Below, in pieces: positions 1-64,000 of a stretch of DNA of 64,000 nt. Position 1 is the first letter of the stretch. The number at the start of each line of letters is the position of its first letter. The stretch lies in NCBI GenBank assembly GCA_041395325.1, contig JAWLAT010000004.1, positions 230,684-294,683 of the forward strand, read 5' to 3'. Made by a program: the position numbers and the translations under genes. Source of the stretch: Lysobacterales bacterium (lineage in GTDB: Bacteria > Pseudomonadota > Gammaproteobacteria > Xanthomonadales > SZUA-5). The notes under the pieces are model-generated. The model saw only the letters and a program-made list of their open reading frames with translations, was not told the DNA's origin and ran no database searches.

Positions 1-2
1 AG

Positions 3-767
3 GTGCTCGCAGCGGTCGCCATGCAGCGCGGCGATCTGGCCTCGGCGCGGCAGACCTATCAACAATCCGCCGACCGTATTCGCGCCGATCTCGGTGATGA
101 CGCGGTGGAACGACAGATGACGTTGAACAACCTCGCCGCCGTCGAACTGCGGATGGACCTGCCCGAGGCTGCTGCGGCGAACTATCGCGAATCGATACGC
201 ATCGCGCGGGTCAGACTGGGTCCGGATCACCGCGATCAGGCCCTGCCACAGCTGGGCCTGGGCATGGCCTTGCGCGTTGTCGGGTCAACCGAGGATGCCA
301 TCGCACAACTGCGCGAGGCAGTGCAGATCTATCGACAGTGGGATGGCGTCGACCATCCGGCCACCGCCTACGCCCAGTTGCTGCTGGCCGAGACCCTGTG
401 GCTCAGCGCTCAAGCCGAGCAGGCACGGGAAGCATTGGGGACGGCCCCGAAGGTGCTGTACGAACGCAATGGCCCGCGCAACGGACAGACCTGCCGGGCG
501 AGCATGCTGCAACTCGTTCTGTCCCTGCCGACGTCTGCACCGGCGGACGCTGAAGCCTGGGACGCGGCGGTGAGCTGTCTGGCCGATCCGGCTGCGCCCG
601 CGGCCATGCAACTGCTGGCGGCCTGGGGCAGTCAGCAGCGCCAGGCCGCGCTGGCTGCACCGATCAGCCCAGGTGAGCGCGACGCGCTCGCGGCGCAGGG
701 CGATGCCATGCAACCGAGGGACGCCACGCTGCATGCTGCGCTGCAGCTGTGGCTGGAGACGCACTGA
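3..767 (+). CDS. TPR-like helical repeat protein, C-terminal fragment (5' end outside window)
   Basis: The ORF is open to the window start. It is Ala/Leu-rich with repeats resembling TPR-like helical hairpins. No catalytic motif was recognised. Confidence 0.4.
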   Translation: MLAAVAMQRGDLASARQTYQQSADRIRADLGDDAVERQMTLNNLAAVELRMDLPEAAAANYRESIRIARVRLGPDHRDQALPQLGLGMALRVVGSTEDAIAQLREAVQIYRQWDGVDHPATAYAQLLLAETLWLSAQAEQAREALGTAPKVLYERNGPRNGQTCRASMLQLVLSLPTSAPADAEAWDAAVSCLADPAAPAAMQLLAAWGSQQRQAALAAPISPGERDALAAQGDAMQPRDATLHAALQLWLETH

Positions 768-776
768 GATGGTCGT

Positions 777-1394
777 TCAGGCTGGCTCGGTGAGCAGCGC
801 GCCAGGATCCAGATAGAACATCCTGCGCCAGCCCTGAGTCTGGCGTGTCGCCAGCCAGGGCAACGGGATGAGTGACAGCACCGTGTAGTGCAGATGCGGC
901 GACTTGCCCACCGCATTGCCACTGCTCCCGACGGCGCCAATGGGCGTGCCGCTGGCCACCAGCCAGGGTTCGTCGGCGAAGCTCGACAGATGGGCGTAGT
1001 AGTGGATACGCCATTTTGGCCCGAGCACGGCGACGACTTGCCCGCCCAGCTTCAGTTCCCCCCGAAAGACCACGATGCCTGCGGTTGCCGAAACCACCGG
1101 ACGGCCAGTGGGCGCGAAGATGTCGATGCCCTTGTGCACACCCGAGGCGCCCCAGGGCTCATGCCAGAAGGTCCTGGGGTTCCAGTCTGCTCGGCTGGCC
1201 CCAGCCACCGGAATCTGCGCGCGCTCCGGGAGCAGCAGTCCGGCGGTGAACAACAACAGTGCCCCGAGTGTCCAGCGGCGCCATCTACGCGGGCGGAGAA
1301 CCTGCAGGTCAGGTGCTGCGCCGGCGATGCTTGTCCGTGTCAGCGGGTCTGACTGATCGCTATCAGCATCACTCGGTGCTGCCGCCACCGCCAT
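777..1394 (-). CDS. M23 family metallopeptidase (LytM-like), N-terminal membrane anchor
   Basis: The track ORF is 777..1640, but DeaD occupies 1394 upward, so the start was trimmed to the ATG at 1394..1392. The protein has a hydrophobic N-terminus (WTLGALLLFTAGLL) and M23 motifs (HKGIDIF, HLHY). Its ATG overlaps the deaD TGA (TGATG). Confidence 0.75.
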   Translation of the reverse strand: MAVAAAPSDADSDQSDPLTRTSIAGAAPDLQVLRPRRWRRWTLGALLLFTAGLLLPERAQIPVAGASRADWNPRTFWHEPWGASGVHKGIDIFAPTGRPVVSATAGIVVFRGELKLGGQVVAVLGPKWRIHYYAHLSSFADEPWLVASGTPIGAVGSSGNAVGKSPHLHYTVLSLIPLPWLATRQTQGWRRMFYLDPGALLTEPA

Positions 1395-3388
1395 CAATCG
1401 CCTCGTGGCTTGTAGCTCTTGCCAGGTGGCTTGCCGGCCGGTTTGCCGGGCCCCTTGAAGCGATCCGGCTTGCTCGGTCGATGCGACGCGCTGGGTGGGC
1501 GATCGGACTTGGGCGCAAAGCGCTTCGGGCCTGGCTTGGCGGGTCGGCTGAAATCGGGCTTGCCGGCCGGCGTCTTGCGGGCACTGAAGCGGGGGGCGCC
1601 GCTGTCCGGCCGGATGCGCAGCTGCCGACCGGAGACCCACACACCGGCCAGATGATTGAGCACCTCGGGACCGAGCTGCGGGGGCAGTTCGACCAGACTG
1701 AAGGCTTCCTCGATCTGCACGCGGCCGATCTGTCGGCGATCCAGCCCGACCTCGTTGGCGATGGCGCCGACGATATTGCCGGGCTGCACGCCATGGCGGT
1801 GGCCGACTTCGATACGGTAGGGCACCAGTTCATCGTTGCCACCCGGACGCGGTCCGCGTTTGCCGGGATTGGCTGCGTAGCCGGTCGCTGGGGTGCCCGC
1901 CGCGGCAGGGGCATCCATGCCGCGACCGGATTGCTCGGCGTAGCGATCCCGGTAGGGCGAACCACCGGGGGCCGGACGGTCGGCGTTGGACCGATCGCGC
2001 GGATGTGGCTGACGCTCGCGCTTGGGCGGCGGTGGTGGATCGGGCTGCAGCAATAGCGGCTGGTCGCCCTGGGCGGCGCGCGCCAGGGCCGCGGCGACAT
2101 CCAGCGAGGGAATCTCGTTGTCGTGGACGAAGCGCGCCAGCAAGGACTTGAACGGCTCCAGATCACCCTCGGCAAGCACACTCTGGATGCGCTCGAAGAA
2201 GCGGGCAATGCGCTGGTCATTAACCTTGTCCGCCGTGGGCGGATTGAAGGCTTCGATCGGTTGCCGGGTGGATCGTTCGATGGCCCGCAGCAAGTGGCGT
2301 TCGCGTGCGGTGACAAACAGGATCGCCTCGCCGGTGCGTCCGGCCCGACCGGTGCGGCCGATGCGATGCACATAGGATTCCGGGTCGGTGGGAATGTCGT
2401 AGTTGACGACATGGCTGACCCGATCCACATCCAGGCCGCGTGCGGCCACATCGGTGGCCACCAGGATGTCCAGATCACCGTTGCGGAAGCGGTTGACCGT
2501 GCGCTCTCGTTGCGCCTGCTGGATGTCGCCATTGAGCGGCGCGGCGGCAAAACCGCGCGCACTGAGCTTCTCGGCCAACTCCTCGGTGGCGATCTTGGTG
2601 CGGGCGAAGATGATCATCCCGTCGAAGTCTTCGGTCTCCAGCAGCCGGGTCAGGGCGTCCAGCTTGAGCAGTCCGCCGACCAGCCACGCACGCTGCCGGA
2701 TGTTGGCCGCCGTGGCCGTGCGGGCCATGGTCGACAGCTCGACCGGTTCGCGCAGGTGTGCCTGCGCGATGCGCCGGATCGGTGCCGGCATCGTGGCCGA
2801 GAACAACGCCACCTGCCGCTCCGGCGGCGTCTGCCCGATGATCTTCTCGACATCGTCGATGAAGCCCATCCGCAGCATCTCGTCGGCTTCATCGAGCACC
2901 AGACAACGCAGTTCGTCCAGCTTCAAGCTGCCGCGGTCGATGTGGTCGATGATGCGCCCGGGGGTGCCAACCACGACCTGCACGCCGCGGCGCAGCGCCG
3001 CCAGCTGTGGCCCATAGCCCTGGCCACCGTAGATCGGCAGCACATGGAAACTCGGTTGGCCGTGGGCATAGCGCTGGAAGGCTTCGGCCACCTGGATGGC
3101 CAGTTCGCGAGTCGGCGCCAGCACCAGTGCTTGCGGGCTGCGTTGCTCCGGATCCAGTCGCGCCAGGATGGGCAGCGCGAAGGCCGCCGTCTTGCCGGTA
3201 CCGGTCTGGGCCTGGCCCAGCACGTCACGGCCTGCCAGCAGCGGCGGAATGGTCGCGGCCTGGATGGGCGAAGGGGATTCGTAGCCAACCTCGCTGAGGG
3301 CGCGCAGCAGGACGTCGGGCAGGCCCAGATCGGCGAAGCTGCCGGCGGGGTCGGCAGCAGGGGCAGGTGAGGTCGTGTTCAAGATCAC
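1394..3388 (-). CDS. deaD: DEAD-box ATP-dependent RNA helicase (DeaD/CsdA-like)
   Basis: The Q-motif, GTGKT, DEAD, SAT and HRIGRTGR motifs are present. The C-terminus has a DbpA-type RNA-binding domain plus a basic Lys/Pro/Gly tail. The N-terminus of the track ORF (to 3520) lacks helicase homology, so the start was set at the GTG at 3388 just before SFADLGL. The exact start is uncertain. Confidence 0.85.
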   Translation of the reverse strand: MILNTTSPAPAADPAGSFADLGLPDVLLRALSEVGYESPSPIQAATIPPLLAGRDVLGQAQTGTGKTAAFALPILARLDPEQRSPQALVLAPTRELAIQVAEAFQRYAHGQPSFHVLPIYGGQGYGPQLAALRRGVQVVVGTPGRIIDHIDRGSLKLDELRCLVLDEADEMLRMGFIDDVEKIIGQTPPERQVALFSATMPAPIRRIAQAHLREPVELSTMARTATAANIRQRAWLVGGLLKLDALTRLLETEDFDGMIIFARTKIATEELAEKLSARGFAAAPLNGDIQQAQRERTVNRFRNGDLDILVATDVAARGLDVDRVSHVVNYDIPTDPESYVHRIGRTGRAGRTGEAILFVTARERHLLRAIERSTRQPIEAFNPPTADKVNDQRIARFFERIQSVLAEGDLEPFKSLLARFVHDNEIPSLDVAAALARAAQGDQPLLLQPDPPPPPKRERQPHPRDRSNADRPAPGGSPYRDRYAEQSGRGMDAPAAAGTPATGYAANPGKRGPRPGGNDELVPYRIEVGHRHGVQPGNIVGAIANEVGLDRRQIGRVQIEEAFSLVELPPQLGPEVLNHLAGVWVSGRQLRIRPDSGAPRFSARKTPAGKPDFSRPAKPGPKRFAPKSDRPPSASHRPSKPDRFKGPGKPAGKPPGKSYKPRGD

Positions 3389-3461
3389 TCCAGGCCGAAC
3401 GGCAGCAGCGCCGTTGGAGTGCCTATTGTGACGGTTGCGGGCTGAATCGGGAAACAGATTC

Positions 3462-3500
3462 AAAAAAAGCCCCCATCCGGGAGAGAGGTCGGATGGGGGT
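3462..3500 (-). terminator. rho-independent terminator downstream of ompW
   Basis: On the minus strand the sequence CCCCCATCCG-loop-CGGATGGGGG is followed by CTTTTTTTG. Confidence 0.7.
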
Positions 3501-3547
3501 TGGGGTCGACGGTGCGGCAATCACGCCGCACCGGTTTGCTGCTGCAA

Positions 3548-4144
3548 TCAGAAGCGGTAGAGCAGGTAGGCGCCGTAGGCCAGCGGATCCACTTCGGCTT
3601 CGCCGATGTCGGCGCCATCGAGCGTCACATCCGTATTCAGGTCGATCCAACGGATGTCGGCGCCCAGCGACCAGCGCTCGTTGAGCTTGAAGTCGATGCC
3701 GGCATGCGCGGCCAGACCGAAGCTGTCATCCAGGCGCAGCCGCGAACCGGCGATCGGGCCCTTGGACTCTTCGTCGTAGATGAAGGTGTAATTCAGGCCG
3801 GCGCCGATGTAGGGAGACACCGAACCTTCCGGATTGAAGTGATACTGCAGCGTCACCGTCGGCGGCAGATGGGTGATCTCGCCGATCTTGGTACCGCCGG
3901 TGCGGATCTCATGCTCGAAGGGCACCGCCGCCAGCACTTCCACGCCCCAGTTGGGCGTCCACAGATACTCGACCATCAGCGACGGGCGGGTGTTGCTGTC
4001 GACATCGATCGGCAGCGTCCCGGCCAGGGTGCCGTTGTCACTCTTCGGGTCGACCACATGCGCACCGAGCTTGACCGTCCAGTCACCGGCCAGCGCTTGC
4101 TGACCCAGGGCGGCGAGCAATGCGATTGCCAGAATGCGTTTCAT
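3548..4144 (-). CDS. ompW: OmpW family outer-membrane protein
   Basis: It has the signal peptide MKRILAIALLAALGQQALA and an OmpW-like beta-barrel sequence ending in YRF. The start was taken at the internal ATG at 4144. Confidence 0.85.
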   Translation of the reverse strand: MKRILAIALLAALGQQALAGDWTVKLGAHVVDPKSDNGTLAGTLPIDVDSNTRPSLMVEYLWTPNWGVEVLAAVPFEHEIRTGGTKIGEITHLPPTVTLQYHFNPEGSVSPYIGAGLNYTFIYDEESKGPIAGSRLRLDDSFGLAAHAGIDFKLNERWSLGADIRWIDLNTDVTLDGADIGEAEVDPLAYGAYLLYRF

Positions 4145-4410
4145 CTTGAAGCTCCATCGTGAAGAAGTGATGGGCTCAGTTTGGGTGTCGCCGCTTCGCC
4201 GCAGTTGATCGCCATCAACTGATGTTGGGCATCGAAGCGTGCTGCGTTCGGCCGCTTGATTTGCGTCAACTGGAGGACGCCTTGGCGACCGGATCGCCAC
4301 ACCAGACCTCCGGCCGACCCACTGGGCCGGCGCGCGAGTTCGTCACCAGAAAAAAGCCCCGACGATCTGGTCGGGGCCTTGGGTGGATGCCGTACCGGCG
4401 GCAGTGGGTG

Positions 4411-5427
4411 CTACAGCCCGCGGTCGCCGGAGATGATGTCGCCCAGACCACCGAGGATGGAGCCCTCGCCGCGGTCACGGCCGCCGGCTTGCGGCGCGGC
4501 GGCGAAGATCCGGCCGGCCAGTCGGGAGAACGGCAGGCTCTGAATCCAGACCTTGCCCGGACCTGTCAGCTTGGCGAAGAACACGCCTTCGCCGCCGAAG
4601 ATCATCGACTTGATGCCGCCGACCTGTTCGATGTCAAAGCCCACCGACGCGGTGAAGGCGGCCACGCAGCCGGTGTCGACATGCAACACCTCACCAGCCT
4701 GCAACTCGCGTTCGGTGATGGTGCCGCCGGCGTGGACGAAGACCAGGCCATCGCCCTCGAGCTTCTGCATGATGAAGCCTTCGCCACCGAACAACGCGGT
4801 CATGATCTTGCGCTGGAAGAAGATGCCGATCTGCACGCCTTTGGCGGCGCACAGAAACGCGTCCTTCTGGCAGATGATCTGGCCACCGAAGTTGCTCAGC
4901 GTCATCGGCACGATGGTGCCCGGGTAGGGGGCGGCAAAGGCAACGTGGGCCTTGCCGCTGCCGCCGGTGTGGCTGAACACCGTGGTGAACAGACTCTCAC
5001 CGGTGATCAGGCGCTTGCCGGCGCCAACCAGCTTGTCGAGAAAGCCCCCGCCAGCGGATTTGGCCGAGCCGTCGCCGAACACCGTGTCCATCTTGACGAC
5101 GGCGTCCTTGTACATCATCGAACCGGCTTCGGCGACGCAGCTTTCGCCCGGATCCAGTTCGACTTCGACGAACTGCATGTCCTCGCCGAAGATCTTGTAG
5201 TCGATGACATCGGCGCTCTGGGTAGCCAGCGCAGTGGGCGCGGCCGGCACCAGGGCGCCGGTGGGCGCGCTGGCAGTGAGTTCGGCCACGTGCTCGATGG
5301 CGACCCACTCGGCAAACCCCTGGCGCCAGCAGAAGCCATCCTTGCGCTGTTGCGCCTGACGAATGGCGCTGGACTGGTCGAGCGGGCCGACCTGCTGGCC
5401 GTCATAGCTGAAGTACCACTGATGCAT
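4411..5427 (-). CDS. TIGR00266/AIM24 family protein with N-terminal DUF4339 (GYF-like) domain
   Basis: The N-terminus MHQWYFSYDGQQVGPL...GFCWRQGFAEWVAI is DUF4339-like. The C-terminal body is AIM24-like and glycine-rich (GESLFTTVF, GGTITERELQAGEVLHVDTG). The ATG at 5427 has a GGAG RBS upstream. Confidence 0.7.
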   Translation of the reverse strand: MHQWYFSYDGQQVGPLDQSSAIRQAQQRKDGFCWRQGFAEWVAIEHVAELTASAPTGALVPAAPTALATQSADVIDYKIFGEDMQFVEVELDPGESCVAEAGSMMYKDAVVKMDTVFGDGSAKSAGGGFLDKLVGAGKRLITGESLFTTVFSHTGGSGKAHVAFAAPYPGTIVPMTLSNFGGQIICQKDAFLCAAKGVQIGIFFQRKIMTALFGGEGFIMQKLEGDGLVFVHAGGTITERELQAGEVLHVDTGCVAAFTASVGFDIEQVGGIKSMIFGGEGVFFAKLTGPGKVWIQSLPFSRLAGRIFAAAPQAGGRDRGEGSILGGLGDIISGDRGL

Positions 5428-5476
5428 GGCGATCTCCTTGGATGTTCGGGAGGAAGGTGCAGCGATTCTTGAAGAA

Positions 5477-5519
5477 GGGCCCAGGGCCCAGGGCTCAGGG
5501 CACAGGGCACAGGGCCCAG
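5477..5519. repeat. tandem heptamer array (CCAGGGC/TCAGGGC/ACAGGGC, about 6 units)
   Basis: The heptamer periodicity is directly visible. It belongs to the same repeat family as 7488-7626, 44917-44940, 45934-45962 and 54172-54320. Confidence 0.8.
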
Positions 5520-5555
5520 AGTTGGAAGTTCTGGCGCGTTGGGCGCCGGTTGCCG

Positions 5556-6197
5556 TCATCCCAGCAGCGGGGCGAGCTGGGCTTCCAGCAGTCGGCGATC
5601 TTGTTCGTTCAGTCCCAGCCTGTTGCCCCATTGATCCAGCCAGGCGCGCTCGGCGGGCGTGTCGATGCTGATCGCCAGCACCGCGGCGCCATACAGATCG
5701 CTGGCCAGCTCCGGTCGCGCCCGAGCGGCGAGCGTCGCGGCATCCGGTGGCTGGTCCAGTGCGGCCATCAGCTGCTGTCGTTCGGCACTGCTCAGCTCCA
5801 GTTGCATGGCCTTTTCCAGAATGGTGGCCCGCTCCTGCGCGTCGATCTGACCATCGGCATGCGCCGCGGCAATCATCACTTCCAGCACCAACAACAGATC
5901 GGACTGACTCGGCGGCGCGGGCGTCGACGCCCCCCGGGGTGGTGGTGGCGGCGGAGGCATCGCCTGCGGGTGGGCGGCCAGTGGTTGCGGCGGCGGCATT
6001 CCACCAGCGGCCGGCGCGCTGGCCTTCTGCTGGCCCTGATAGTGCTCCCAGGCCGCGAAGGCGACGCCAAGCAGGCCGACGCCGACCTGCGCCTTGCCGA
6101 TGCCCAAGCCACCGAGCATTGACGAAGTGCCGCGGTTGCGACGGCGGCCACCCATGCCGCCCATCAGCAGATCACCAAGCAAGCGCTCCACATTCAT
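5556..6197 (-). CDS. DUF533 (YebE-like, TerB-fold) inner-membrane protein
   Basis: The C-terminal DUF533 signature reads DLLLVLEVMIAAAHADGQIDAQER...WLDQWGNRLGL. The start is the ATG at 6197; the upstream part of the track ORF overlaps dgkA antisense. Confidence 0.7.
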   Translation of the reverse strand: MNVERLLGDLLMGGMGGRRRNRGTSSMLGGLGIGKAQVGVGLLGVAFAAWEHYQGQQKASAPAAGGMPPPQPLAAHPQAMPPPPPPPRGASTPAPPSQSDLLLVLEVMIAAAHADGQIDAQERATILEKAMQLELSSAERQQLMAALDQPPDAATLAARARPELASDLYGAAVLAISIDTPAERAWLDQWGNRLGLNEQDRRLLEAQLAPLLG

Positions 6198-6374
6198 CGC
6201 TGCACCCACCTGCAGTCCATGGAAAGGGACGCGATTGTAGCCCCGGCTGTCGCTCGAGGCGGCTTTGGGCTTCCCTTGTTCGCTCGCCGAGCGCAGTGCC
6301 ACAATCCGCGCCCGCAACCTGCGCCGGTCGCCTTGTGCCGTCGGGCGGGGAGTCGCCTCGTTTCGGACACAGCC

Positions 6375-6758
6375 ATGGCCAACGTCGTTTCGCGCGGACC
6401 GCGACAGATCCTGCTCGCCCTGCGCTACTCCCTCAAGGGCCTGTCGGCCGCCTACCGATATGAAGCCTCGTTCCGGCTGGAGGCCCAGCTGTTCGTGGTG
6501 CTCGCTCCGCTGGGCTTGTGGTTTGGCCACGGGCCTTTGGAGAAGGCCTGGCTGGTGGCCAGCCTGCTGCTGGTGCTGATGGCCGAGTTGCTCAATGGCG
6601 CGATCGAGGCGGTGGTCGACAAGACCACACCGGAGTTTCACGAGCTGGCCGGACGGGCCAAGGACATGGGCTCGGCCGCGGTGTTCCTGTGCATGGTCAA
6701 TGTGGTGCTGAGCTACAGCCTCATTCTGCTGCTGCCGTGGTGGGCGCATGCCGTCTGA
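6375..6758 (+). CDS. dgkA: diacylglycerol kinase
   Basis: It is DgkA-like across its length (SFRLEAQLFVVLAPL..., ELLNGAIEAVVD) and about 127 aa, the typical size for this family. Confidence 0.85.
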   Translation: MANVVSRGPRQILLALRYSLKGLSAAYRYEASFRLEAQLFVVLAPLGLWFGHGPLEKAWLVASLLLVLMAELLNGAIEAVVDKTTPEFHELAGRAKDMGSAAVFLCMVNVVLSYSLILLLPWWAHAV

Positions 6759-6773
6759 GCGGGGCCGCTGAGC

Positions 6774-7496
6774 ATGGAAGGCTTGCTGACGGCCGACGTC
6801 TGGGTGGCGCTGCTGACGCTGGCGGCGCTGGGGATCGTCCTGGGCATCGACAACCTGGTGTTTCTGTCGATCGTGACCGGGCGCTTGCCAGCCGAGCAGC
6901 GCCCACGGGCGCGACAGGTCGGGCTGATCCTAGCCTGTGGCACGCGTATCCTGCTGTTGCTGACGCTGGCTTGGATGGCCAGCCTCACCGGTGAGCTGTT
7001 CCGCATCCTCGACCTGTCGATCTCGATCCGCGATCTGGTGTTGATCCTCGGCGGTCTGTTCCTGCTGGTGAAGGCGACCATGGAGATTCACGAATCGGTC
7101 GAGGGCAGCGACGCCGCCGTCGCAGTCACCCCAGCGATGAGTTTCGGTAGCGCGATCGTTCAGATCGCCATCATCGACATCGTGTTTTCGCTGGACAGCG
7201 TGATCACCGCCGTCGGCATGGCGCGCCAGGTCTGGGTCATGGTTGCGGCGATCCTGCTGGCCGTTGCCGTGATGTTGCTGGCTGCCAATCGAATCGGCGA
7301 GTTCATCGAGCGTCACCCCACCATCAAGATGCTGGCGCTATCGTTCCTGATCCTCGTGGGCGTGGCGCTGATTGCCGATGGACTGGATTTCCACATTCCC
7401 CGTCAGTACCTGTACTTCGCGATGGCCTTCTCGGCTGGCGTGGAGGCACTCAACATGCTGGCCAGGTCACGGCGCTCGGATTCAAGTCAGGGCTAA
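6774..7496 (+). CDS. TerC family integral membrane protein
   Basis: It has a multi-TM TerC signature (GIDNLVFLSIV..., IDIVFSLDSVITAVGM). Confidence 0.85.
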   Translation: MEGLLTADVWVALLTLAALGIVLGIDNLVFLSIVTGRLPAEQRPRARQVGLILACGTRILLLLTLAWMASLTGELFRILDLSISIRDLVLILGGLFLLVKATMEIHESVEGSDAAVAVTPAMSFGSAIVQIAIIDIVFSLDSVITAVGMARQVWVMVAAILLAVAVMLLAANRIGEFIERHPTIKMLALSFLILVGVALIADGLDFHIPRQYLYFAMAFSAGVEALNMLARSRRSDSSQG

Positions 7497-7626
7497 GGGC
7501 TCAGGGCTGAGGGGCGGCGAGGGCTTTGCCCGTCCTGGTGCCTGTTCCGCCCACCAAAGGCTCGCCGATCGGGTCGAGTTGCTGGCGCTTTTCCCTGACC
7601 CCTCGGCCCTGAGCGCTGAGCCCTAT
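7488..7626. repeat. MITE-like element with heptamer-repeat arms in inverted orientation
   Basis: The left arm (7488-7525) is CAGGGCTAAGGGCTCAGGGCTGAGGGG. The right arm (7598-7626) is CCTCGGCCCTGAGCGCTGAGCCCT, its approximate reverse complement. They are separated by about 70 bp. Confidence 0.6.
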
Positions 7627-7664
7627 TCTCCGGCTCCAAACCTTCAGACCTGCCGGGGGATCCG

Positions 7665-9041
7665 ATGACCTCCGCCCTGATCTGGCTGCGCCGGGACCTG
7701 CGCCTGCATGACCACCGGCCACTGCAGCACGCCATCGAGCAGGGTCTGCGGCCCATCCTGGTCTACGTCCACGCGCCCGACGAGGAAGCGCCCTGGCAGC
7801 CGGGCGGGGCCAGCTGCTGGTGGCTGCATCGCAGCCTGCAGGCGCTGAGCGAGGCCGTCGACAAGCTTGGCGGGCGCCTGATCCTGCGTCGCGGGCCGAC
7901 GCTGGAAACACTGCGAAAGCTGGTCGATGAATCCGACGCCAAGGCCGTCTACTGGCAGCGCCTGTACGACCCCGCCACGATCGAGCGGGACAGCGAGATC
8001 AAGCGCGAACTGCGCGCCGATGGCCTGGACGCGCGCAGTTTCGGCGGCTATCTGCTGTCCGAGCCCGACGCCTTCAGCACCGGCAGTGGTGATCCCTATC
8101 GCGTCTTCACGCCGTACTGGCGGCGCCTGAAACCGACCCTGGACGAGTTGGCCCCGCCGCTGCCGGCTCCGGCCGCGTTGCCGAGCTGCGAGCTGTCGTC
8201 GCTGTCGCTGGATGTGCTGGGACTGCTGCCGCGAATTCACTGGTACCAGGGCATGGACGAGGCCTGGACGCCGGGCGAGTGCGGCGCCATCGAAGAACTG
8301 GTGCGATTCGCCGACGAGGCGCTGGATGATTACGGCAAGGCCCGCGACCTGCCGGCGCAGCCCGGGACCTCAAGACTGTCGCCGCACCTGCATTTTGGCG
8401 AGATCTCGCCTGCGCAGATTGTCGACAGCCTGCGTGGCGCGGACGGCGCCGCGCCCTTCCTGCGCGAGTTGGGTTGGCGCGATTTCTCCTACAACCTGCT
8501 GCGCCATTTCCCGCAGACCACCGAGCGGAACCTCAATCCGCGCTTCGATGCCTTTCCCTGGGCCGATGAGAATGCTGAGCAACTGCAGGCCTGGCAGCGC
8601 GGCCGAACCGGCATTCCGATCGTCGACGCCGGTATGCGCGAGCTCTGGCACACGGGTTGGATGCACAACCGCGTGCGCATGCTGGTGGCTTCCCTGCTGA
8701 CCAAGAATCTGCGGCTGCACTGGCTGCGCGGCGCGCGCTGGTTCTGGGACACACTGGTCGATGCCGATCTGGCCAACAACACCCAGGGCTGGCAATGGAC
8801 CGCCGGGACCGGCGCCGACGCCGCGCCCTATTTCCGCATCTTCAACCCGGTGACGCAGGGCGAGCGCTTCGATCCCGATGGTGCCTATGTCCGTCGCTGG
8901 ATCCCTGAGCTCAAGGGCCTCCCCAACCGCTACATCCATCAACCGTGGTCGGCCGGTGGCGTGCAGGGCTACCCCAAGCCCATCGTCGATCTCGGCGAGA
9001 CCCGGGCCGAGGCACTGGCGGCCTTCAAGGCCTTGGATTGA
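7665..9041 (+). CDS. phrB: deoxyribodipyrimidine photolyase (CPD photolyase/cryptochrome family)
   Basis: The N-terminal alpha/beta domain (LIWLRRDLRLHDH) and the C-terminal FAD-binding domain (GWMHNRVRMLVASLL, WQWTAGTG) are both present. Confidence 0.9.
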   Translation: MTSALIWLRRDLRLHDHRPLQHAIEQGLRPILVYVHAPDEEAPWQPGGASCWWLHRSLQALSEAVDKLGGRLILRRGPTLETLRKLVDESDAKAVYWQRLYDPATIERDSEIKRELRADGLDARSFGGYLLSEPDAFSTGSGDPYRVFTPYWRRLKPTLDELAPPLPAPAALPSCELSSLSLDVLGLLPRIHWYQGMDEAWTPGECGAIEELVRFADEALDDYGKARDLPAQPGTSRLSPHLHFGEISPAQIVDSLRGADGAAPFLRELGWRDFSYNLLRHFPQTTERNLNPRFDAFPWADENAEQLQAWQRGRTGIPIVDAGMRELWHTGWMHNRVRMLVASLLTKNLRLHWLRGARWFWDTLVDADLANNTQGWQWTAGTGADAAPYFRIFNPVTQGERFDPDGAYVRRWIPELKGLPNRYIHQPWSAGGVQGYPKPIVDLGETRAEALAAFKALD

Positions 9042-9079
9042 CGCCCGCCGTTCGAGGCATCCCTCCGGGTGCGGCGAGC

Positions 9080-9808
9080 TCAGCCCAGGTCGCCCCACAG
9101 CGCCAGCGCGGCGGACAGCAGCGCCGGTCCGGCCGTTTCGGTGCGCAGCACGCGCGGACCCAGCTGCAGTCGCCGAAAGCCGGCCCGGGCACAGAGATCG
9201 ATCTCGGCTTCGCTCAGTCCGCCTTCGGGTCCAATCACGGCCACGATCAAGCCGGGCGCCGCGCAGTCGCGCAACCGGGTGTCGCCCTCCGGGTCCAGGA
9301 CCAGACGCAACTCGTCGTCTGCCGGAGCCGGCAGCTGCCCCAGCCAGTTGGCCAGCGTCGCCGGTTCGGACAGCTCCGGCAGTTCGGCCCGACCGCTTTG
9401 TTCGCAGGCCGAACGCAGGACCTGCTGCCAATGGCCCATGCGTCGGTCCAGTCGCTCCCCACCCAGCTTGAGCTCACAGCGCTGAGTCTGCAGCGGCTGC
9501 AACGCCGCCAGTCCCAGCTCGGTGGTCTTCTGCAGCACCAGGTCCATGCGCTCGCCGCGGCACAGGCCCTGGGCCAGGGTGATCGACAGCGCGCAGCGGT
9601 TGTCCACTGCCACGGGCGGTTGCAACTCGACCACGCCGCCGCCGCCCAGCGTTGCCGGATAGTCGAGCCCATCGCCGTTGAACAGGCGCAGTTGCGCGCC
9701 CGGACGCAGTCGCAGCACCTTCAGCAGATGATGGGCCGGACCGGCATCGAGGGTGAGTTGTTGTTGACCGGCCAGAGGCTGGGTGATGTGTACGCGTGGG
9801 ATCCGCAT
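9080..9808 (-). CDS. rsmE: 16S rRNA (uracil1498-N3)-methyltransferase
   Basis: It has RsmE-like length and motifs (RIPRVH..., VIGPEGGLSEAE). Confidence 0.85.
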   Translation of the reverse strand: MRIPRVHITQPLAGQQQLTLDAGPAHHLLKVLRLRPGAQLRLFNGDGLDYPATLGGGGVVELQPPVAVDNRCALSITLAQGLCRGERMDLVLQKTTELGLAALQPLQTQRCELKLGGERLDRRMGHWQQVLRSACEQSGRAELPELSEPATLANWLGQLPAPADDELRLVLDPEGDTRLRDCAAPGLIVAVIGPEGGLSEAEIDLCARAGFRRLQLGPRVLRTETAGPALLSAALALWGDLG

Positions 9809-9828
9809 CGTTCGGTGTCCTCGGGCGG

Positions 9829-11223
9829 TCAGTCGCAGGCGGCATCGATGGCCTGTTCGGCCACGCTGGCCAAGAGCCGGATCTCGTCATCGCTGATCGA
9901 CAACGGCGGCAGCGCGTAGAGCGTATCGCCGAGCGGTCGCAGCAACACGCCACGGCGCAGCGCCTCCCGGTAGACCGCCAGACCGCGCCGTTCGGTGGCC
10001 GGGTAGGGCCGCTGCTGCGCGTCACCGCAGTGCAGTTCCATCGCCACGATATTGCCGCAGCGGCGCAGGTTGCGAAGGTGTCGATGTCTGGCCAGCGGGG
10101 CGAAGGCCCTTTCCAGCGATTCGCCCAGCGTCTGCAGGCGGCCGCTGGCCAGTGTTTCGCGCAGCAGCGTCAGCGCGGCGAGCGCTGCCGCACAACCGAT
10201 CGCAAAACCGGTGTAGCTGTGCGAATGCAGGAAGGCACGACCGGACCCGTACTCGCCCAGGAAGGCCTGGTAGAGCTCGTCGTGGGTGAGCACCGCCGCC
10301 AGTGGCAGTGTGCCGCCGGTCAGTCCCTTGCCGATGCACAGCAGATCGGGGCGGATGGCGGCCTGATCGCAGGCCAATAGAGTGCCGGTGCGGCCCAGGC
10401 CGACGGCAATCTCGTCGGCAATCAGATGCACCTGATGCTGGTCGCACAGCGCACGCAGGCCGCGCAGATAGGCGGGTGAATGCATCTGCATGCCGCCGGC
10501 ACACTGGACCAGCGGCTCGACGACGACGGCGCAGACTTCGCCGGCATGCTCGCCGAGCACGTCGGCCATCTGCGCCAGCGCGATCTCCGCGCACCGTTCT
10601 GCCGACTCCCCGTGTGGATCTGGACTGGCCGGACTGCGCGCCACCAAGGGCTGCAACAACAGGCCGCCGTAGGCTTGTCGATACAGATCCATCTGACTCA
10701 GCGCCAGCGCGCCCAGGGTCTCGCCGTGATAGGCCTGCTCCAGCACGACGAAGCGGGTGCGTCGGTGCTGACCGACATTGCGCCAGTAGTGCCAGGAGAG
10801 CTTCAACGCAATCTCGATCGCAGCCGATCCGGCCTCGGCGTAGAACACGCGCGACAACCGCGGGCCGACAGGTGACCACTGACCTGCGCGGGGCGCCCGA
10901 CCCAGCAGTTCGCAGAGCTGTTCGGCCAGTTCCACGGCCGGCGGATGGGTGAAGCCAGCCAGCAGCACGTGATCCAGTTGACTGGCCTGCTGGGCAATGG
11001 CCTCGGCTATCCGCGGATGGCCATGACCGAACAGATTGACCCACCAGGAGCTGACCGCGTCCAGATAGCGCTGACCATTGGCATCCTCCAGCCAGCAGCC
11101 TGCGGCGCGGACGATGGGCAGCAGCGGTAGCGGATGCGGGTGGTCGCGCATTTGCGTGCAGGGGTGCCAGAGCACGTCCAGGTCACGCGCAACCCAGTCA
11201 GCATTCTGATCGTTGGGGTTCAT
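9829..11223 (-). CDS. bioA: adenosylmethionine-8-amino-7-oxononanoate aminotransferase
   Basis: It is a class-III aminotransferase with BioA-like N-terminus (DLDVLWHPCTQM) and a PLP lysine region. The start is the ATG at 11223. Confidence 0.9.
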   Translation of the reverse strand: MNPNDQNADWVARDLDVLWHPCTQMRDHPHPLPLLPIVRAAGCWLEDANGQRYLDAVSSWWVNLFGHGHPRIAEAIAQQASQLDHVLLAGFTHPPAVELAEQLCELLGRAPRAGQWSPVGPRLSRVFYAEAGSAAIEIALKLSWHYWRNVGQHRRTRFVVLEQAYHGETLGALALSQMDLYRQAYGGLLLQPLVARSPASPDPHGESAERCAEIALAQMADVLGEHAGEVCAVVVEPLVQCAGGMQMHSPAYLRGLRALCDQHQVHLIADEIAVGLGRTGTLLACDQAAIRPDLLCIGKGLTGGTLPLAAVLTHDELYQAFLGEYGSGRAFLHSHSYTGFAIGCAAALAALTLLRETLASGRLQTLGESLERAFAPLARHRHLRNLRRCGNIVAMELHCGDAQQRPYPATERRGLAVYREALRRGVLLRPLGDTLYALPPLSISDDEIRLLASVAEQAIDAACD

Positions 11224-11364
11224 CGAGCGCCATCCAGCGAAAGCGGCGGCAGCTTGCCAGTGGCAAGCCGAACTGAACAAGCCGGGGGAAGTTGGGCCCG
11301 CGCACAGCAGCATGGCTCAACGGGCGCTATCATCGCGGCCGGACTTTGCCGACAGGATCGAAAC

Positions 11365-11805
11365 TTGCGCGCCTATCCCCGTCGCCAGCGCGGCTTTACG
11401 CTGCTCGAAGTCATTGTCGTCGTGGCCATCCTGGCCATTCTGGCGACGGTCGTCACGCTCAATGTGGCCGATGCGCCCGGCCAGGCTCGCCAGGCCCGGG
11501 CCAAGCAGGATGTGCAGACGCTGGTCAACGCGCTGAACCTGTACAAGCTCGACAACTTCGCCTTCCCCAGCACCGAGCAGGGGTTGGAATCGCTGGTCCA
11601 GCGCCCTGCCGGCCAACCGGAAGCGGCCAACTGGAAGAACGGCGGCTATCTGCAGGGCAATGCGGTGATCAAGGACCCTTGGAACCGCCCCTATCTCTAT
11701 CTGAACCCGGGTCGGCGCAGCGACATCGACGTCTATACGCTGGGTGCCGACGGTCGTCCCGGAGGCGAGGGCGAGAATGCCGACATCGGCAACTGGGTGG
11801 AGTAG
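11365..11805 (+). CDS. gspG: type II secretion major pseudopilin GspG
   Basis: The prepilin leader/cleavage motif QRGFTLLEV is present and the body is GspG-like (NGGYLQGNAVIKDPWNRPY). A TTG start at 11365 is likely, with AGGAT upstream. Confidence 0.85.
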   Translation: MRAYPRRQRGFTLLEVIVVVAILAILATVVTLNVADAPGQARQARAKQDVQTLVNALNLYKLDNFAFPSTEQGLESLVQRPAGQPEAANWKNGGYLQGNAVIKDPWNRPYLYLNPGRRSDIDVYTLGADGRPGGEGENADIGNWVE

Positions 11806-11824
11806 GCGCCGGCCTGAGCCGAGC

Positions 11825-12316
11825 GTGGCGAGCCCGCGCGGCTTCAGTCTGCTCGAATTGTTGGTGGTGTTGGCCATTCTGGCCGCCGTGACCGGGCTGG
11901 CGTTGCTGGCCAGTGGCGGTGGGCAGGCCGAGCGGCGCGGTGCGGTGGAGATGGAGCGTTTCGCCCTGAAGCTGGAACTGCTCTGCGATCGCGCCGTGCT
12001 GGAATCGCGCCTGTTGGGCATGGAACTGACGGCGGCTGGCTACGCAGCGACGGAGCTCACCGGCGACGGCTGGATACCGCTGAACCGTGATGCCGCGTTC
12101 GCCACCGTGCAACTGCCCTCCGGCTGGACCTGGCAGTTCGCCCGTGAGGGTGCTTTTGCCGATCTGCCCAAGGGGTGGCCTGAGGAACCCCAACTGCTTT
12201 GCCTGCCGGATGGTCGCTCGACGCCCTTCCGCTTGCGGCTGGGCGCTGCCGGGCAAGGCTGGCAGCTGCGCGGTGAGGGGCGCGGGCGACCTGAGCTGAC
12301 TGCGGTGGAGGGCTGA
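11825..12316 (+). CDS. gspH: type II secretion minor pseudopilin GspH
   Basis: It has the prepilin motif PRGFSLLELLVVLAILA. The start is ambiguous between the GTG at 11825 and the ATG at 11777. Confidence 0.7.
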   Translation: MASPRGFSLLELLVVLAILAAVTGLALLASGGGQAERRGAVEMERFALKLELLCDRAVLESRLLGMELTAAGYAATELTGDGWIPLNRDAAFATVQLPSGWTWQFAREGAFADLPKGWPEEPQLLCLPDGRSTPFRLRLGAAGQGWQLRGEGRGRPELTAVEG

Positions 12317-12705
12317 TGCGCGAGCGCAGCGGCCAGTCGCAACGGGGCTTCACGCTGCTGGAGGTGATGGTGGCACTGGTCGTGCTGGGTCTGGCGTTGC
12401 TGGCCGTGCTGCAGTCCACCGGCAATGCCTCGCGCATCCAGGCCCGTCTGGACGAGACCAGCTGGGCTCGTTGGGTGGCCAGCAACGAGATCGCCCGGGT
12501 GAGGGCACAGGCCGAATGGCCTCAGCTCGGGCTGGACCGTGGCAGCACCCGGTTGGGACAGCGCGAGTGGTACTGGCGCCGCGGGATTTCCGAGACACCT
12601 GAGCCGGATCTGCGCCGTATTGATGTGCAGGTCTACAGCGATCCGGCCGAGCAACAGCTGGTCACCCAGGTCAGCGGCTTCATCGGGCGCCGCAGTCGTG
12701 GCTGA
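12316..12705 (+). CDS. gspI: type II secretion minor pseudopilin GspI
   Basis: It has the prepilin motif QRGFTLLEVMVALVVLG and is about 129 aa. It overlaps the gspH stop (ATGA). Confidence 0.8.
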   Translation: MRERSGQSQRGFTLLEVMVALVVLGLALLAVLQSTGNASRIQARLDETSWARWVASNEIARVRAQAEWPQLGLDRGSTRLGQREWYWRRGISETPEPDLRRIDVQVYSDPAEQQLVTQVSGFIGRRSRG

Positions 12706-13309
12706 ACCCTTGGACCGCGAGCGCAGGCAGCGTGGTTTCACGCTGCTGGAACTGTTGGTGGCCGTGGCCGTCTTCGCGGTCGTGGCGGTGATGGCCCAGG
12801 TGGGTCTGCGCCAAGTCATGAACGATGCCGGCGCGTTGCGCAGCGCTGGAGAAGAACAGCGCGAGCTGCAGTTGCTGGTGCTGCTGCTGGAACGCGAGCT
12901 GGGTCAGGCCATCGCGCGACCGGTGCGCACGGCCTATGGCGAGGAGCGCGCCGCCGTGCAGGGACGGGCGGATTCGGTCGAATACACCACGCTGGCCTTC
13001 GTCGATGGGGCGAAATTGGCGCCGCAGCGGCACGGTCTGAGCTTGCGAGGGCGTGAGCTGTTGTTGTTGCGGCAGCCTCGGCTGGACGCCGGCCCCGGCA
13101 CCCCGCGGCCGATGGAGGTGCTGAGTCAGGCGGTGGAATCGCTGCGGCTGGAGTACATCGGCGTCGACGGCCGCTCGCACAACCGCTGGCCGCCGCAAGG
13201 GACGGAGAACGACCCGAACCGCTTGCCGCGAGCGATCCGAGTGCAACTGCGCTTGCAGGGTGAGGGCGAGATCGAGCGGCTGCTGGAGCTGCCGGAGAAT
13301 CCGCTGTGA
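12698..13309 (+). CDS. gspJ: type II secretion minor pseudopilin GspJ
   Basis: It has the prepilin motif QRGFTLLELLVAVAVFA. The GTG start overlaps the gspI stop. Confidence 0.8.
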   Translation: MAEPLDRERRQRGFTLLELLVAVAVFAVVAVMAQVGLRQVMNDAGALRSAGEEQRELQLLVLLLERELGQAIARPVRTAYGEERAAVQGRADSVEYTTLAFVDGAKLAPQRHGLSLRGRELLLLRQPRLDAGPGTPRPMEVLSQAVESLRLEYIGVDGRSHNRWPPQGTENDPNRLPRAIRVQLRLQGEGEIERLLELPENPL

Positions 13310-14241
13310 GTCGGCACGCCGAAGGTGGCGCCGCGCTGGTGGTCGCCCTGCTGGTAGTGGCGTTGGCCACGTTGCTGGCGTATGGGATCAGCGAACGCAG
13401 CAGCGTCGATCTGCGCCGCAACGAAGCGCTGGCGCGGGCTGCCGAGGCACAGCAGCTGTCGCTGGGCCTGGAAGACTGGGCGTTGCAGCAATTGCGCCGT
13501 GATCTGATCGACGGCGACCCCTTCGACTCGCGGCTGGATCCCTGGGCGCAGCCGCTGCCGCCCTTGCCGGTGCCCGGTGGCGTGGTGATCGGCCAGCTGG
13601 AAGATCTGGACGGACGCTTCAATCTCAACAGTCTGATCCGACCTGACGGTCAACGAGATGGCCTGGCCTTGAAGCGACTGCAGCGCTTGTTGGCCGTACT
13701 GGAGTTGTCGCCCGCAATTGCCGATGCCGTGGCCGACTGGATCGACGTCGACAGCACGGTCAGCGGCGCCGGTGCCGAAGATCTGGATTACCTGCGGGCC
13801 AATCCACCCTACAGAGCGGCCAATCGGCCCATGCAGCACCTCGGCGAGCTGCGCTGGGTTCAGGGGGTCAGCGAAGAGGCATACAAGATCCTGCGACCCC
13901 ATGTCACGGTGTTGCCCAGCGGCGGTGCGATCAATCTCAATACCGCGACGATTCCGGTCTGGCGTTCGCTGGATGCCTCGATCAGTGTCGAATTGGCCCG
14001 CCGCCTGTCCAGCAATGGTCGTGCCCGTTACAGCGCCATCGGCGAGATCTTTGACGAACTGCAGCGAGCGGGCGTGATCGTGCCAAACCATGAGCGGACC
14101 GGTCTGGGTGTGCGGAGCCGATACTTCCTGGCCAAGGCTCAGGTCAAGGTGGGCAACCACGTCGAGACCTTCTACAGCCTGTTGCAGCGCGATCTGCAGG
14201 GTGGGCGGGTGTTGCAGCGCAGTCGTGGCCTGTACGATTAG
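13306..14241 (+). CDS. gspK: type II secretion minor pseudopilin GspK
   Basis: It has an N-terminal hydrophobic helix and a GspK-like body of about 311 aa. The GTG start overlaps the gspJ stop. Confidence 0.85.
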   Translation: MSRHAEGGAALVVALLVVALATLLAYGISERSSVDLRRNEALARAAEAQQLSLGLEDWALQQLRRDLIDGDPFDSRLDPWAQPLPPLPVPGGVVIGQLEDLDGRFNLNSLIRPDGQRDGLALKRLQRLLAVLELSPAIADAVADWIDVDSTVSGAGAEDLDYLRANPPYRAANRPMQHLGELRWVQGVSEEAYKILRPHVTVLPSGGAINLNTATIPVWRSLDASISVELARRLSSNGRARYSAIGEIFDELQRAGVIVPNHERTGLGVRSRYFLAKAQVKVGNHVETFYSLLQRDLQGGRVLQRSRGLYD

Positions 14242-14341
14242 GGGTTTGCAGTCGATGCCAGTCCGCTCGCCGTTGCCAAGCCTCAACTACCCCTGCGATC
14301 GACCGATCTGCTTGCGCCTGCCCGGGTGGAGCCGCTGAGCC

Positions 14342-15484
14342 GTGGCCAATCCGCGCTATTTCCTGCTCAGCGAACAGTCGCAGTGCTGGCGCCTGGATCA
14401 TTCGGAAGGCAGCTTGATCGGCCCGTTGGAGCCGGCGCAGGCAGACGAGGACAAGGCCGAGCGCATCCTGTTGCTGGGTGCGGAAAACTGTTTGATCCGA
14501 CCCGTTCAGGCGCCGCCCCGTGGTCGCGCAGAGTGGCTCAAGGGCCTCCCTTATCACTTTGAAGAAGTCTGCGCCGGCGATGTCGAGCGCATGCACTTTG
14601 CCTTCGCCGGCGATGCAAATGGCCGTGGGCATGTGGTGGCAGTGGACCAGGCGGTGCTGCAGCAGGAACTGGCGCGGGCGCAGGCGCTGGGCTTCGACCC
14701 GGACTGGATCGTTCCGGATGCTCTGCTGATGGATCCAGGCGTTGCTGGCCGCGTGCTGGTGCTGCCCAAACGGGTGCTGTTTCACCTGGCCGGTGGTCTG
14801 GCCGGTGCCTGCGAACGTTCGCTGTTCCCGGCCGTACTGAGCAGTGCCGGCGGTGGACCGGGTGCTGCCATTCATCAGCTTGGCGCCACCAACGTGCCGG
14901 GCCTCGGGGGCAAACCGCTGGATTCCGAGGTAGCGTTGTTGTTGCCCGGCTTCCGACCACAGTTGCCGAACTTGCGCAGCGGAAGCTTTGCGCGCCGGGT
15001 CCGCGGTGTAGCGCGCCGACCGCAGCTGCGCCTGGCGGCGGCTCTGGCGGCCGCGGCGCTGCTGGTGCATCTAGGAACGCTGGGCGTCTCGATCTTGCGT
15101 GATTCCAGCAGACTGGCGGCCATCGATGCCGAGATCGCCGATCTGTTCCACGCCAGTCTGGGTGAGGAGGCGCGACTGGTCGATGCACTGGCGCAGCTGG
15201 AAGCGGCAGCGGGACAGCGCAGCGCCAGTGCTGGCGACGAGTTCATCGCGCTGTTGCGTTCGGCCGCTCCGGTGCTGGCCACTGAAACGCGACTGCGCCT
15301 GACTGGCCTGGAGTTTCGCGACGGCAGTCTGGAACTGGCCTTGGCGGCCCCCGACGTGGGCACGCTCGACAGTCTGCGCGAACGCCTGAACAGCCTGGCC
15401 GGCCTCAGCGCCGAGTTGGGTGGGACGCAATTTGGTGACGGTGAGTTTGTTGGTCGCCTGCGCCTGAAAGGGCAGGGCGCATGA
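14342..15484 (+). CDS. gspL: type II secretion inner-membrane protein GspL
   Basis: The assignment rests on size, position in the operon and a mid-protein TM segment (LAAALAAAALLVHLG). It has a GTG start. Confidence 0.75.
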   Translation: MANPRYFLLSEQSQCWRLDHSEGSLIGPLEPAQADEDKAERILLLGAENCLIRPVQAPPRGRAEWLKGLPYHFEEVCAGDVERMHFAFAGDANGRGHVVAVDQAVLQQELARAQALGFDPDWIVPDALLMDPGVAGRVLVLPKRVLFHLAGGLAGACERSLFPAVLSSAGGGPGAAIHQLGATNVPGLGGKPLDSEVALLLPGFRPQLPNLRSGSFARRVRGVARRPQLRLAAALAAAALLVHLGTLGVSILRDSSRLAAIDAEIADLFHASLGEEARLVDALAQLEAAAGQRSASAGDEFIALLRSAAPVLATETRLRLTGLEFRDGSLELALAAPDVGTLDSLRERLNSLAGLSAELGGTQFGDGEFVGRLRLKGQGA

Positions 15485-15975
15485 GTCAGTGGCAACAATG
15501 GTGGGCCGGTCGGCAGCCGCGGGAACGCTGGTTGCTCGGCATTGCGGGCGTGCTGGCGGTGTTTCTGCTGTTGTACGCGGCACTGTACCTGCCCTTGCAG
15601 CGCCACCGCCAGGTGTTGGCCGAGCAAGTCCAGCAGGGCGAGTTGGATCTGTTGCAGGCGCGCCGACTGGCCGAGCTGATCCGCAGTCGTGGCCCGGCTG
15701 CGGCCACCAGCCTGCCAGGTCCGGATCGATCGCTGCTGGCTCGAGTCGACGAGGGGCTGCGCGAGGCCGGGCTGTCAACGGTCCTCTCCCGCATCGAACC
15801 CGAAGGCGATCGCCGCGTTCGCTTGTGGCTGGACGCGGCGCCCTTTGACGGTTTGATCGCCTGGCTGGAACGCGTGGCCAGCGAGCAGGGCGTGCGCCTG
15901 ATCGATGCCTCGATGGATCGCGAGATCGCGCCGGGTCTGGTCAGCGTGCGCTTGACCCTGGAGCAGGGCGCATGA
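15481..15975 (+). CDS. gspM: type II secretion protein GspM
   Basis: It is about 164 aa with an N-terminal TM segment (LLGIAGVLAVFLLLYAALYL) and overlaps the gspL stop. Confidence 0.75.
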   Translation: MSQWQQWWAGRQPRERWLLGIAGVLAVFLLLYAALYLPLQRHRQVLAEQVQQGELDLLQARRLAELIRSRGPAAATSLPGPDRSLLARVDEGLREAGLSTVLSRIEPEGDRRVRLWLDAAPFDGLIAWLERVASEQGVRLIDASMDREIAPGLVSVRLTLEQGA

Positions 15976-16760
15976 GCGACGCTTTGCCCGCACGGCGGCG
16001 CCGTCGCTGGTGGCCATGGCTGTTGTTGCTGCTGGCGCTGCTGCTGGTGGGGGTATGGACGCTGCCGGCGTCGCTGGCCTATCGACTGATCGCCGATCGA
16101 TTGCAGGATGTGGCGGCGGCCGGCCTGAGCGGCACCCTGTGGGAGGGTCGGGCCAGCAGTCTGCTGGTCAAGGGTCGCGACTGGGGCCAGTTGGACTGGC
16201 GTCTGCAGCGCTGGCCCTTGCTGCAGGGCCGCACCGAAGTGACCGCCACACTCAAGGGCACGGGCCTGGATCTGAATGGTCAGATCGACCGGGCAGCCGA
16301 CCGGGCTCTGCAATTGCGTCAGGTGGCAGGTCAGCTCGACGCCGCCTGGTTGGGTCCGGCGCTGGGATTGCCGTTGTTCATTCCCACCGGCCAGATCGAA
16401 CTGGCTCTGCCGTTGCTGCAAGTGGATGCCGAAGGTCGGCCGCAAGCCGTTGATGGCCAGGCGATCTGGCGCAATGCCGGCTTCACCGGCATCACCCGGG
16501 CCAGTCTGGGTGAGTTGCTGTTGACTCTGCAGGGCAGCGGCGGGGTGATCGATGGCCAGATCAGCCATCGAGGTCAGGCCGATCTGCGCGTCGAGGGTGA
16601 TTTGCAGATGCGCGGTCAGCAATATCGATTGACCGTGCGCTTGTGGCCGGATCCCAGCCAACCGGAACTGATCAATGCGCTGCAGTGGGTGGGCCAGCCG
16701 ATGGCCGATGGCGGCCGCTTGCTGATTGTTGAGGGTGTGGTCCAGGGATGGTCCGGATGA
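15972..16760 (+). CDS. gspN: type II secretion protein GspN
   Basis: It has an N-terminal TM segment (WWPWLLLLLALLLVGVW) and is about 262 aa, consistent with GspN/XpsN. It overlaps the gspM stop. Confidence 0.7.
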   Translation: MSDALPARRRRRWWPWLLLLLALLLVGVWTLPASLAYRLIADRLQDVAAAGLSGTLWEGRASSLLVKGRDWGQLDWRLQRWPLLQGRTEVTATLKGTGLDLNGQIDRAADRALQLRQVAGQLDAAWLGPALGLPLFIPTGQIELALPLLQVDAEGRPQAVDGQAIWRNAGFTGITRASLGELLLTLQGSGGVIDGQISHRGQADLRVEGDLQMRGQQYRLTVRLWPDPSQPELINALQWVGQPMADGGRLLIVEGVVQGWSG

Positions 16761-17548
16761 CAGACGAATATCGACACTGGTGCGAGTTGGCACGGGAAGC
16801 GGCCAGCGCTGCCGAAGTCGCCATCCGCCCGTATTTTCGCAATCGCTTCGATGTGCAGTACAAGGCCGACGACAGTCCGGTCACCGTCGCCGATGAGGCG
16901 GCCGAGCAGGTGATCCGGCAGATCATTCAGGCCGCCGCGCCCGAGCACGGCTTTTACGGCGAGGAAACAGGCGCCGAAGGACTGGATCGGGAGTGGCTCT
17001 GGCTGGTCGATCCCATCGACGGGACCAAGGGCTTTGTCCGGGGTGACACGGTGTTCTCCACCCAGATCGCGTTGATGCACCGCGGCGAACTGGTGGTCGG
17101 CGTATCGGCGGCACCGTTTCACGGCGAGATCGCCTGGGCCTGGAAGGGCGGTGGCGCCTGGTGTGTGGATCATCACGAGGAAACGGCGAGGCGCCTGCAG
17201 GTGGCGGCCACTGAGCGGTTGGACCGGACCATCCTCTCCTTCGGCAACATCCAGTCACTGGCCGCCGACCCGCGTCGCTGGGCGGCGGTGGGCGAGCTGA
17301 TCCGTCAAGTTCACCGTCATCGCGGCTACGGCGATTTTGTGCACTATCACCGTCTGGCTCAGGGGCTGCTGGATGCGGTGGTGGAGAGTGACCTCAATAT
17401 TCTTGATATCGCCGCGCTGAGCGTGATCGTCAGCGAGGCGGGCGGTTGCATGACCGAACTGGACGGCTCACCGCTGCGACTGAGCTCGCGCACGGTGCTG
17501 GCCAGTACGCCAGCGCTGCACGCGCGGCTGCTGCAGGCGCTGGCATGA
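16757..17548 (+). CDS. inositol monophosphatase family protein (HisN/SuhB-like)
   Basis: IMPase motifs are present (WLVDPIDGTKGF, FGNIQS... metal-binding residues). Its ATG overlaps the gspN TGA (ATGA). Confidence 0.8.
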   Translation: MTDEYRHWCELAREAASAAEVAIRPYFRNRFDVQYKADDSPVTVADEAAEQVIRQIIQAAAPEHGFYGEETGAEGLDREWLWLVDPIDGTKGFVRGDTVFSTQIALMHRGELVVGVSAAPFHGEIAWAWKGGGAWCVDHHEETARRLQVAATERLDRTILSFGNIQSLAADPRRWAAVGELIRQVHRHRGYGDFVHYHRLAQGLLDAVVESDLNILDIAALSVIVSEAGGCMTELDGSPLRLSSRTVLASTPALHARLLQALA

Positions 17549-18102
17549 AGGCGCTGCCGACGATCACGGCCCGACGCTGGGTCGAGCCCCGATTCAAGCT
17601 GGAACAGCTGGACCTGAGTTTCTCCAATGGCGCTACGCGGGTATTCGAGCGCTTGCCAAGTGGCGGTCATGGCGCAGTGATCGTGGTGCCGCTGGTGGAT
17701 CCACAGACCGTGCTGTTGAGTCGGGAGTATTGCGCCGGGCTGGAGCGTTATGAGCTGGGCTTGACTCGTGGTCGCATCGATGCCGGTGAAACCCCGATAG
17801 AGGCAGCCAACCGTGAACTGAAGGAAGAGATCGGCTACGGCGCGCGCCAGCTGCGGGTCCTGCGGCAGATCTCGCTGGCGCCTGCCTTCATGACGCATCA
17901 GACCCATCTGGTGCTGGCCGAGGACCTGTATCCGGAACGGCTGGAGGGAGACGAGCCGGAAGAGATCGAAGTGGTGCCGTGGAAGCTGGATGCCCTGCAC
18001 GAACTGGTGTTGCGCGAGGACTGCAGCGAGGGCCGCTCGCTGGCCGCACTGTTCGTCGCACGGGAATGGTTGGCGCACGGGCGTCCGGAGGTTCAGGCAT
18101 GA
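17545..18102 (+). CDS. nudF: Nudix hydrolase, ADP-ribose pyrophosphatase-like
   Basis: The Nudix box GRIDAGETPIEAANRELKEEIG is present. It overlaps the upstream gene by ATGA. Confidence 0.75.
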   Translation: MKALPTITARRWVEPRFKLEQLDLSFSNGATRVFERLPSGGHGAVIVVPLVDPQTVLLSREYCAGLERYELGLTRGRIDAGETPIEAANRELKEEIGYGARQLRVLRQISLAPAFMTHQTHLVLAEDLYPERLEGDEPEEIEVVPWKLDALHELVLREDCSEGRSLAALFVAREWLAHGRPEVQA

Positions 18103-18911
18103 ATGCGGCACATCGGCAGGCCCTGATCGAGGCGGCCAGCGAGGTCGCCCGGCGGGCCGCCGCGGCGATTCTCGACATCTATCAGCGGCCGGAGCTGGAC
18201 ATCACCGAGAAGGCCGACGAGAGCCCGCTGACCGCCGCGGACATGGCTTCGCATCGGTTGCTATGCAGCGGATTGAGCGATCTGGATGCGGCCATTCCAG
18301 TGCTCAGTGAGGAGTCTGATCCGGTCAGCATCGCCGACCGCCGACAATGGTCGCGCCTGTGGCTGGTGGATCCGCTCGACGGCACACGCGAGTTTGTTTC
18401 CCGCAACGGCCAGTTCTGCATCTGCATCGCCCTGATCGAGGATGGCGAAGTCACCGGCGGCATCGTGCTCAGGCCGGTCGGTGGCGAGCTCTACCGGGCT
18501 GTACGCGGTGGCGGTGCGGAGTGCCTGAACGCCGATGGCAGTCGGACTGCGTTGCGGGTCACTCGGCCAGCCGAGGATCCACCACGCCTGGTGGTGAGTC
18601 GCTCGCATCGCAATGCGGAAACGGAGGCCTATGTCGCCCGGGTTGGCGAGGTGGCGACCGTCTCGGCCGGCAGTGCGTTGAAGTTCTGCCGCGTGGCGGC
18701 CGGGCAGGCCGATCTGTACCCGCGTCTGGGCTTCGGTGGCTATGAATGGGACATCGCGGCCGGGCAGATCCTGGTCGAGGAAGCCGGCGGCGGGATGTGC
18801 ATGCTCAACGGCGAACGTCCCCGCTACAACCGGAACGAGACGCTGAAAGCGCCGAGTTTCCTGGCCTTTGGAGAGCAGCGGGAGCGCTGGCTGGGCCTGC
18901 TGCAGGACTGA
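18099..18911 (+). CDS. cysQ: 3'(2'),5'-bisphosphate nucleotidase
   Basis: CysQ/IMPase motifs are present (LWLVDPLDGTREF, WDIAAGQ). It overlaps nudF by ATGA. Confidence 0.85.
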   Translation: MNAAHRQALIEAASEVARRAAAAILDIYQRPELDITEKADESPLTAADMASHRLLCSGLSDLDAAIPVLSEESDPVSIADRRQWSRLWLVDPLDGTREFVSRNGQFCICIALIEDGEVTGGIVLRPVGGELYRAVRGGGAECLNADGSRTALRVTRPAEDPPRLVVSRSHRNAETEAYVARVGEVATVSAGSALKFCRVAAGQADLYPRLGFGGYEWDIAAGQILVEEAGGGMCMLNGERPRYNRNETLKAPSFLAFGEQRERWLGLLQD

Positions 18912-18945
18912 CGACCCGTTCGAACAACCTGGCCCGGCTGAGCGG

Positions 18946-19815
18946 TCACTCGCCCGACGGCTGGATGGGGTCCGAGAGCAGACGCAGCGTTGTCTCGCGC
19001 AGAAAATCATCGCCGTCCAGCGAGAGCTGAATCAGAGCCGGATTGCTGCCGGCTGGCGGCTCCGGGCTGACGTCCTGCAAGTGGATCCGGGCCGTGCCCA
19101 CTTCGCTGGTCAGCGCCACGGGCGGCGGGCAGCCCAGGCACTCCGCCACCGGGGTGTAGTAGCGCTGCGTCAGGTCCGCTTCAGACCATGCGGACTGCGC
19201 GAATGCCCAGCGTGGGCGACCGTCGGCGTCGTGGAAGTAGAGGCTGCGATAGGTCCAGACCTGCAGATCCGGACGCAGATAGTGGTGGGCGAACAGACCC
19301 CAGCCGGGCTCTGCCGGGTCGTACCAGGCGCCATCGACAGTCTGCAGGGGATGCGAATCCGCGGGGAGCAAAGGCTCCACGCACCAGACCTGGGCGGTAC
19401 CCTCCAACTCGAATTCGAACTGGCGCAGGGCGCGGGCATCTGGCCGGCTGAGCGCATCGGTGCAGACTTCGGTTCGACGCAGGGAGAAGCGCCCCACGGC
19501 GCTCAAGCTCAGTCCATCCGCGACTCGCGCGACTTGCCACAGGTCGCCCGAAGGATCGGCCAGATCATCGACCTGCAACCAGAGCCAGCGCGTCTGGCCA
19601 TCGGTTCCATAGGAATAGAAGGCGCCAAACAGGGTCGTCCCGGCGCGATGCAGGTCCAGACCATGCCCGGCATGCACGCGGTCGTACCACAGGCCGGATT
19701 CGACCGACTGCGCCGCCACCGAACTGCCCCATACCAGCCCCCACAGGGCCGAGGCCAAGGCGAAACGGGGCGGCCGGCAGGCGGCCGTGTTTGCGGATTG
19801 ATCGGTAATCGTCAT
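18946..19815 (-). CDS. secreted hypothetical protein with an internal duplication
   Basis: It has a signal-peptide-like N-terminus (RFALASALWGLVWGSSVAAQS). Two related segments are present (GLWYDRVHAGHGL.../GAWYDPAEPGWGL...). I recognised no family. Confidence 0.55.
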   Translation of the reverse strand: MTITDQSANTAACRPPRFALASALWGLVWGSSVAAQSVESGLWYDRVHAGHGLDLHRAGTTLFGAFYSYGTDGQTRWLWLQVDDLADPSGDLWQVARVADGLSLSAVGRFSLRRTEVCTDALSRPDARALRQFEFELEGTAQVWCVEPLLPADSHPLQTVDGAWYDPAEPGWGLFAHHYLRPDLQVWTYRSLYFHDADGRPRWAFAQSAWSEADLTQRYYTPVAECLGCPPPVALTSEVGTARIHLQDVSPEPPAGSNPALIQLSLDGDDFLRETTLRLLSDPIQPSGE

Positions 19816-19899
19816 ATTCGCTCGCGCGCCCTTTGTTCCCGCCGCGCCGGATAGTAGAGTCTGGACCGCTTGAGTCCTTTCCACCAGCCGGGGGTTTTC

Positions 19900-22770
19900 A
19901 TGACACAGAGAGTGTGGCAAAGCCTGTGTGGTCTGGCGTTGGCACTGCCAGCGTTGGCCATCGCAGCCGATCAGGATGCAGCGCCCAGTTCAGCGCCTGC
20001 CGAACCGATCAAGTCGGCGGTTTTTCGCGGCACGCATCAGGCGGTGAAGTTCGATGTGTCCATCCCTCTGCGTGACATGACACCCAAGCCGATTCCGACC
20101 GGCGAGCTGCGTGGCGGCTCCATCGTCGATCCGGATGGGGATCTGCCGAACAAGCCCTCGCCGTTGGCCGATCAGCCGGACGGCGCGGCCCAGTTGTCGC
20201 TGCCCGCGCCCCGCATTCCTGCGCCCACCGTGAGCTTCGATGGGCCAGACAACGTCAGTGGCGTAGCACCACCCGATCCGGTCGGCGATGTCGGCCCGGA
20301 CCACTACGTGGCGATGAGCAACCTGTTCTTCCAGATCTATGACAAATCCGGTACCTCGTTGTTCGGCCCGGCGGCCAACAACACCTTGTGGTCGGGCTTC
20401 GGCGGCGCCTGCGAGAACGAGAACTCCGGTGATCCGATCGTCCTCTATGACCAGTTCGCCGATCGCTGGTTGCTGACGCAGTTCACCTCGGCCGGGCCGG
20501 AGTGGTTCAATTGCGTGGCGTTGTCGCAGACCAGTGACCCGACTGGCGCCTACTTTCGGTGGGCATTCACGACGGGCGGCAATTTTCCGGACTATCCCAA
20601 GTACGGCATCTGGTCGGACGCCTATGTGATCAGCACGCGCGAATTCGCGGGTGGCAGTTCGTACACAGGCGTGGGCGCCTACGCGATCGATCGTGACGCC
20701 ATGATCGCTGGCAATCCCAACCCGGTCGTCATCGATTTCTTCGTGGATCGGACCACGCCGCGCCTGGTCGGTGACGGTTTGCTCCCGGCGGACATCGATG
20801 GTTCGGAACTGCCGCCGAATGGGGCGCCGCACTACATGCTGGGCACGCAGGACGATGGCGGTCCGTATGGTGCGACCGAGGACGCCCTGCTGCTGTGGAA
20901 GTTCGTCATCGATTTCGACACGCCGGCCAATTCCAGTTTCACGCTGACCGACACCTTGCCGATCGCCAACTTCGATACGCAGTTCTCCGCCTGCAGCGGC
21001 CGCTCGTGCATTCCGCAGATGGGTACCACCAACCGACTGGACATCCTCTCCTACCGGCAACGGCCGCTGCATCGATTGGCCTATCGCAATTTCGGTACGC
21101 ATGAGTCTCTGGTGACGACTCAATCGGTCGAAGGTGCAACCGGTATTGCCGGTATGCGCTGGTGGGAACTGCGCGATCCTGACGGTACGCCGGTAATCTT
21201 CCAGGAAGGTACCTTCGTGCCTGGTGCGACCGATGGCGTGCATCGCTGGATGGGCTCGGCCGCCCAGGACTCCAGCGGCAATATCGCGATCGCCTACAGC
21301 GCCTCCAGCGCCACGATGTTCCCCAGCATCCGTTATTCCGGACGGCTGGTTGGCGATCCGCTCGGCACGCTGGATCAGGGCGAAGAGAGCATCATCGAAG
21401 GCACGGGCGCGCAGACGGCCGGTGGCAGTCGCTGGGGCGATTACACGTCCTTGAACCTCGATCCGCTGGATGACTGCACCTTCTGGCACGTCAATGAGTA
21501 CGTCCCGACGACCTCGAGCAGCGGCTGGCGCCTGCGCATTGGTGCTTTCCGTTTCGATGAATGTGGCGCGCCTGGCTTTGTGCTGGGCACCCCGGTGGGG
21601 CAGCAGTCGATTTGCGTTGGCACCGATGCGACTTTTGGCGTGAACGTCACCGCCATCGGAGGCTTTGCCGGTGACGTGGATCTGGTCGCAACTGGTGCAC
21701 CTGCCGGCACCACGGCGAGCTTCTCGGTCAACCCGGTCACCGCGCCGGGCAGCAGCGATCTGACCATCACCAATACGGGTGGGGCCGCTGCTGGCAGCTA
21801 TCCAATCGATATCGTGGGCTCCTCGCTGGGCGTGGATTCGCGCACTCGCACAGTGACCCTGGACGTGTTCGACGCTATTCCTGGTGTGCCGGTCCCGAGC
21901 ATGCCCGCCGACATGGCCACGGCCGTGGAATTCCGTCCGGCCTTTTCCTGGAGCGACACGGGCGCGCAGAGCTATCACTTCGAGCTGGCCACCGATCCCG
22001 CGTTCACCGACGTGATCCTCGATTCGGTGGTGGCAACGACCACCCTGGCGCCAGACTTCGATTTGAACAGCAACAGCACCTTCTACTGGCGCGTGTCCGC
22101 CGCGAACATCTGCGGTGACAGTGCCAGTTCGACGGTGTTCAGCTTCACCACGGCGCCCGCACCGGGTGACTGCGCCACCGAGGGCCAGACCAATGTCGCC
22201 TACGACTATGGTTTCGAGGCCGGCGCCAGCGGTTGGACCAGTTCGGGCACGGGCAACACCTGGGCGCAGTCCGGTGACCGGATGAACACCGGAACCTTCT
22301 CCTGGAAGGCGGTGGATCCGAATACCACCAGCGATCAACGACTGGTGTCGCCACCGATTGCACTGCCATCGGGTGAAACCCCGCTGACGCTGCAGTTCTT
22401 CCACTTCCGCGACATCGAAGAGAGCGGCACCACGCAGTGCTGGGACGGTGGCCTGCTGGAAGTCTCGGTTGACGGTGGTACGAACTGGACTCAGGTCGCC
22501 AACACCGACCTGCTGACCGATCCCTACAACGGCGATGTTCGCGCGGGAACCTCCACCAATCCGCTGGCCGGCCTGCTGGCATGGTGCAATCTGCAGGATT
22601 GGACCAAGTCGGTGGTCGACATCGATGCCTTCGCCGGTCAGACCGCGCAGTTCCGCTTCCGTCTGGGATCGGACGGCAGCGTGGGTCAGGAAGGCTGGTA
22701 CATCGACGACGTCAAGGTGCAGTCCTGCCGCGACGAGAGCTTCATCTTCGAGGACGGTTTCGAAAACTGA
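19900..22770 (+). CDS. large secreted multidomain protein (fibronectin-III-like domain plus C-terminal lectin/MAM-like beta-sandwich)
   Basis: It has the signal peptide MTQRVWQSLCGLALALPALAIA. An Fn3-like segment is present (PAFSWSDTGAQSYHFELATDP...FYWRV). The C-terminus (WDGGLLEVSVDGGTNWTQV...GWYIDDVKV) resembles a MAM or choice-of-anchor-type domain. The start is the ATG at 19900. Confidence 0.7.
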   Translation: MTQRVWQSLCGLALALPALAIAADQDAAPSSAPAEPIKSAVFRGTHQAVKFDVSIPLRDMTPKPIPTGELRGGSIVDPDGDLPNKPSPLADQPDGAAQLSLPAPRIPAPTVSFDGPDNVSGVAPPDPVGDVGPDHYVAMSNLFFQIYDKSGTSLFGPAANNTLWSGFGGACENENSGDPIVLYDQFADRWLLTQFTSAGPEWFNCVALSQTSDPTGAYFRWAFTTGGNFPDYPKYGIWSDAYVISTREFAGGSSYTGVGAYAIDRDAMIAGNPNPVVIDFFVDRTTPRLVGDGLLPADIDGSELPPNGAPHYMLGTQDDGGPYGATEDALLLWKFVIDFDTPANSSFTLTDTLPIANFDTQFSACSGRSCIPQMGTTNRLDILSYRQRPLHRLAYRNFGTHESLVTTQSVEGATGIAGMRWWELRDPDGTPVIFQEGTFVPGATDGVHRWMGSAAQDSSGNIAIAYSASSATMFPSIRYSGRLVGDPLGTLDQGEESIIEGTGAQTAGGSRWGDYTSLNLDPLDDCTFWHVNEYVPTTSSSGWRLRIGAFRFDECGAPGFVLGTPVGQQSICVGTDATFGVNVTAIGGFAGDVDLVATGAPAGTTASFSVNPVTAPGSSDLTITNTGGAAAGSYPIDIVGSSLGVDSRTRTVTLDVFDAIPGVPVPSMPADMATAVEFRPAFSWSDTGAQSYHFELATDPAFTDVILDSVVATTTLAPDFDLNSNSTFYWRVSAANICGDSASSTVFSFTTAPAPGDCATEGQTNVAYDYGFEAGASGWTSSGTGNTWAQSGDRMNTGTFSWKAVDPNTTSDQRLVSPPIALPSGETPLTLQFFHFRDIEESGTTQCWDGGLLEVSVDGGTNWTQVANTDLLTDPYNGDVRAGTSTNPLAGLLAWCNLQDWTKSVVDIDAFAGQTAQFRFRLGSDGSVGQEGWYIDDVKVQSCRDESFIFEDGFEN

Positions 22771-22795
22771 TCTTCGATAGATCGAGCTAGGTCAG

Positions 22796-22830
22796 GGCCC
22801 GGTTCGGCAACGAACCGGGCCTTTTTCTTG
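22796..22830. terminator. bidirectional rho-independent terminator
   Basis: The hairpin GGGCCCGGTTCG-GCAA-CGAACCGGGCC is followed by TTTTTCTT and sits between convergent genes. Confidence 0.75.
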
Positions 22831-22871
22831 CACCAAGGACTGAATGCAGAGCAACGTTGGAGTCGAGTCGA

Positions 22872-23813
22872 TCAGCGTCGCTGATTGGCTACACCATGCG
22901 GCACGTGGCCGGTGGTCACGTGAGCGCTGGCCGTCTCGCAGTTGTGGCGCTGGTCGTCGAAGAAGATGTCTGCGCCGAAGGCGGCCAGAAATGGACCCTT
23001 GTCGCGGCCGCCCAGAAACAGCGCCTCGTCGATGCGCACGCCCCACTCACGCAGGGTCAGGATGACGCGCTTGTGCGCCGGTGCCGAGCGGGCGGTGACC
23101 AGCGCGGTGCGGATCGGCGATTGTTCGGCCGGCAGGGCCGACTGAATCTGGTGTAAGGCGTTCAGGACGCGCTTGAAGGGGCCGCCGGACAGCGGCCGAT
23201 TCGCCTGTTGGCGCTCACTTTCGCTGAAGGCGGCCAATCCCTGTTCGACATTGATCCGCTCGGCTTCATCGGAAAACAGCACCGCGTCACCATCAAAAGC
23301 GATGCGCAATTGACCTTCGCGTCCACCGCCGCGGCGACCACTGCCAGGCAGGATGGTGGCCGCAGCGAAGCCGGCTTCCAGTGCCTGCTGCACATCCTCG
23401 GGATGGGCCGAGAGGAACAGATTGCCGCCGAAGGGCTCGATGTACTGATAGGGCGGTGCGCCGTTGGTGAAGGCTGCACGGACGATGTCCAGTCGATGAT
23501 GCTCGATCGAATTGAAGATGCGCAGGCCCGAATCACCGGAGTTGCGCGATAGCAGAATCACCTCGACGCGTGGCGTATCCGGGCTGAGTTCATTCAGGCG
23601 CAGGAGTTTGCGGACCAGCTCGAAAGCGATGCCAGGCCCCAGCACCGTGTCCTCATTTGCCAGCTGAAAGCGCAGGTAGGCGTCCAAACCCTCGCGCTCG
23701 AACAAGGCATGCGCCTCATCCAGATCGAATAACGCCCGCGAAGAAACCGCGACGACCAGTTTGTCTGGAGTCGTCGCTGCTGCGGAGACCGATTCAGATG
23801 GCGAACTGCTCAC
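22872..23813 (-). CDS. 5'-nucleotidase family protein (PF06189-like)
   Basis: The motif [33 protein letters not shown] is typical of the cytosolic 5'-nucleotidase family. The most likely start is the GTG at 23813, which overlaps the nadK 3' end by about 20 nt; there is no ATG/GTG/TTG start after the nadK stop. Confidence 0.65.
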
Positions 23814-24558
23814 CGAGAATGCGCTCTTCCAGATTGTGCTCAGGATCGAACAGCAGCGTGATGTCGTCCTTGCGCGATTCGGCAATGCTGACGTCGATCA
23901 CATCGCGAACTTCATTGGCATCGGCAGTAGCACTGACCGGACGCTTGTAGTGATCGAGCACCTCGAAGCGGACGCGCGAAGTCCGTCGCACCAGCGCTCC
24001 GCGCCAGCGGCGAGGCCGGAAAGGGCTGATCGGCGTCAGCGCCAGCACATCCGAGCCCAGGGGCAGGATGGGGCCATGCGCGGACAGGTTGTAGGCGGTA
24101 CTGCCGACCGGAGTGGACAGCAGAATGCCGTCGCAGACCAGTTCGTCGACGCGAACGACATCGTCGACGATGACACGGATCTTGGCCGCCTGCTTGGTCT
24201 GCCTGAGCATCGAGACCTCGTTGACGGCCAGCGCCTGCATGATGCCGCCAGACTCGGTGTGTGCCTCCATCTGCAGCGGTGTCAGCGTAGCGTGATGGGC
24301 GGCCAGCAAGCGATCGCGCAAGCCCTCGGGCCGGTACAGATTCATCAGGAAGCCGACGGTCCCCAGCTTCATGCCATAGACCGGCAGTCGGTGCCGCATG
24401 TAGCGGTGCAGCGTCTGCAGCATGAAGCCATCCCCGCCGAGTGCGACGACGACGTCGGCCTCGCTGGGATCGGCCTGTCCATACTGTTCAGTGAGCAGTT
24501 GCAGTGCTTCCTGGGCAGGACCAACGCGACTGGCGGCAAAGGCGATGCGCTCGTACAT
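23794..24558 (-). CDS. nadK: NAD kinase
   Basis: NAD kinase motifs are present (GGDGFML and the NE/short-motif region). The start is the internal ATG (MYERIAF) at 24558. Confidence 0.85.
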
Positions 24559-24697
24559 GCAGATCCCTTGGGCGGGGCGGTGGCCTAGTGTGACCGCAGC
24601 AGGGGTCGGAGGCCAACCGCTTTTGCATGACGATTGATGGTTCCAGCGCGACAACGCGCTACCCTGCGATGACCGACCACGACCCGGCCATGCGCCT

Positions 24698-26995
24698 GTG
24701 ACCAAGTCTGCATCACCGCCCATACCGCCACCGCAGATTGAACGCTACGACAAGGCCGCCGGTGGCTGGGATGCGCTGAGAGCGTCGGCACAGGCCCTGC
24801 GCGAGCAGGCGGCGATCGCCCGAGGTACTCGCAGCCTGCTGCGCGCCAACCAGCCGTCGGGTTTCGATTGCCCAGGTTGCGCCTGGCCCGATCGCAATCC
24901 CCAATCGACCTTCGAGTTCTGCGAGAACGGCGTCAAGGCAGTGGCCGCCGAGGCGACCAGTCGGCGCGCCGATGCCGCCTTCTTTGCAGCCCACAGCGTT
25001 GAGGCATTGGCGGCACAGGATGATTTTTGGCTGGAGGCGCAGGGTCGCTTGACCGAGCCGATGGTGCTTGAGCCGGGTGCGACGCACTACCGGCCGATTG
25101 GCTGGGAGGCCGCGTTCGCCCTGTTGGGGTCGCAGTTGCGTGGGCTGGACAGTGTCGATCGCGCAGTGTTCTACACCTCCGGCCGAACCTCCAACGAGGC
25201 CGCCTATCTCTATCAGCTGTTCGTTCGTGCCTTCGGCAGCAATCACCTGCCGGACTGCTCCAACCTGTGTCATGAGCCGTCCGGGATGGCCATGATCGAG
25301 CAGATCGGCAGCGGCAAGGGCAGCGTCACGCTGGCCGATTTCGAGCAGGCCGAAGCCATCTTTCTGTTCGGGCAGAATCCGGGTACCAATCATCCGCGCA
25401 TGCTGGGTGAGTTGCGCAGTGCAGCCAAGCGCGGTTGCCGCATCGTGGCGGTCAACCCGCTGCGCGAGCGGGGCATGGAGCGCTTTACCGACCCCCAAAG
25501 CCCGGCCGAGATGCTGGGCGGCGGCAGTACGCAGCTGGCCAGCCTGTATCTGAATCCCCGCATTGGCGGCGATCTGGCGCTGTTGTGGGGGATGCTCAAG
25601 TTGCTGCTGGAATGGGATTGCGTCGATCGCGAATTCGTTGATCAGCATTGCACTGGCTACGCGGAACTGGTCGTCGCTGCCAATCGGCAGACGTGGGCGC
25701 AGATCGAGGTGCAGAGTGGGCTGAGCCGCATGCAGATCGACGCGGCAGCGCGGATCCTGGCCGACAGCGAGGCGACGATCTTCTGCTGGGGCATGGGCAT
25801 CACCCAGCATCGGCGCTCGGTCGCGACCATCCAGATGCTGCTGAACCTGCTGTTGCTGCGCGGTCAGATTGGTCGCCCGGGGGCGGGACCTTGTCCAGTA
25901 CGGGGGCACTCGAATGTGCAGGGTGATCGCACCATGGGCATCAACGAACGCCCCACGGAGGCCTTTCTGGCACGGTTGGGCCAAACCCATGGCTTCGAAC
26001 CACCACGCCAGCATGGCCATGACGTGATCGGCGCCATCGATGCGATGAGCCGGGGTGAGATCGATGTGTTCTTCGCCCTTGGTGGCAACTTCGCTGCCGC
26101 ATCCCCTGACACAGCCGCCACCCATGCCGCATTGCGGCGCTGCCAGTTGACGGCGCATGTCTCGACCAAGCTCAATCGTTCCCACCTGGTGCATGGTCGA
26201 CGTGCGCTGATCCTGCCCTGTCTGGGACGCACCGAAGTGGATCAGGGTCGGCACGGACTGCAGTCGGTGTCGGTCGAGGATTCGATGTCGATGGTGCACC
26301 TGAGCTGCGGCGGCGTGCCGCCGGCCTCAGCACAATTGTTGTCGGAACCGGCGATTGTGGCCGGGCTGGCGCAGGCGGCATTGCCGGAATCGGCCTGGCC
26401 CTGGCAAGACTGGGCGGCCGATTACGATCAGATTCGAGACTTGATCGCGCAGACGATTGACGGTTTCGAGGATTTCAACGTGCGCGTCCGGCAGCCGGGC
26501 GGCTTCCATCTGCCACACCCGGCGCGGGAGCGGCAGTGGCCGACGGTCAGCGGCAGGGCCGGATTGTTCGTGCACGAGCTGCCGGTGGACTCGGGCAACG
26601 ATCCAACGCTGCTGCAGTTGATGACCGTGCGCAGCCACGACCAATACAACACGACCATCTACGGGCTGCGCGATCGCTATCGCGGCGTTCAGGGTGAGCG
26701 CCGGCCGTTGTTCATCAGTTCATCCGATTTGCAGACGCTGGGTTTGCGTAATGGCGATCGGGTGGATGTGGTCTCGATCTGGCACGACGGCGAGCGGCTG
26801 GCCGAGGACTTCCTGCTCGTCGAGTACGCGATACCGCCCGGCTGCGTGGCCAGCTACTTCCCGGAGACCAATGTGCTGGTGCCGCTGGATCATCATGCCG
26901 AAGGCGCGCGGACGCCAGCTTCGAAGGCGATCCCGGTGAAAATCCGGCGGCGGGGGAGCGAAACGCTGCCTCCTTCGGCGGGCAGTCAGCCCTGA
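24698..26995 (+). CDS. FdhF/YdeP family molybdopterin oxidoreductase
   Basis: YdeP-like N-terminal Cys motifs are present ([14 protein letters not shown]). The large Mo-bisPGD domain is about 765 aa. Confidence 0.85.
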
Positions 26996-27154
26996 AGCAG
27001 CCGAGCGTGAGCTGCGAAGCGTACGACTGGGTCTGGGCATCGGGGAAATACACCCACGGCCTGGATTCGGCGTGCTGTTGGGCCAGGTACCATGCGGTCT
27101 CGCTTCGATTCGCTTCGTTTGACCCTATCCGCAGACATCATTCCAGGAGTACGC

Positions 27155-27562
27155 ATGGCAGCGCGCAAGCCCGCAAGTCCGCTGTCGGTCAATGATTTGA
27201 TCGCCGGTCTGTCAGATCCCTTGCGCTCGGAGGTTGAGGCCCTGAGAACGTTGATCCTTGGGGCGGACGATGGCATCGGTGAGGAGGTCAAGTGGAACTC
27301 GCCCAGCTTTCACGCCGGCGAGCACTTCGCCACGATGCGTCTCAACGGCAAGATCTTCCTGCAACTGATCCTGCATCTCGGGGTCAAGAAAAGCGCGATC
27401 TCCCGTGACGCCATCGACGATCCGGGCGCGCTGCTGCAATGGTTGGGGCCCGATCGGGCCTGCATCAACTTTGTCGAATCCGGCACAGTGTCGGCGCGAG
27501 CTGACTCGATTCAAGCCATCGTGCGGCAATGGGTGAAGCATGTCCCGGCTCGAACGGTCTGA
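27155..27562 (+). CDS. DUF1801 (YdhG-like) domain protein
   Basis: Its sequence resembles DUF1801 (EEVKWNSPSFHAGEHFATM) and it is about 135 aa. A GGAG RBS lies upstream. Confidence 0.6.
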   Translation: MAARKPASPLSVNDLIAGLSDPLRSEVEALRTLILGADDGIGEEVKWNSPSFHAGEHFATMRLNGKIFLQLILHLGVKKSAISRDAIDDPGALLQWLGPDRACINFVESGTVSARADSIQAIVRQWVKHVPARTV

Positions 27563-27614
27563 GCAGGACCCCTTGCCCACCCATTCCCAAGCGCCCTGAG
27601 CGGAGACTTCTAGA

Positions 27615-27983
27615 ATGATCCAGTATGGCGGTTTTGTGCCCTATCTGTACTACGACGATGCCGCCCAGGCCATCGACTGGTACACACGCGTATTTGGTTT
27701 CGAGGAGATCGCCCGCTGGTCCGGATCCGACGGGAGAGTTCGCAATGCCGAGATGCGGGCGGGCACCGCCGAGCTGTGGCTGGATGGCGGTGGCAGAAAG
27801 CACTTGGCTTCGGCGCCGGAGATCTGGATCGGGGTCTGGGTTGATGACGTCCATGCGGTTCACGAGCGTGTGACCGGTCAGGGTGTGCCTTGTGATCCTC
27901 CGGTTGACCGCGACTTTGGTATCCGCATGCTCAACGTCAGTGATGGCATGGGGCACAGCTGGGGTTTCATGTCTCGCTTCTGA
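27615..27983 (+). CDS. VOC/glyoxalase family protein (PhnB-like)
   Basis: It has a single VOC domain (FVPYLYYDDAAQAIDWY). Confidence 0.75.
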   Translation: MIQYGGFVPYLYYDDAAQAIDWYTRVFGFEEIARWSGSDGRVRNAEMRAGTAELWLDGGGRKHLASAPEIWIGVWVDDVHAVHERVTGQGVPCDPPVDRDFGIRMLNVSDGMGHSWGFMSRF

Positions 27984-28120
27984 GTTTGCTGGAAGGTTTG
28001 GCCCGCGAGGCGGAGCCTTCCAGCACGGCGCAGATCAGTGGGCGTCGCCTGTCCGGTCGATGGCCAGAAAAGACGACTCCAAACAAAGCACCACCGCCTG
28101 CGTGCGCCACGGTGCGGTCG

Positions 28121-28996
28121 TTATCGGTTCGGCTCGGTTCGGGTCTGCACACGCATCGACAGATCGATGGCACGGACATGCTTGGTCAGTGCGCCGATGG
28201 AGATGTAGTCGACCCCCAGATCAAGCAGCGCAGGCAGGCGCTGCTCGTCGACGCTGCCGGAAATCTCCAGCTCGATGCGTCCCTCGGCGAGCGCGACTGC
28301 CTGGCGCAGCGAAGCATCGTCGAACTCGTCCAGCATGGCGCGGTCAGCGCCAGCCTGCAGACCTTGCTGCAACTCATCGAGTGACTCAACCTCGACCTCG
28401 ACCATTCTGCCCGGTGCCAACCGCCGAGCGGCGGCGATGGCAGCGCCGATGCTGCCGGCTGCCATGATGTGGTTCTCCTTGATCAGCACCGCATCGTGCA
28501 GGCCGATTCGATGGTTGTGGCAGCCGCCGACGGCGACCGCGTACTTCTGCGCCAGGCGCAGGCCGGGCAAGGTTTTGCGCGTATCGAGGATGCGCGTTCG
28601 CGAGCCGCTGGCCAACCGGGCGTAGTGTCGCGACACGGTCGCGGTGGCGGACAGTGTCTGCAGGAAGTTCAAGGCGCAGCGTTCGCCGCTGAGCAGCGCG
28701 CGCAGCGGCCCTTCCAGTTCCACCAGACAGCCGCTTGCCGCGAAATCTGTGCCATCCGGGCCATTCCAGCTCAGCCGAACGCGCTGATCCAACTGTCGAA
28801 AACAGGCCTCGGCCCAGGCCGCTCCACACAGCACCATGGGCTCGCGGGTGATGATGCGAGCCCTGCCGGTGGCTTGCTCATCGATCAGCGCAGCCGTGAG
28901 ATCGTGGTCTGCGCCATCTTCGCGCAGTGCCTGGGCAACTTGCGCGGCAATCTCGTCGGCACGTGGGGGCTGCGGGAGTGGAATCCGTGCAGTCAG
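28121..28996 (-). CDS. nadC: nicotinate-nucleotide diphosphorylase (carboxylating)
   Basis: It aligns mentally to E. coli NadC from VAQALRED onward. The N-terminal 60+ residues of the track ORF are the upstream gene's region. There is no in-frame ATG; a non-canonical CTG start at 28996 overlapping the upstream TGA is the best guess. Confidence 0.8.
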
Positions 28997-31557
28997 CTGC
29001 GATTCTCCGAATCGTCGGCCGGCACACCACTCTTCAGGCGTTCGACGATCGCATCCAGTGCGCGATCGAACAGCGGCACGTCTTCGAGAATCATCGCGCG
29101 ACCCTGGCGCAACTCGTGGGCCAGGCCCAGAACGGTCTTGTCGGCGACTTTCAGGCCCTTGCGGTTGACGAACAGATACTTGGCCGAGATCGGGCTGATC
29201 CAAGACAGCTTGGCCCGCTCAACGCGATCGGCCTCGGCACGAAACTCGACCCAGGTGCCGACCTTGATCTCGCGAGCGGCGCGGTAGTGCTCATCTTCGA
29301 TCAGTTCGGGCTCGTCGCTCTCCTCAGTGCCTTCGCGCACCGCTTCGCGAGCAATCTCTTCGACGAAGCTCTCTTCCTGAGGCGGGGCCGGCGGGGGCGG
29401 CGGCGCGGGGGCCACTGCCGGTGCTTCGGCGCGTACGCTGCTGGTGCTGCCGTCGGTGCCAACGGTCTCTGTTTCCGCCACGTCACCGTCGGCTGCCGCT
29501 GGCGCGGCGGCTTCGGTGTCACCGCTGGGCGGCGCGGGTTCCGGTTCGCCAAGCGGCTTGGGCTCGCGCAACATCGTCGATGGGTCGGCCTGCGGGTCCA
29601 GTTGCAGGTCGAAGAAGCTGCGCAGCTCGCCGAGCAGCTGTTCGATGTCGTGCTCGTGGTAGGCCACCATGCTCAGGCCCTGACGCAGCGCCTTCTCGAG
29701 CTCGGGAATCAGCGCTCGCAAGCGCGTACGCTCGGCGTCAGAAGCCTTCGGCGCCGCAGCCCAGACCAGCTCGTCGGCGATGCGCAACGAGGTGCGCCAC
29801 TGATGAGAGTTCTCACCCTGACGCAGGATCGTCAGCACGATGACGTTGGCCCAGGGTCGGGTCAGCAAATTGCGGATGACCTCGGGCAGGGCCTTCTCTT
29901 CGATCCGCTGCAGAATCTCGCGCGCCGCACTCTTGCGGGCAGCGTGCAGCTTTTCCTTGCCCTTGGTGGTCTCTGCCGTGCGCTGTTCGGCGACTTCAGC
30001 GCGCCGTTGCTGGCCACGATTGAACTCGGCGAGGTTGTCCAGCATCCGCTGGAAGAGCCCGACATCGTCGTCGAAATCCTTCAACAGCGATTCGACGATC
30101 TCGCGGATCTTGGCAAAAATGCGCCCGTCGCGATCGGCTTCCTCGCTCCAGCCCAGTCCCAGATTGGCCAACTCGTCCAGCAGTTGCCGAGCAGAGTGAT
30201 CAGGTCGGGCAAACAGCTCCTTGTCAAGGATCGCGGCCTTCAGATAGGGGATCTGCAGGCGCGCCAGCAGAGCCTGCACCTGCGAGGGCAGATTGCGGTC
30301 CTGCAGGATGAACTCGAACAGCATGCCAACGAGGTCAATCGTGTCCTCGTCGGCAGCGGCCATGCGATGGCCTTCGGTGTCCGTACCGAGATGTGCCAGC
30401 TTCTCGGTGATCTCATGCTTGAGTTCAGACAGCGGAATGAATGGACCACTGCCGGCATAGCCGAAGATGCCGCCGCTGGTGGCCGGTGCGCCGACATTCT
30501 GGCTTTGCAGCACCGACAACGCGTTGAGCACATCGGTGGTGGCAAAGGACGGTCCGGCAGGCACGGCCGGGCCATATTGCTGCCGGCGTGAGGCCAGCAG
30601 TCCCCGCAGCGTGTTGAGGATCTCCATCTGCAGGAGCGCTTCGCCACTGTAGCTGCCGCCGGCCATGGGCATGCCAGGCATCGCTGCTGCGCCCATCGCG
30701 GGTCCCGCCATCATTCCACCGTCCATCCCGGCCGGAACGGTCGGCGGGGCGTCGGGATCGATTGCACCCCGCGAGTAGCCGGCCGGCGGGGCCGACGGGT
30801 GCGCGTTCGGGCTGCGGGTGGCGTGCTTCAGGTGCGGCAGGACGCCGGCTTCAATCAGGGTGAGGTTGAGTTCCTCGTACAGCCCCTCCAGTCCGGCAAG
30901 GGTGTGCTTTTCGAACAGCTTGAGAATCAACAGTCGGACGGTGATGTCCGATTCCAGGTCGGCCATGGCGACTCGGAAGGCCTCGCAGACCGCCGCCGGA
31001 CCCACCGGATTGGTACTGTTGTCGATCTTGCTGCCGCCGAAGACCACTGCGAGGCGATTCTCCAGTGCGAACAGCGGTCGCGACAGCTGATTCTCGGCCT
31101 TGCCCACCATGGCGCTGATGGCCAGATCTTCTTCCAGATCATCCTCGGCAACCAGTGACAGCCCGTCGCTGCTGGTCTTGTCGCCTTTGGCGGGCTTCAG
31201 CGAGAAATCGGTCAGTGCTTTTGCCAGACCGTCCTGGAAGTGCTTCTCCATGATCGGCCGCTTGCGCCGGACTTCACGCATGCCATCGAAGAGGGTCGCC
31301 TGCTTGGTGGAGTTCTCGGCCTTCTCGGCCATATCGAACAGCGCATCGTCGACCTTGTCGAACATGCCGGTGAGACCCTGCGCCAAGCGCTTCTGCGCAA
31401 TGCGGCGACAGGTACGCACCAACTCGCCACCGCGCTCGGCAGGCACCGGCGGAGTGTTCGAGCCGCTGCTGCCCGTCCCGGTTGTGCCGCGGCTGTGCAG
31501 GTCCACCACCTTGCCAGGCGGCTCGTTGCCCTGCTGGCTCATGTACGCGTTCCCCAT
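28993..31557 (-). CDS. DUF1631 family protein
   Basis: It is about 850 aa with a Gly/Met/Ala-rich low-complexity stretch and conserved helical blocks ([16 protein letters not shown]) that I associate with DUF1631. Alternative ATG starts lie at 31557 and 31542; the latter has a GGGGAA SD. Confidence 0.5.
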
Positions 31558-31741
31558 GACGACGATTCCGGGTGGATGACCAGTCGCCGTATATTAGACG
31601 TCACTCTTGCCACTGCGATGCGATCTGCTGCACGGAAACGAGGCAGCGGCGGTGCTATCGCGGCTGTCAAAGTTTGCGACGCGCACGCGCTCACCGCGAG
31701 ACCACTCGCGGAAATGAGCCCCGATGGCAATGGGCGCCGCT

Positions 31742-32011
31742 TCACCGAAACTCCGGAAACTGGCTGCCGGCAATGCCTTCGTCGGCCAGCAGCACCGGAA
31801 TGCCATCGTCAATGCGATAGATGCGCTGCGCATCGACAGTGATCAGGGCTTCCTGCAGATCGTCCACCTGCACGGCCCCGTCGATCCGCCGAACATCCCC
31901 CTGGCGAATCTGTTGATTGAGTCGATCCAGACCCTCGCGATCAACCGGTCGCAGCGCGACGCGGGTGGCTGGGCAGCAGAGGATCTCAAGCAGTCGGCGA
32001 TCAATGGGCAT
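31742..32011 (-). CDS. Trm112 family protein (DUF343)
   Basis: The Trm112 signature is present (MPIDRRLLEILCCPATRVALRP...DDGIPVLLADEGI). The start is the ATG at 32011. Confidence 0.75.
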   Translation of the reverse strand: MPIDRRLLEILCCPATRVALRPVDREGLDRLNQQIRQGDVRRIDGAVQVDDLQEALITVDAQRIYRIDDGIPVLLADEGIAGSQFPEFR

Positions 32012-32072
32012 GGATTGAGCGACTTCAGTGCAACCCCGGCTAAAATAACGTCTTTGACCGGGGGACGCCACG

Positions 32073-32600
32073 TTGACAGACTTGCGTGAGCCTGCTGGGT
32101 GGGGTAACAGCACCGCGCCTCGAGTGGGCGTGGTCATGGGATCCAACTCCGACTGGGAAACGATGCAGGCCGCTGCGGACATGCTGGCGCAGTTCGAAGT
32201 GGCGCACGAGGTGCGCGTGGTTTCTGCGCATCGCACGCCAGACCTGCTGTTCGACTACGCCGGTTCGGCTCGCGAACGCGGTCTGCAACTGATCATTGCC
32301 GGCGCCGGCGGTGCCGCGCACTTGCCCGGCATGCTGGCGGCCAAGACGCCCTTGCCGGTGCTGGGCGTCCCGGTCCGATCGCGCATGCTCGCTGGTGTCG
32401 ATTCGCTGCTGTCGATTGTGCAGATGCCGGCCGGAATTCCCGTCGCCACCTTCGCCATCGGCAGCGCCGGTGCCGCCAATGCGGCGCTGGCCGCGGTGGC
32501 GATTCTGGCCCTGCAGGATGGGGCCCTGGCCGATCGACTGCAGGCGTGGCGACAGGCGCAGACGGATAGGGTGCTGGCGATCGGTGATCCACGGGCATGA
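32073..32600 (+). CDS. purE: N5-carboxyaminoimidazole ribonucleotide mutase
   Basis: PurE motifs are present ([21 protein letters not shown]). The start is uncertain; a TTG lies at 32073. Confidence 0.9.
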
Positions 32601-33733
32601 GTCGTGTCGGTATCGTTGGTGGCGGACAACTCGCCCGCATGCTCGCCCTGGCCGGCCATCCGATCGGCATTGTCTGCGACATCCTGGATCCGGCGGCGAA
32701 ACCGTCGGCACATGCGGTCGTTCGCCATCGTCACGTTGGCGGTTTTGAGGATCGCAATGCGCTCGATCGGCTGGCGGCCGATTGCGAGGTGATCACCTTC
32801 GACTTCGAGAACGTGACCGTCGAGCCTCTGGAGCATCTGGCAAATCGCGTGCCGGTGCGTCCTCCAGCGCGGGCGCTCGCGGTCGCCCAGGATCGCCTGG
32901 ACGAGAAGCGTGCCATCGACGGCTTGGGCATCGAAGTCGCCGGGTTTCGGGATCTGCCGGATGAAGCTGCGCTGCAGCGGGCCTGTGCAGATCTCGGACT
33001 GCCACTGCTGGTGAAGACTCGTCGTTTTGGCTACGACGGCAAGGGGCAATGGCGATTGCACGATCTGGCCGAGGTCGCGGTGGTCTGGCGCGAGCTCAAT
33101 GGTGTGCCGGCCATTGCCGAAGCCTGGGTCCCCTATCGCCGTGAGCTGAGTCTGCTGGCGGTGCGTTCGGCCAGTGGCGAGATCGGCTGCTATCCGCTGG
33201 TCGAGAACTGCCACGATCGCGGTGTGCTGGCTTTCTCACTGGCGCCAGCTCCGGCGACGGCTGCCCTGCAGGCCCAGGCCGAGCGGCTGGCTGGCAAGCT
33301 GCTGGCCGCCTTCGACTATGTCGGCGTCCTGGCGGTCGAGTTGTTCGAGGTCGAGGGCCGGCTGGTAGTCAACGAAATTGCACCACGGGTACACAACAGC
33401 GGCCACTGGAGCATCGAGGGGTCACATTGCAGTCAGTTCGAAAACCACCTGCGAGCGATCTGCGACTGGCCATTGGGCCTGACGGCGGTCCGCGGCTGCA
33501 GCCTGATGGTCAATGTGCTGGGACGATGGCCGGACCGCCGTGAGCTGCTGCGGATACCGGGGCTGCATCTGCACGACTACGGCAAGTCGGAACGGGAAGG
33601 CCGCAAGATTGGCCACCTCACCTTGTGTGCCGACGAGCCGGCAGCGCTGCGTGAGCGTGGGATGAGCATGTTGCAACTGGCCGGCATGGGCCATTTGCGC
33701 TCGAAACTTGACGAGGCCCTGCGCGGTTATTGA
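32597..33733 (+). CDS. purK: N5-carboxyaminoimidazole ribonucleotide synthase
   Basis: It is an ATP-grasp protein resembling PurK ([11 protein letters not shown]) and overlaps purE by ATGA. Confidence 0.9.
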
Positions 33734-33739
33734 GGCCAG

Positions 33740-33764
33740 TTCAGGGCGGCGCCGCCGCCCTGAA
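33740..33764. terminator. bidirectional hairpin between purK and sodB
   Basis: It is a perfect 12-bp palindrome, TTCAGGGCGGCG/CGCCGCCCTGAA. No strong T-tract follows. Confidence 0.5.
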
Positions 33765-33780
33765 CGGATTCAGCAATCGA

Positions 33781-34359
33781 TCAGCGCAGCTGACTGGCGG
33801 CGAAGTCCCAGTTCACCAGCTGCCAGAAGGCTTCAACGTACTTGGGCCGCGCGTTGCGATAATCCACGTAGTAGGCGTGTTCCCACACATCGCAAGTCAG
33901 CAGCGGCGTGTCCTCGCCCGTCAACGGCGTGCCGGCATTGGAGGTGCTGGCCAGCGCCAGCGAGCCGTCCGGCTTCTGCACCAGCCAGCCCCAGCCGGAG
34001 CCGAAAGTACCGATGGCGTTCTTGCTGAAGGCGTCGCGGAAGGCATCGATGCTGCCGAAGGCCTTGACGATCAGATCGGCCAGCTTGCCGCTGGGGTCAC
34101 CGCCGCCGTTGGGACTCAGGCAGTGCCAGTAGAAGGTGTGATTCCACACCTGGGCCGCGTTGTTGAACAAGCCGCCGCTGGACGAGCGGATGATCGCTTC
34201 GAGCGACTGGCTCTCGTGTTCGGTGCCGGCGATCAGGTTGTTCAGATTGGTCACATAGGCCTGATGGTGTTTGCCGTAGTGATAATCGAGCGTCTCGGCG
34301 GAAATGTGCGGTGCCAGGGCATCGCGGGCGTAGGGCAATGGGGGCAGTTCGAAGGCCAT
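33781..34359 (-). CDS. sodB: Fe/Mn superoxide dismutase
   Basis: It has the N-terminus [10 protein letters not shown] and the metal ligand motif DVWEHAYY. Confidence 0.9.
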
Positions 34360-34441
34360 GACAGCGTTCTCCGGCGGTGGGGAAGACCGCAGATCTTAGC
34401 GTGTCGATGTGCAGCAGGTGTTGACGCGCGGACCAGCAGCT

Positions 34442-35164
34442 TCAGACCGCCGTCGGGTCGGATCCAATGGGGTCGACGTTGGCAGGCTCACCCAAGCATT
34501 GGCGGACGAAGGGCAGGCTGAGCCGGCGCTGGGCGGCCAGCGCGGTCTCGTCGAGGCGATCCAGGGCCTGCATCAGGCTGCGGAAATCACGACGCTGATG
34601 GCGTAGCAGCCAACGTACGGCTGCCGCGTCCGGATCCAGTCCACGCAGTCGGGCACGCATCGTCCAGGCCTGTTCCAGTTCGGCCTCGTCCAGAGGCTGC
34701 AGTGCCAGCGCAGTTGCCCCCAGTACCCGAGAGGCCAGATCGGGCAGGCTGAAGGCGGTGGCCAGGGGGCGTGAGCAGGCCGACATCAGCACGCTGCCGG
34801 CCTGGTCGCGTTGCCGGTTGAAGCGGTCGAACAGCGCGATCTCGAACTCGCGTGCGCCCAGATGGGCGTCGATATCGTCCAGACACAGCAGGCGCTCGTC
34901 ACCGCCCACACCCAGCAGTCCAACCGCCTGCGCGAGCGGGCGGCGCAAGCCCAGGTAGCGTGCGCCCGCAGACGCCGACTGGGCGGCCAGCAAAAGATGC
35001 GTCTTGCCGGCCGCGGCTGGGCCGTGCAACAGCACCGCCTGCTGCTCCTGGGCCAGGATCTGTCGCAGCTGAGTCAGCGTCGCGGCATTGCTGTCGCCGG
35101 CGTGGAAGTCCTCGTAGTGACCGCCATCACGCCAGCCCAGCGGCAATCCGAGCTGCGGACTCAA
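34442..35164 (-). CDS. hda: DnaA regulatory inactivator Hda
   Basis: It has a DnaA-like AAA+ domain with the Walker A GPAAAGKTHLL, and its size matches Hda (about 240 aa). Confidence 0.8.
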   Translation of the reverse strand: MSPQLGLPLGWRDGGHYEDFHAGDSNAATLTQLRQILAQEQQAVLLHGPAAAGKTHLLLAAQSASAGARYLGLRRPLAQAVGLLGVGGDERLLCLDDIDAHLGAREFEIALFDRFNRQRDQAGSVLMSACSRPLATAFSLPDLASRVLGATALALQPLDEAELEQAWTMRARLRGLDPDAAAVRWLLRHQRRDFRSLMQALDRLDETALAAQRRLSLPFVRQCLGEPANVDPIGSDPTAV

Positions 35165-36336
35165 GGTTCGCCGGGGTCGGTCGACGGCGTCGCCGGGCTG
35201 TCGGGCTCGCCAGCGGTGATGGCCGCCGGATGGTGGATCACGCTGGCGTCGTCGCCCACCGCAGCCATGGCAGCGCCTTCTTCCTGTCCGTACAGGTCGC
35301 TGCGCAGATAGCGTTCATGCAGATAGCGCAATCCGACCATGCCGACTGCGGCGACGGGGAGACCCAGCAGTACACCGAAGAAACCGAACAGCTGGCCACC
35401 CGCCATGATGGCGAAGATCACCGCCACCGGATGCAGGCCGATGCGGTCGCCAACCAGCCAGGGCGTCAGCACAAAGCCCTCGAGGACTTGCGCCAGGCCG
35501 AACACGCCAAGCACCAAAGCGACATGCAAGAGGTCCTGGTGCTGCACGACGGCAGCAATCAGGCCGGCGGCCAGTCCGGTGATCGTGCCCAGATAAGGGA
35601 TGAAGCTGACCAGACCGGCGCCCAGGCCAATCAGCAGCGCGTAATCGATGCCGACCGCCCACAGCCCGACCGTGTAGACGGTGGCGAGTGCCGCCATGAC
35701 CAGCAACTGGCCGCGCAGGAAGGCGCCCAGCACCTGATCGGACTGATGCGCCAATCGACCCACCGTCGGCGCAATGGCCCGTGGCAGCAACTCGTTGACC
35801 CGCGCCACCAGCGTGTCCCAGTCGCGCAGGAAATAGAAGGTCAGTACCGGAATCAGGGCGAAGTTGACCAGCCAGCCGATCAACGCCAGCCCGCTCTTGC
35901 TGACCGAGGCCACCGCCGTGGCGGCGAAGCCACCGGCGGTTTGCCAGTGTTCGCGCAGCACCGTGATCAGCCCGCTGACATCCAGCAGCCCTTCAGCCTC
36001 GATGCCGAAGCGCTCACTCAACCAGGGCTCGACGTTGCTGCGTAGCCAGCTGACATAGCCCGGCAGATTGCGAATCAGCTGGCTGATCTGAGCCTCCAGC
36101 ATCGGCACCAGCAGCAGCAGGATCAGGACCATCACCAGCGACATGGCGACAAAGACCATCACCACCGAGGTGGTGCGGCTGAAGCCGCGCCGTTGCAGCT
36201 GGTCGGCCAGCGGATCACCGAGATAGCCGAGCAGGGCGGCCACGGCGAAGGGCGTGAGCACGGGCGAGAGCAAATAGAGGACGGCCCCGGTCAGGACCAC
36301 CAGGCCCAGCAGTTGCAAGCGCAAACGATCGGTCAT
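35161..36336 (-). CDS. AI-2E family transporter (PerM-like)
   Basis: It is an 8-TM protein with the AI-2E family pattern and overlaps the hda start. Confidence 0.8.
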   Translation of the reverse strand: MTDRLRLQLLGLVVLTGAVLYLLSPVLTPFAVAALLGYLGDPLADQLQRRGFSRTTSVVMVFVAMSLVMVLILLLLVPMLEAQISQLIRNLPGYVSWLRSNVEPWLSERFGIEAEGLLDVSGLITVLREHWQTAGGFAATAVASVSKSGLALIGWLVNFALIPVLTFYFLRDWDTLVARVNELLPRAIAPTVGRLAHQSDQVLGAFLRGQLLVMAALATVYTVGLWAVGIDYALLIGLGAGLVSFIPYLGTITGLAAGLIAAVVQHQDLLHVALVLGVFGLAQVLEGFVLTPWLVGDRIGLHPVAVIFAIMAGGQLFGFFGVLLGLPVAAVGMVGLRYLHERYLRSDLYGQEEGAAMAAVGDDASVIHHPAAITAGEPDSPATPSTDPGEP

Positions 36337-36884
36337 GGTCGAGAACGGCGCAGATGAATGGCCTTGCGAGTGTAACCAATCACATAGCCCAGCCCGCTAC
36401 CGATCAGTGCCGTGACCGTCAGCAGCAACAACGGCTGCAGCCAGTGGGCGCTGATGTAGCCCGCCCCCTGCAGCATCAGCGCCAGCAGCAGCAGGGCCTG
36501 CAAGGCGGTGGCGCCTTTGCTGAGCAGGCTCGGTTCTGCGCGGAAGGGCTCAAACCAGCGGTGATAAATGGCCGCGCCGGTGACAATCACCAGGTCCCGT
36601 CCGAGCATCAGCAGCAACAGCCAGCCCGGCAACAACTCCAGACGATAGAGCAGGATGCCGCTGGCCAGCATCAACAGCTTGTCGGCCAAGGGATCGAGCA
36701 CACCACCGATGGCACTTTGCCAGCCAAAACGGCGGGCCAGATAGCCGTCCAGCGCATCAGTCAGGGCTGCGGCGACAAACAACGCCGCTGCAGGCAGAAA
36801 GCGGCCCTGCTGCAGGCACCAGGCCAAGGGCAGCACGGCCAGAATTCGAGCCAGGCTCAGCGCATTGGGCAGTTGCTGCCACAT
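36333..36884 (-). CDS. CDP-alcohol phosphatidyltransferase family protein
   Basis: The motif DALDGYLARRFGWQSAIGGVLDPLADK is present. The start is the ATG at 36884. Confidence 0.75.
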   Translation of the reverse strand: MWQQLPNALSLARILAVLPLAWCLQQGRFLPAAALFVAAALTDALDGYLARRFGWQSAIGGVLDPLADKLLMLASGILLYRLELLPGWLLLLMLGRDLVIVTGAAIYHRWFEPFRAEPSLLSKGATALQALLLLALMLQGAGYISAHWLQPLLLLTVTALIGSGLGYVIGYTRKAIHLRRSRP

Positions 36885-36909
36885 GCCGGCATGCTGGCGA
36901 AACAAGGCA

Positions 36910-37551
36910 TCAGAGCAGTTCGAGCAGAACCAGATCGGGGTCGCTGCCGGTGCCGAGAGGGCGGAAGACGCCACCTTCGTCGACGCTGGTCAGCAAGGCA
37001 CCGCTGCCGCCGGCGACGGTAGCGCGCAACAGCAAACGGTCTGGCGCGGCTTCAGTCACTTCCAGCTGACGAACGATGGGCAGTGAGCGCAAGGCCGACA
37101 GACAGCGCGCGAAGTCGCCGCCGCTGCGCAAGGGTGACACCTCGATGCGCAGAGACTGTGGTGCACCATCACTGGCGACCACGTCCAGGCCACCGTCGCG
37201 GAGCAGCGATTGGATCGTGCGGCGGTCGAAGCTGGCCCGCAGATACAGCAGGCGAGTCGGTACGCCGGCCTGCAACACGGTCTCGGAGCGGAAAGTGAAG
37301 GTCTGCACATAGTCGCGCGGCGCGGCAATGGCGGCCTGGGCTGCCGAGTGACTGGCTGCGTCGGCCGATCCACCGGTGCGGACCAGGATCTCCGAGAGAA
37401 TGCGGCCCAGCCCCTCGGTCACCACGCCGTCTTCCTGCGAGGACACGGCGACTTCGCCTTCGAGCACGCCTTGCGCCGAAGCGGGCTGGGTCATGCCGAA
37501 CACGCTGGCGAGCAACAGCAGGTTGCATTGGACGAATCGACGGATGGGCAT
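36910..37551 (-). CDS. DUF2066 domain secreted protein
   Basis: It has the signal peptide [26 protein letters not shown] and is unknown-function, DUF2066-like. The start is the ATG at 37551. Confidence 0.55.
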
Positions 37552-37645
37552 GAGGGCTCCGCAGTGGGCAGGGATCGTGATGACGCACTGCCCATGGCAG
37601 CGCACGAGCATCTATTATCGCGGCCTTTCGCATTTGGTGCAGCGC

Positions 37646-38701
37646 GTGAGCAACAGTTCCTCTTCCACCGGCCCGGGTCTGACCTATCGCGATGCCGGTG
37701 TGGATATCGATGCGGGTGCAGATCTGGTCGAGCGGATCAAACCGGCCGTGGCGCGGACCCGCCGCCCGGAGGTGATGGGCGGACTGGGTGGTTTCGGTGC
37801 GCTGTTCCGCGTGCCCATGGAGCGCTATCGGCAGCCCGTCCTGGTGTCGGGTACCGATGGGGTCGGCACCAAGCTCAAGCTGGCCCAGCAATGGAACCGG
37901 CACGGGGGCATCGGCATCGATCTGGTGGCGATGTGTGTCAATGATGTGCTCGTCCAGGGCGCTGAGCCATTGTTTTTTCTCGACTATTTCGCCTGTGGCA
38001 AGCTCGATGTGGGCACCGCGGCGACGGTGGTCGAGGGCATTGCCGAAGGTTGTCATCGTGCTGGCTGTGCCCTGATCGGTGGCGAGACGGCCGAGATGCC
38101 GGACATGTACGCGGCCGGTGACTACGACCTGGCGGGCTTTTGCGTTGGCGTGGTCGAGCAGGACCGGATCATCGACGGCAGCGCCTTGCGGCCGGGTCAT
38201 CAATTGCTGGGGTTGAGTTCCAGCGGCCCGCACTCGAATGGCTATTCGCTGATTCGCAAGGTCCTGCAACGGGTCGAAAACTCGACCGGGATTGAACTCG
38301 GAGAGCGCAGTCTGCACGACGCGCTGATCGAACCGACCCGGATCTATGTGCGCAGCATCCAGGCGCTGCTGGCTGAAGTGCCGGTGGCGGCGATGGCCCA
38401 CATCACCGGCGGTGGTCTGACCGAGAACATCGTTCGCGTCGTGCCGGAAGGGCTCGCATTGCGGCTGCACGGCGACAGTTGGCCCCGACCGGCCGTGTTC
38501 GACTGGCTGGCCCGCACGGGTGGTATTGCCGAAGCAGAGCTGCGACGGACCTTCAACATGGGCATCGGCTATGTCGTGCTGGTGGCGCCCGAGCAGGTGC
38601 AGGCGGCAACTGCGCTGCTGCAGGGTGCCGGAGAAACCGTGTACCGCATCGGCGAGGTGATTGAGCAGACCGACGGCAGCGATCGCGTGCAGTGGGCCTG
38701 A
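37646..38701 (+). CDS. purM: phosphoribosylformylglycinamidine cyclo-ligase
   Basis: PurM motifs are present ([18 protein letters not shown]). The GTG start is at 37646. Confidence 0.9.
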
Positions 38702-39336
38702 AGCCCAGGCGCATCGCGGTACTCCTGTCCGGGCGCGGCAGCAATCTGCGCGCCCTGCATGAGGCCATCGCCCAGGGTCGGTTGAAGGCCGATCTGGTCG
38801 CCGTCGGCAGCGACCAGCCGCAGGCGGCTGGCGTCGCCTGGGCCCGCGAACAAGGGCTGCCAGTGCATGTGTGCCCGCGAACGGCCTTCGCTGATCGCGC
38901 CACTTTCGAGTCGGCCTTGCTGACACCGATCTCGGCGGCGCAGCCGGATTGGCTGATCCTGGCCGGATTCATGCGGGTGCTATCGGCCCAAACCGTCGCC
39001 CAGTGGCAGGGCCGCATGCTCAATCTGCACCCGTCCCTGCTGCCGCGGCATCCGGGCCTGGATACTCACCGCAAGGCGCTGTCCGCCGGAGACGCCGAGC
39101 ATGGCGCCAGCGTGCATTTTGTTTCCGAGGTGCTCGATGGCGGGCCGGTCATCGCCCAGGTGGCTTTTCCGCTGGATCCGACGGCGACCCCGGAATCACT
39201 GGCGGCCGGTCTGCAGCCGCTGGAGCACCGGCTGCTGACCGAGGTTGTCGGTTGGGCGGTTGCGGGTCGACTGAGCTTGCGCGAAGGCCGCGTGCAACTG
39301 GATGACCAGACCCTGCAGGCACCCAGGCGACTCTGA
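38692..39336 (+). CDS. purN: phosphoribosylglycinamide formyltransferase
   Basis: PurN motifs are present ([20 protein letters not shown]). It overlaps the purM stop. Confidence 0.9.
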
Positions 39337-39358
39337 CGGATCACCGCACCAGGGATCG

Positions 39359-39733
39359 CTAGACCTGCTCCAGCAGCAAGCGAATCTGTTCCAGCAACTG
39401 CTGCGGCCGAAAGGGCTTGTGCAGCAATGCGGTGGGGCCCCCTTCCTCGGAAATGCTCACCCGCCGCGGCGAAAAGCCACTGACAAAGAGGATTGGCAGT
39501 TGCGGTCGTCGCTGGCGCAGGGCGTCGGCCAGTTCATGGCCATCCATCACCGGCATCAGAATGTCGAGCAGCGCCAACGCGGGCTCACAGTCACCCCGAT
39601 CCAGCGCCGCCAGCGCCGAATCGCCGTCGGCATGGCAATGCGGTTGCAGGCCAGCCTCACTGACCAGTACCTCGACCAGATCCAGAATGTCCGGGTCGTC
39701 GTCGACGACCAGAATGGCAGCTTGAGAACGCAA
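39359..39733 (-). CDS. single-domain response regulator (CheY-like receiver)
   Basis: It has the conserved receiver residues (DDD...D...K; ILVVDDDPDILD, LLDILMPVMDG). Confidence 0.8.
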   Translation of the reverse strand: MRSQAAILVVDDDPDILDLVEVLVSEAGLQPHCHADGDSALAALDRGDCEPALALLDILMPVMDGHELADALRQRRPQLPILFVSGFSPRRVSISEEGGPTALLHKPFRPQQLLEQIRLLLEQV

Positions 39734-39838
39734 AAAGTGGCACCGTCATCGATGGCACCCCAGTATACGAATCGCGGTTGGGCATCGCTTCAGTCGCAAA
39801 GGCGTCTACTGCGACGCAGGCCTCGACTATGGACCTTG

Positions 39839-40546
39839 ATGAACTCGCGAACTGCTGCCTTGAGCGTGTGGCTGGCCAGTCTGACGCTGCTGCCTGCAGG
39901 ACCGGCCCGCTCGGAATCCATGCCCGAACCGGTTGGCTTTGATCTGCACTACCAGGTGTTTCGCAATGACAAGCTGCAAGGCAAGGCGCAGCTCAGCCTG
40001 CAACCTGACGGAGCGGGTACCTGGCTGCTGACCATGCAGGTCAAGGCCGATCGCGGCCTTGCCAGTTTTGTGGGCTATGAGGAGACCGAACGCAGTCGTC
40101 TGGCCTTCCAGGACAACGGCCAGTGGCGAGTGCTGGGCTATCGGCGCGATCGCGCCGTCGGTTGGCGCAAGCGCCATGAGCAGGTCGACTTCGATTGGTC
40201 GCAGGGCAGGGTGCGTGCCGATGTGGACGGTGAGCATTTCGATCTGGCGGTCGAGTCCGGTCTGGCTGACCCCAACAGCGTCCTGCTGCGACTGGCCGCT
40301 GACCTCCATCAAGGTCTGCAGCCGGGTCAGTACCCCGTGTTGCGGCGCGGCAAGGTGGACCAATGGCAGTTCCGGCAGACTGGCCGGGAGACGCTGGGTG
40401 ACCGGGAGGTCGTGGTGGTGGAGCGAGTGCGCGACCACGGCCGTCGCACCACCACCAGTTGGCTGGCGCCGTCGCTCGGCTACATGCCCGCGCGTATCCA
40501 GCAGGTCGAAGAGGATGAGACGCTGCGTCTGGAACTGATACCGTGA
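39839..40546 (+). CDS. DUF3108 domain protein (secreted)
   Basis: It has the signal peptide MNSRTAALSVWLASLTLLPAGPA and is DUF3108-like. It is divergent from the response regulator. Confidence 0.55.
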   Translation: MNSRTAALSVWLASLTLLPAGPARSESMPEPVGFDLHYQVFRNDKLQGKAQLSLQPDGAGTWLLTMQVKADRGLASFVGYEETERSRLAFQDNGQWRVLGYRRDRAVGWRKRHEQVDFDWSQGRVRADVDGEHFDLAVESGLADPNSVLLRLAADLHQGLQPGQYPVLRRGKVDQWQFRQTGRETLGDREVVVVERVRDHGRRTTTSWLAPSLGYMPARIQQVEEDETLRLELIP

Positions 40547-42216
<1,670 letters not shown>

Positions 42217-42266
42217 AAGCGAGCGGGCCGTGCCCCATGTTGGGGTCGCCTCTGCAGATCACACCC

Positions 42267-42449
42267 ATGTCCAAGACTCCCTGGTATCGCCGTCTCCTGG
42301 TTATTGTCGTGACCGCTGCCCTGGTGCCGGCGGTGCTGGTTGGTGGCGGCTGGCTGGCGACCCATCCTCCGTCGGGTGAGGTATTGCGGCCCGTGTTGCT
42401 GGTGGCTGGCGTCGCCGGAATGGCGCTCGGCGTGCGTCGCTCTCGCTAG
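42267..42449 (+). CDS. small two-TM membrane protein (hypothetical)
   Basis: It reads MSKTPWYRRLLVIVVTAALVPAVLVGGGWL... (60 aa). It is supported only by hydrophobicity and GC3 bias. Confidence 0.3.
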   Translation: MSKTPWYRRLLVIVVTAALVPAVLVGGGWLATHPPSGEVLRPVLLVAGVAGMALGVRRSR

Positions 42450-42771
42450 CCTCGGCGAGTACCGCCAACGCCCGGCGCAAAGCCTCACCGGATGCCGATT
42501 GACGGCATTCGGAGAACATGGTCGCTGGTCGATATTGACGACTGACCCTCGGTTGCCCGGCAGCGGCCTACGTCGTTGCCTGCGATCCGACTGACCCCGC
42601 CGCAACCTGCCCTGTCAGTGCACCGACGGCCGTGCCGGGCACGGATGTCGCCCTTGCGAGGCTCCCGCTGGGCCCATGCCCACTCCTCGGCTATACTCGC
42701 GCGCCTCGCGCCACTCGGGAGGGAGTGGCGTACTCGCTCTACTTCGTTCACCTCGCTTGGGGGTTAGTCTG

Positions 42772-44832
<2,061 letters not shown>

Positions 44833-44890
44833 TCCGCTTCAAGCCCTGCCAAAGCGGACCGCAGAGTCCGCGACAGTAGAAAAGCACAGA

Positions 44891-44918
44891 CCCCGCTTCG
44901 GCGGGGTTTGTGTTTTTG
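44891..44918 (+). terminator. rho-independent terminator of hppA
   Basis: The hairpin CCCCGC-TTCG-GCGGGG is followed by TTTGTGTTTTTGG. Confidence 0.8.
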
Positions 44919-44940
44919 GGGCTGAGGGCTGAGGGGTCAG
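44917..44940. repeat. heptamer repeat arm (GGGCTGAGGGCTGAGGGG)
   Basis: It is the same family as the arrays at 5477, 7488 and 54172. It is inverted relative to the arm at 45934-45962. Confidence 0.6.
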
Positions 44941-45099
44941 CGCCGAAAAATCTGGTCTGATGGACTCGGGTAGATTGAGGCCGAAGTACTTGAGATCTAG
45001 GATCGAGGATCAGAATCGAGTTCTGGTTGAGTTTGCTGAGCGTTCGCGGAACGTGCACATAAGGGGGGGCGACCGGGGCAACGTTGATCTGGCAAATCG

Positions 45100-45182
45100 C
45101 AAGCCCCGAAGGGGCGCAGGGTGATAGCCCAGGGCAACGCCCTGGGATCCGAAACGCAACATGTAGAGCCCTGAAAGGGCGA
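45100..45182. repeat. REP-like palindromic cluster upstream of the RAYT gene
   Basis: The palindromes are GCCCCGAAGGGGC, CCCAGGGCAACGCCCTGGG and GCCCTGAAAGGGC. The same block occurs reverse-complemented at 45764-45836. Confidence 0.65.
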
Positions 45183-45273
45183 AATCCTCTGGATGCAACT
45201 GCGACTTCTTCGGCTGCAACGTTGCCAAAGGCATCAGATGTGATAGAGCTGAGGAACGAAAGGAGGAATCTCC

Positions 45274-45726
45274 ATGCCTCAATCGCTGGCACAGATGTTG
45301 GTGCATCTGGTCTTCTCCACCCGGCACCGCGAGGCGTGGTTGTCCGACGACGTCCGCGACGAGCTCCACGCCTACATCGGCGGAATCATCAAAAACCAGA
45401 AAGGCGTACTACTGCGGGTAGGATCGGTTGCTGATCACATTCACCTGTTACTCGTCCATCCTCGAACCTGTGCGCCAGCGGACCTGGTGCAGGAAGTCAA
45501 GACGGGCACCTCAAAGTGGCTGAAGGCCAGGGGTTCCAAGTTCGCCGACTTTCACTGGCAAAACGGCTATGGGCTGTTTTCCATCAGTCCAAGCCATCGT
45601 AGGGCGCTCGAAGGCTATATTGACCATCAGGCCGAGCACCATCGGGTCTACTCGTTTCAGGATGAGTACCGAAGGTTGCTGGACAGGTATGGGCTTGAGT
45701 TCGATGAGCGGTATGTGTGGGACTAA
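45274..45726 (+). mobile_element. REP-associated tyrosine transposase (RAYT, IS200/IS605-like Y1 transposase)
   Basis: The N-terminus MPQSLAQMLVHLVFSTRHRE is diagnostic of the RAYT/TnpA_REP family. The HuH motif (HIHLLL) and the catalytic Tyr region are present. A strong AAGGAGG RBS lies upstream. The gene is flanked by inverted REP-like blocks. Confidence 0.8.
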
Positions 45727-45763
45727 CTGGCTTCCAAGACTGGAATTGAATGTTCCGCCCCTT

Positions 45764-45836
45764 CAGGGCTTGTGAATGGGCGACGTCTTACCCAGGGCGT
45801 TGCCCTGGGCTATCTCATGCGGCCCCGTTGGGGCAT
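45764..45836. repeat. REP-like palindromic cluster downstream of the RAYT gene (inverted copy of 45100-45182)
   Basis: It contains GCCCCTTCAGGGC, CCCAGGGCGTTGCCCTGGG and GGCCCCGTTGGGGC. The reverse complement matches the upstream block, including GATAGCCCAGGGCAACGCCCTGGG. Confidence 0.65.
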
Positions 45837-45868
45837 TTCGGTAGGAGCCGTTGTCTAGTCGCGCGACG

Positions 45869-48800
45869 TCACTTCCCCTTGCCCTCCGCAGCGCTCCCTG
45901 ATCTTTCCGATCGCGGTGATGGCGGGTTCTCGCTGGGCCCCGTGCCCTGAGCCCTGGGCCCTTTCTCCGGTTTGGCCGGATCCGCCCCGATGCGCTTCAC
46001 CAGACCGTCCAGTTCGGTTCGCACATGCCGGATGTGCTCCCAGATGCTCTGGTCCAGCCGCAACTTGTGGTGAATGGCCGAGACCAGCGGGACCAGGGTG
46101 TCTTCGTAGCTGCGGGCGAGCTGGGCCAGGGTTTCGCCGATGATGGGGGGCGTTTCCGCGGCAGCGGCTGGCTGGGCGGTGTTCTTGGCGACGGCCTTCA
46201 GGGCCTGACTCAGCGCGGCGGGATCGAATTCGCCCAGCCGGGTCAGGGCGGCCTGCAGTGACTGCAGCAGTGGGTGTTCGGCGGGCTGGTCGAGGGCGGC
46301 CAGACGCTCCAGTGCCTTGAGACTGTCCAGCGCGCCGAGGCTGCCGGCCAGCGCCTTGGCCTGGGACTGGGTCTGACTGTTGCCACGTTCGAGCTGGTTG
46401 GCGATGTCGGCCAGCAGCCCGGACACGCGAGTCAGGCCGTCGGCATCCTTGCCGCCCTGCTTGAGCAGGCGTCGGTACTCATCGCAGACGCTCTCCCAGC
46501 GGGCGGTGCTCTGCTCGTCGGCCTGACCGATCAGCTGGCGCAGCTTGAGCAGGTTCTCTTCGGCGCGCGGTCCCAGCGTTTGTGCCTCGCCGCGATAGTG
46601 GTCCAGCACCAGCGCCTCAAGCTCGGCGTCGGTCAGCAGTGGTGACAGCTGTGCCGCCAGCTTGACCATGTTGCGATAGCTGCCCTGCAGCTTGAAAGGC
46701 GGTTCGGTGCGGAAGGCGTCGTCCTGCGCCGCGCTGGCGACGTAGGCGGCGTTTACGCGCATCAGGATCTCGCGCACCTGACCCAGTCGACGCAGCAGCT
46801 CGGCCAGTTCGGCCGCATTGGGCAGGTGCGCTGGCAGCGGTTCGTCTTCGCCAGCCGCGATTCGCAGCGCGACTCGAACCTCCTCGCGGGGACGCTCGGC
46901 CAGCGGTTGGCTGAGCGGATGGGCAGTCAGCGCGTTTTCCAGATAGGAATCGGCGAACAGCCGCTCGCGGCCACTGAGCACGTCGCCCAGATTGTAGGTA
47001 TCGGCACGGTTGGCCAGCATGTCCGGGATACGAAAGCGCTCGCCGCTCTCGGTGTAGGGATTGCCGGCCATGATCAGGGCGAAGCGCTTGCCACGCAGAT
47101 CCAGCGTGCGCGCCTGACCGTCGACGACCGCATCGATGCGGCGGGTGCCGTCGGCCAGCGAAATGAACTTCTGCAGGAACTCCGGCCCCAGGTGCTGGAT
47201 GTCGTCCAGATAGAGCATGACATTGCGGCTCATCGCCAGACCGAGGTTGAGCTTGATCAGCTCCTCTCGAGCGGCCTGATGCGGCGCCTGGGCCGGGTCC
47301 AGGCCAGTGACCTCATGGCCCAGTGTGGGTCCGTTGATGCGCACGAAGGTCATGCCCAGCCGGTCGGCCAGATACTCCATCAGCGTGGTCTTGCCGTAGC
47401 CGGGCGGGCTGATCAGCAGCAGCATGCCCGAACGATCCGAGCGCTTTTCACCCACTGTGCCGATCTGCTTGGCCAGGTTGTTGCCGATCAAGGGCAGATA
47501 GAGCTCGTCGATCAGGCGGTTGCGGACGAATCCGGCCAGCGGCTTGGGTCGGAACTGTTCCAGTGCCAGTTCGCGCTGGGCCAGGGCCAGCCGTTCGTGG
47601 CGCAGCCTGGCGAAGGCACGGAAATCCGGTTCGACGACCTTGCGATAGTGCTGCAGTCGTTGCTGGAAGGCGGGCAGGGCGACCACCAATTGGCCATCGA
47701 CGATGCGCCGATGTTCACCGCGCATGCCGCTGAGTTCGGTTTGCAGCTCGACGTTGACCCGCTCGCGTGGCAGCTCGAACAGCAGGGCGCAGGCGGCTTC
47801 CTGCCGCACTTCGACGCTGGCATTGGTGCCCAGCGCCTGACACCAGCCGAACGCCAAGGCGAAACGCTCGCCCAAGGCCAGGGCCGGGTCCTGCAGCGCC
47901 TCGGCCAGTTCGCGTGGCAGGGCGGCCAGGACCGCCGCCTGCAGATCCGCTGCGGCTGGCGACTGCGGAAAGCGCGCGTCGGACTGGCCGTGAACCTCGA
48001 TCAGATGCCTTGCCGCGGCCTCGGCCAGCAGCGCGCCATCAGCCAGCGCCAGTTCCTCGGCCAGTGTGCTCAGTCCGGTCAGCCAGCTGGCCGGGAGATC
48101 GGCCCGAGCGCCTTCGTGCTGGGCCAGCCAGGCCAGGCCGGCAGCCTGTCGGGCCAAGGCACCCCGCTTGCTGTGCAGCTGACTGGCGAACCAGGCCTGC
48201 GCCAACACTCGGGCCGGCACGGGCGCGGACAGCAAACCGGCGTGACGCGCCTGGCTCAACAGTGCGGCCAGGATCTGTGCGGCGTCGTGATCGTGTACGC
48301 CGCGTTGGTAATCTTCCGCGGGACGGGCTTGCGCGGCCGCCGCGACGGCGGGCAGCAATGCTTCGGCGTCCAAAGTGCCGATGTCCGCCGGTGGCTGGCC
48401 CTGCCATTGCTCAAACAGCAATGCCGCGAGGTATTCAGCGCGATAGACGTCGGCGTTCTCGCTGACCAGCAGCTGCGTCCAGACCTCGCGGAAGCGCTCG
48501 GCTTCGGGCCACTGCAGCTGGCGGCGATAGTCGGTGCCGGCCAACTGCAACTGCAAGCCCTCCGGTCCGGGCAACAGCACCGGCTCCAGGGCTTGCCGCT
48601 CGATGCTGAAGCGCTGCGCCCCCAGCGCCAGACTGTCGCCACTGGTGCCCAGTTCGGAGCGGTCGCGGGCGTCGCGCAGGCCGGCTTCCTTCAAGGCCTG
48701 CAGGCGGCTGGCCAGTTCATCGGCAGCGACGTTCTCGCCCAGCTCGCGTAACTGGTCGATCTGATGGCGGGCGCGCTCGACCAGCGTGTCGGCGGCGAAG

Positions 48801-51175
48801 AAGGCGTGGATCGCCTCGCCGTCGGTCAGTCGCCCGACCCGCCGTGGCACCCCATCGAGGATCCGCTCGACCGCGACTCGCAACGCGCTGGTGCGCCGAT
48901 TGCGCTCGGCCTGCAGTTGCTCGCGTCGGGCGGCAAAGGCTTCCAGCACGGTTTCGCGGCGCTGCACCAGTTCCTCGGCGAAGCGCGGTTGAGTGGCGAA
49001 GCGACCTTCCAGCGTCTCGATCTGCGAGATGGCGCGAGCCAGCCCTTCGTCTGCGGCTTCGGGCGTGTCGCAGCGCGCCAACTGATGTTGCAGCGACTGC
49101 TCCAGCACGGTCAGCTGGGCTCCGAACTCCAGCCCCTGCTCGGTCTCGACCAGACCCTCACTGCGTTGTTTCAGCCGGCTGCGCAACCGATTGACGTCGG
49201 CGTAGAGGCCGCTGGTGGCGGCCAGCAACTCGGCTCGGGCCTGGGCATCGGTCTGTTCAAAGCCGGCGATCAGCTCGGACAGGCCATCGAGTGACTCGGC
49301 CAACTCATCCAGTTGCTCGGCCAGCGGCCGCAGCGCCGCGCTGGTGGCAGCCTGTTCGACTTCGCTGGAGAGCTGTTCCAGTCCGCTGCGCAGGTCGGCG
49401 AAGGCGGCCGGATCGGAGAAGAACTTGATGGCGCGATCACCGACGCGCCGCAGCGTGTCCTGCAACTGCCCATCGAGCTGTGCGATCGCCTGTTCGTCCA
49501 CGTGCGGCTGTTCGGCCAGGCCGACCAGCTCGCCGCGTCGGCGTTTCAGCGCTGCGATGGCGCGCGTGAAATCGTCCGGCTGTTGCCACAGCAGGGACTC
49601 GGTCTGTGACAGCAGCTCGCGCACTTCGCCAGCCGCATGGTCGACCGCCTGACGGGCCTGTGCCCGTTGCACCTCCAGCCGTTCGTAGGCCTGCAAGGCC
49701 GCATCGGCCGCCTTGTGAATCTCCTGCAGGGGTTCGTGCAGTGCGCCGGCCTCGGCTTCCGCCAGCCAGGGATAGGCGTCGCGCGAGCGCGCGGCCAGGC
49801 GGATCAGTCGTTCATAGGCCGGGCGCGTGTCGGCGTCTTCGGCCAGCCGCGCCAACTGCCGCAGCTCGGCCAGACCGCGCACCAGCACGGCGTTGCCGAG
49901 TCGGCCCAGCAGACCTTCCGGTCGGACCTGGGCGGCGGCGTGTTCGTCCGAGCAGAAGGGCGAGGACCACAGCTGCATCGTGTGCAAACGGGCCGGCTCA
50001 TCCAGTTCCGGTGTGAACAGCAGCAGACGGCCGTCGTCGAAGCGGGCATAGCCGTTGGCCAGCAAGGGTGAGCCGATGGACCGATCGATCAGGTTGTAGG
50101 GCAGCAGCGCGTAGCGACCGCTGAGCTCCTCGTGGAAGACGTACAGCACATCTTCGCCACTGGGCGCGCGTATCTGCCGTTTCAGCCGGAAGCCGGCGAA
50201 ATCATGACCCAGCTCGGCGAAGTGCTTGGACTCGCCAGACTCCAGGTAATAGCCACCGGGAAAGACAATGCCGTGGTCCTCCGGCAGTTCCAGACAGGAA
50301 TCGCCGATCTCGTCGATGCGCACCACCTGACGATTGCGCTTGTTGTAGACCAGATGTCGCCAGGCGCTTTCCCGGTAGGGTCGGATGCGCAGCAGGATCA
50401 GCGTGCGCAGGTCGGCATAGGCGATGTCGGCGTCGGCCAGCGACTGGTTCTTGTCATCGACCGGCTCGGCATAGATGCCCAGGCCGCTGTCGGTGTTGTT
50501 CTCGATCTTGACGGTCAGATCGCCGCCGACTGTCTCGACGAAGATCGTGTCGAGGATGTTGACGTGCGGATGGCGCCCGAGCACGTGCTGTTCGCGGCCG
50601 ACGTTGATCCACTCGAAGTCGTGTGTTGGCGGCAATACATGATCGCGTTCGCCGCGGTTGTCGATGTACTCGACCTGGCCATTGCGATCGATGCCGAAGC
50701 GGAACACGCGCCGGTCGGCCGCCTGTGAGCCGGTTCGGAACACCAGCAGCAGTTTGTCGCCAGCCACACGCAACATGTCCAGCGTGGTGGCGCGGTAGTA
50801 GGTGTAGAGCTCGCGAAAATCGGCGACGAAGCGCGGCTGGGCCAGGAAGCTGCCGCTCAGCGGCAGCGGCGTCAACTCGGCTGCCGAGCCTTCGCCGCTG
50901 AGCTGATAGAGGCAGAAGACGTCCTCGACCTGGGTCTGTTGCTTCAGGCCGATGTGGACGTTATAGCCAAACAACAGGCAGTCACCGACGCGGACCAGAT
51001 CCCGCGCCAGGCAATTGTGCTCGGTGCGCGCCGACAGTCTCGCCGCCAGCCGCGGCTCGACCCGGCCGTAGACGGCCAGACGCTGCTGATTGAGCGTTTC
51101 GCTGCGCTCCCGCAGCGTCCCGGCCAAGCCAGCCAGGCGCTTGCGCAACAGATCCAGAGAGCCGGAGAGGTCCAT
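45869..51175 (-). CDS. giant (1768 aa) protein with a single AAA+ ATPase core, long helical/coiled-coil regions and an unknown N-terminal domain
   Basis: The ATG is at 51175. The AAA+ core lies at about residues 1240-1440: Walker A ISPPGYGKTT, Walker B MLYLDDIQH, and a sensor/Arg-finger-like region (RFALIMAGNPYTESGERFRIPDMLANRADTY). The N-terminal about 450 aa matches nothing I recognise. The middle about 700 aa is Ala/Leu/Glu/Arg-rich helical. The last gene of the yjfI/pspA-like cluster lies directly upstream. Confidence 0.8.
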   Translation of the reverse strand: MDLSGSLDLLRKRLAGLAGTLRERSETLNQQRLAVYGRVEPRLAARLSARTEHNCLARDLVRVGDCLLFGYNVHIGLKQQTQVEDVFCLYQLSGEGSAAELTPLPLSGSFLAQPRFVADFRELYTYYRATTLDMLRVAGDKLLLVFRTGSQAADRRVFRFGIDRNGQVEYIDNRGERDHVLPPTHDFEWINVGREQHVLGRHPHVNILDTIFVETVGGDLTVKIENNTDSGLGIYAEPVDDKNQSLADADIAYADLRTLILLRIRPYRESAWRHLVYNKRNRQVVRIDEIGDSCLELPEDHGIVFPGGYYLESGESKHFAELGHDFAGFRLKRQIRAPSGEDVLYVFHEELSGRYALLPYNLIDRSIGSPLLANGYARFDDGRLLLFTPELDEPARLHTMQLWSSPFCSDEHAAAQVRPEGLLGRLGNAVLVRGLAELRQLARLAEDADTRPAYERLIRLAARSRDAYPWLAEAEAGALHEPLQEIHKAADAALQAYERLEVQRAQARQAVDHAAGEVRELLSQTESLLWQQPDDFTRAIAALKRRRGELVGLAEQPHVDEQAIAQLDGQLQDTLRRVGDRAIKFFSDPAAFADLRSGLEQLSSEVEQAATSAALRPLAEQLDELAESLDGLSELIAGFEQTDAQARAELLAATSGLYADVNRLRSRLKQRSEGLVETEQGLEFGAQLTVLEQSLQHQLARCDTPEAADEGLARAISQIETLEGRFATQPRFAEELVQRRETVLEAFAARREQLQAERNRRTSALRVAVERILDGVPRRVGRLTDGEAIHAFFAADTLVERARHQIDQLRELGENVAADELASRLQALKEAGLRDARDRSELGTSGDSLALGAQRFSIERQALEPVLLPGPEGLQLQLAGTDYRRQLQWPEAERFREVWTQLLVSENADVYRAEYLAALLFEQWQGQPPADIGTLDAEALLPAVAAAAQARPAEDYQRGVHDHDAAQILAALLSQARHAGLLSAPVPARVLAQAWFASQLHSKRGALARQAAGLAWLAQHEGARADLPASWLTGLSTLAEELALADGALLAEAAARHLIEVHGQSDARFPQSPAAADLQAAVLAALPRELAEALQDPALALGERFALAFGWCQALGTNASVEVRQEAACALLFELPRERVNVELQTELSGMRGEHRRIVDGQLVVALPAFQQRLQHYRKVVEPDFRAFARLRHERLALAQRELALEQFRPKPLAGFVRNRLIDELYLPLIGNNLAKQIGTVGEKRSDRSGMLLLISPPGYGKTTLMEYLADRLGMTFVRINGPTLGHEVTGLDPAQAPHQAAREELIKLNLGLAMSRNVMLYLDDIQHLGPEFLQKFISLADGTRRIDAVVDGQARTLDLRGKRFALIMAGNPYTESGERFRIPDMLANRADTYNLGDVLSGRERLFADSYLENALTAHPLSQPLAERPREEVRVALRIAAGEDEPLPAHLPNAAELAELLRRLGQVREILMRVNAAYVASAAQDDAFRTEPPFKLQGSYRNMVKLAAQLSPLLTDAELEALVLDHYRGEAQTLGPRAEENLLKLRQLIGQADEQSTARWESVCDEYRRLLKQGGKDADGLTRVSGLLADIANQLERGNSQTQSQAKALAGSLGALDSLKALERLAALDQPAEHPLLQSLQAALTRLGEFDPAALSQALKAVAKNTAQPAAAAETPPIIGETLAQLARSYEDTLVPLVSAIHHKLRLDQSIWEHIRHVRTELDGLVKRIGADPAKPEKGPRAQGTGPSENPPSPRSERSGSAAEGKGK
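45934..45962. repeat. heptamer repeat arm (CCGTGCCCTGAGCCCTGGGCCC)
   Basis: It is the partner of the arm at 44917-44940 in inverted orientation. It lies inside the 3' end of the giant ORF's track coordinates, at its C-terminal low-complexity tail. Confidence 0.5.
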
Positions 51176-51182
51176 TTAGATT

Positions 51183-51343
51183 AGTTCCAGTTGCCTGTTC
51201 CAGTGGCCAGTGAGAAGCCGGCCAGTCCGTCGTGATCGCTCTGCCTTGGGCCGTCGGCCTGAGCTGTGCGTTCGCTGCCGATGACCGACACGGTTGGCGA
51301 TTGCGACGCTTTCAACTGGCTACTGGAACTAGCCACTGGAACT
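51183..51343. promoter_or_regulatory. two 26-bp inverted arms made of tandem GTTCCAGTNGC motifs flanking about 105 bp (operator array or small MITE) between the flotillin and giant genes
   Basis: The arm at 51183-51213 is AGTTCCAGTTGCCTGTTCCAGTGGCCAGTGA. The arm at 51315-51343 is CTGGCTACTGGAACTAGCCACTGGAACTG, its approximate reverse complement. The right arm overlaps the flotillin stop codon. Confidence 0.5.
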
Positions 51344-53407
51344 GCTCTCACCTCCCATCGCGCGCCTGAGCCACCCCTGCAACTCGCCCAGTTCCTCGTG
51401 GCGCCCGTCCTTGGCCAGTTTCTGGGCCAGTTTGGCGATCGAAAGATCACGCACGGCGTCGGCGCCGCCGAGGGCCTTGATCAGCCGCTCGGCGTCGTCG
51501 ACCAGATCGCGCTTGCCGCTGCGGTGATCGGCAGTGGCCTGGCTCAGCAGCGTGCTCTTGGCAATCGTGCCGTCGATGGACTTGCCCAGGCTGAGCGAGC
51601 GCATGAAGCGTTCGAAATACTCGCCGTCGCCACCGACGATCTCGATATTCGCCTTCTGCAGCGCCTGCGCCAGCACGGCGGCCTGCTCGCGGGCGATCGC
51701 CTGATTGGCCTCGATGTGCTTGAGGGTCTGCGCGTGGGCGTAGTCCAGTTCCATGCGCTTTTCCTCGTGCGCGCGGGTGTCCGGACTCATCTGCTGCATC
51801 GCCTCGAATTTCTCGCGCAGGCCCTTGGCCTCGGCGGCGAAGCGGGCGGCGATGGCCTGTGCCTCGGCCAGACCGCGCTTCTCCTGACCCGTGGCCTCGG
51901 CTTCCAGCTTCAGTCGCAGCGCTTCGGCCTGGGCTTCACCCTGGGCGCGGATGGCATCGGCATCGACCTGCTTGACCTTGGCCTGCACGACACCCTGCTT
52001 TTCTTCCGCGTCGGCCTTGGCCAACTGCACACGAGCCTCGGCCAGGCCGGCCGCAGCGGCCAGTGCCTCGGCGCCTTCGGCCTCGCGCTTCTTCGCTTCG
52101 GCCGCCTTGGCGGCGACCGCCAGCCGCGCCTCGGCCATGGTCAGCTCCTCGCTGGCCTTGTGGCGGGCACGCTGTTCCTCGGCCTCGGCCTGGCGCGTTT
52201 CGGCGATGAAGCGCTCGTCTGCCTGGCCTTGCGCCAGCACCACGGCCGCCTTCTTGCTGCGCTCGGCATCGGCCAGCGTGCGCAGATTCTTGATCTCCTC
52301 TTCCTGCTCGGCGACGGTGCGCTCGACCACGATGCGCTCGCGCACCACGTCGGCGATGGCCTTCTTCTGCACCTCCAGCGCCTTCTCCTTCTCGATCTGC
52401 TGCAGCGCCACCTCGCGCTCGCGATCGACCATCTCCAGTTCTCGCGCGCGGGTGACCTTCTCCTCTTCGATGGCCACGGCGCGCTGGCGGTTCTTTTCGG
52501 CCACCTCGGTTTCGCGCTTGAGGTTCTCGGTCTGCACCGCGATGGCCTGGTCGGCGGCAATGCGGGCCAGCTCGGATTTCATCCGCTCTTCCGACGCCAC
52601 CTTGGCGCTTTCGGCTTCCTCACGGGCGCGGGTGATGGCGATTTCGCGCTGCTGGTTGACTTCGGCAGTGGCCTTCTGCCGATCCAGTTCGAGCACGGCT
52701 TCGACGGTTTCCACGTCCTTCTTCTTGATCCGCATCTCTTCGTCGCGACGCAACTCGTTGGTGCGGATGTTCTGCTCGGCCGTCAGCTCGGTGATCTTGC
52801 GGATGCCCTGGGCGTCGAGGATGTTGTGCGGATCCAGCGAGGCCATCGGCGTCTGTTCCAGGTAGTCGATGGCTGCGTCTTCCAGCACATAGCCGGACAG
52901 GTCGTCACCGATCTGCGCGATGATCTCGTCACGGAAGCGATCACGCGCCTGGTACAGCTCCTCGAAGTCCATCGCCTTGCCGACGGTCTTCAGGGCCTCG
53001 GAGAACTTGGCGCTGAACAGATTTTCCAGCGTCTCCTGGTTGGAGGCGCGGGCGCAGCCGATGCCCTGTGCGACCTTGAGCACGTCGGCTGCGGTCTTGT
53101 TGACGCGGACGAAGAAATTGACCTTGATGTCGGCGCGGATGTTGTCCTTGCAGATCAGGCCTTCCTTGCCGGAACGCTCAATCTCGATGGTCTTCAGCGA
53201 GATGTCCATGATCTCGCGCTTGTGCAGCACAGGGATGACCAGCCGGCCGGTGAAGGTCACCTCCGGTTCGGCGCGCATCGTGTTGATGATCATCGCGTGG
53301 CCCTGTTCCACCTTCTGATAGAACTTGGCCACCAGTCCGAGGAAAAACAGGATCAGGATTGCGGCGACGATGACGCCAACAATCAGGGTGGTGATCGATG
53401 CATCCAT
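51329..53407 (-). CDS. flotillin family (SPFH/band-7) protein, YqiK-like
   Basis: It has an N-terminal TM segment (ITTLIVGVIVAAILILFFLGL) and an SPFH domain. It also has a long EA-rich coiled-coil flotillin region (AEAEEQRARHKASEEL...) and is about 692 aa. Confidence 0.85.
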   Translation of the reverse strand: MDASITTLIVGVIVAAILILFFLGLVAKFYQKVEQGHAMIINTMRAEPEVTFTGRLVIPVLHKREIMDISLKTIEIERSGKEGLICKDNIRADIKVNFFVRVNKTAADVLKVAQGIGCARASNQETLENLFSAKFSEALKTVGKAMDFEELYQARDRFRDEIIAQIGDDLSGYVLEDAAIDYLEQTPMASLDPHNILDAQGIRKITELTAEQNIRTNELRRDEEMRIKKKDVETVEAVLELDRQKATAEVNQQREIAITRAREEAESAKVASEERMKSELARIAADQAIAVQTENLKRETEVAEKNRQRAVAIEEEKVTRARELEMVDREREVALQQIEKEKALEVQKKAIADVVRERIVVERTVAEQEEEIKNLRTLADAERSKKAAVVLAQGQADERFIAETRQAEAEEQRARHKASEELTMAEARLAVAAKAAEAKKREAEGAEALAAAAGLAEARVQLAKADAEEKQGVVQAKVKQVDADAIRAQGEAQAEALRLKLEAEATGQEKRGLAEAQAIAARFAAEAKGLREKFEAMQQMSPDTRAHEEKRMELDYAHAQTLKHIEANQAIAREQAAVLAQALQKANIEIVGGDGEYFERFMRSLSLGKSIDGTIAKSTLLSQATADHRSGKRDLVDDAERLIKALGGADAVRDLSIAKLAQKLAKDGRHEELGELQGWLRRAMGGESSSSG

Positions 53408-53500
53408 GATGGGATCCTTGTGGTCAGCACGGCGTCGTCGAAGTAGCCGCCGGTCGGCCCAACGCCGGGGCCGGCAGGCGAACAGTCCATGGCGGTTGGG

Positions 53501-54127
53501 TCAGCCGTCCCAGCGCTCGATTTCGTAACGGTCCCGGGTGGCGTCAAAGCTCAGGATCAGTGCCGGTGCACCCTTGCCCAACTCGTTCGGGGTGCGGGCC
53601 CAGGCTTTCAGATTGAGTTCGCCGCCTTCGCCCAGGTCAACGCGCACCTGGCCGAAGCCCTCGTCCACGCGCAGCGTCAGCACCTTGCAGCGTCGACCGA
53701 TCAGATCGACCGGCTTCGGTCCGGCGTGCACCTTGAACAACGGCTTGAGGGGCTTGAGCAGGGCCGCACTGATCGGTACTGCGATCACCAGTGCCAGCAG
53801 CAGCACCAGCGTCCCGGTCAGCCAGCCCGGCAGCGGTACCCAGGTCGACCACTGCGCAGCCAGCAGCGTCAGCAGCCACCAGAAAAACACCAGCGTACTG
53901 ATGACGATGGAGAAGGGCAGTCGGTCCAGCCCCAGTGCTACCAGCATCCCGGGCACGTCACCTTCGACGTCGGCCTCCAGATCTCCCCCGCCGAGCCAGT
54001 CCGGTCCGAAGGAATCCAGGTCCAGCAGGCCCAGCATGGCGATCAGCCACAGGACCATCAGCACGCCCAGCAGGGCCGTGGGAATGATCCCGGGGAAATG
54101 CGTGAGGTGGTGGAGGAGGGTGTCCAT
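53501..54127 (-). CDS. NfeD-like (YqiJ-like) membrane protein with C-terminal OB-fold
   Basis: It has three or four TM segments followed by a soluble C-terminal beta domain (GRRCKVLTLRVDEGFGQVRVDLGEGGELNLKAWAR). This is the classical flotillin partner gene order (nfeD then flotillin). Confidence 0.75.
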   Translation of the reverse strand: MDTLLHHLTHFPGIIPTALLGVLMVLWLIAMLGLLDLDSFGPDWLGGGDLEADVEGDVPGMLVALGLDRLPFSIVISTLVFFWWLLTLLAAQWSTWVPLPGWLTGTLVLLLALVIAVPISAALLKPLKPLFKVHAGPKPVDLIGRRCKVLTLRVDEGFGQVRVDLGEGGELNLKAWARTPNELGKGAPALILSFDATRDRYEIERWDG

Positions 54128-54171
54128 GCTACGAGTTGGCCTTGGGGCGAGATGAGTGATGTGGTCCCTTG

Positions 54172-54320
54172 GGTGAGGCGAGGGCCGAGGGTTCAGGGCC
54201 CAGGGCCCAGCGGTAGCCGAAGCCGAGCCGCGTGACCGGAGCCCTGAGGCAGGCGCAGGAACGCCGAACGGTCAGCAGAGACGAGTTCTTGCTGGGCCCT
54301 GAGCCCTGGGCCCTGTGCCC
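54172..54320. repeat. MITE-like element with heptamer-repeat arms (GAGGGCCGAGGGTTCAGGGCCCAGGGCCCAGC ... GCTGGGCCCTGAGCCCTGGGCCCTGTGCCC)
   Basis: The inverted arms are at 54172-54212 and 54291-54320 and flank about 80 bp. It sits in the intergenic gap between the small gene and the nfeD-like gene, inside the putative operon. Confidence 0.65.
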
Positions 54321-54336
54321 TTCCCATCGAAAGCAC

Positions 54337-54675
54337 TCAATCGTCGCCATCTCGATCTCCCCCGGCAAACGCCACCAACTCCCCCAGCACCCGCTCCTTG
54401 ATCGCCAGGGCGTCATTTGGGTCCAGACCGTAGCGTTCGCCCAGGATCTGGTAGTCGGCGGGTGACAGGCTGACGGTCAGGCGCGGTCGTTTGGCTGGGC
54501 GCGAGACCGGCAGCTGCAGGATCCGACGAATCATGTCCGGCTGTGACAGTTCGGCATCGAAGGCCGCCTTGCGGACCGCGTAGATGACGTGGGCGGAGAC
54601 ATCGAAGGCCACCTGCACGGCCTTCAGCGCCTTCTCGGTGCTGCGCCAGCGTTCCGGGATGCGTTCACTGTGCAT
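54337..54675 (-). CDS. small hypothetical protein (113 aa)
   Basis: The ATG is at 54675 (MHSERIPERWRSTEKALKAVQVAF...) and overlaps the PspA-like stop by 11 nt. Third codon positions show a strong G/C bias. I recognised no family. Confidence 0.5.
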   Translation of the reverse strand: MHSERIPERWRSTEKALKAVQVAFDVSAHVIYAVRKAAFDAELSQPDMIRRILQLPVSRPAKRPRLTVSLSPADYQILGERYGLDPNDALAIKERVLGELVAFAGGDRDGDD

Positions 54676-55213
54676 CGTCGCGCTTCCGTCGCTTGGGCAG
54701 ATCTTCCAGGGTGTCCATGACCGCCTGGGTCCGCTGCTGTCGGAAGCCGGTCTTGCCACCGCGTTTCGGGGCAGGGCGGCGTTCGCGTTCGTGCTCGTCG
54801 GCGGCGCGCGAGGTGGCGGCCGCGCCGATGGCCGTGTCGACCATGTCCAGATCGCGCTGCAACTGCCGCAACTGGGCATCGAGGCGATCGTGCACGGCAC
54901 TGAGTCGCTCGATATGTGCGTCAAAGGTGGCGACCAGCTCGGATTCGTGAGTCAGCGCACGCGCCAGATCGGTCAGCCGTTCGGCATAGCTGGGCTGGCC
55001 CTGCGAGCCGGCGGCCAGCGCTTCCAGATCCTGCTGTGCCCGGCGCATGCGGCGGCGTGCGGCTTCTGCTCGCGCCCGGGCATCGTCCAGTTCGCGGGTG
55101 GTGCGTTCCAGTACGCGCTGCGCCTGACGCAGTTGCTCGGTGCCGGCCAGTTGGCCGCCGTGGTGGGCGGCCTCTTCGCGAAGCAGGTGCAGGATGTCGT
55201 TCCACCAGGCCAC
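54665..55213 (-). CDS. PspA/IM30 (ESCRT-III superfamily) family protein, YjfJ-like
   Basis: It is 182 aa and all-helical coiled-coil (LLREEAAHHGGQLAGTEQLRQAQRVLERTTRELDDARARAEAARRRMRRAQQDLEAL...) with a basic C-terminal tail. It lies immediately downstream of a clear YjfI homologue, as in E. coli yjfI-yjfJ. It has a GTG start. Confidence 0.55.
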   Translation of the reverse strand: MAWWNDILHLLREEAAHHGGQLAGTEQLRQAQRVLERTTRELDDARARAEAARRRMRRAQQDLEALAAGSQGQPSYAERLTDLARALTHESELVATFDAHIERLSAVHDRLDAQLRQLQRDLDMVDTAIGAAATSRAADEHERERRPAPKRGGKTGFRQQRTQAVMDTLEDLPKRRKRDDAQ

Positions 55214-55217
55214 GGCG

Positions 55218-55691
55218 CTACTCCAGAAACTCGGCGAAGGTCAGGCCGGCATCGACGCCGTTGTCGCTCAGCGTGGCCAGCTCCAGTGCCAGGTCGTCAT
55301 CGCTGGAGTCGGGACTCAACGCGCCGAAGAGCACATAGTGACCACCGACGATGCCAAAGGAAGACAGCGGTACGCTGGGATTGAGCGCCAGCATCGTCGC
55401 CATCAGCTCGGCTCGGCGTTCACTGCGGACCGCTTCGGTCTTCCACAGATAGACGATGCAGAGCAGCTGGCTGCCGGCATCGGTCACATAGATGGCATCG
55501 CGGTCCTCGCCGGGGATGCCCACCTCGACCACGGGCACTTCGCCACCCACGCTGTTCAGTTCGATGCCCTCGGTCAGCAGCTTGCGTTGGAGCAGCGGCA
55601 GCACGCGCTGCAACCTCGCGACCAATCGACGTGGCGTTGGCATGGGCCCTCCGCGATCTCGATGACGGGTTGACGGTACGCTGCCCGTCAT
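55218..55691 (-). CDS. YjfI-like protein (DUF2170)
   Basis: The C-terminal block LNPSVPLSSFGIVGGHYVLFGALSPDSSDDDLALELATLSDNGVDAGLTFAEF aligns with E. coli YjfI (MPLSSVGISSVQQEEYYIVFGALS...LVDNALDLAEI). The ATG is at 55691 or 55643. Confidence 0.8.
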   Translation of the reverse strand: MTGSVPSTRHRDRGGPMPTPRRLVARLQRVLPLLQRKLLTEGIELNSVGGEVPVVEVGIPGEDRDAIYVTDAGSQLLCIVYLWKTEAVRSERRAELMATMLALNPSVPLSSFGIVGGHYVLFGALSPDSSDDDLALELATLSDNGVDAGLTFAEFLE

Positions 55692-55694
55692 ATC

Positions 55695-55717
55695 ATGTCA
55701 AGACATTTTATGTCGAC
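55695..55717. promoter_or_regulatory. AT-rich palindrome ATGTCAAGACAT(TTTATGTCGAC) in a divergent promoter region
   Basis: It is the only AT-rich patch in the 200-bp divergent region between the yjfI-like and FG-GAP genes. It contains an inverted repeat ATGTC-AA-GACAT plus a third half-site. Confidence 0.3.
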
Positions 55718-55895
55718 CACGTTCGGGCATCGCTCCAGGCCCATGGGGGCAAGGGGCCGCGGCGCGGAATCGGTTGCTACGTGCCACCCGCGGCCGTGCC
55801 GACGCGTTGGGTCCCGTCAATCTGCCAACCCGCGTGATCCCTGGCGACCCATTGGTACGTACGGGCAAGCATCGCAAACACGGGGATCCCGAAAC

Positions 55896-56945
55896 ATGCA
55901 GCACGAGCAGCCATCCAAAATGTTCTCAATCGCCCTGTTGACCGCACTGGCCGTCACTTCCAGCCCCGCTTGGCCATTGACCCAACTCGTGGCCGGCATG
56001 GATCTCGACGGTGGCAGCATCCATGTGGTCGATCCCGCGACAGGCGGCCTGACACTGGAGCCCTTCGGTGCCGCATTCATGGGCGGTGTCCGCGTGGCGG
56101 CCGGTGACCTCACCGGGGATGGCACGGCCGATCTGATCGTCGGCACCGGCCCGGGCTCTACCGCCAGCGTGCGCGTCATTGACGGCGTCAGCCAGCAGGT
56201 GATCGGCAACCTGATCGAGCCCTACGGTGCCAACTTTCTAGGCGGTGTCTTTGTGGCCGTGGGCGATGTCAATGCCGACGGCATCGTCGACATCATCGCG
56301 GCGCCATCCGACGATGCCGAACCGACGGTCAAGGTCTTTGATGGCGCGACGGGCGCCGAGATCTTCAGTTTTCTGGCCTACGACGCCGCCTTCCGCGGCG
56401 GCGTTCGAGTCGCAGCCGGTGACGTCAATGGCGATGGTCATGCCGACATCATCACCGGTCCGGGCAGTGCCGGCACGACCCACGTCAAGGTGTTTTCTGG
56501 GCGCGATACCACGGAGTTGGCCCAGTTCATCCCGTTCTCGACCCAGTTCATGGGCGGTGTCTTTGTCGGCGCGGGCGACTTTGATGGCGACGGCGATGAC
56601 GATCTGGTCGTGGCCAGCGGTGCCGACCCGGTCGCAGGCGCCGGCGGTGGTCCGCACGTCAAGGTGTTCAATGGCACAGACCTGCAGGTGCTGGCCGATT
56701 TCCGACCCTACGACACGATGTTCACCGGTGGCGTGCGTGTAGCCCTGGGGGACATCGATGGGGACGGCCTGGCCGACATCATCACCGCTCCAGGCGATGA
56801 TGGTCCGCCATTGCTGACCGGCTGGTTGTCGCCGGATGTGAGCAACAATGACGACATGCTGGTCTTCAATCCCGCCTACAGGGGCGGCTTGTTCGTGGCG
56901 GCTTCTGTCGTCACGCCGACGTTGTTGCGGGACAGCTTCGAGTAA
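55896..56945 (+). CDS. secreted FG-GAP/VCBS repeat protein
   Basis: It has a signal peptide (MFSIALLTALAVTSSPAWP) and five repeats of the GDxNGDGxxDI type. Confidence 0.75.
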   Translation: MQHEQPSKMFSIALLTALAVTSSPAWPLTQLVAGMDLDGGSIHVVDPATGGLTLEPFGAAFMGGVRVAAGDLTGDGTADLIVGTGPGSTASVRVIDGVSQQVIGNLIEPYGANFLGGVFVAVGDVNADGIVDIIAAPSDDAEPTVKVFDGATGAEIFSFLAYDAAFRGGVRVAAGDVNGDGHADIITGPGSAGTTHVKVFSGRDTTELAQFIPFSTQFMGGVFVGAGDFDGDGDDDLVVASGADPVAGAGGGPHVKVFNGTDLQVLADFRPYDTMFTGGVRVALGDIDGDGLADIITAPGDDGPPLLTGWLSPDVSNNDDMLVFNPAYRGGLFVAASVVTPTLLRDSFE

Positions 56946-57006
56946 CCGCGCTGGGCAGCGCTGCCATTGACGGGTTCTTGGCCTGCGCAGGTCCATCATC
57001 GCAGGC

Positions 57007-57790
57007 ATGTCGCTGCTCGCCACTGCGGATGGAATCGAGGCCTTGGTTGCCGGTGCCAGCAGCGGTATCGGCCTGGCGCTGGTCGAGCAGTTGCTGCAAT
57101 CCGGTTTCGCCGGCAGCCCCATCGTGCGAGTCCACGCGTTGGCGCGCTCGGTCAACCGGTCTCCTGCACTGTCCAGCCTGCAGGATCGGGTTGGCCCCCG
57201 ACTGCGGCGCTGGGCCGTTGATCTGGCTGATCCGACGGCGATTGATCGCTTCGGTCGGGCGCTGCACTCCGAAGGCGCGCGGTCCAACTTGATCTGCCAC
57301 GCTGCTGCCGTGCTGCATGACGGGGACATGCAACCGGAAAGGAGTGTTGTCCAACTGGATCCCGCTCACCTGCAGCGCGCGCTGATGGTCAATGCCGTGG
57401 CGCCCGTTCTCATGGCTCGAGCCCTTTGGCCGCTGCTGCGAGGGCGCGGGCCGTTGCTGCTGACGGCGCTGTCGGCGAGAGTGGGATCGATCGGAGATAA
57501 CCGGTTGGGCGGCTGGTATGCCTATCGCGCGAGCAAGGCGGCGCTCAATCAGCTGTACAGGACCCTGTCGATCGAACTGGCCCGCGTCAATCCACAGGCC
57601 CTGTTGTCTGCTGCTGCATCCGGGAACCGTGGACACGCCGTTGTCCAGACCGTTCCAGGCTGGCGTGAAACCCAATCGGCTGTTTGCAGCGGAAAGGGCT
57701 GCCGCCCAGTTGCTGAGGCTCCTGCAGGGCGTGGGTACGCAGGACAACGGGCGTTTCCTGGCTTGGGACGGCAGCGACGTGCCCTGGTAG
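57007..57790 (+). pseudogene. SDR family oxidoreductase (CsgA/C-factor-like), frameshifted
   Basis: Frame 1 gives the N-terminal SDR (GASSGIGLAL...YAYRASKAALNQLYRTLSIELAR) up to about 57600. The conserved C-terminus (LLLHPGTVDTPLSRPFQ...FLAWDGSDVPW) continues in the -1 frame (track ORF 57518..57790). An extra T near 57608 (CTGTTGTCTG) would explain it. Confidence 0.7.
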
Positions 57791-57854
57791 ATCCGGAGAG
57801 GGCGTTGGGCTGCTAGATTGCCGCCTTTGTCGAGGTACCAGGAGAACTCGCCGC

Positions 57855-60800
57855 GTGCTGCAGATCTTTCGCAGCAGTCGAATGGAGATGCTGGCTGATC
57901 TACTGGCCGCGCAGTTGCACCGCCATCGGCCGGCATCGGTGTTGGCGCCGCAGACGGTGCTGATCGGGCACCTGGGCATGAAGCGCTGGCTCACCAGTCG
58001 ACTGGCTGAGCAGCGGCTGCCGCAACTGCCGCGCATCGCCGCCAATCTGGACATGCTGTTGCCCGGAGAGTGGCTGGACGAGTTGGCGCGCAGCGTACTG
58101 GGCCGGGCCGCCATGGCCATCGCGCCCTATCGGCGGCCGGCGCTGCGCTGGCGCATTCACAGCCTTCTGGCAGAGCTGGATGATCCTCAGGTGGCGAGCT
58201 ATCTGCGGGGTGAGGACAGCGTCCGCCGCCGCTTTCAGCTGGCCGATCGGCTGGCCGGTCTGTACAGCCAGTATCTGGTCTATCGGCGCGACTGGCTGTT
58301 GCGCTGGGAGCGTGACGAGCGCAGCGGCTTTGCGGTGGCCGGTCACTGGCAGGGCGAGTTGTGGCGGCGCATCGTACTGGACATCGGTCAGGGGCACCGA
58401 GCCCAGCGAATGAACGATCTGCTGGCTGCGCTGCCGCGGATCTCGACCGATCCCGATCAACCGGCGCTGCACGTGTTCGGTCACAGTCACCTGCCGCGGG
58501 ACATCCTGCTGGCACTGCGACAGCTGGCACGCAGCCGGTTGGTGAATATCTACTTTCCCGACCCATGCCGCGAGCTGTGGGAGGACCTGCGGCAGCAGCG
58601 CACGCACTATCTGGCTGGGGACGAGGGTCCCTTCCTGCAGCTGGCTCAGCCGCTGCTGGCCAGTCTGGGCCGGCTGGGGCAGCACCACGCACTGTTGCTC
58701 AACAGCCTGGACGCACACGATGACGATCGCGATCTGCGCGATCGGGAAGCCCGCGAGCAGCCGCAGGACGGTCTGCTGCAGCGGCTGCAGAATGCCATTC
58801 GTACGCTGCAGCCCACGTGGTCAGCACAATCCGACGAGGCGCTGCTGGCTGATGACTCACTGCGGATTCACGCCTGCCACACGCGATTGCGCGAGTTGGA
58901 AGTCCTGAAAGACGTGCTGCTCGACCAGTTGGCTCGTCATCGGGATCTGCAGCCGCGACAGATCGTCGTGATGGCACCGAACATGGCGGCCTATGCACCA
59001 TTGATACCGGCCGTCTTTGGCCAGGCTGGGCGCAGTGGCGGCCTGCTGCCCTACCACCTGGCCGACGTCAGCCTGGGGCGCACGCATCCCCTGCTGACGG
59101 CCTTCATGCAACTGCTGGATCTGCCCGGCGAGCGGATTTCGCGCTCGCAGGTGCTGGCATTGCTGGGTCTGCCGGCCGTGATGCGTCGACTGGGCCTGGA
59201 CGAATCCCAGCTGGCGGCGATCGAGCGCTGGCTGGTACGCAGTCAGGTGGCCTGGGGGCTGGATGGGCCCATGAAGGCCGATTTTGGCGCGGCGCCCGTG
59301 GCCGACAACAGCTTTGCCTTCGGCTTTGATCGCATGGCCAGCGGCTTTCTGCTTGGCCAGGTGCCGCCGGAGCAGTTGCTCGATGGCATGCTGCCGGCCG
59401 CGCCCGTCGCCGGGCCGGACGCACAGGCACTCGGGCCGCTATGGGCACTGCTGGAATTGCTCGCCGACTGGCGCGCGCAGTGCGCACATCCACGTCGACT
59501 GAGTGAATGGTCCTGGAGTCTGCAGGACTGGATCGAGCGCCTGTTCCAGGCCGATTGGCAGGACGACGAAGAGCAGTCCGCGCTGGCCGCACTGGACCGT
59601 GCCGTCATGGCACTGCGAGTGGAGAGTGAGCAGGCGGGCTGTGATCCCCAGGTCGAATGGCCGGTGGTCCAGCAGGCGCTGTTGCAGAGCCTGGAGACAG
59701 TACCGGAGCGACAGGCTTTTCTGGCCGGCGGTATCACCTTTTGCGGCATGGTGCCGCAACGCGCCATTCCTTTCGAGGTGGTGGCGCTGCTGGGCCTCAA
59801 CGATGGCGAGTTTCCACGCAGCAGCGCCGATGCCGGGCTGGACCTGCTGTTGCGCCACCCACGCGTGGGCGATCGGGCCAGCCGCAGCGAGGATCGCTAT
59901 CTGTTCCTGGAAGCGCTGATGAGTGCACGCAGGGCGCTGCATCTGAGCTGGGTGGGGCAGGGCGTGCAGGATGGCAAGCCGCGCAATCCGGCGCTGCCGC
60001 TGGCCGAGCTGCTGCGTCAGCTCGACCGTGCGCATGGCCTGGAAGGCGCTGCTGCGAAGGGCGAGCGCCCCTGGTTGTTGCGCCATGCCTTGCAACCCTT
60101 CGATGCCCGCTATTTCGATTCAACCGACCCAAGTTGGTTCTCCTATTCCGCCGAGTTCGCTGCGACCCAAGCCGATCCGCAGCGCCTGCCGTGGGCCTTC
60201 CTGCGCGACGCGCCGGCCTTGCCGCAGGTGGCGACCGCACAGACCGTGGCGCTGGAAGATCTGTGCGAGTTTCTGGCGCGACCGGCGCAATGGCTGTGCC
60301 TGAATGCGCTGGGACTGTCGCGCTCGGCGCTGGAGGATGAGCAGCACGGCGATCAAGAGCCGTTGACCCGCGATCGCGACCCCCGCGACGACACGCCCGT
60401 GCAGCTGTTGTGGCAGGCGCTGCACGATGGGCTCGATCAGATCCCGCTCGACCCGCCCGTGCACCTGCGCCAATCCGGTCAACTGGCCGCCGGCTGGGTG
60501 GGCGATCAGGCCTATGCCGAGTTGCGTGAGCAGGCGCAGGCGCTGCTCGACGGGCTGCGCGCGTTGCCGCCGTTCGCAGAAGGCGCACCGCTGCCCGATC
60601 CGCAGGCCATTGATTTGACACTCGATGGCATTCGTCTGGTTGGCCAGGTGCCCGACGTCTACCGAGCCGAGTCGGCGCGCTGGCTGGTGCGGGTGGTCAA
60701 CAGCGCCCAGGCGGACTTCGGCAAGTTGCTTCCCCTGTATGCGCAATGGGCGGCGTTGCGCCTGTCGCGGCCTGACGAAGACAGTGCCGTGGCCTTGTTG

Positions 60801-61196
60801 CAGCCAGACGGCGAACGACCTCCTGGCAGTCAGCGCAATGACTGGGTGAAGGCCTTTCCACATTCCCTCGAATCTCTGCGGGCGGGCCTGCTTGGGCTGG
60901 TGCAGGAGTACCGCCAGGCCGAACAGACCGCTGGCCGCTATTTCCCGCGCAGCAGCCATGCCGCGGCGAAGGCCCTGGCCAGCGGCAAGGAGCCCTTGGC
61001 CGCCGCTCGCAAGACCTGGCGTAGCCCGTTTGTCGACGCCGGCGAGGCCGACTACGCGCCGGGCTACAACCAGATGCTGGGCGGCGACGAGACCTTTCTC
61101 GCCCCTGGCACTGCCGGCGCGGCCGACTTCATCGAACGGGCACGACGCTATCTGCGCTGGCTGGGCATGAATGCCGGTTCGGGCTCCGCGTCATGA
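57855..61196 (+). CDS. recC: exodeoxyribonuclease V gamma subunit
   Basis: It is 1113 aa. Its N-terminus (MLQIFRSSRMEMLADLL) matches the RecC pattern (MLRVYHSNRLDVL). Confidence 0.85.
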   Translation: MLQIFRSSRMEMLADLLAAQLHRHRPASVLAPQTVLIGHLGMKRWLTSRLAEQRLPQLPRIAANLDMLLPGEWLDELARSVLGRAAMAIAPYRRPALRWRIHSLLAELDDPQVASYLRGEDSVRRRFQLADRLAGLYSQYLVYRRDWLLRWERDERSGFAVAGHWQGELWRRIVLDIGQGHRAQRMNDLLAALPRISTDPDQPALHVFGHSHLPRDILLALRQLARSRLVNIYFPDPCRELWEDLRQQRTHYLAGDEGPFLQLAQPLLASLGRLGQHHALLLNSLDAHDDDRDLRDREAREQPQDGLLQRLQNAIRTLQPTWSAQSDEALLADDSLRIHACHTRLRELEVLKDVLLDQLARHRDLQPRQIVVMAPNMAAYAPLIPAVFGQAGRSGGLLPYHLADVSLGRTHPLLTAFMQLLDLPGERISRSQVLALLGLPAVMRRLGLDESQLAAIERWLVRSQVAWGLDGPMKADFGAAPVADNSFAFGFDRMASGFLLGQVPPEQLLDGMLPAAPVAGPDAQALGPLWALLELLADWRAQCAHPRRLSEWSWSLQDWIERLFQADWQDDEEQSALAALDRAVMALRVESEQAGCDPQVEWPVVQQALLQSLETVPERQAFLAGGITFCGMVPQRAIPFEVVALLGLNDGEFPRSSADAGLDLLLRHPRVGDRASRSEDRYLFLEALMSARRALHLSWVGQGVQDGKPRNPALPLAELLRQLDRAHGLEGAAAKGERPWLLRHALQPFDARYFDSTDPSWFSYSAEFAATQADPQRLPWAFLRDAPALPQVATAQTVALEDLCEFLARPAQWLCLNALGLSRSALEDEQHGDQEPLTRDRDPRDDTPVQLLWQALHDGLDQIPLDPPVHLRQSGQLAAGWVGDQAYAELREQAQALLDGLRALPPFAEGAPLPDPQAIDLTLDGIRLVGQVPDVYRAESARWLVRVVNSAQADFGKLLPLYAQWAALRLSRPDEDSAVALLQPDGERPPGSQRNDWVKAFPHSLESLRAGLLGLVQEYRQAEQTAGRYFPRSSHAAAKALASGKEPLAAARKTWRSPFVDAGEADYAPGYNQMLGGDETFLAPGTAGAADFIERARRYLRWLGMNAGSGSAS

Positions 61197-64000
61197 ACAC
61201 ACCGGCCGAACTCGATTGGCGCCGCCTGCCACTGTCCGGCATCTCGCTGGTGGAGGCGAGCGCCGGCACCGGCAAGACCTACAACATCGCGTTGCTGTAT
61301 CTGCGCCTGTTGCTGGAGCAAGGCCTGACCGTACAGCAGGTATTGGTCACCACCTTCACCGAGGCGGCTGCGCAGGAATTGAAGGCGCGCATCCGGCAGC
61401 GCTTGCTGGACGCACTGGATCAGCTGCGACCGGGTGCGCCACATACGGATCCAGAACTGGCGGAGTTTCTGCGTGAGTTGGCCGATCAGAGCGAATCGGC
61501 GACGTTGCTCCTGCGGGTGCGTCAGGCTCTGGCCGACATCGACCTGGCGCCGATTTCGACCATCCACGGCTGCTGTCGTCGCATTCTGGCGGACTTTCCT
61601 TTCGCTGCGGGCGCACCCTTTGTGCTCGGCGAGATCGTCGACGGCCCCGCGCTGGAGGCCGAGTGCGTCGAGGACTACTGGCGTCAGCAGTTCCTCACTG
61701 GCGCCGAGCCTGCGCAAGCGGCCATTGCCGGCCGGCGGAGCGAGCTGCGGACGCTCATCCAGCGGGTCCGTGCGATGCGTGCCTTGCCCGCCGAGCGGGT
61801 GCTGCTGCCGCGACCCGATGCGCTCGATCTGCCGCCAGCCTTGCGGGGTGTCGACGGGCCGCAGGCCATTGCCGATCTGCTGGCGAAAGGCCAGCTGTTC
61901 AGACCACGGGCGAGTGCCTTGCGCGACCGATTGCATCGCTTGCGGCAGTTTCTGCTGCAGCAGCTGCAGTCCCCGAGCGACGCCGTCTTTGATGATCTGG
62001 ACAAACTGCACGAATACCTGTCGAGCAAACTGCCGTCGCAGGCCGATCCGGCTCGGCCAGAGGGCTTGTTGCAGCATCCGTTGATTGCCGAACTGCTCCG
62101 CTGGGTGGAAGCGCAACGGGACCGTGTTCAGATCGAGCTGACCTGGCTGGCTGCCCGAGCGCGCACCTTCGTTGACGTCGAGCTGCCGCGCCGACTGGCG
62201 CTGCGCCGGCAGAGCACCTTCGACCAGCTGATCGCGACAGTGCACGAACGACTGGCAGGCGAGGGCGGGGAAGGCCTGGCCGCCCAATTGGCTCAGGCCT
62301 GGCCAGCCGTGCTGATCGACGAATTTCAGGATACCGATCGTCGCCAGTGGGAGATCTTCGAGGCGATTCACTCGGCTGCCAGGCCCGCCGAGGGGGTGTC
62401 CGACAGGCACGGCCTGATCCTGATTGGCGACCCGAAGCAGTCTATCTATGCCTTTCGAGGTGGCGACATCGCGACCTACCTGGCCGTGCGCGATGCCTTG
62501 CCGGTGGCTCGTGTGCACTCGATCAGGCGCAACTATCGCTCACATCCGCAGCTGCTGGCGGGGCTGAATGCAGTGTATGCCCTGGCTGGATCGGTGGCTT
62601 TCGCCGATTCCGGCATCGAACCGGTGCCCGTCAGTGCGGGTGACCCGGCGCGCTGGACGCCGCTGGCCAGGGGCCAGGCTCTGCAACTCTGTGTGCTGAG
62701 TGGTGAGGGCAATCGGTCGCAGCGGGACCAACAGGTGCTGGCTGCCTGTGCCGACGACGTGGCCGCGTTGCTGGCCGAGGGACAGGTTCAGCCTGGGCAG
62801 ATCGCGGTGCTGCTGGACACCAATGTGCAGATCCGTCAGCTGCGTGCGGCGCTGACCGCGCGCGGCGTGCCGGTGGTCGGGGCCGGCCGCGCCGACGTGT
62901 TGTCGACCGAGTGGGCCGACGATGTGCAATTGCTGCTGCATGCGCTGCTTCATCCCAGTGACGGGGCTGCCCTGCGCGGGGCCCTGGCGACCCGCCTGCT
63001 CGGGTTGACGGCGAACGATCTGCTGCAGCTCAGTGCCGACGCAGCAGCCTGGGATGCGCAGCTTGATCGGGCGGCTCACTGGCGCTTCCTGTGGGATAGC
63101 CTCGGTGTGCTGGCGGTGATCGAGGCCGTCGTCGTGGAACAGGCGCCGCGGTTGCTGGCCGATGCCGACGGTGAGCGTGCACTGACCGATCTGCGGCACA
63201 TCGGGGAGGTCCTGCAGGCCTTGTCCGGCGAGTGTTTCGGCCCCGCCGAGCTTTATGCCCGCCTCGTCGCGCTGCGGCGGGAGGGCAGCGAGCAGCACGA
63301 GGCGGCCCAGGCCCTGCAACTGCGCATCGAGAGCGAAGCGCAGCGGGTGCAGTTGCTGACCGTGCATGCCAGCAAGGGTCTGGAGTTCCCCTGGGTGTTC
63401 CTGCCGATGGCCTGGCGCTATCGGCAGCCGCGTTCCGACATTCCGCAGGGGCAGGCCCGTTTCCACGATGCCCAGGGTCGCTTGTGGCTCGATCTGGGTT
63501 CGCCGGATCTGGCGCAACATCAGGCGCTGGAGCGGCAGGAAGCGTTGGCCGAGCGGATGCGACTGTTGTACGTGGCGCTGACCCGCGCCGAACTGGTTAA
63601 CCGGCTCTACGCCTTCGATGATCTGGTGCCCAGTCGGGACAGCACGGACACCGAGCGTGGCGCCCTGGTGGTACTGCTCGCCTCGGCCATGGCAAGCCAG
63701 GATCAGGGTGAGGATCTTGCTGCGTTGGCCGAGGCGGTGCCTGAGCTGAGTCTGCGAGTGGCTGCCGATGCGACCCAACTGCGACCGCCACCCACTGTGT
63801 CCAGGCCACGCCAGGCGCGCCGACCGCTACCCTCGGTGCGGCGGGACTACGCGCTGTACAGCTTTACCAGCCTGATGCGCCAGGGCGCCGACGCTTTGGG
63901 CCAGCAGAGTGCGGCGATCGACGAGTTGCCGATCGCCAGTTTGGCGACGGCGCAGATCGACTCCGATTCGGCGCATCCGGAATTGCTCGCACTGGCCGCG
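61193..64000 (+). CDS. recB: exodeoxyribonuclease V beta subunit (3' end outside window)
   Basis: It is not in the ORF track because it has no stop inside the window. My translation from the ATG at 61193 gives MNTPAELDWRRLPLSGISLVEASAGTGKTYNIALLYLRLLLEQ, the UvrD-like helicase motifs, then VHASKGLEFP. The ATG overlaps the recC TGA. Confidence 0.85.
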   Translation, partial: MNTPAELDWRRLPLSGISLVEASAGTGKTYNIALLYLRLLLEQGLTVQQVLVTTFTEAAAQELKARIRQRLLDALDQLRPGAPHTDPELAEFLRELADQSESATLLLRVRQALADIDLAPISTIHGCCRRILADFPFAAGAPFVLGEIVDGPALEAECVEDYWRQQFLTGAEPAQAAIAGRRSELRTLIQRVRAMRALPAERVLLPRPDALDLPPALRGVDGPQAIADLLAKGQLFRPRASALRDRLHRLRQFLLQQLQSPSDAVFDDLDKLHEYLSSKLPSQADPARPEGLLQHPLIAELLRWVEAQRDRVQIELTWLAARARTFVDVELPRRLALRRQSTFDQLIATVHERLAGEGGEGLAAQLAQAWPAVLIDEFQDTDRRQWEIFEAIHSAARPAEGVSDRHGLILIGDPKQSIYAFRGGDIATYLAVRDALPVARVHSIRRNYRSHPQLLAGLNAVYALAGSVAFADSGIEPVPVSAGDPARWTPLARGQALQLCVLSGEGNRSQRDQQVLAACADDVAALLAEGQVQPGQIAVLLDTNVQIRQLRAALTARGVPVVGAGRADVLSTEWADDVQLLLHALLHPSDGAALRGALATRLLGLTANDLLQLSADAAAWDAQLDRAAHWRFLWDSLGVLAVIEAVVVEQAPRLLADADGERALTDLRHIGEVLQALSGECFGPAELYARLVALRREGSEQHEAAQALQLRIESEAQRVQLLTVHASKGLEFPWVFLPMAWRYRQPRSDIPQGQARFHDAQGRLWLDLGSPDLAQHQALERQEALAERMRLLYVALTRAELVNRLYAFDDLVPSRDSTDTERGALVVLLASAMASQDQGEDLAALAEAVPELSLRVAADATQLRPPPTVSRPRQARRPLPSVRRDYALYSFTSLMRQGADALGQQSAAIDELPIASLATAQIDSDSAHPELLALAA

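Follow-up and report, generated by a model that had tools for sequence, protein, structure and literature searches.

The window analysed here (a stretch of 64,000 nucleotides of DNA from a Lysobacterales bacterium) raises the question of what a bacterium does with a protein of 1768 amino acids, of which an earlier note on this DNA had recognised only a single AAA+ core. Public records of the family to which it belongs carry many entries named "DNA repair ATPase", while others are named "hypothetical protein" or "MoxR-like ATPase". We therefore examined the gene, its domains, its family and its neighbours.

Gene, domains and family

As the earlier note had described, the protein is encoded by a single open reading frame (ORF) with an ATG start on the minus strand. 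GC content at its three codon positions was 0.75/0.45/0.82, a bias which fits a real gene. In this high-GC DNA two antisense ORFs were rejected as shadows of genuine genes: one at 51266-53446 (plus strand, 726 aa), which has its GC peak at codon position 1 instead of 3 and has no Pfam match, and one at 46826-48751 (plus strand, 641 aa), on the sole ground that it is wholly inside and antisense to the conserved gene. The gene and its parts are as follows:

45869..51175, minus strand: whole gene of the 1768-aa DUF3686-DUF7902-AAA+ protein, BacE-like (ORF and translation, codon-position GC, Pfam, homologues)
49772..51115, minus strand: N-terminal DUF3686 domain, aa 21-468 (Pfam PF12458)
47564..49771, minus strand: middle arm, aa 469-1204 (Pfam, composition, conservation)
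46916..47563, minus strand: AAA+ alpha/beta core, aa 1205-1420 (Walker A, Walker B, pre-sensor-1 hairpin, sensor 1)
46406..46915, minus strand: lid and conserved C-terminal helical domain, aa 1421-1590 (AF2 helices, conservation)
45872..46405, minus strand: variable C-terminal region, aa 1591-1768 (alignment gaps, TRF, pLDDT)

We found more than 4297 homologues of the protein. The best 120 of these were 1678-1818 aa long, with the exception of one truncated partial record, nearly all were 46-68% identical to the query across 90-100% of its length, and the same set of Pfam domains was recorded for them. Full-length representatives of the family spanned 1590-2036 aa, and the length of the homologues, which the earlier note had thought worth comparing, is indeed constant at about 1600-2000 aa. 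An alignment of 68 family members contained no gaps over aa 1-1590 despite their being only 27-76% identical, which indicates a rigid architecture. Full-length DUF3686, DUF7902 together with a single AAA+ domain, the expected size and colinearity, and linkage to genes for a flotillin and a protein with three transmembrane (TM) segments were all found, and the protein is an ordinary, typical member of a widespread and biochemically unstudied bacterial family. No TM segments were predicted in it; it is a soluble, cytoplasmic protein. Searches of the PDB, whether by the whole sequence or by a profile of the 68 members, returned only short matches near the Walker A/P-loop and, as the matches were confined to these surroundings, no family member has a solved structure.

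The earlier note had allowed for a full-length match to a characterised family with a function unrelated to that of the neighbouring genes. The family which was matched over the full length is the uncharacterised "DNA repair ATPase" family, the name of which is at odds with the neighbours and is probably a misleading misnomer.

Both DUF3686 and DUF7902 lie outside the AAA+ core, where nothing had previously been recognised. PF12458 (DUF3686) matched the N-terminus with an E value of 1.3e-179 over model positions 2-447 of 448. The N-terminal domain of 450 aa, which had been called unknown, thus has a Pfam family, although the description still holds for its function, as DUF3686 and DUF7902 are both families of unknown function. 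This region consists of a helix (aa 3-36), a beta-propeller-like domain of approximately 27 strands and further helices (aa 421-472). The flanks of the core had been described as helical, which suits the mostly helix-favouring composition of the middle arm but not the beta-rich N-terminal domain. Within the arm, PF25472 (DUF7902) matched aa 591-672 (window positions 49160-49405, E = 5.9e-18), there were also weak matches to three-helix-bundle families, and composition showed a short stretch richer in Gly and Pro at aa ~846-885. The arm also carries the motif G959-x-H961-D962-x-D964 (window positions 48278-48301), which was invariant and gap-free in the 68 members.

At the other end of the protein, aa 1591-1768 had gap fractions of 0.28-0.83 in the 68-sequence alignment and a pLDDT of 50-80 in the AF2 model, and include a long, semi-conserved helix at aa ~1681-1725. 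The last residues (aa 1726-1768) form a basic, low-complexity tail which is rich in Gly, Pro and Ser (G+P = 33%), as the earlier note had stated. The "heptamer-repeat arm" said to overlap it was found to be only a marginal 30-nt tandem repeat (CTGGGCC x4.3, TRF score 39, 45933-45962). We regard this repeat as incidental, since it is marginal and sits in a non-conserved part of the tail with 83% gaps in the 68-sequence alignment.

The ATPase domain

The protein contains one AAA+ core, with the Walker A (ISPPGYGKTT, aa 1255-1264) and Walker B (LYLDDIQH, aa 1321-1328) motifs which had been read from the sequence before. Within these, GYGKTT occupies aa 1259-1264 and the two aspartates of Walker B are D1324-D1325; sensor 1 is N1372, the candidate arginine finger is R1390, and an invariant QGSYR motif is found at aa 1497-1501 in the lid/C-terminal helical domain. 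GYGKTT, DD-IQH, N1372, R1390 and QGSYR showed 93-100% conservation in 68 diverse members and, judged by these residues, a working ATPase site is conserved in the family. By analogy with the "GASPR" motif of MoxR proteins, QGSYR is a candidate sensor 2. Walker B has Asp-Asp instead of the canonical hhhhDE, and D1324-D1325 were 100% conserved in the 68 members; with this pair in every member, hydrolysis could be slow or switch-like.

In the AF2 model a pre-sensor-1 beta-hairpin (aa 1346-1359, pLDDT > 90) is formed by two strands, model residues 207-212 and 215-220, which lie between the Walker B and sensor-1 strands. Beta-2 is connected to alpha-2 by a conserved 18-residue loop with a short helix (aa 1282-1299), and no helix-2-insert hairpin was evident in the model. 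Pfam AAA_5 reached 23.8 bits, the cut-off being 22, over model positions 2-125 of 139; the generic AAA and AAA_22 models scored higher, and AAA_3 had no match in the protein. The fold of the ATPase module was closest to MoxR members, and from the modelled structure we assign the C-terminal AAA+ domain to the MoxR (CbbQ/NorQ) type. Such a domain probably forms a ring, and the conserved candidate arginine finger R1390 suggests an inter-subunit active site.

The earlier note had placed the protein among "dynein/midasin/MoxR-like or ESCRT-disassembly-like" machines. The MoxR part of this agrees with the fold; neither six concatenated AAA modules (a single P-loop/AAA module was detected) nor the features of classical AAA proteins were found. 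Pore loops had been proposed as a further check, and the sequence that follows strand beta-2, NGPTLGHEVTGLDP, contains no aromatic pore-loop motif, a point against a threading unfoldase. Among the neighbours conserved across 80 loci we saw no VWA/MIDAS partner, and neither the protein nor the operon of the window gave a VWA match.

Linkage to flotillin and the bac operon

The decisive clue, which the earlier note overlooked, is the invariant flotillin gene immediately upstream of the ATPase gene. The genes of this cluster in the window are:

51329..53407, minus strand: flotillin/SPFH protein of 692 aa with one N-terminal TM segment (Band_7, E = 9e-10)
53501..54127, minus strand: 208-aa, three-TM membrane protein whose gene takes the YqiJ/YuaF (short NfeD) position (hydrophobic segments, homologues at this position)
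54337..54675, minus strand: small conserved ORF of 112 aa between the PspA-position and three-TM genes (tblastn)
54665..55213, minus strand: 182-aa all-helical protein in the PspA position (weak similarity to the PspA of locus L006)
55218..55691, minus strand: DUF2170 (YjfI/BacA-like) protein, first gene of the cluster (PF09938, E = 2.8e-21; NCBIfam BacA, E = 6e-8)

We compared loci from Gamma-, Beta- and Zetaproteobacteria, Myxococcota and Actinomycetota, representing four or more phyla. A flotillin gene of ~690 codons lay directly upstream of the ATPase gene on the same strand in all 76 loci for which upstream DNA was available, and was itself preceded by a three-TM, short-NfeD-like gene in 71 of the 76. 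Unbiased clustering of neighbouring ORFs identified no further universal neighbour. Upstream additions of DUF2170 and PspA were often seen in Proteobacteria (DUF2170 in 34/76 loci, the DUF2170-PspA pair in 33-34/76), and rhomboid (9 loci) or PLD genes (14 loci) sometimes followed the ATPase.

The flotillin of the window was 28% identical to E. coli YqiK (E = 7e-40). We searched the flotillins encoded next to the ATPase for a distinctive, conserved C-terminal docking extension, and found conservation up to aa ~620, with a conserved GGDGEYFERF region at aa 580-620, and variability beyond. The 208-aa protein matched nothing in Pfam and was not similar to E. coli YqiJ by BLASTP; we call it NfeD/YqiJ after the literature (PMC11237479, PMC13086221) and after the position of its gene. 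Matches to the 112-aa ORF were found by tblastn at 39-68% identity in the same operon position in 12-13 loci, with no Pfam match. The 182-aa protein did not match PspA_IM30 but showed weak, in-register similarity (E = 0.005) to the PspA of locus L006, which is in the same operon position and does match PspA_IM30 (E = 2e-31), and it is possibly a divergent PspA. DUF2170 is described in the literature as having a CesT/Tir-type chaperone fold. It should also be noted that the cluster in the window is adjoined by housekeeping genes (HflX, H+-pyrophosphatase) and that a RAYT element lies downstream of the ATPase gene.

The family has an orthologue in the bacABCDEF operon of Pseudomonas aeruginosa, known as the "biofilm-associated cluster" (PMC10948618, PMC2587700). 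Published RT-PCR junction primers for strain PA14 mapped to the 3' end of the flotillin gene and to the T-E-N-N-C-I-A motif of the family, which identifies BacE (PA14_16190/PA3728) as this orthologue. The order of genes is shared: DUF2170 (BacA), a PspA-like protein (BacB), a three-TM protein (BacC), flotillin (BacD/PaFlo3) and then the large ATPase. BacE and the ATPase of the window are about 42% identical, and the same gene order was found in six other Pseudomonas-group loci with ATPases of 41-44% identity. The Pseudomonas operons have a recognisable PspA_IM30 gene and a downstream rhomboid and/or PLD gene, whereas the operon of the window has a divergent gene in the PspA position, the extra 112-aa ORF and the RAYT downstream. 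A sigma-54 site has been proposed for P. aeruginosa bacA, but none was found upstream of the DUF2170 gene in the window, where TGGCAC-N5-AACC came closest but fell short at the -12 element; across the whole window, sigma-54-like matches occurred at chance level.

In PA14, bacA-F form one transcript, and in a bacA mutant the PA14_16190 protein was up 8.9-fold alongside BacB, BacC, BacD and BacF (PMC10948618). The P. aeruginosa operon has an effect on biofilm formation and virulence, and its ATPase is expressed and stress-regulated. Deletion of PaFlo3 gave only mild phenotypes (PMC13086221), PA3729 appeared merely as a background protein in pull-downs (eLife Arc-pathway paper), and BacE has never been studied biochemically. 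Ravi 2024 (PMC11237479) described the operon in one sentence via comparative genomics, reporting that a shorter flotillin-YqiJ-ATPase version is more widespread and that PLD is optional. That study concerns the same protein family and operon, without the clade, structure or mechanism of the ATPase; we assign the ATPase to the MoxR/CbbQ type and add its Asp-Asp Walker B, the linkage in 76/76 loci and the domain models.

Role of the family and known ATPase systems

Our proposal starts from what was observed here, namely how the domains are arranged, a fold of the MoxR type, invariant catalytic motifs and strict linkage of the genes, and from work by others in which the P. aeruginosa orthologue was co-transcribed and co-regulated (PMC10948618). 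As the gene is always right after the flotillin gene, its product most likely remodels the flotillin scaffold during membrane stress, and we incline to the view that it is the ATPase of a conserved membrane-scaffold module, formed with the short-NfeD-like three-TM protein and flotillin, which would remodel the flotillin/NfeD scaffold in envelope stress. Each subunit would have a rigid arm of ~1200 residues ending in the beta-propeller-like DUF3686 head; head and arm would attach to the flotillin/NfeD assembly in the cytoplasm, and the ring would use ATP turnover to drive its assembly, disassembly or client release under envelope stress. Such remodelling would be local, as with MoxR or midasin, and would not thread whole polypeptides; the arm would serve as an adaptor within the same chain, taking the part which a separate VWA protein plays for typical MoxR ATPases. 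We infer the oligomeric state, that the ATPase touches flotillin physically, and which way the remodelling runs. In favour of this role, the ATPase is soluble and its partners are membrane proteins (TM prediction gave one segment for flotillin and three for the NfeD-like protein). The Asp-Asp Walker B, the lack of a VWA/MIDAS partner, a helix-2 insert which is not evident and the mild PaFlo3 phenotypes count against it.

The operon linkage fits equally well an ATPase which acts on clients gathered by the scaffold. Flotillin would then only recruit or confine a client-handling chaperone, as HflK/C cages FtsH; this chaperone would act on other membrane proteins or complexes, or on the downstream rhomboid and PLD enzymes of some genomes. 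As a rule, MoxR ATPases bring about the maturation or release of other proteins (CbbQ/CbbO, NorQ/NorD, RavA/ViaA) and SPFH cages enclose AAA+ proteases (HflK/C-FtsH), both of which speak for such a chaperone, as do the operons in which rhomboid (9 loci) or PLD (14 loci) follows the ATPase. However, rhomboid and PLD are missing from most loci and from the window, the only universal neighbours are flotillin and the three-TM protein, and the ATPase protein itself showed neither a protease nor a VWA domain. We consider this reading unlikely.

Less probable still is a Vps4-like disassembly motor for ESCRT-III-type PspA polymers, which would recycle PspA from damaged membrane with flotillin only marking the site. 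PspA is an ESCRT-III homologue, the P. aeruginosa cluster is psp-regulon-like (PMC10948618, PMC2587700, PMC11237479) and DUF2170-PspA was found upstream in 33-34/76 loci; the set of features of the classical AAA clade of Vps4, Cdc48/p97 and katanin (no pre-sensor-1 hairpin, a second region of homology, an aromatic pore loop 1 and an MIT/N-domain) was not found in our protein.

It is improbable that the cluster is a phage-defence or conflict system in which the large ATPase senses infection and triggers membrane or nucleic-acid effectors such as PLD and rhomboid. PA3728-PA3732 are induced by phage and were up in all infected samples (PMC12041424), which would equally be expected of a membrane-stress regulon. 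The PLD of the operon variant matched DrmC-type PLD models in PADLOC (E = 4e-11), but its gene is optional and PADLOC gave no match to the ATPase, flotillin, three-TM and DUF2170 proteins or the small ORF. A gene order which is constant across phyla, high conservation and, in the window, neighbouring HflX and H+-pyrophosphatase genes also argue against defence. A DNA-repair role, as an SMC/Rad50-like coiled-coil ATPase on DNA, is very improbable and has no support from anything we found beyond the Pfam/NCBI names ("ATPase involved in DNA repair", "DNA repair ATPase") and weak, coiled-coil-level SMC-like matches (E = 1e-3 to 1e-2), given the contiguous MoxR-type AAA+ domain in place of an ABC/SMC head of the SMC/Rad50/RecN kind, the lack of any detected nuclease, helicase or DNA-binding domain in the protein, conserved neighbours which are all membrane or membrane-stress proteins, and literature searches in which no paper linked DUF3686 or PF12458 to DNA repair or flotillin to a "DNA repair ATPase".

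Returning to the remodelling of the flotillin scaffold, we put forward, as a tentative and more specific form, that the family is devoted to the ATP-driven assembly/disassembly of bacterial flotillin cages, as a MoxR-type ring with six 1200-residue arms which would grip the cytoplasmic flotillin/NfeD scaffold via their propeller-like heads. We know of no organism in which a flotillin microdomain scaffold has an energy-dependent regulator, and such a machine would therefore, if real, be the first. It would be the counterpart for SPFH scaffolds of Vps4 for ESCRT-III and NSF for SNAREs, and the invariant Asp-Asp Walker B and G-x-H-D-x-D arm motif would be family-specific parts of its mechanism. 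The function of bacterial flotillins and the control of their assemblies are still unsettled, and this unstudied 190-kDa ATPase, tied by its genetics to flotillin-NfeD pairs across at least four phyla, is an evident candidate for the controller. For experiments, our analysis offers a motor of the MoxR type, an adaptor arm within the same chain, defined catalytic residues and a defined partner.

Among known systems, CbbQ and NorQ (PDB 6l1q, 9qh4) are stand-alone ATPases of ~260 aa which work with a separate VWA/MIDAS protein (CbbO, NorD). The 1768-aa protein is only 16% identical to them and, unlike them, has a 1200-aa N-terminal extension, no VWA partner nearby and DD instead of DE in Walker B. 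Midasin/Rea1 belongs to the same AAA_5-type clade and was the best PDB sequence match (E = 3.8e-7); it is alike in concept, with an ATPase ring, a long helical linker and a distal substrate-binding domain. However, Midasin has six concatenated AAA modules per chain and a C-terminal MIDAS domain, whereas our protein has an N-terminal propeller-like binding domain and one AAA module, so that any ring must arise by oligomerisation. FtsH is a membrane-anchored AAA protease of the classical clade, while the protein described here is soluble, of the MoxR type and without a protease domain. NfeD-type partners are typical of SPFH operons (PMC2636767), and what the family has in common with HflK/C-FtsH and with prohibitin and the m-AAA protease is that a membrane SPFH scaffold is paired, both genetically and functionally, with an AAA+ machine.

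Domain anatomy and family of the ATPase

The ATPase is encoded at 45869..51175 (1768 aa), as the earlier note had it, on the minus strand and with an ATG start. Its codon-position GC of 0.75/0.45/0.82 is as usual for real genes at 65% genome GC. We recovered the single P-loop ATPase core described there (Walker A ISPPGYGKTT, aa 1255-1264; Walker B LYLDDIQH, aa 1321-1328, window 47192-47215), and in the Pfam profile check which that note suggested this region passed the cut-offs for AAA, AAA_22 and AAA_5. The remainder had been thought unrecognisable, which is wrong: aa 21-468 match DUF3686 over the full model length (PF12458, "ATPase involved in DNA repair", E 1.3e-179) and aa 591-672 match DUF7902 (E 5.9e-18). 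The proposed C-terminal Gly/Pro/Ser tail is present (aa 1726-1768) and is absent from homologues in our alignments. The heptamer repeat said to overlap it does exist as a CTGGGCC x4.3 array, but is marginal (TRF score 39) and is regarded as incidental. No TM segments were predicted in the protein. Two plus-strand ORFs antisense to the flotillin and ATPase genes, 51266-53446 (726 aa) and 46826-48751 (641 aa), look like high-GC shadow ORFs; the former had no Pfam match and the wrong codon-position GC pattern.

Homologues with E below 1e-5 numbered more than 4297 in a word-indexed search. Identity to the window ATPase was 46-68% for the best 120 of these, which were 1678-1818 aa long with 90-100% of the query aligned; the exception was a partial, truncated record of 1430 aa with 83% coverage. 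DUF3686 and DUF7902 were found in all 120 and an AAA-type domain was recorded for nearly all; source names, where given, were "DNA repair ATPase", "MoxR-like ATPase" or "hypothetical protein". Rhodanobacteraceae and Tahibacter supplied the closest relatives among the matches listed. With aa 1-1200 as query, exhaustive HMMER searching gave 324 clusters at the 50% identity level (E below 1e-30), with full-length members of 1590-2036 aa and shorter members which look like contig fragments. A 68-member alignment, with identity down to 27%, was essentially gap-free over aa 1-1590, variation being confined to the last ~180 residues. Homologues are thus always about 1700 aa, a point the earlier note had raised, and because lengths are uniform and the alignment is gap-free over aa 1-1590, it is the whole architecture which is constrained, not the ATPase alone. 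As a family member the window gene is typical, its product being 62-68% identical to proteins annotated before; the family is catalogued and its operon context published.

AlphaFold2 modelled aa 1-480 from the 68-sequence alignment with pLDDT 93.4 and pTM 0.90, as a helix at the N-terminus (aa 3-36) followed by about 27 beta-strands and by further helices at aa 421-472. Because its PDB matches in Foldseek were almost all beta-propellers (DCAF1 WD40, paraoxonase, Sec12 and PALB2; E ~1e-7, TM-scores only 0.24-0.41), this domain is predicted to be propeller-like, in accord with the published description; the same search gave no close solved relative. The ~700 residues between this head and the ATPase have a helix-favouring composition and weakly match three-helix-bundle families, e.g. 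syntaxin Habc and the v-SNARE N-terminal domain. Within this moderately conserved arm, the motif G959-x-H961-D962-x-D964 (window 48278-48301, aa 959-966) is 96-100% conserved and may bind a metal or a ligand.

The AlphaFold2 model of aa 1140-1730 had pLDDT above 90 over aa 1140-1580. The best PDB sequence match of the AAA segment was midasin (E 3.8e-7), and PDB sequence searches with the full protein and the 68-member profile found no solved structure for any family member. Between the Walker B and sensor-1 strands, the model places a two-strand hairpin (aa 1346-1359). This is the pre-sensor-1 hairpin, a feature absent from classical AAA proteins; no helix-2 insert was evident in the model. 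The motifs GYGKTT, DD-IQH, MAGNPYTE, PDMLANR and QGSYR were 93-100% conserved. MAGNPYTE holds sensor 1 (N1372), R1390 of PDMLANR is a candidate Arg finger and R1501 of QGSYR is a candidate sensor 2, by analogy with the MoxR GASPR motif. AAA+ ATPases usually have Asp-Glu at Walker B; all 68 aligned members have Asp-Asp, followed by an equally invariant Gln-His, and this may reflect an unusual or slow hydrolysis mechanism. No aromatic pore-loop residue was found in the loop after beta-2 (NGPTLGHEVTGLDP).

The operon and its linkage across genomes

Genes upstream of the ATPase gene in the window
55218-55691, minus strand: DUF2170 protein
54665-55213, minus strand: 182-aa helical protein at the PspA position
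54337-54675, minus strand: conserved ORF, 112 aa
53501-54127, minus strand: 208-aa protein with three TM segments
51329-53407, minus strand: flotillin/SPFH protein, 692 aa, one N-terminal TM segment

The flotillin has a homologue in E. coli, YqiK (28% identity, E 7e-40). BLASTP found no similarity between the 3-TM protein and E. coli YqiJ, and the label YqiJ/YuaF or "short NfeD" is therefore based on where the gene lies, on the protein's architecture and on published work. The PspA-position proteins of the Rhodanobacteraceae versions (window 54665-55213; 5691-6215 in the closest relative, locus L052) are helical and shorter (175-182 aa) and have lost the PspA_IM30 match; betaproteobacterial relatives with the same layout retain a clear PspA (E 2e-31). 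Either the Rhodanobacteraceae protein is a PspA that has diverged strongly, or it has taken the place of PspA. The 112-aa ORF, which overlaps the end of the PspA-position gene by about 11 nt, is kept at the same position in 12-13 loci (39-68% identity), mostly Burkholderiales and Rhodanobacteraceae. It matched nothing in Pfam, NCBIfam or PADLOC and appears to be an additional, so far undescribed, component of the operon in this variant.

We fetched 80 loci from species-representative genomes of Gamma-, Beta- and Zetaproteobacteria, Myxococcota and Actinomycetota, and the genomic context is the decisive evidence. A flotillin homologue (44-71% identical) lies immediately upstream on the same strand in 76/76 loci with upstream DNA, and the 3-TM gene precedes it in 71/76. 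DUF2170 and PspA were found in 33-34 loci, in Proteobacteria only. After the ATPase, 14 loci have a PLD gene and 9 have a rhomboid gene. When all neighbouring ORFs were clustered without bias, no further recurrent partner emerged, and no VWA/MIDAS protein.

In Pseudomonas-type and some other operons (L037 15181-16422; also L026, L028, L034 and L049), the ATPase is followed by a rhomboid intramembrane protease, whose start overlaps the ATPase stop, and a PLD/HKD enzyme which matches DrmC-type PADLOC models at domain level (E 4e-11). Where Pseudomonas-type operons have rhomboid or PLD genes, the window instead has what looks like a RAYT/REP element (45103-45834), 35 nt past the ATPase stop codon. 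It contains an IS200-like Y1 transposase gene (45274-45726, plus strand; Pfam Y1_Tnp, E 2.4e-20) between 44-nt inverted repeats (45103-45146 / 45791-45834, 82% complementary) with REP-like palindromes (CCCAGGGCAACGCCCTGGG). At the other end, an FG-GAP repeat protein (55695-56945, plus strand; Pfam FG-GAP, E 5e-19) is divergent from the DUF2170 gene. As listed, this ORF begins right beside that of DUF2170; the true start is likely the Met at about 55896, before a signal-peptide-like stretch, which would leave both genes a common control region of ~200-250 nt. No sigma-54 or sigma-70 consensus was found in this region.

The window ATPase, from Rhodanobacteraceae, is 47-52% identical to Burkholderiales versions (L050, L053, L054, L057, L062, L066 and L068), with which it has the small-ORF operon variant in common, versus 43-44% for Lysobacteraceae of its own order (L004-L011). 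These values point to two ancient types of operon or to horizontal transfer.

Identity of BacE

Our literature search found no mention of DUF3686 / PF12458. Exactly this operon has been described by Ravi et al. 2024 (PMC11237479), who report that a shorter flotillin-YqiJ-ATPase version is more widespread. The P. aeruginosa cluster is the bac operon, of which PA3729-PA3732 were defined by Macé 2008 (PMC2587700). PA14_16140 to PA14_16200 (bacA-F) are co-transcribed by RT-PCR, and the BacB-F proteins, including PA14_16190, are up 6- to 13-fold in a bacA mutant (Wallart 2024, PMC10948618). PA3728-PA3732 were induced in all phage-infected samples (ISME J 2025, PMC12041424). A 2026 study (PMC13086221) names the flotillin PaFlo3 and the 3-TM protein short NfeD, with only mild phenotypes for flotillin deletion.

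Because these papers leave the nature of BacE unstated, we mapped the published bacD/bacE primers. The forward primer corresponds to the flotillin gene 3' end with 0-2 mismatches in six Pseudomonas-group loci. The reverse primer, when reverse-complemented, gives codons for T-E-N-N-C-I-A, a conserved motif of the ATPase family (residues ~51-57), and matches 20/21 nt in loci L049 and L058. Because the primers fall at these two places, BacE is, as judged from sequence, the orthologue of the window ATPase. It is the only family member with experimental data, on expression alone.

Possible function and comparison with MoxR systems

On balance we favour a role in a flotillin/NfeD membrane-scaffold module, as its cytoplasmic ATPase. 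This builds on the anatomy, fold class, motif conservation and linkage found here, and on co-transcription and co-regulation found by others. The motor would be of MoxR type, and flotillin and the 3-TM protein would be its most likely binding targets, since they are the sole universal genetic partners. ATP turnover would drive scaffold assembly, disassembly or client release under envelope stress; we infer ring formation, direct contact and the way in which the reaction runs.

The ATPase might instead handle other clients on the flotillin platform, by analogy with HflK/C-FtsH, which we consider possible and clearly less probable. Recycling of PspA polymers, as Vps4 recycles ESCRT-III, is rather unlikely, since beyond the Proteobacteria the operon has no PspA, and the motor falls outside the classical AAA group. 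A part in a phage-defence system is more doubtful still, given a conserved cluster order, a housekeeping context and no PADLOC matches to core components. The DNA-repair role in the database name is very improbable, as we found no supporting evidence in this analysis.

The function of the whole family bears on how bacterial flotillin assemblies are controlled. To the published picture we add that the motor is assigned to the MoxR/CbbQ type, that Walker B is Asp-Asp, that a VWA partner is absent, that linkage holds in 76/76 loci and that BacE is an orthologue, together with domain models of high confidence. MoxR-type ATPases (CbbQ, NorQ, RavA and midasin) form rings and remodel folded partners locally. 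Typical MoxR systems use a separate VWA adaptor, whereas the window ATPase has a rigid, conserved 1200-residue arm with a propeller-like head instead, which would serve as a built-in adaptor.
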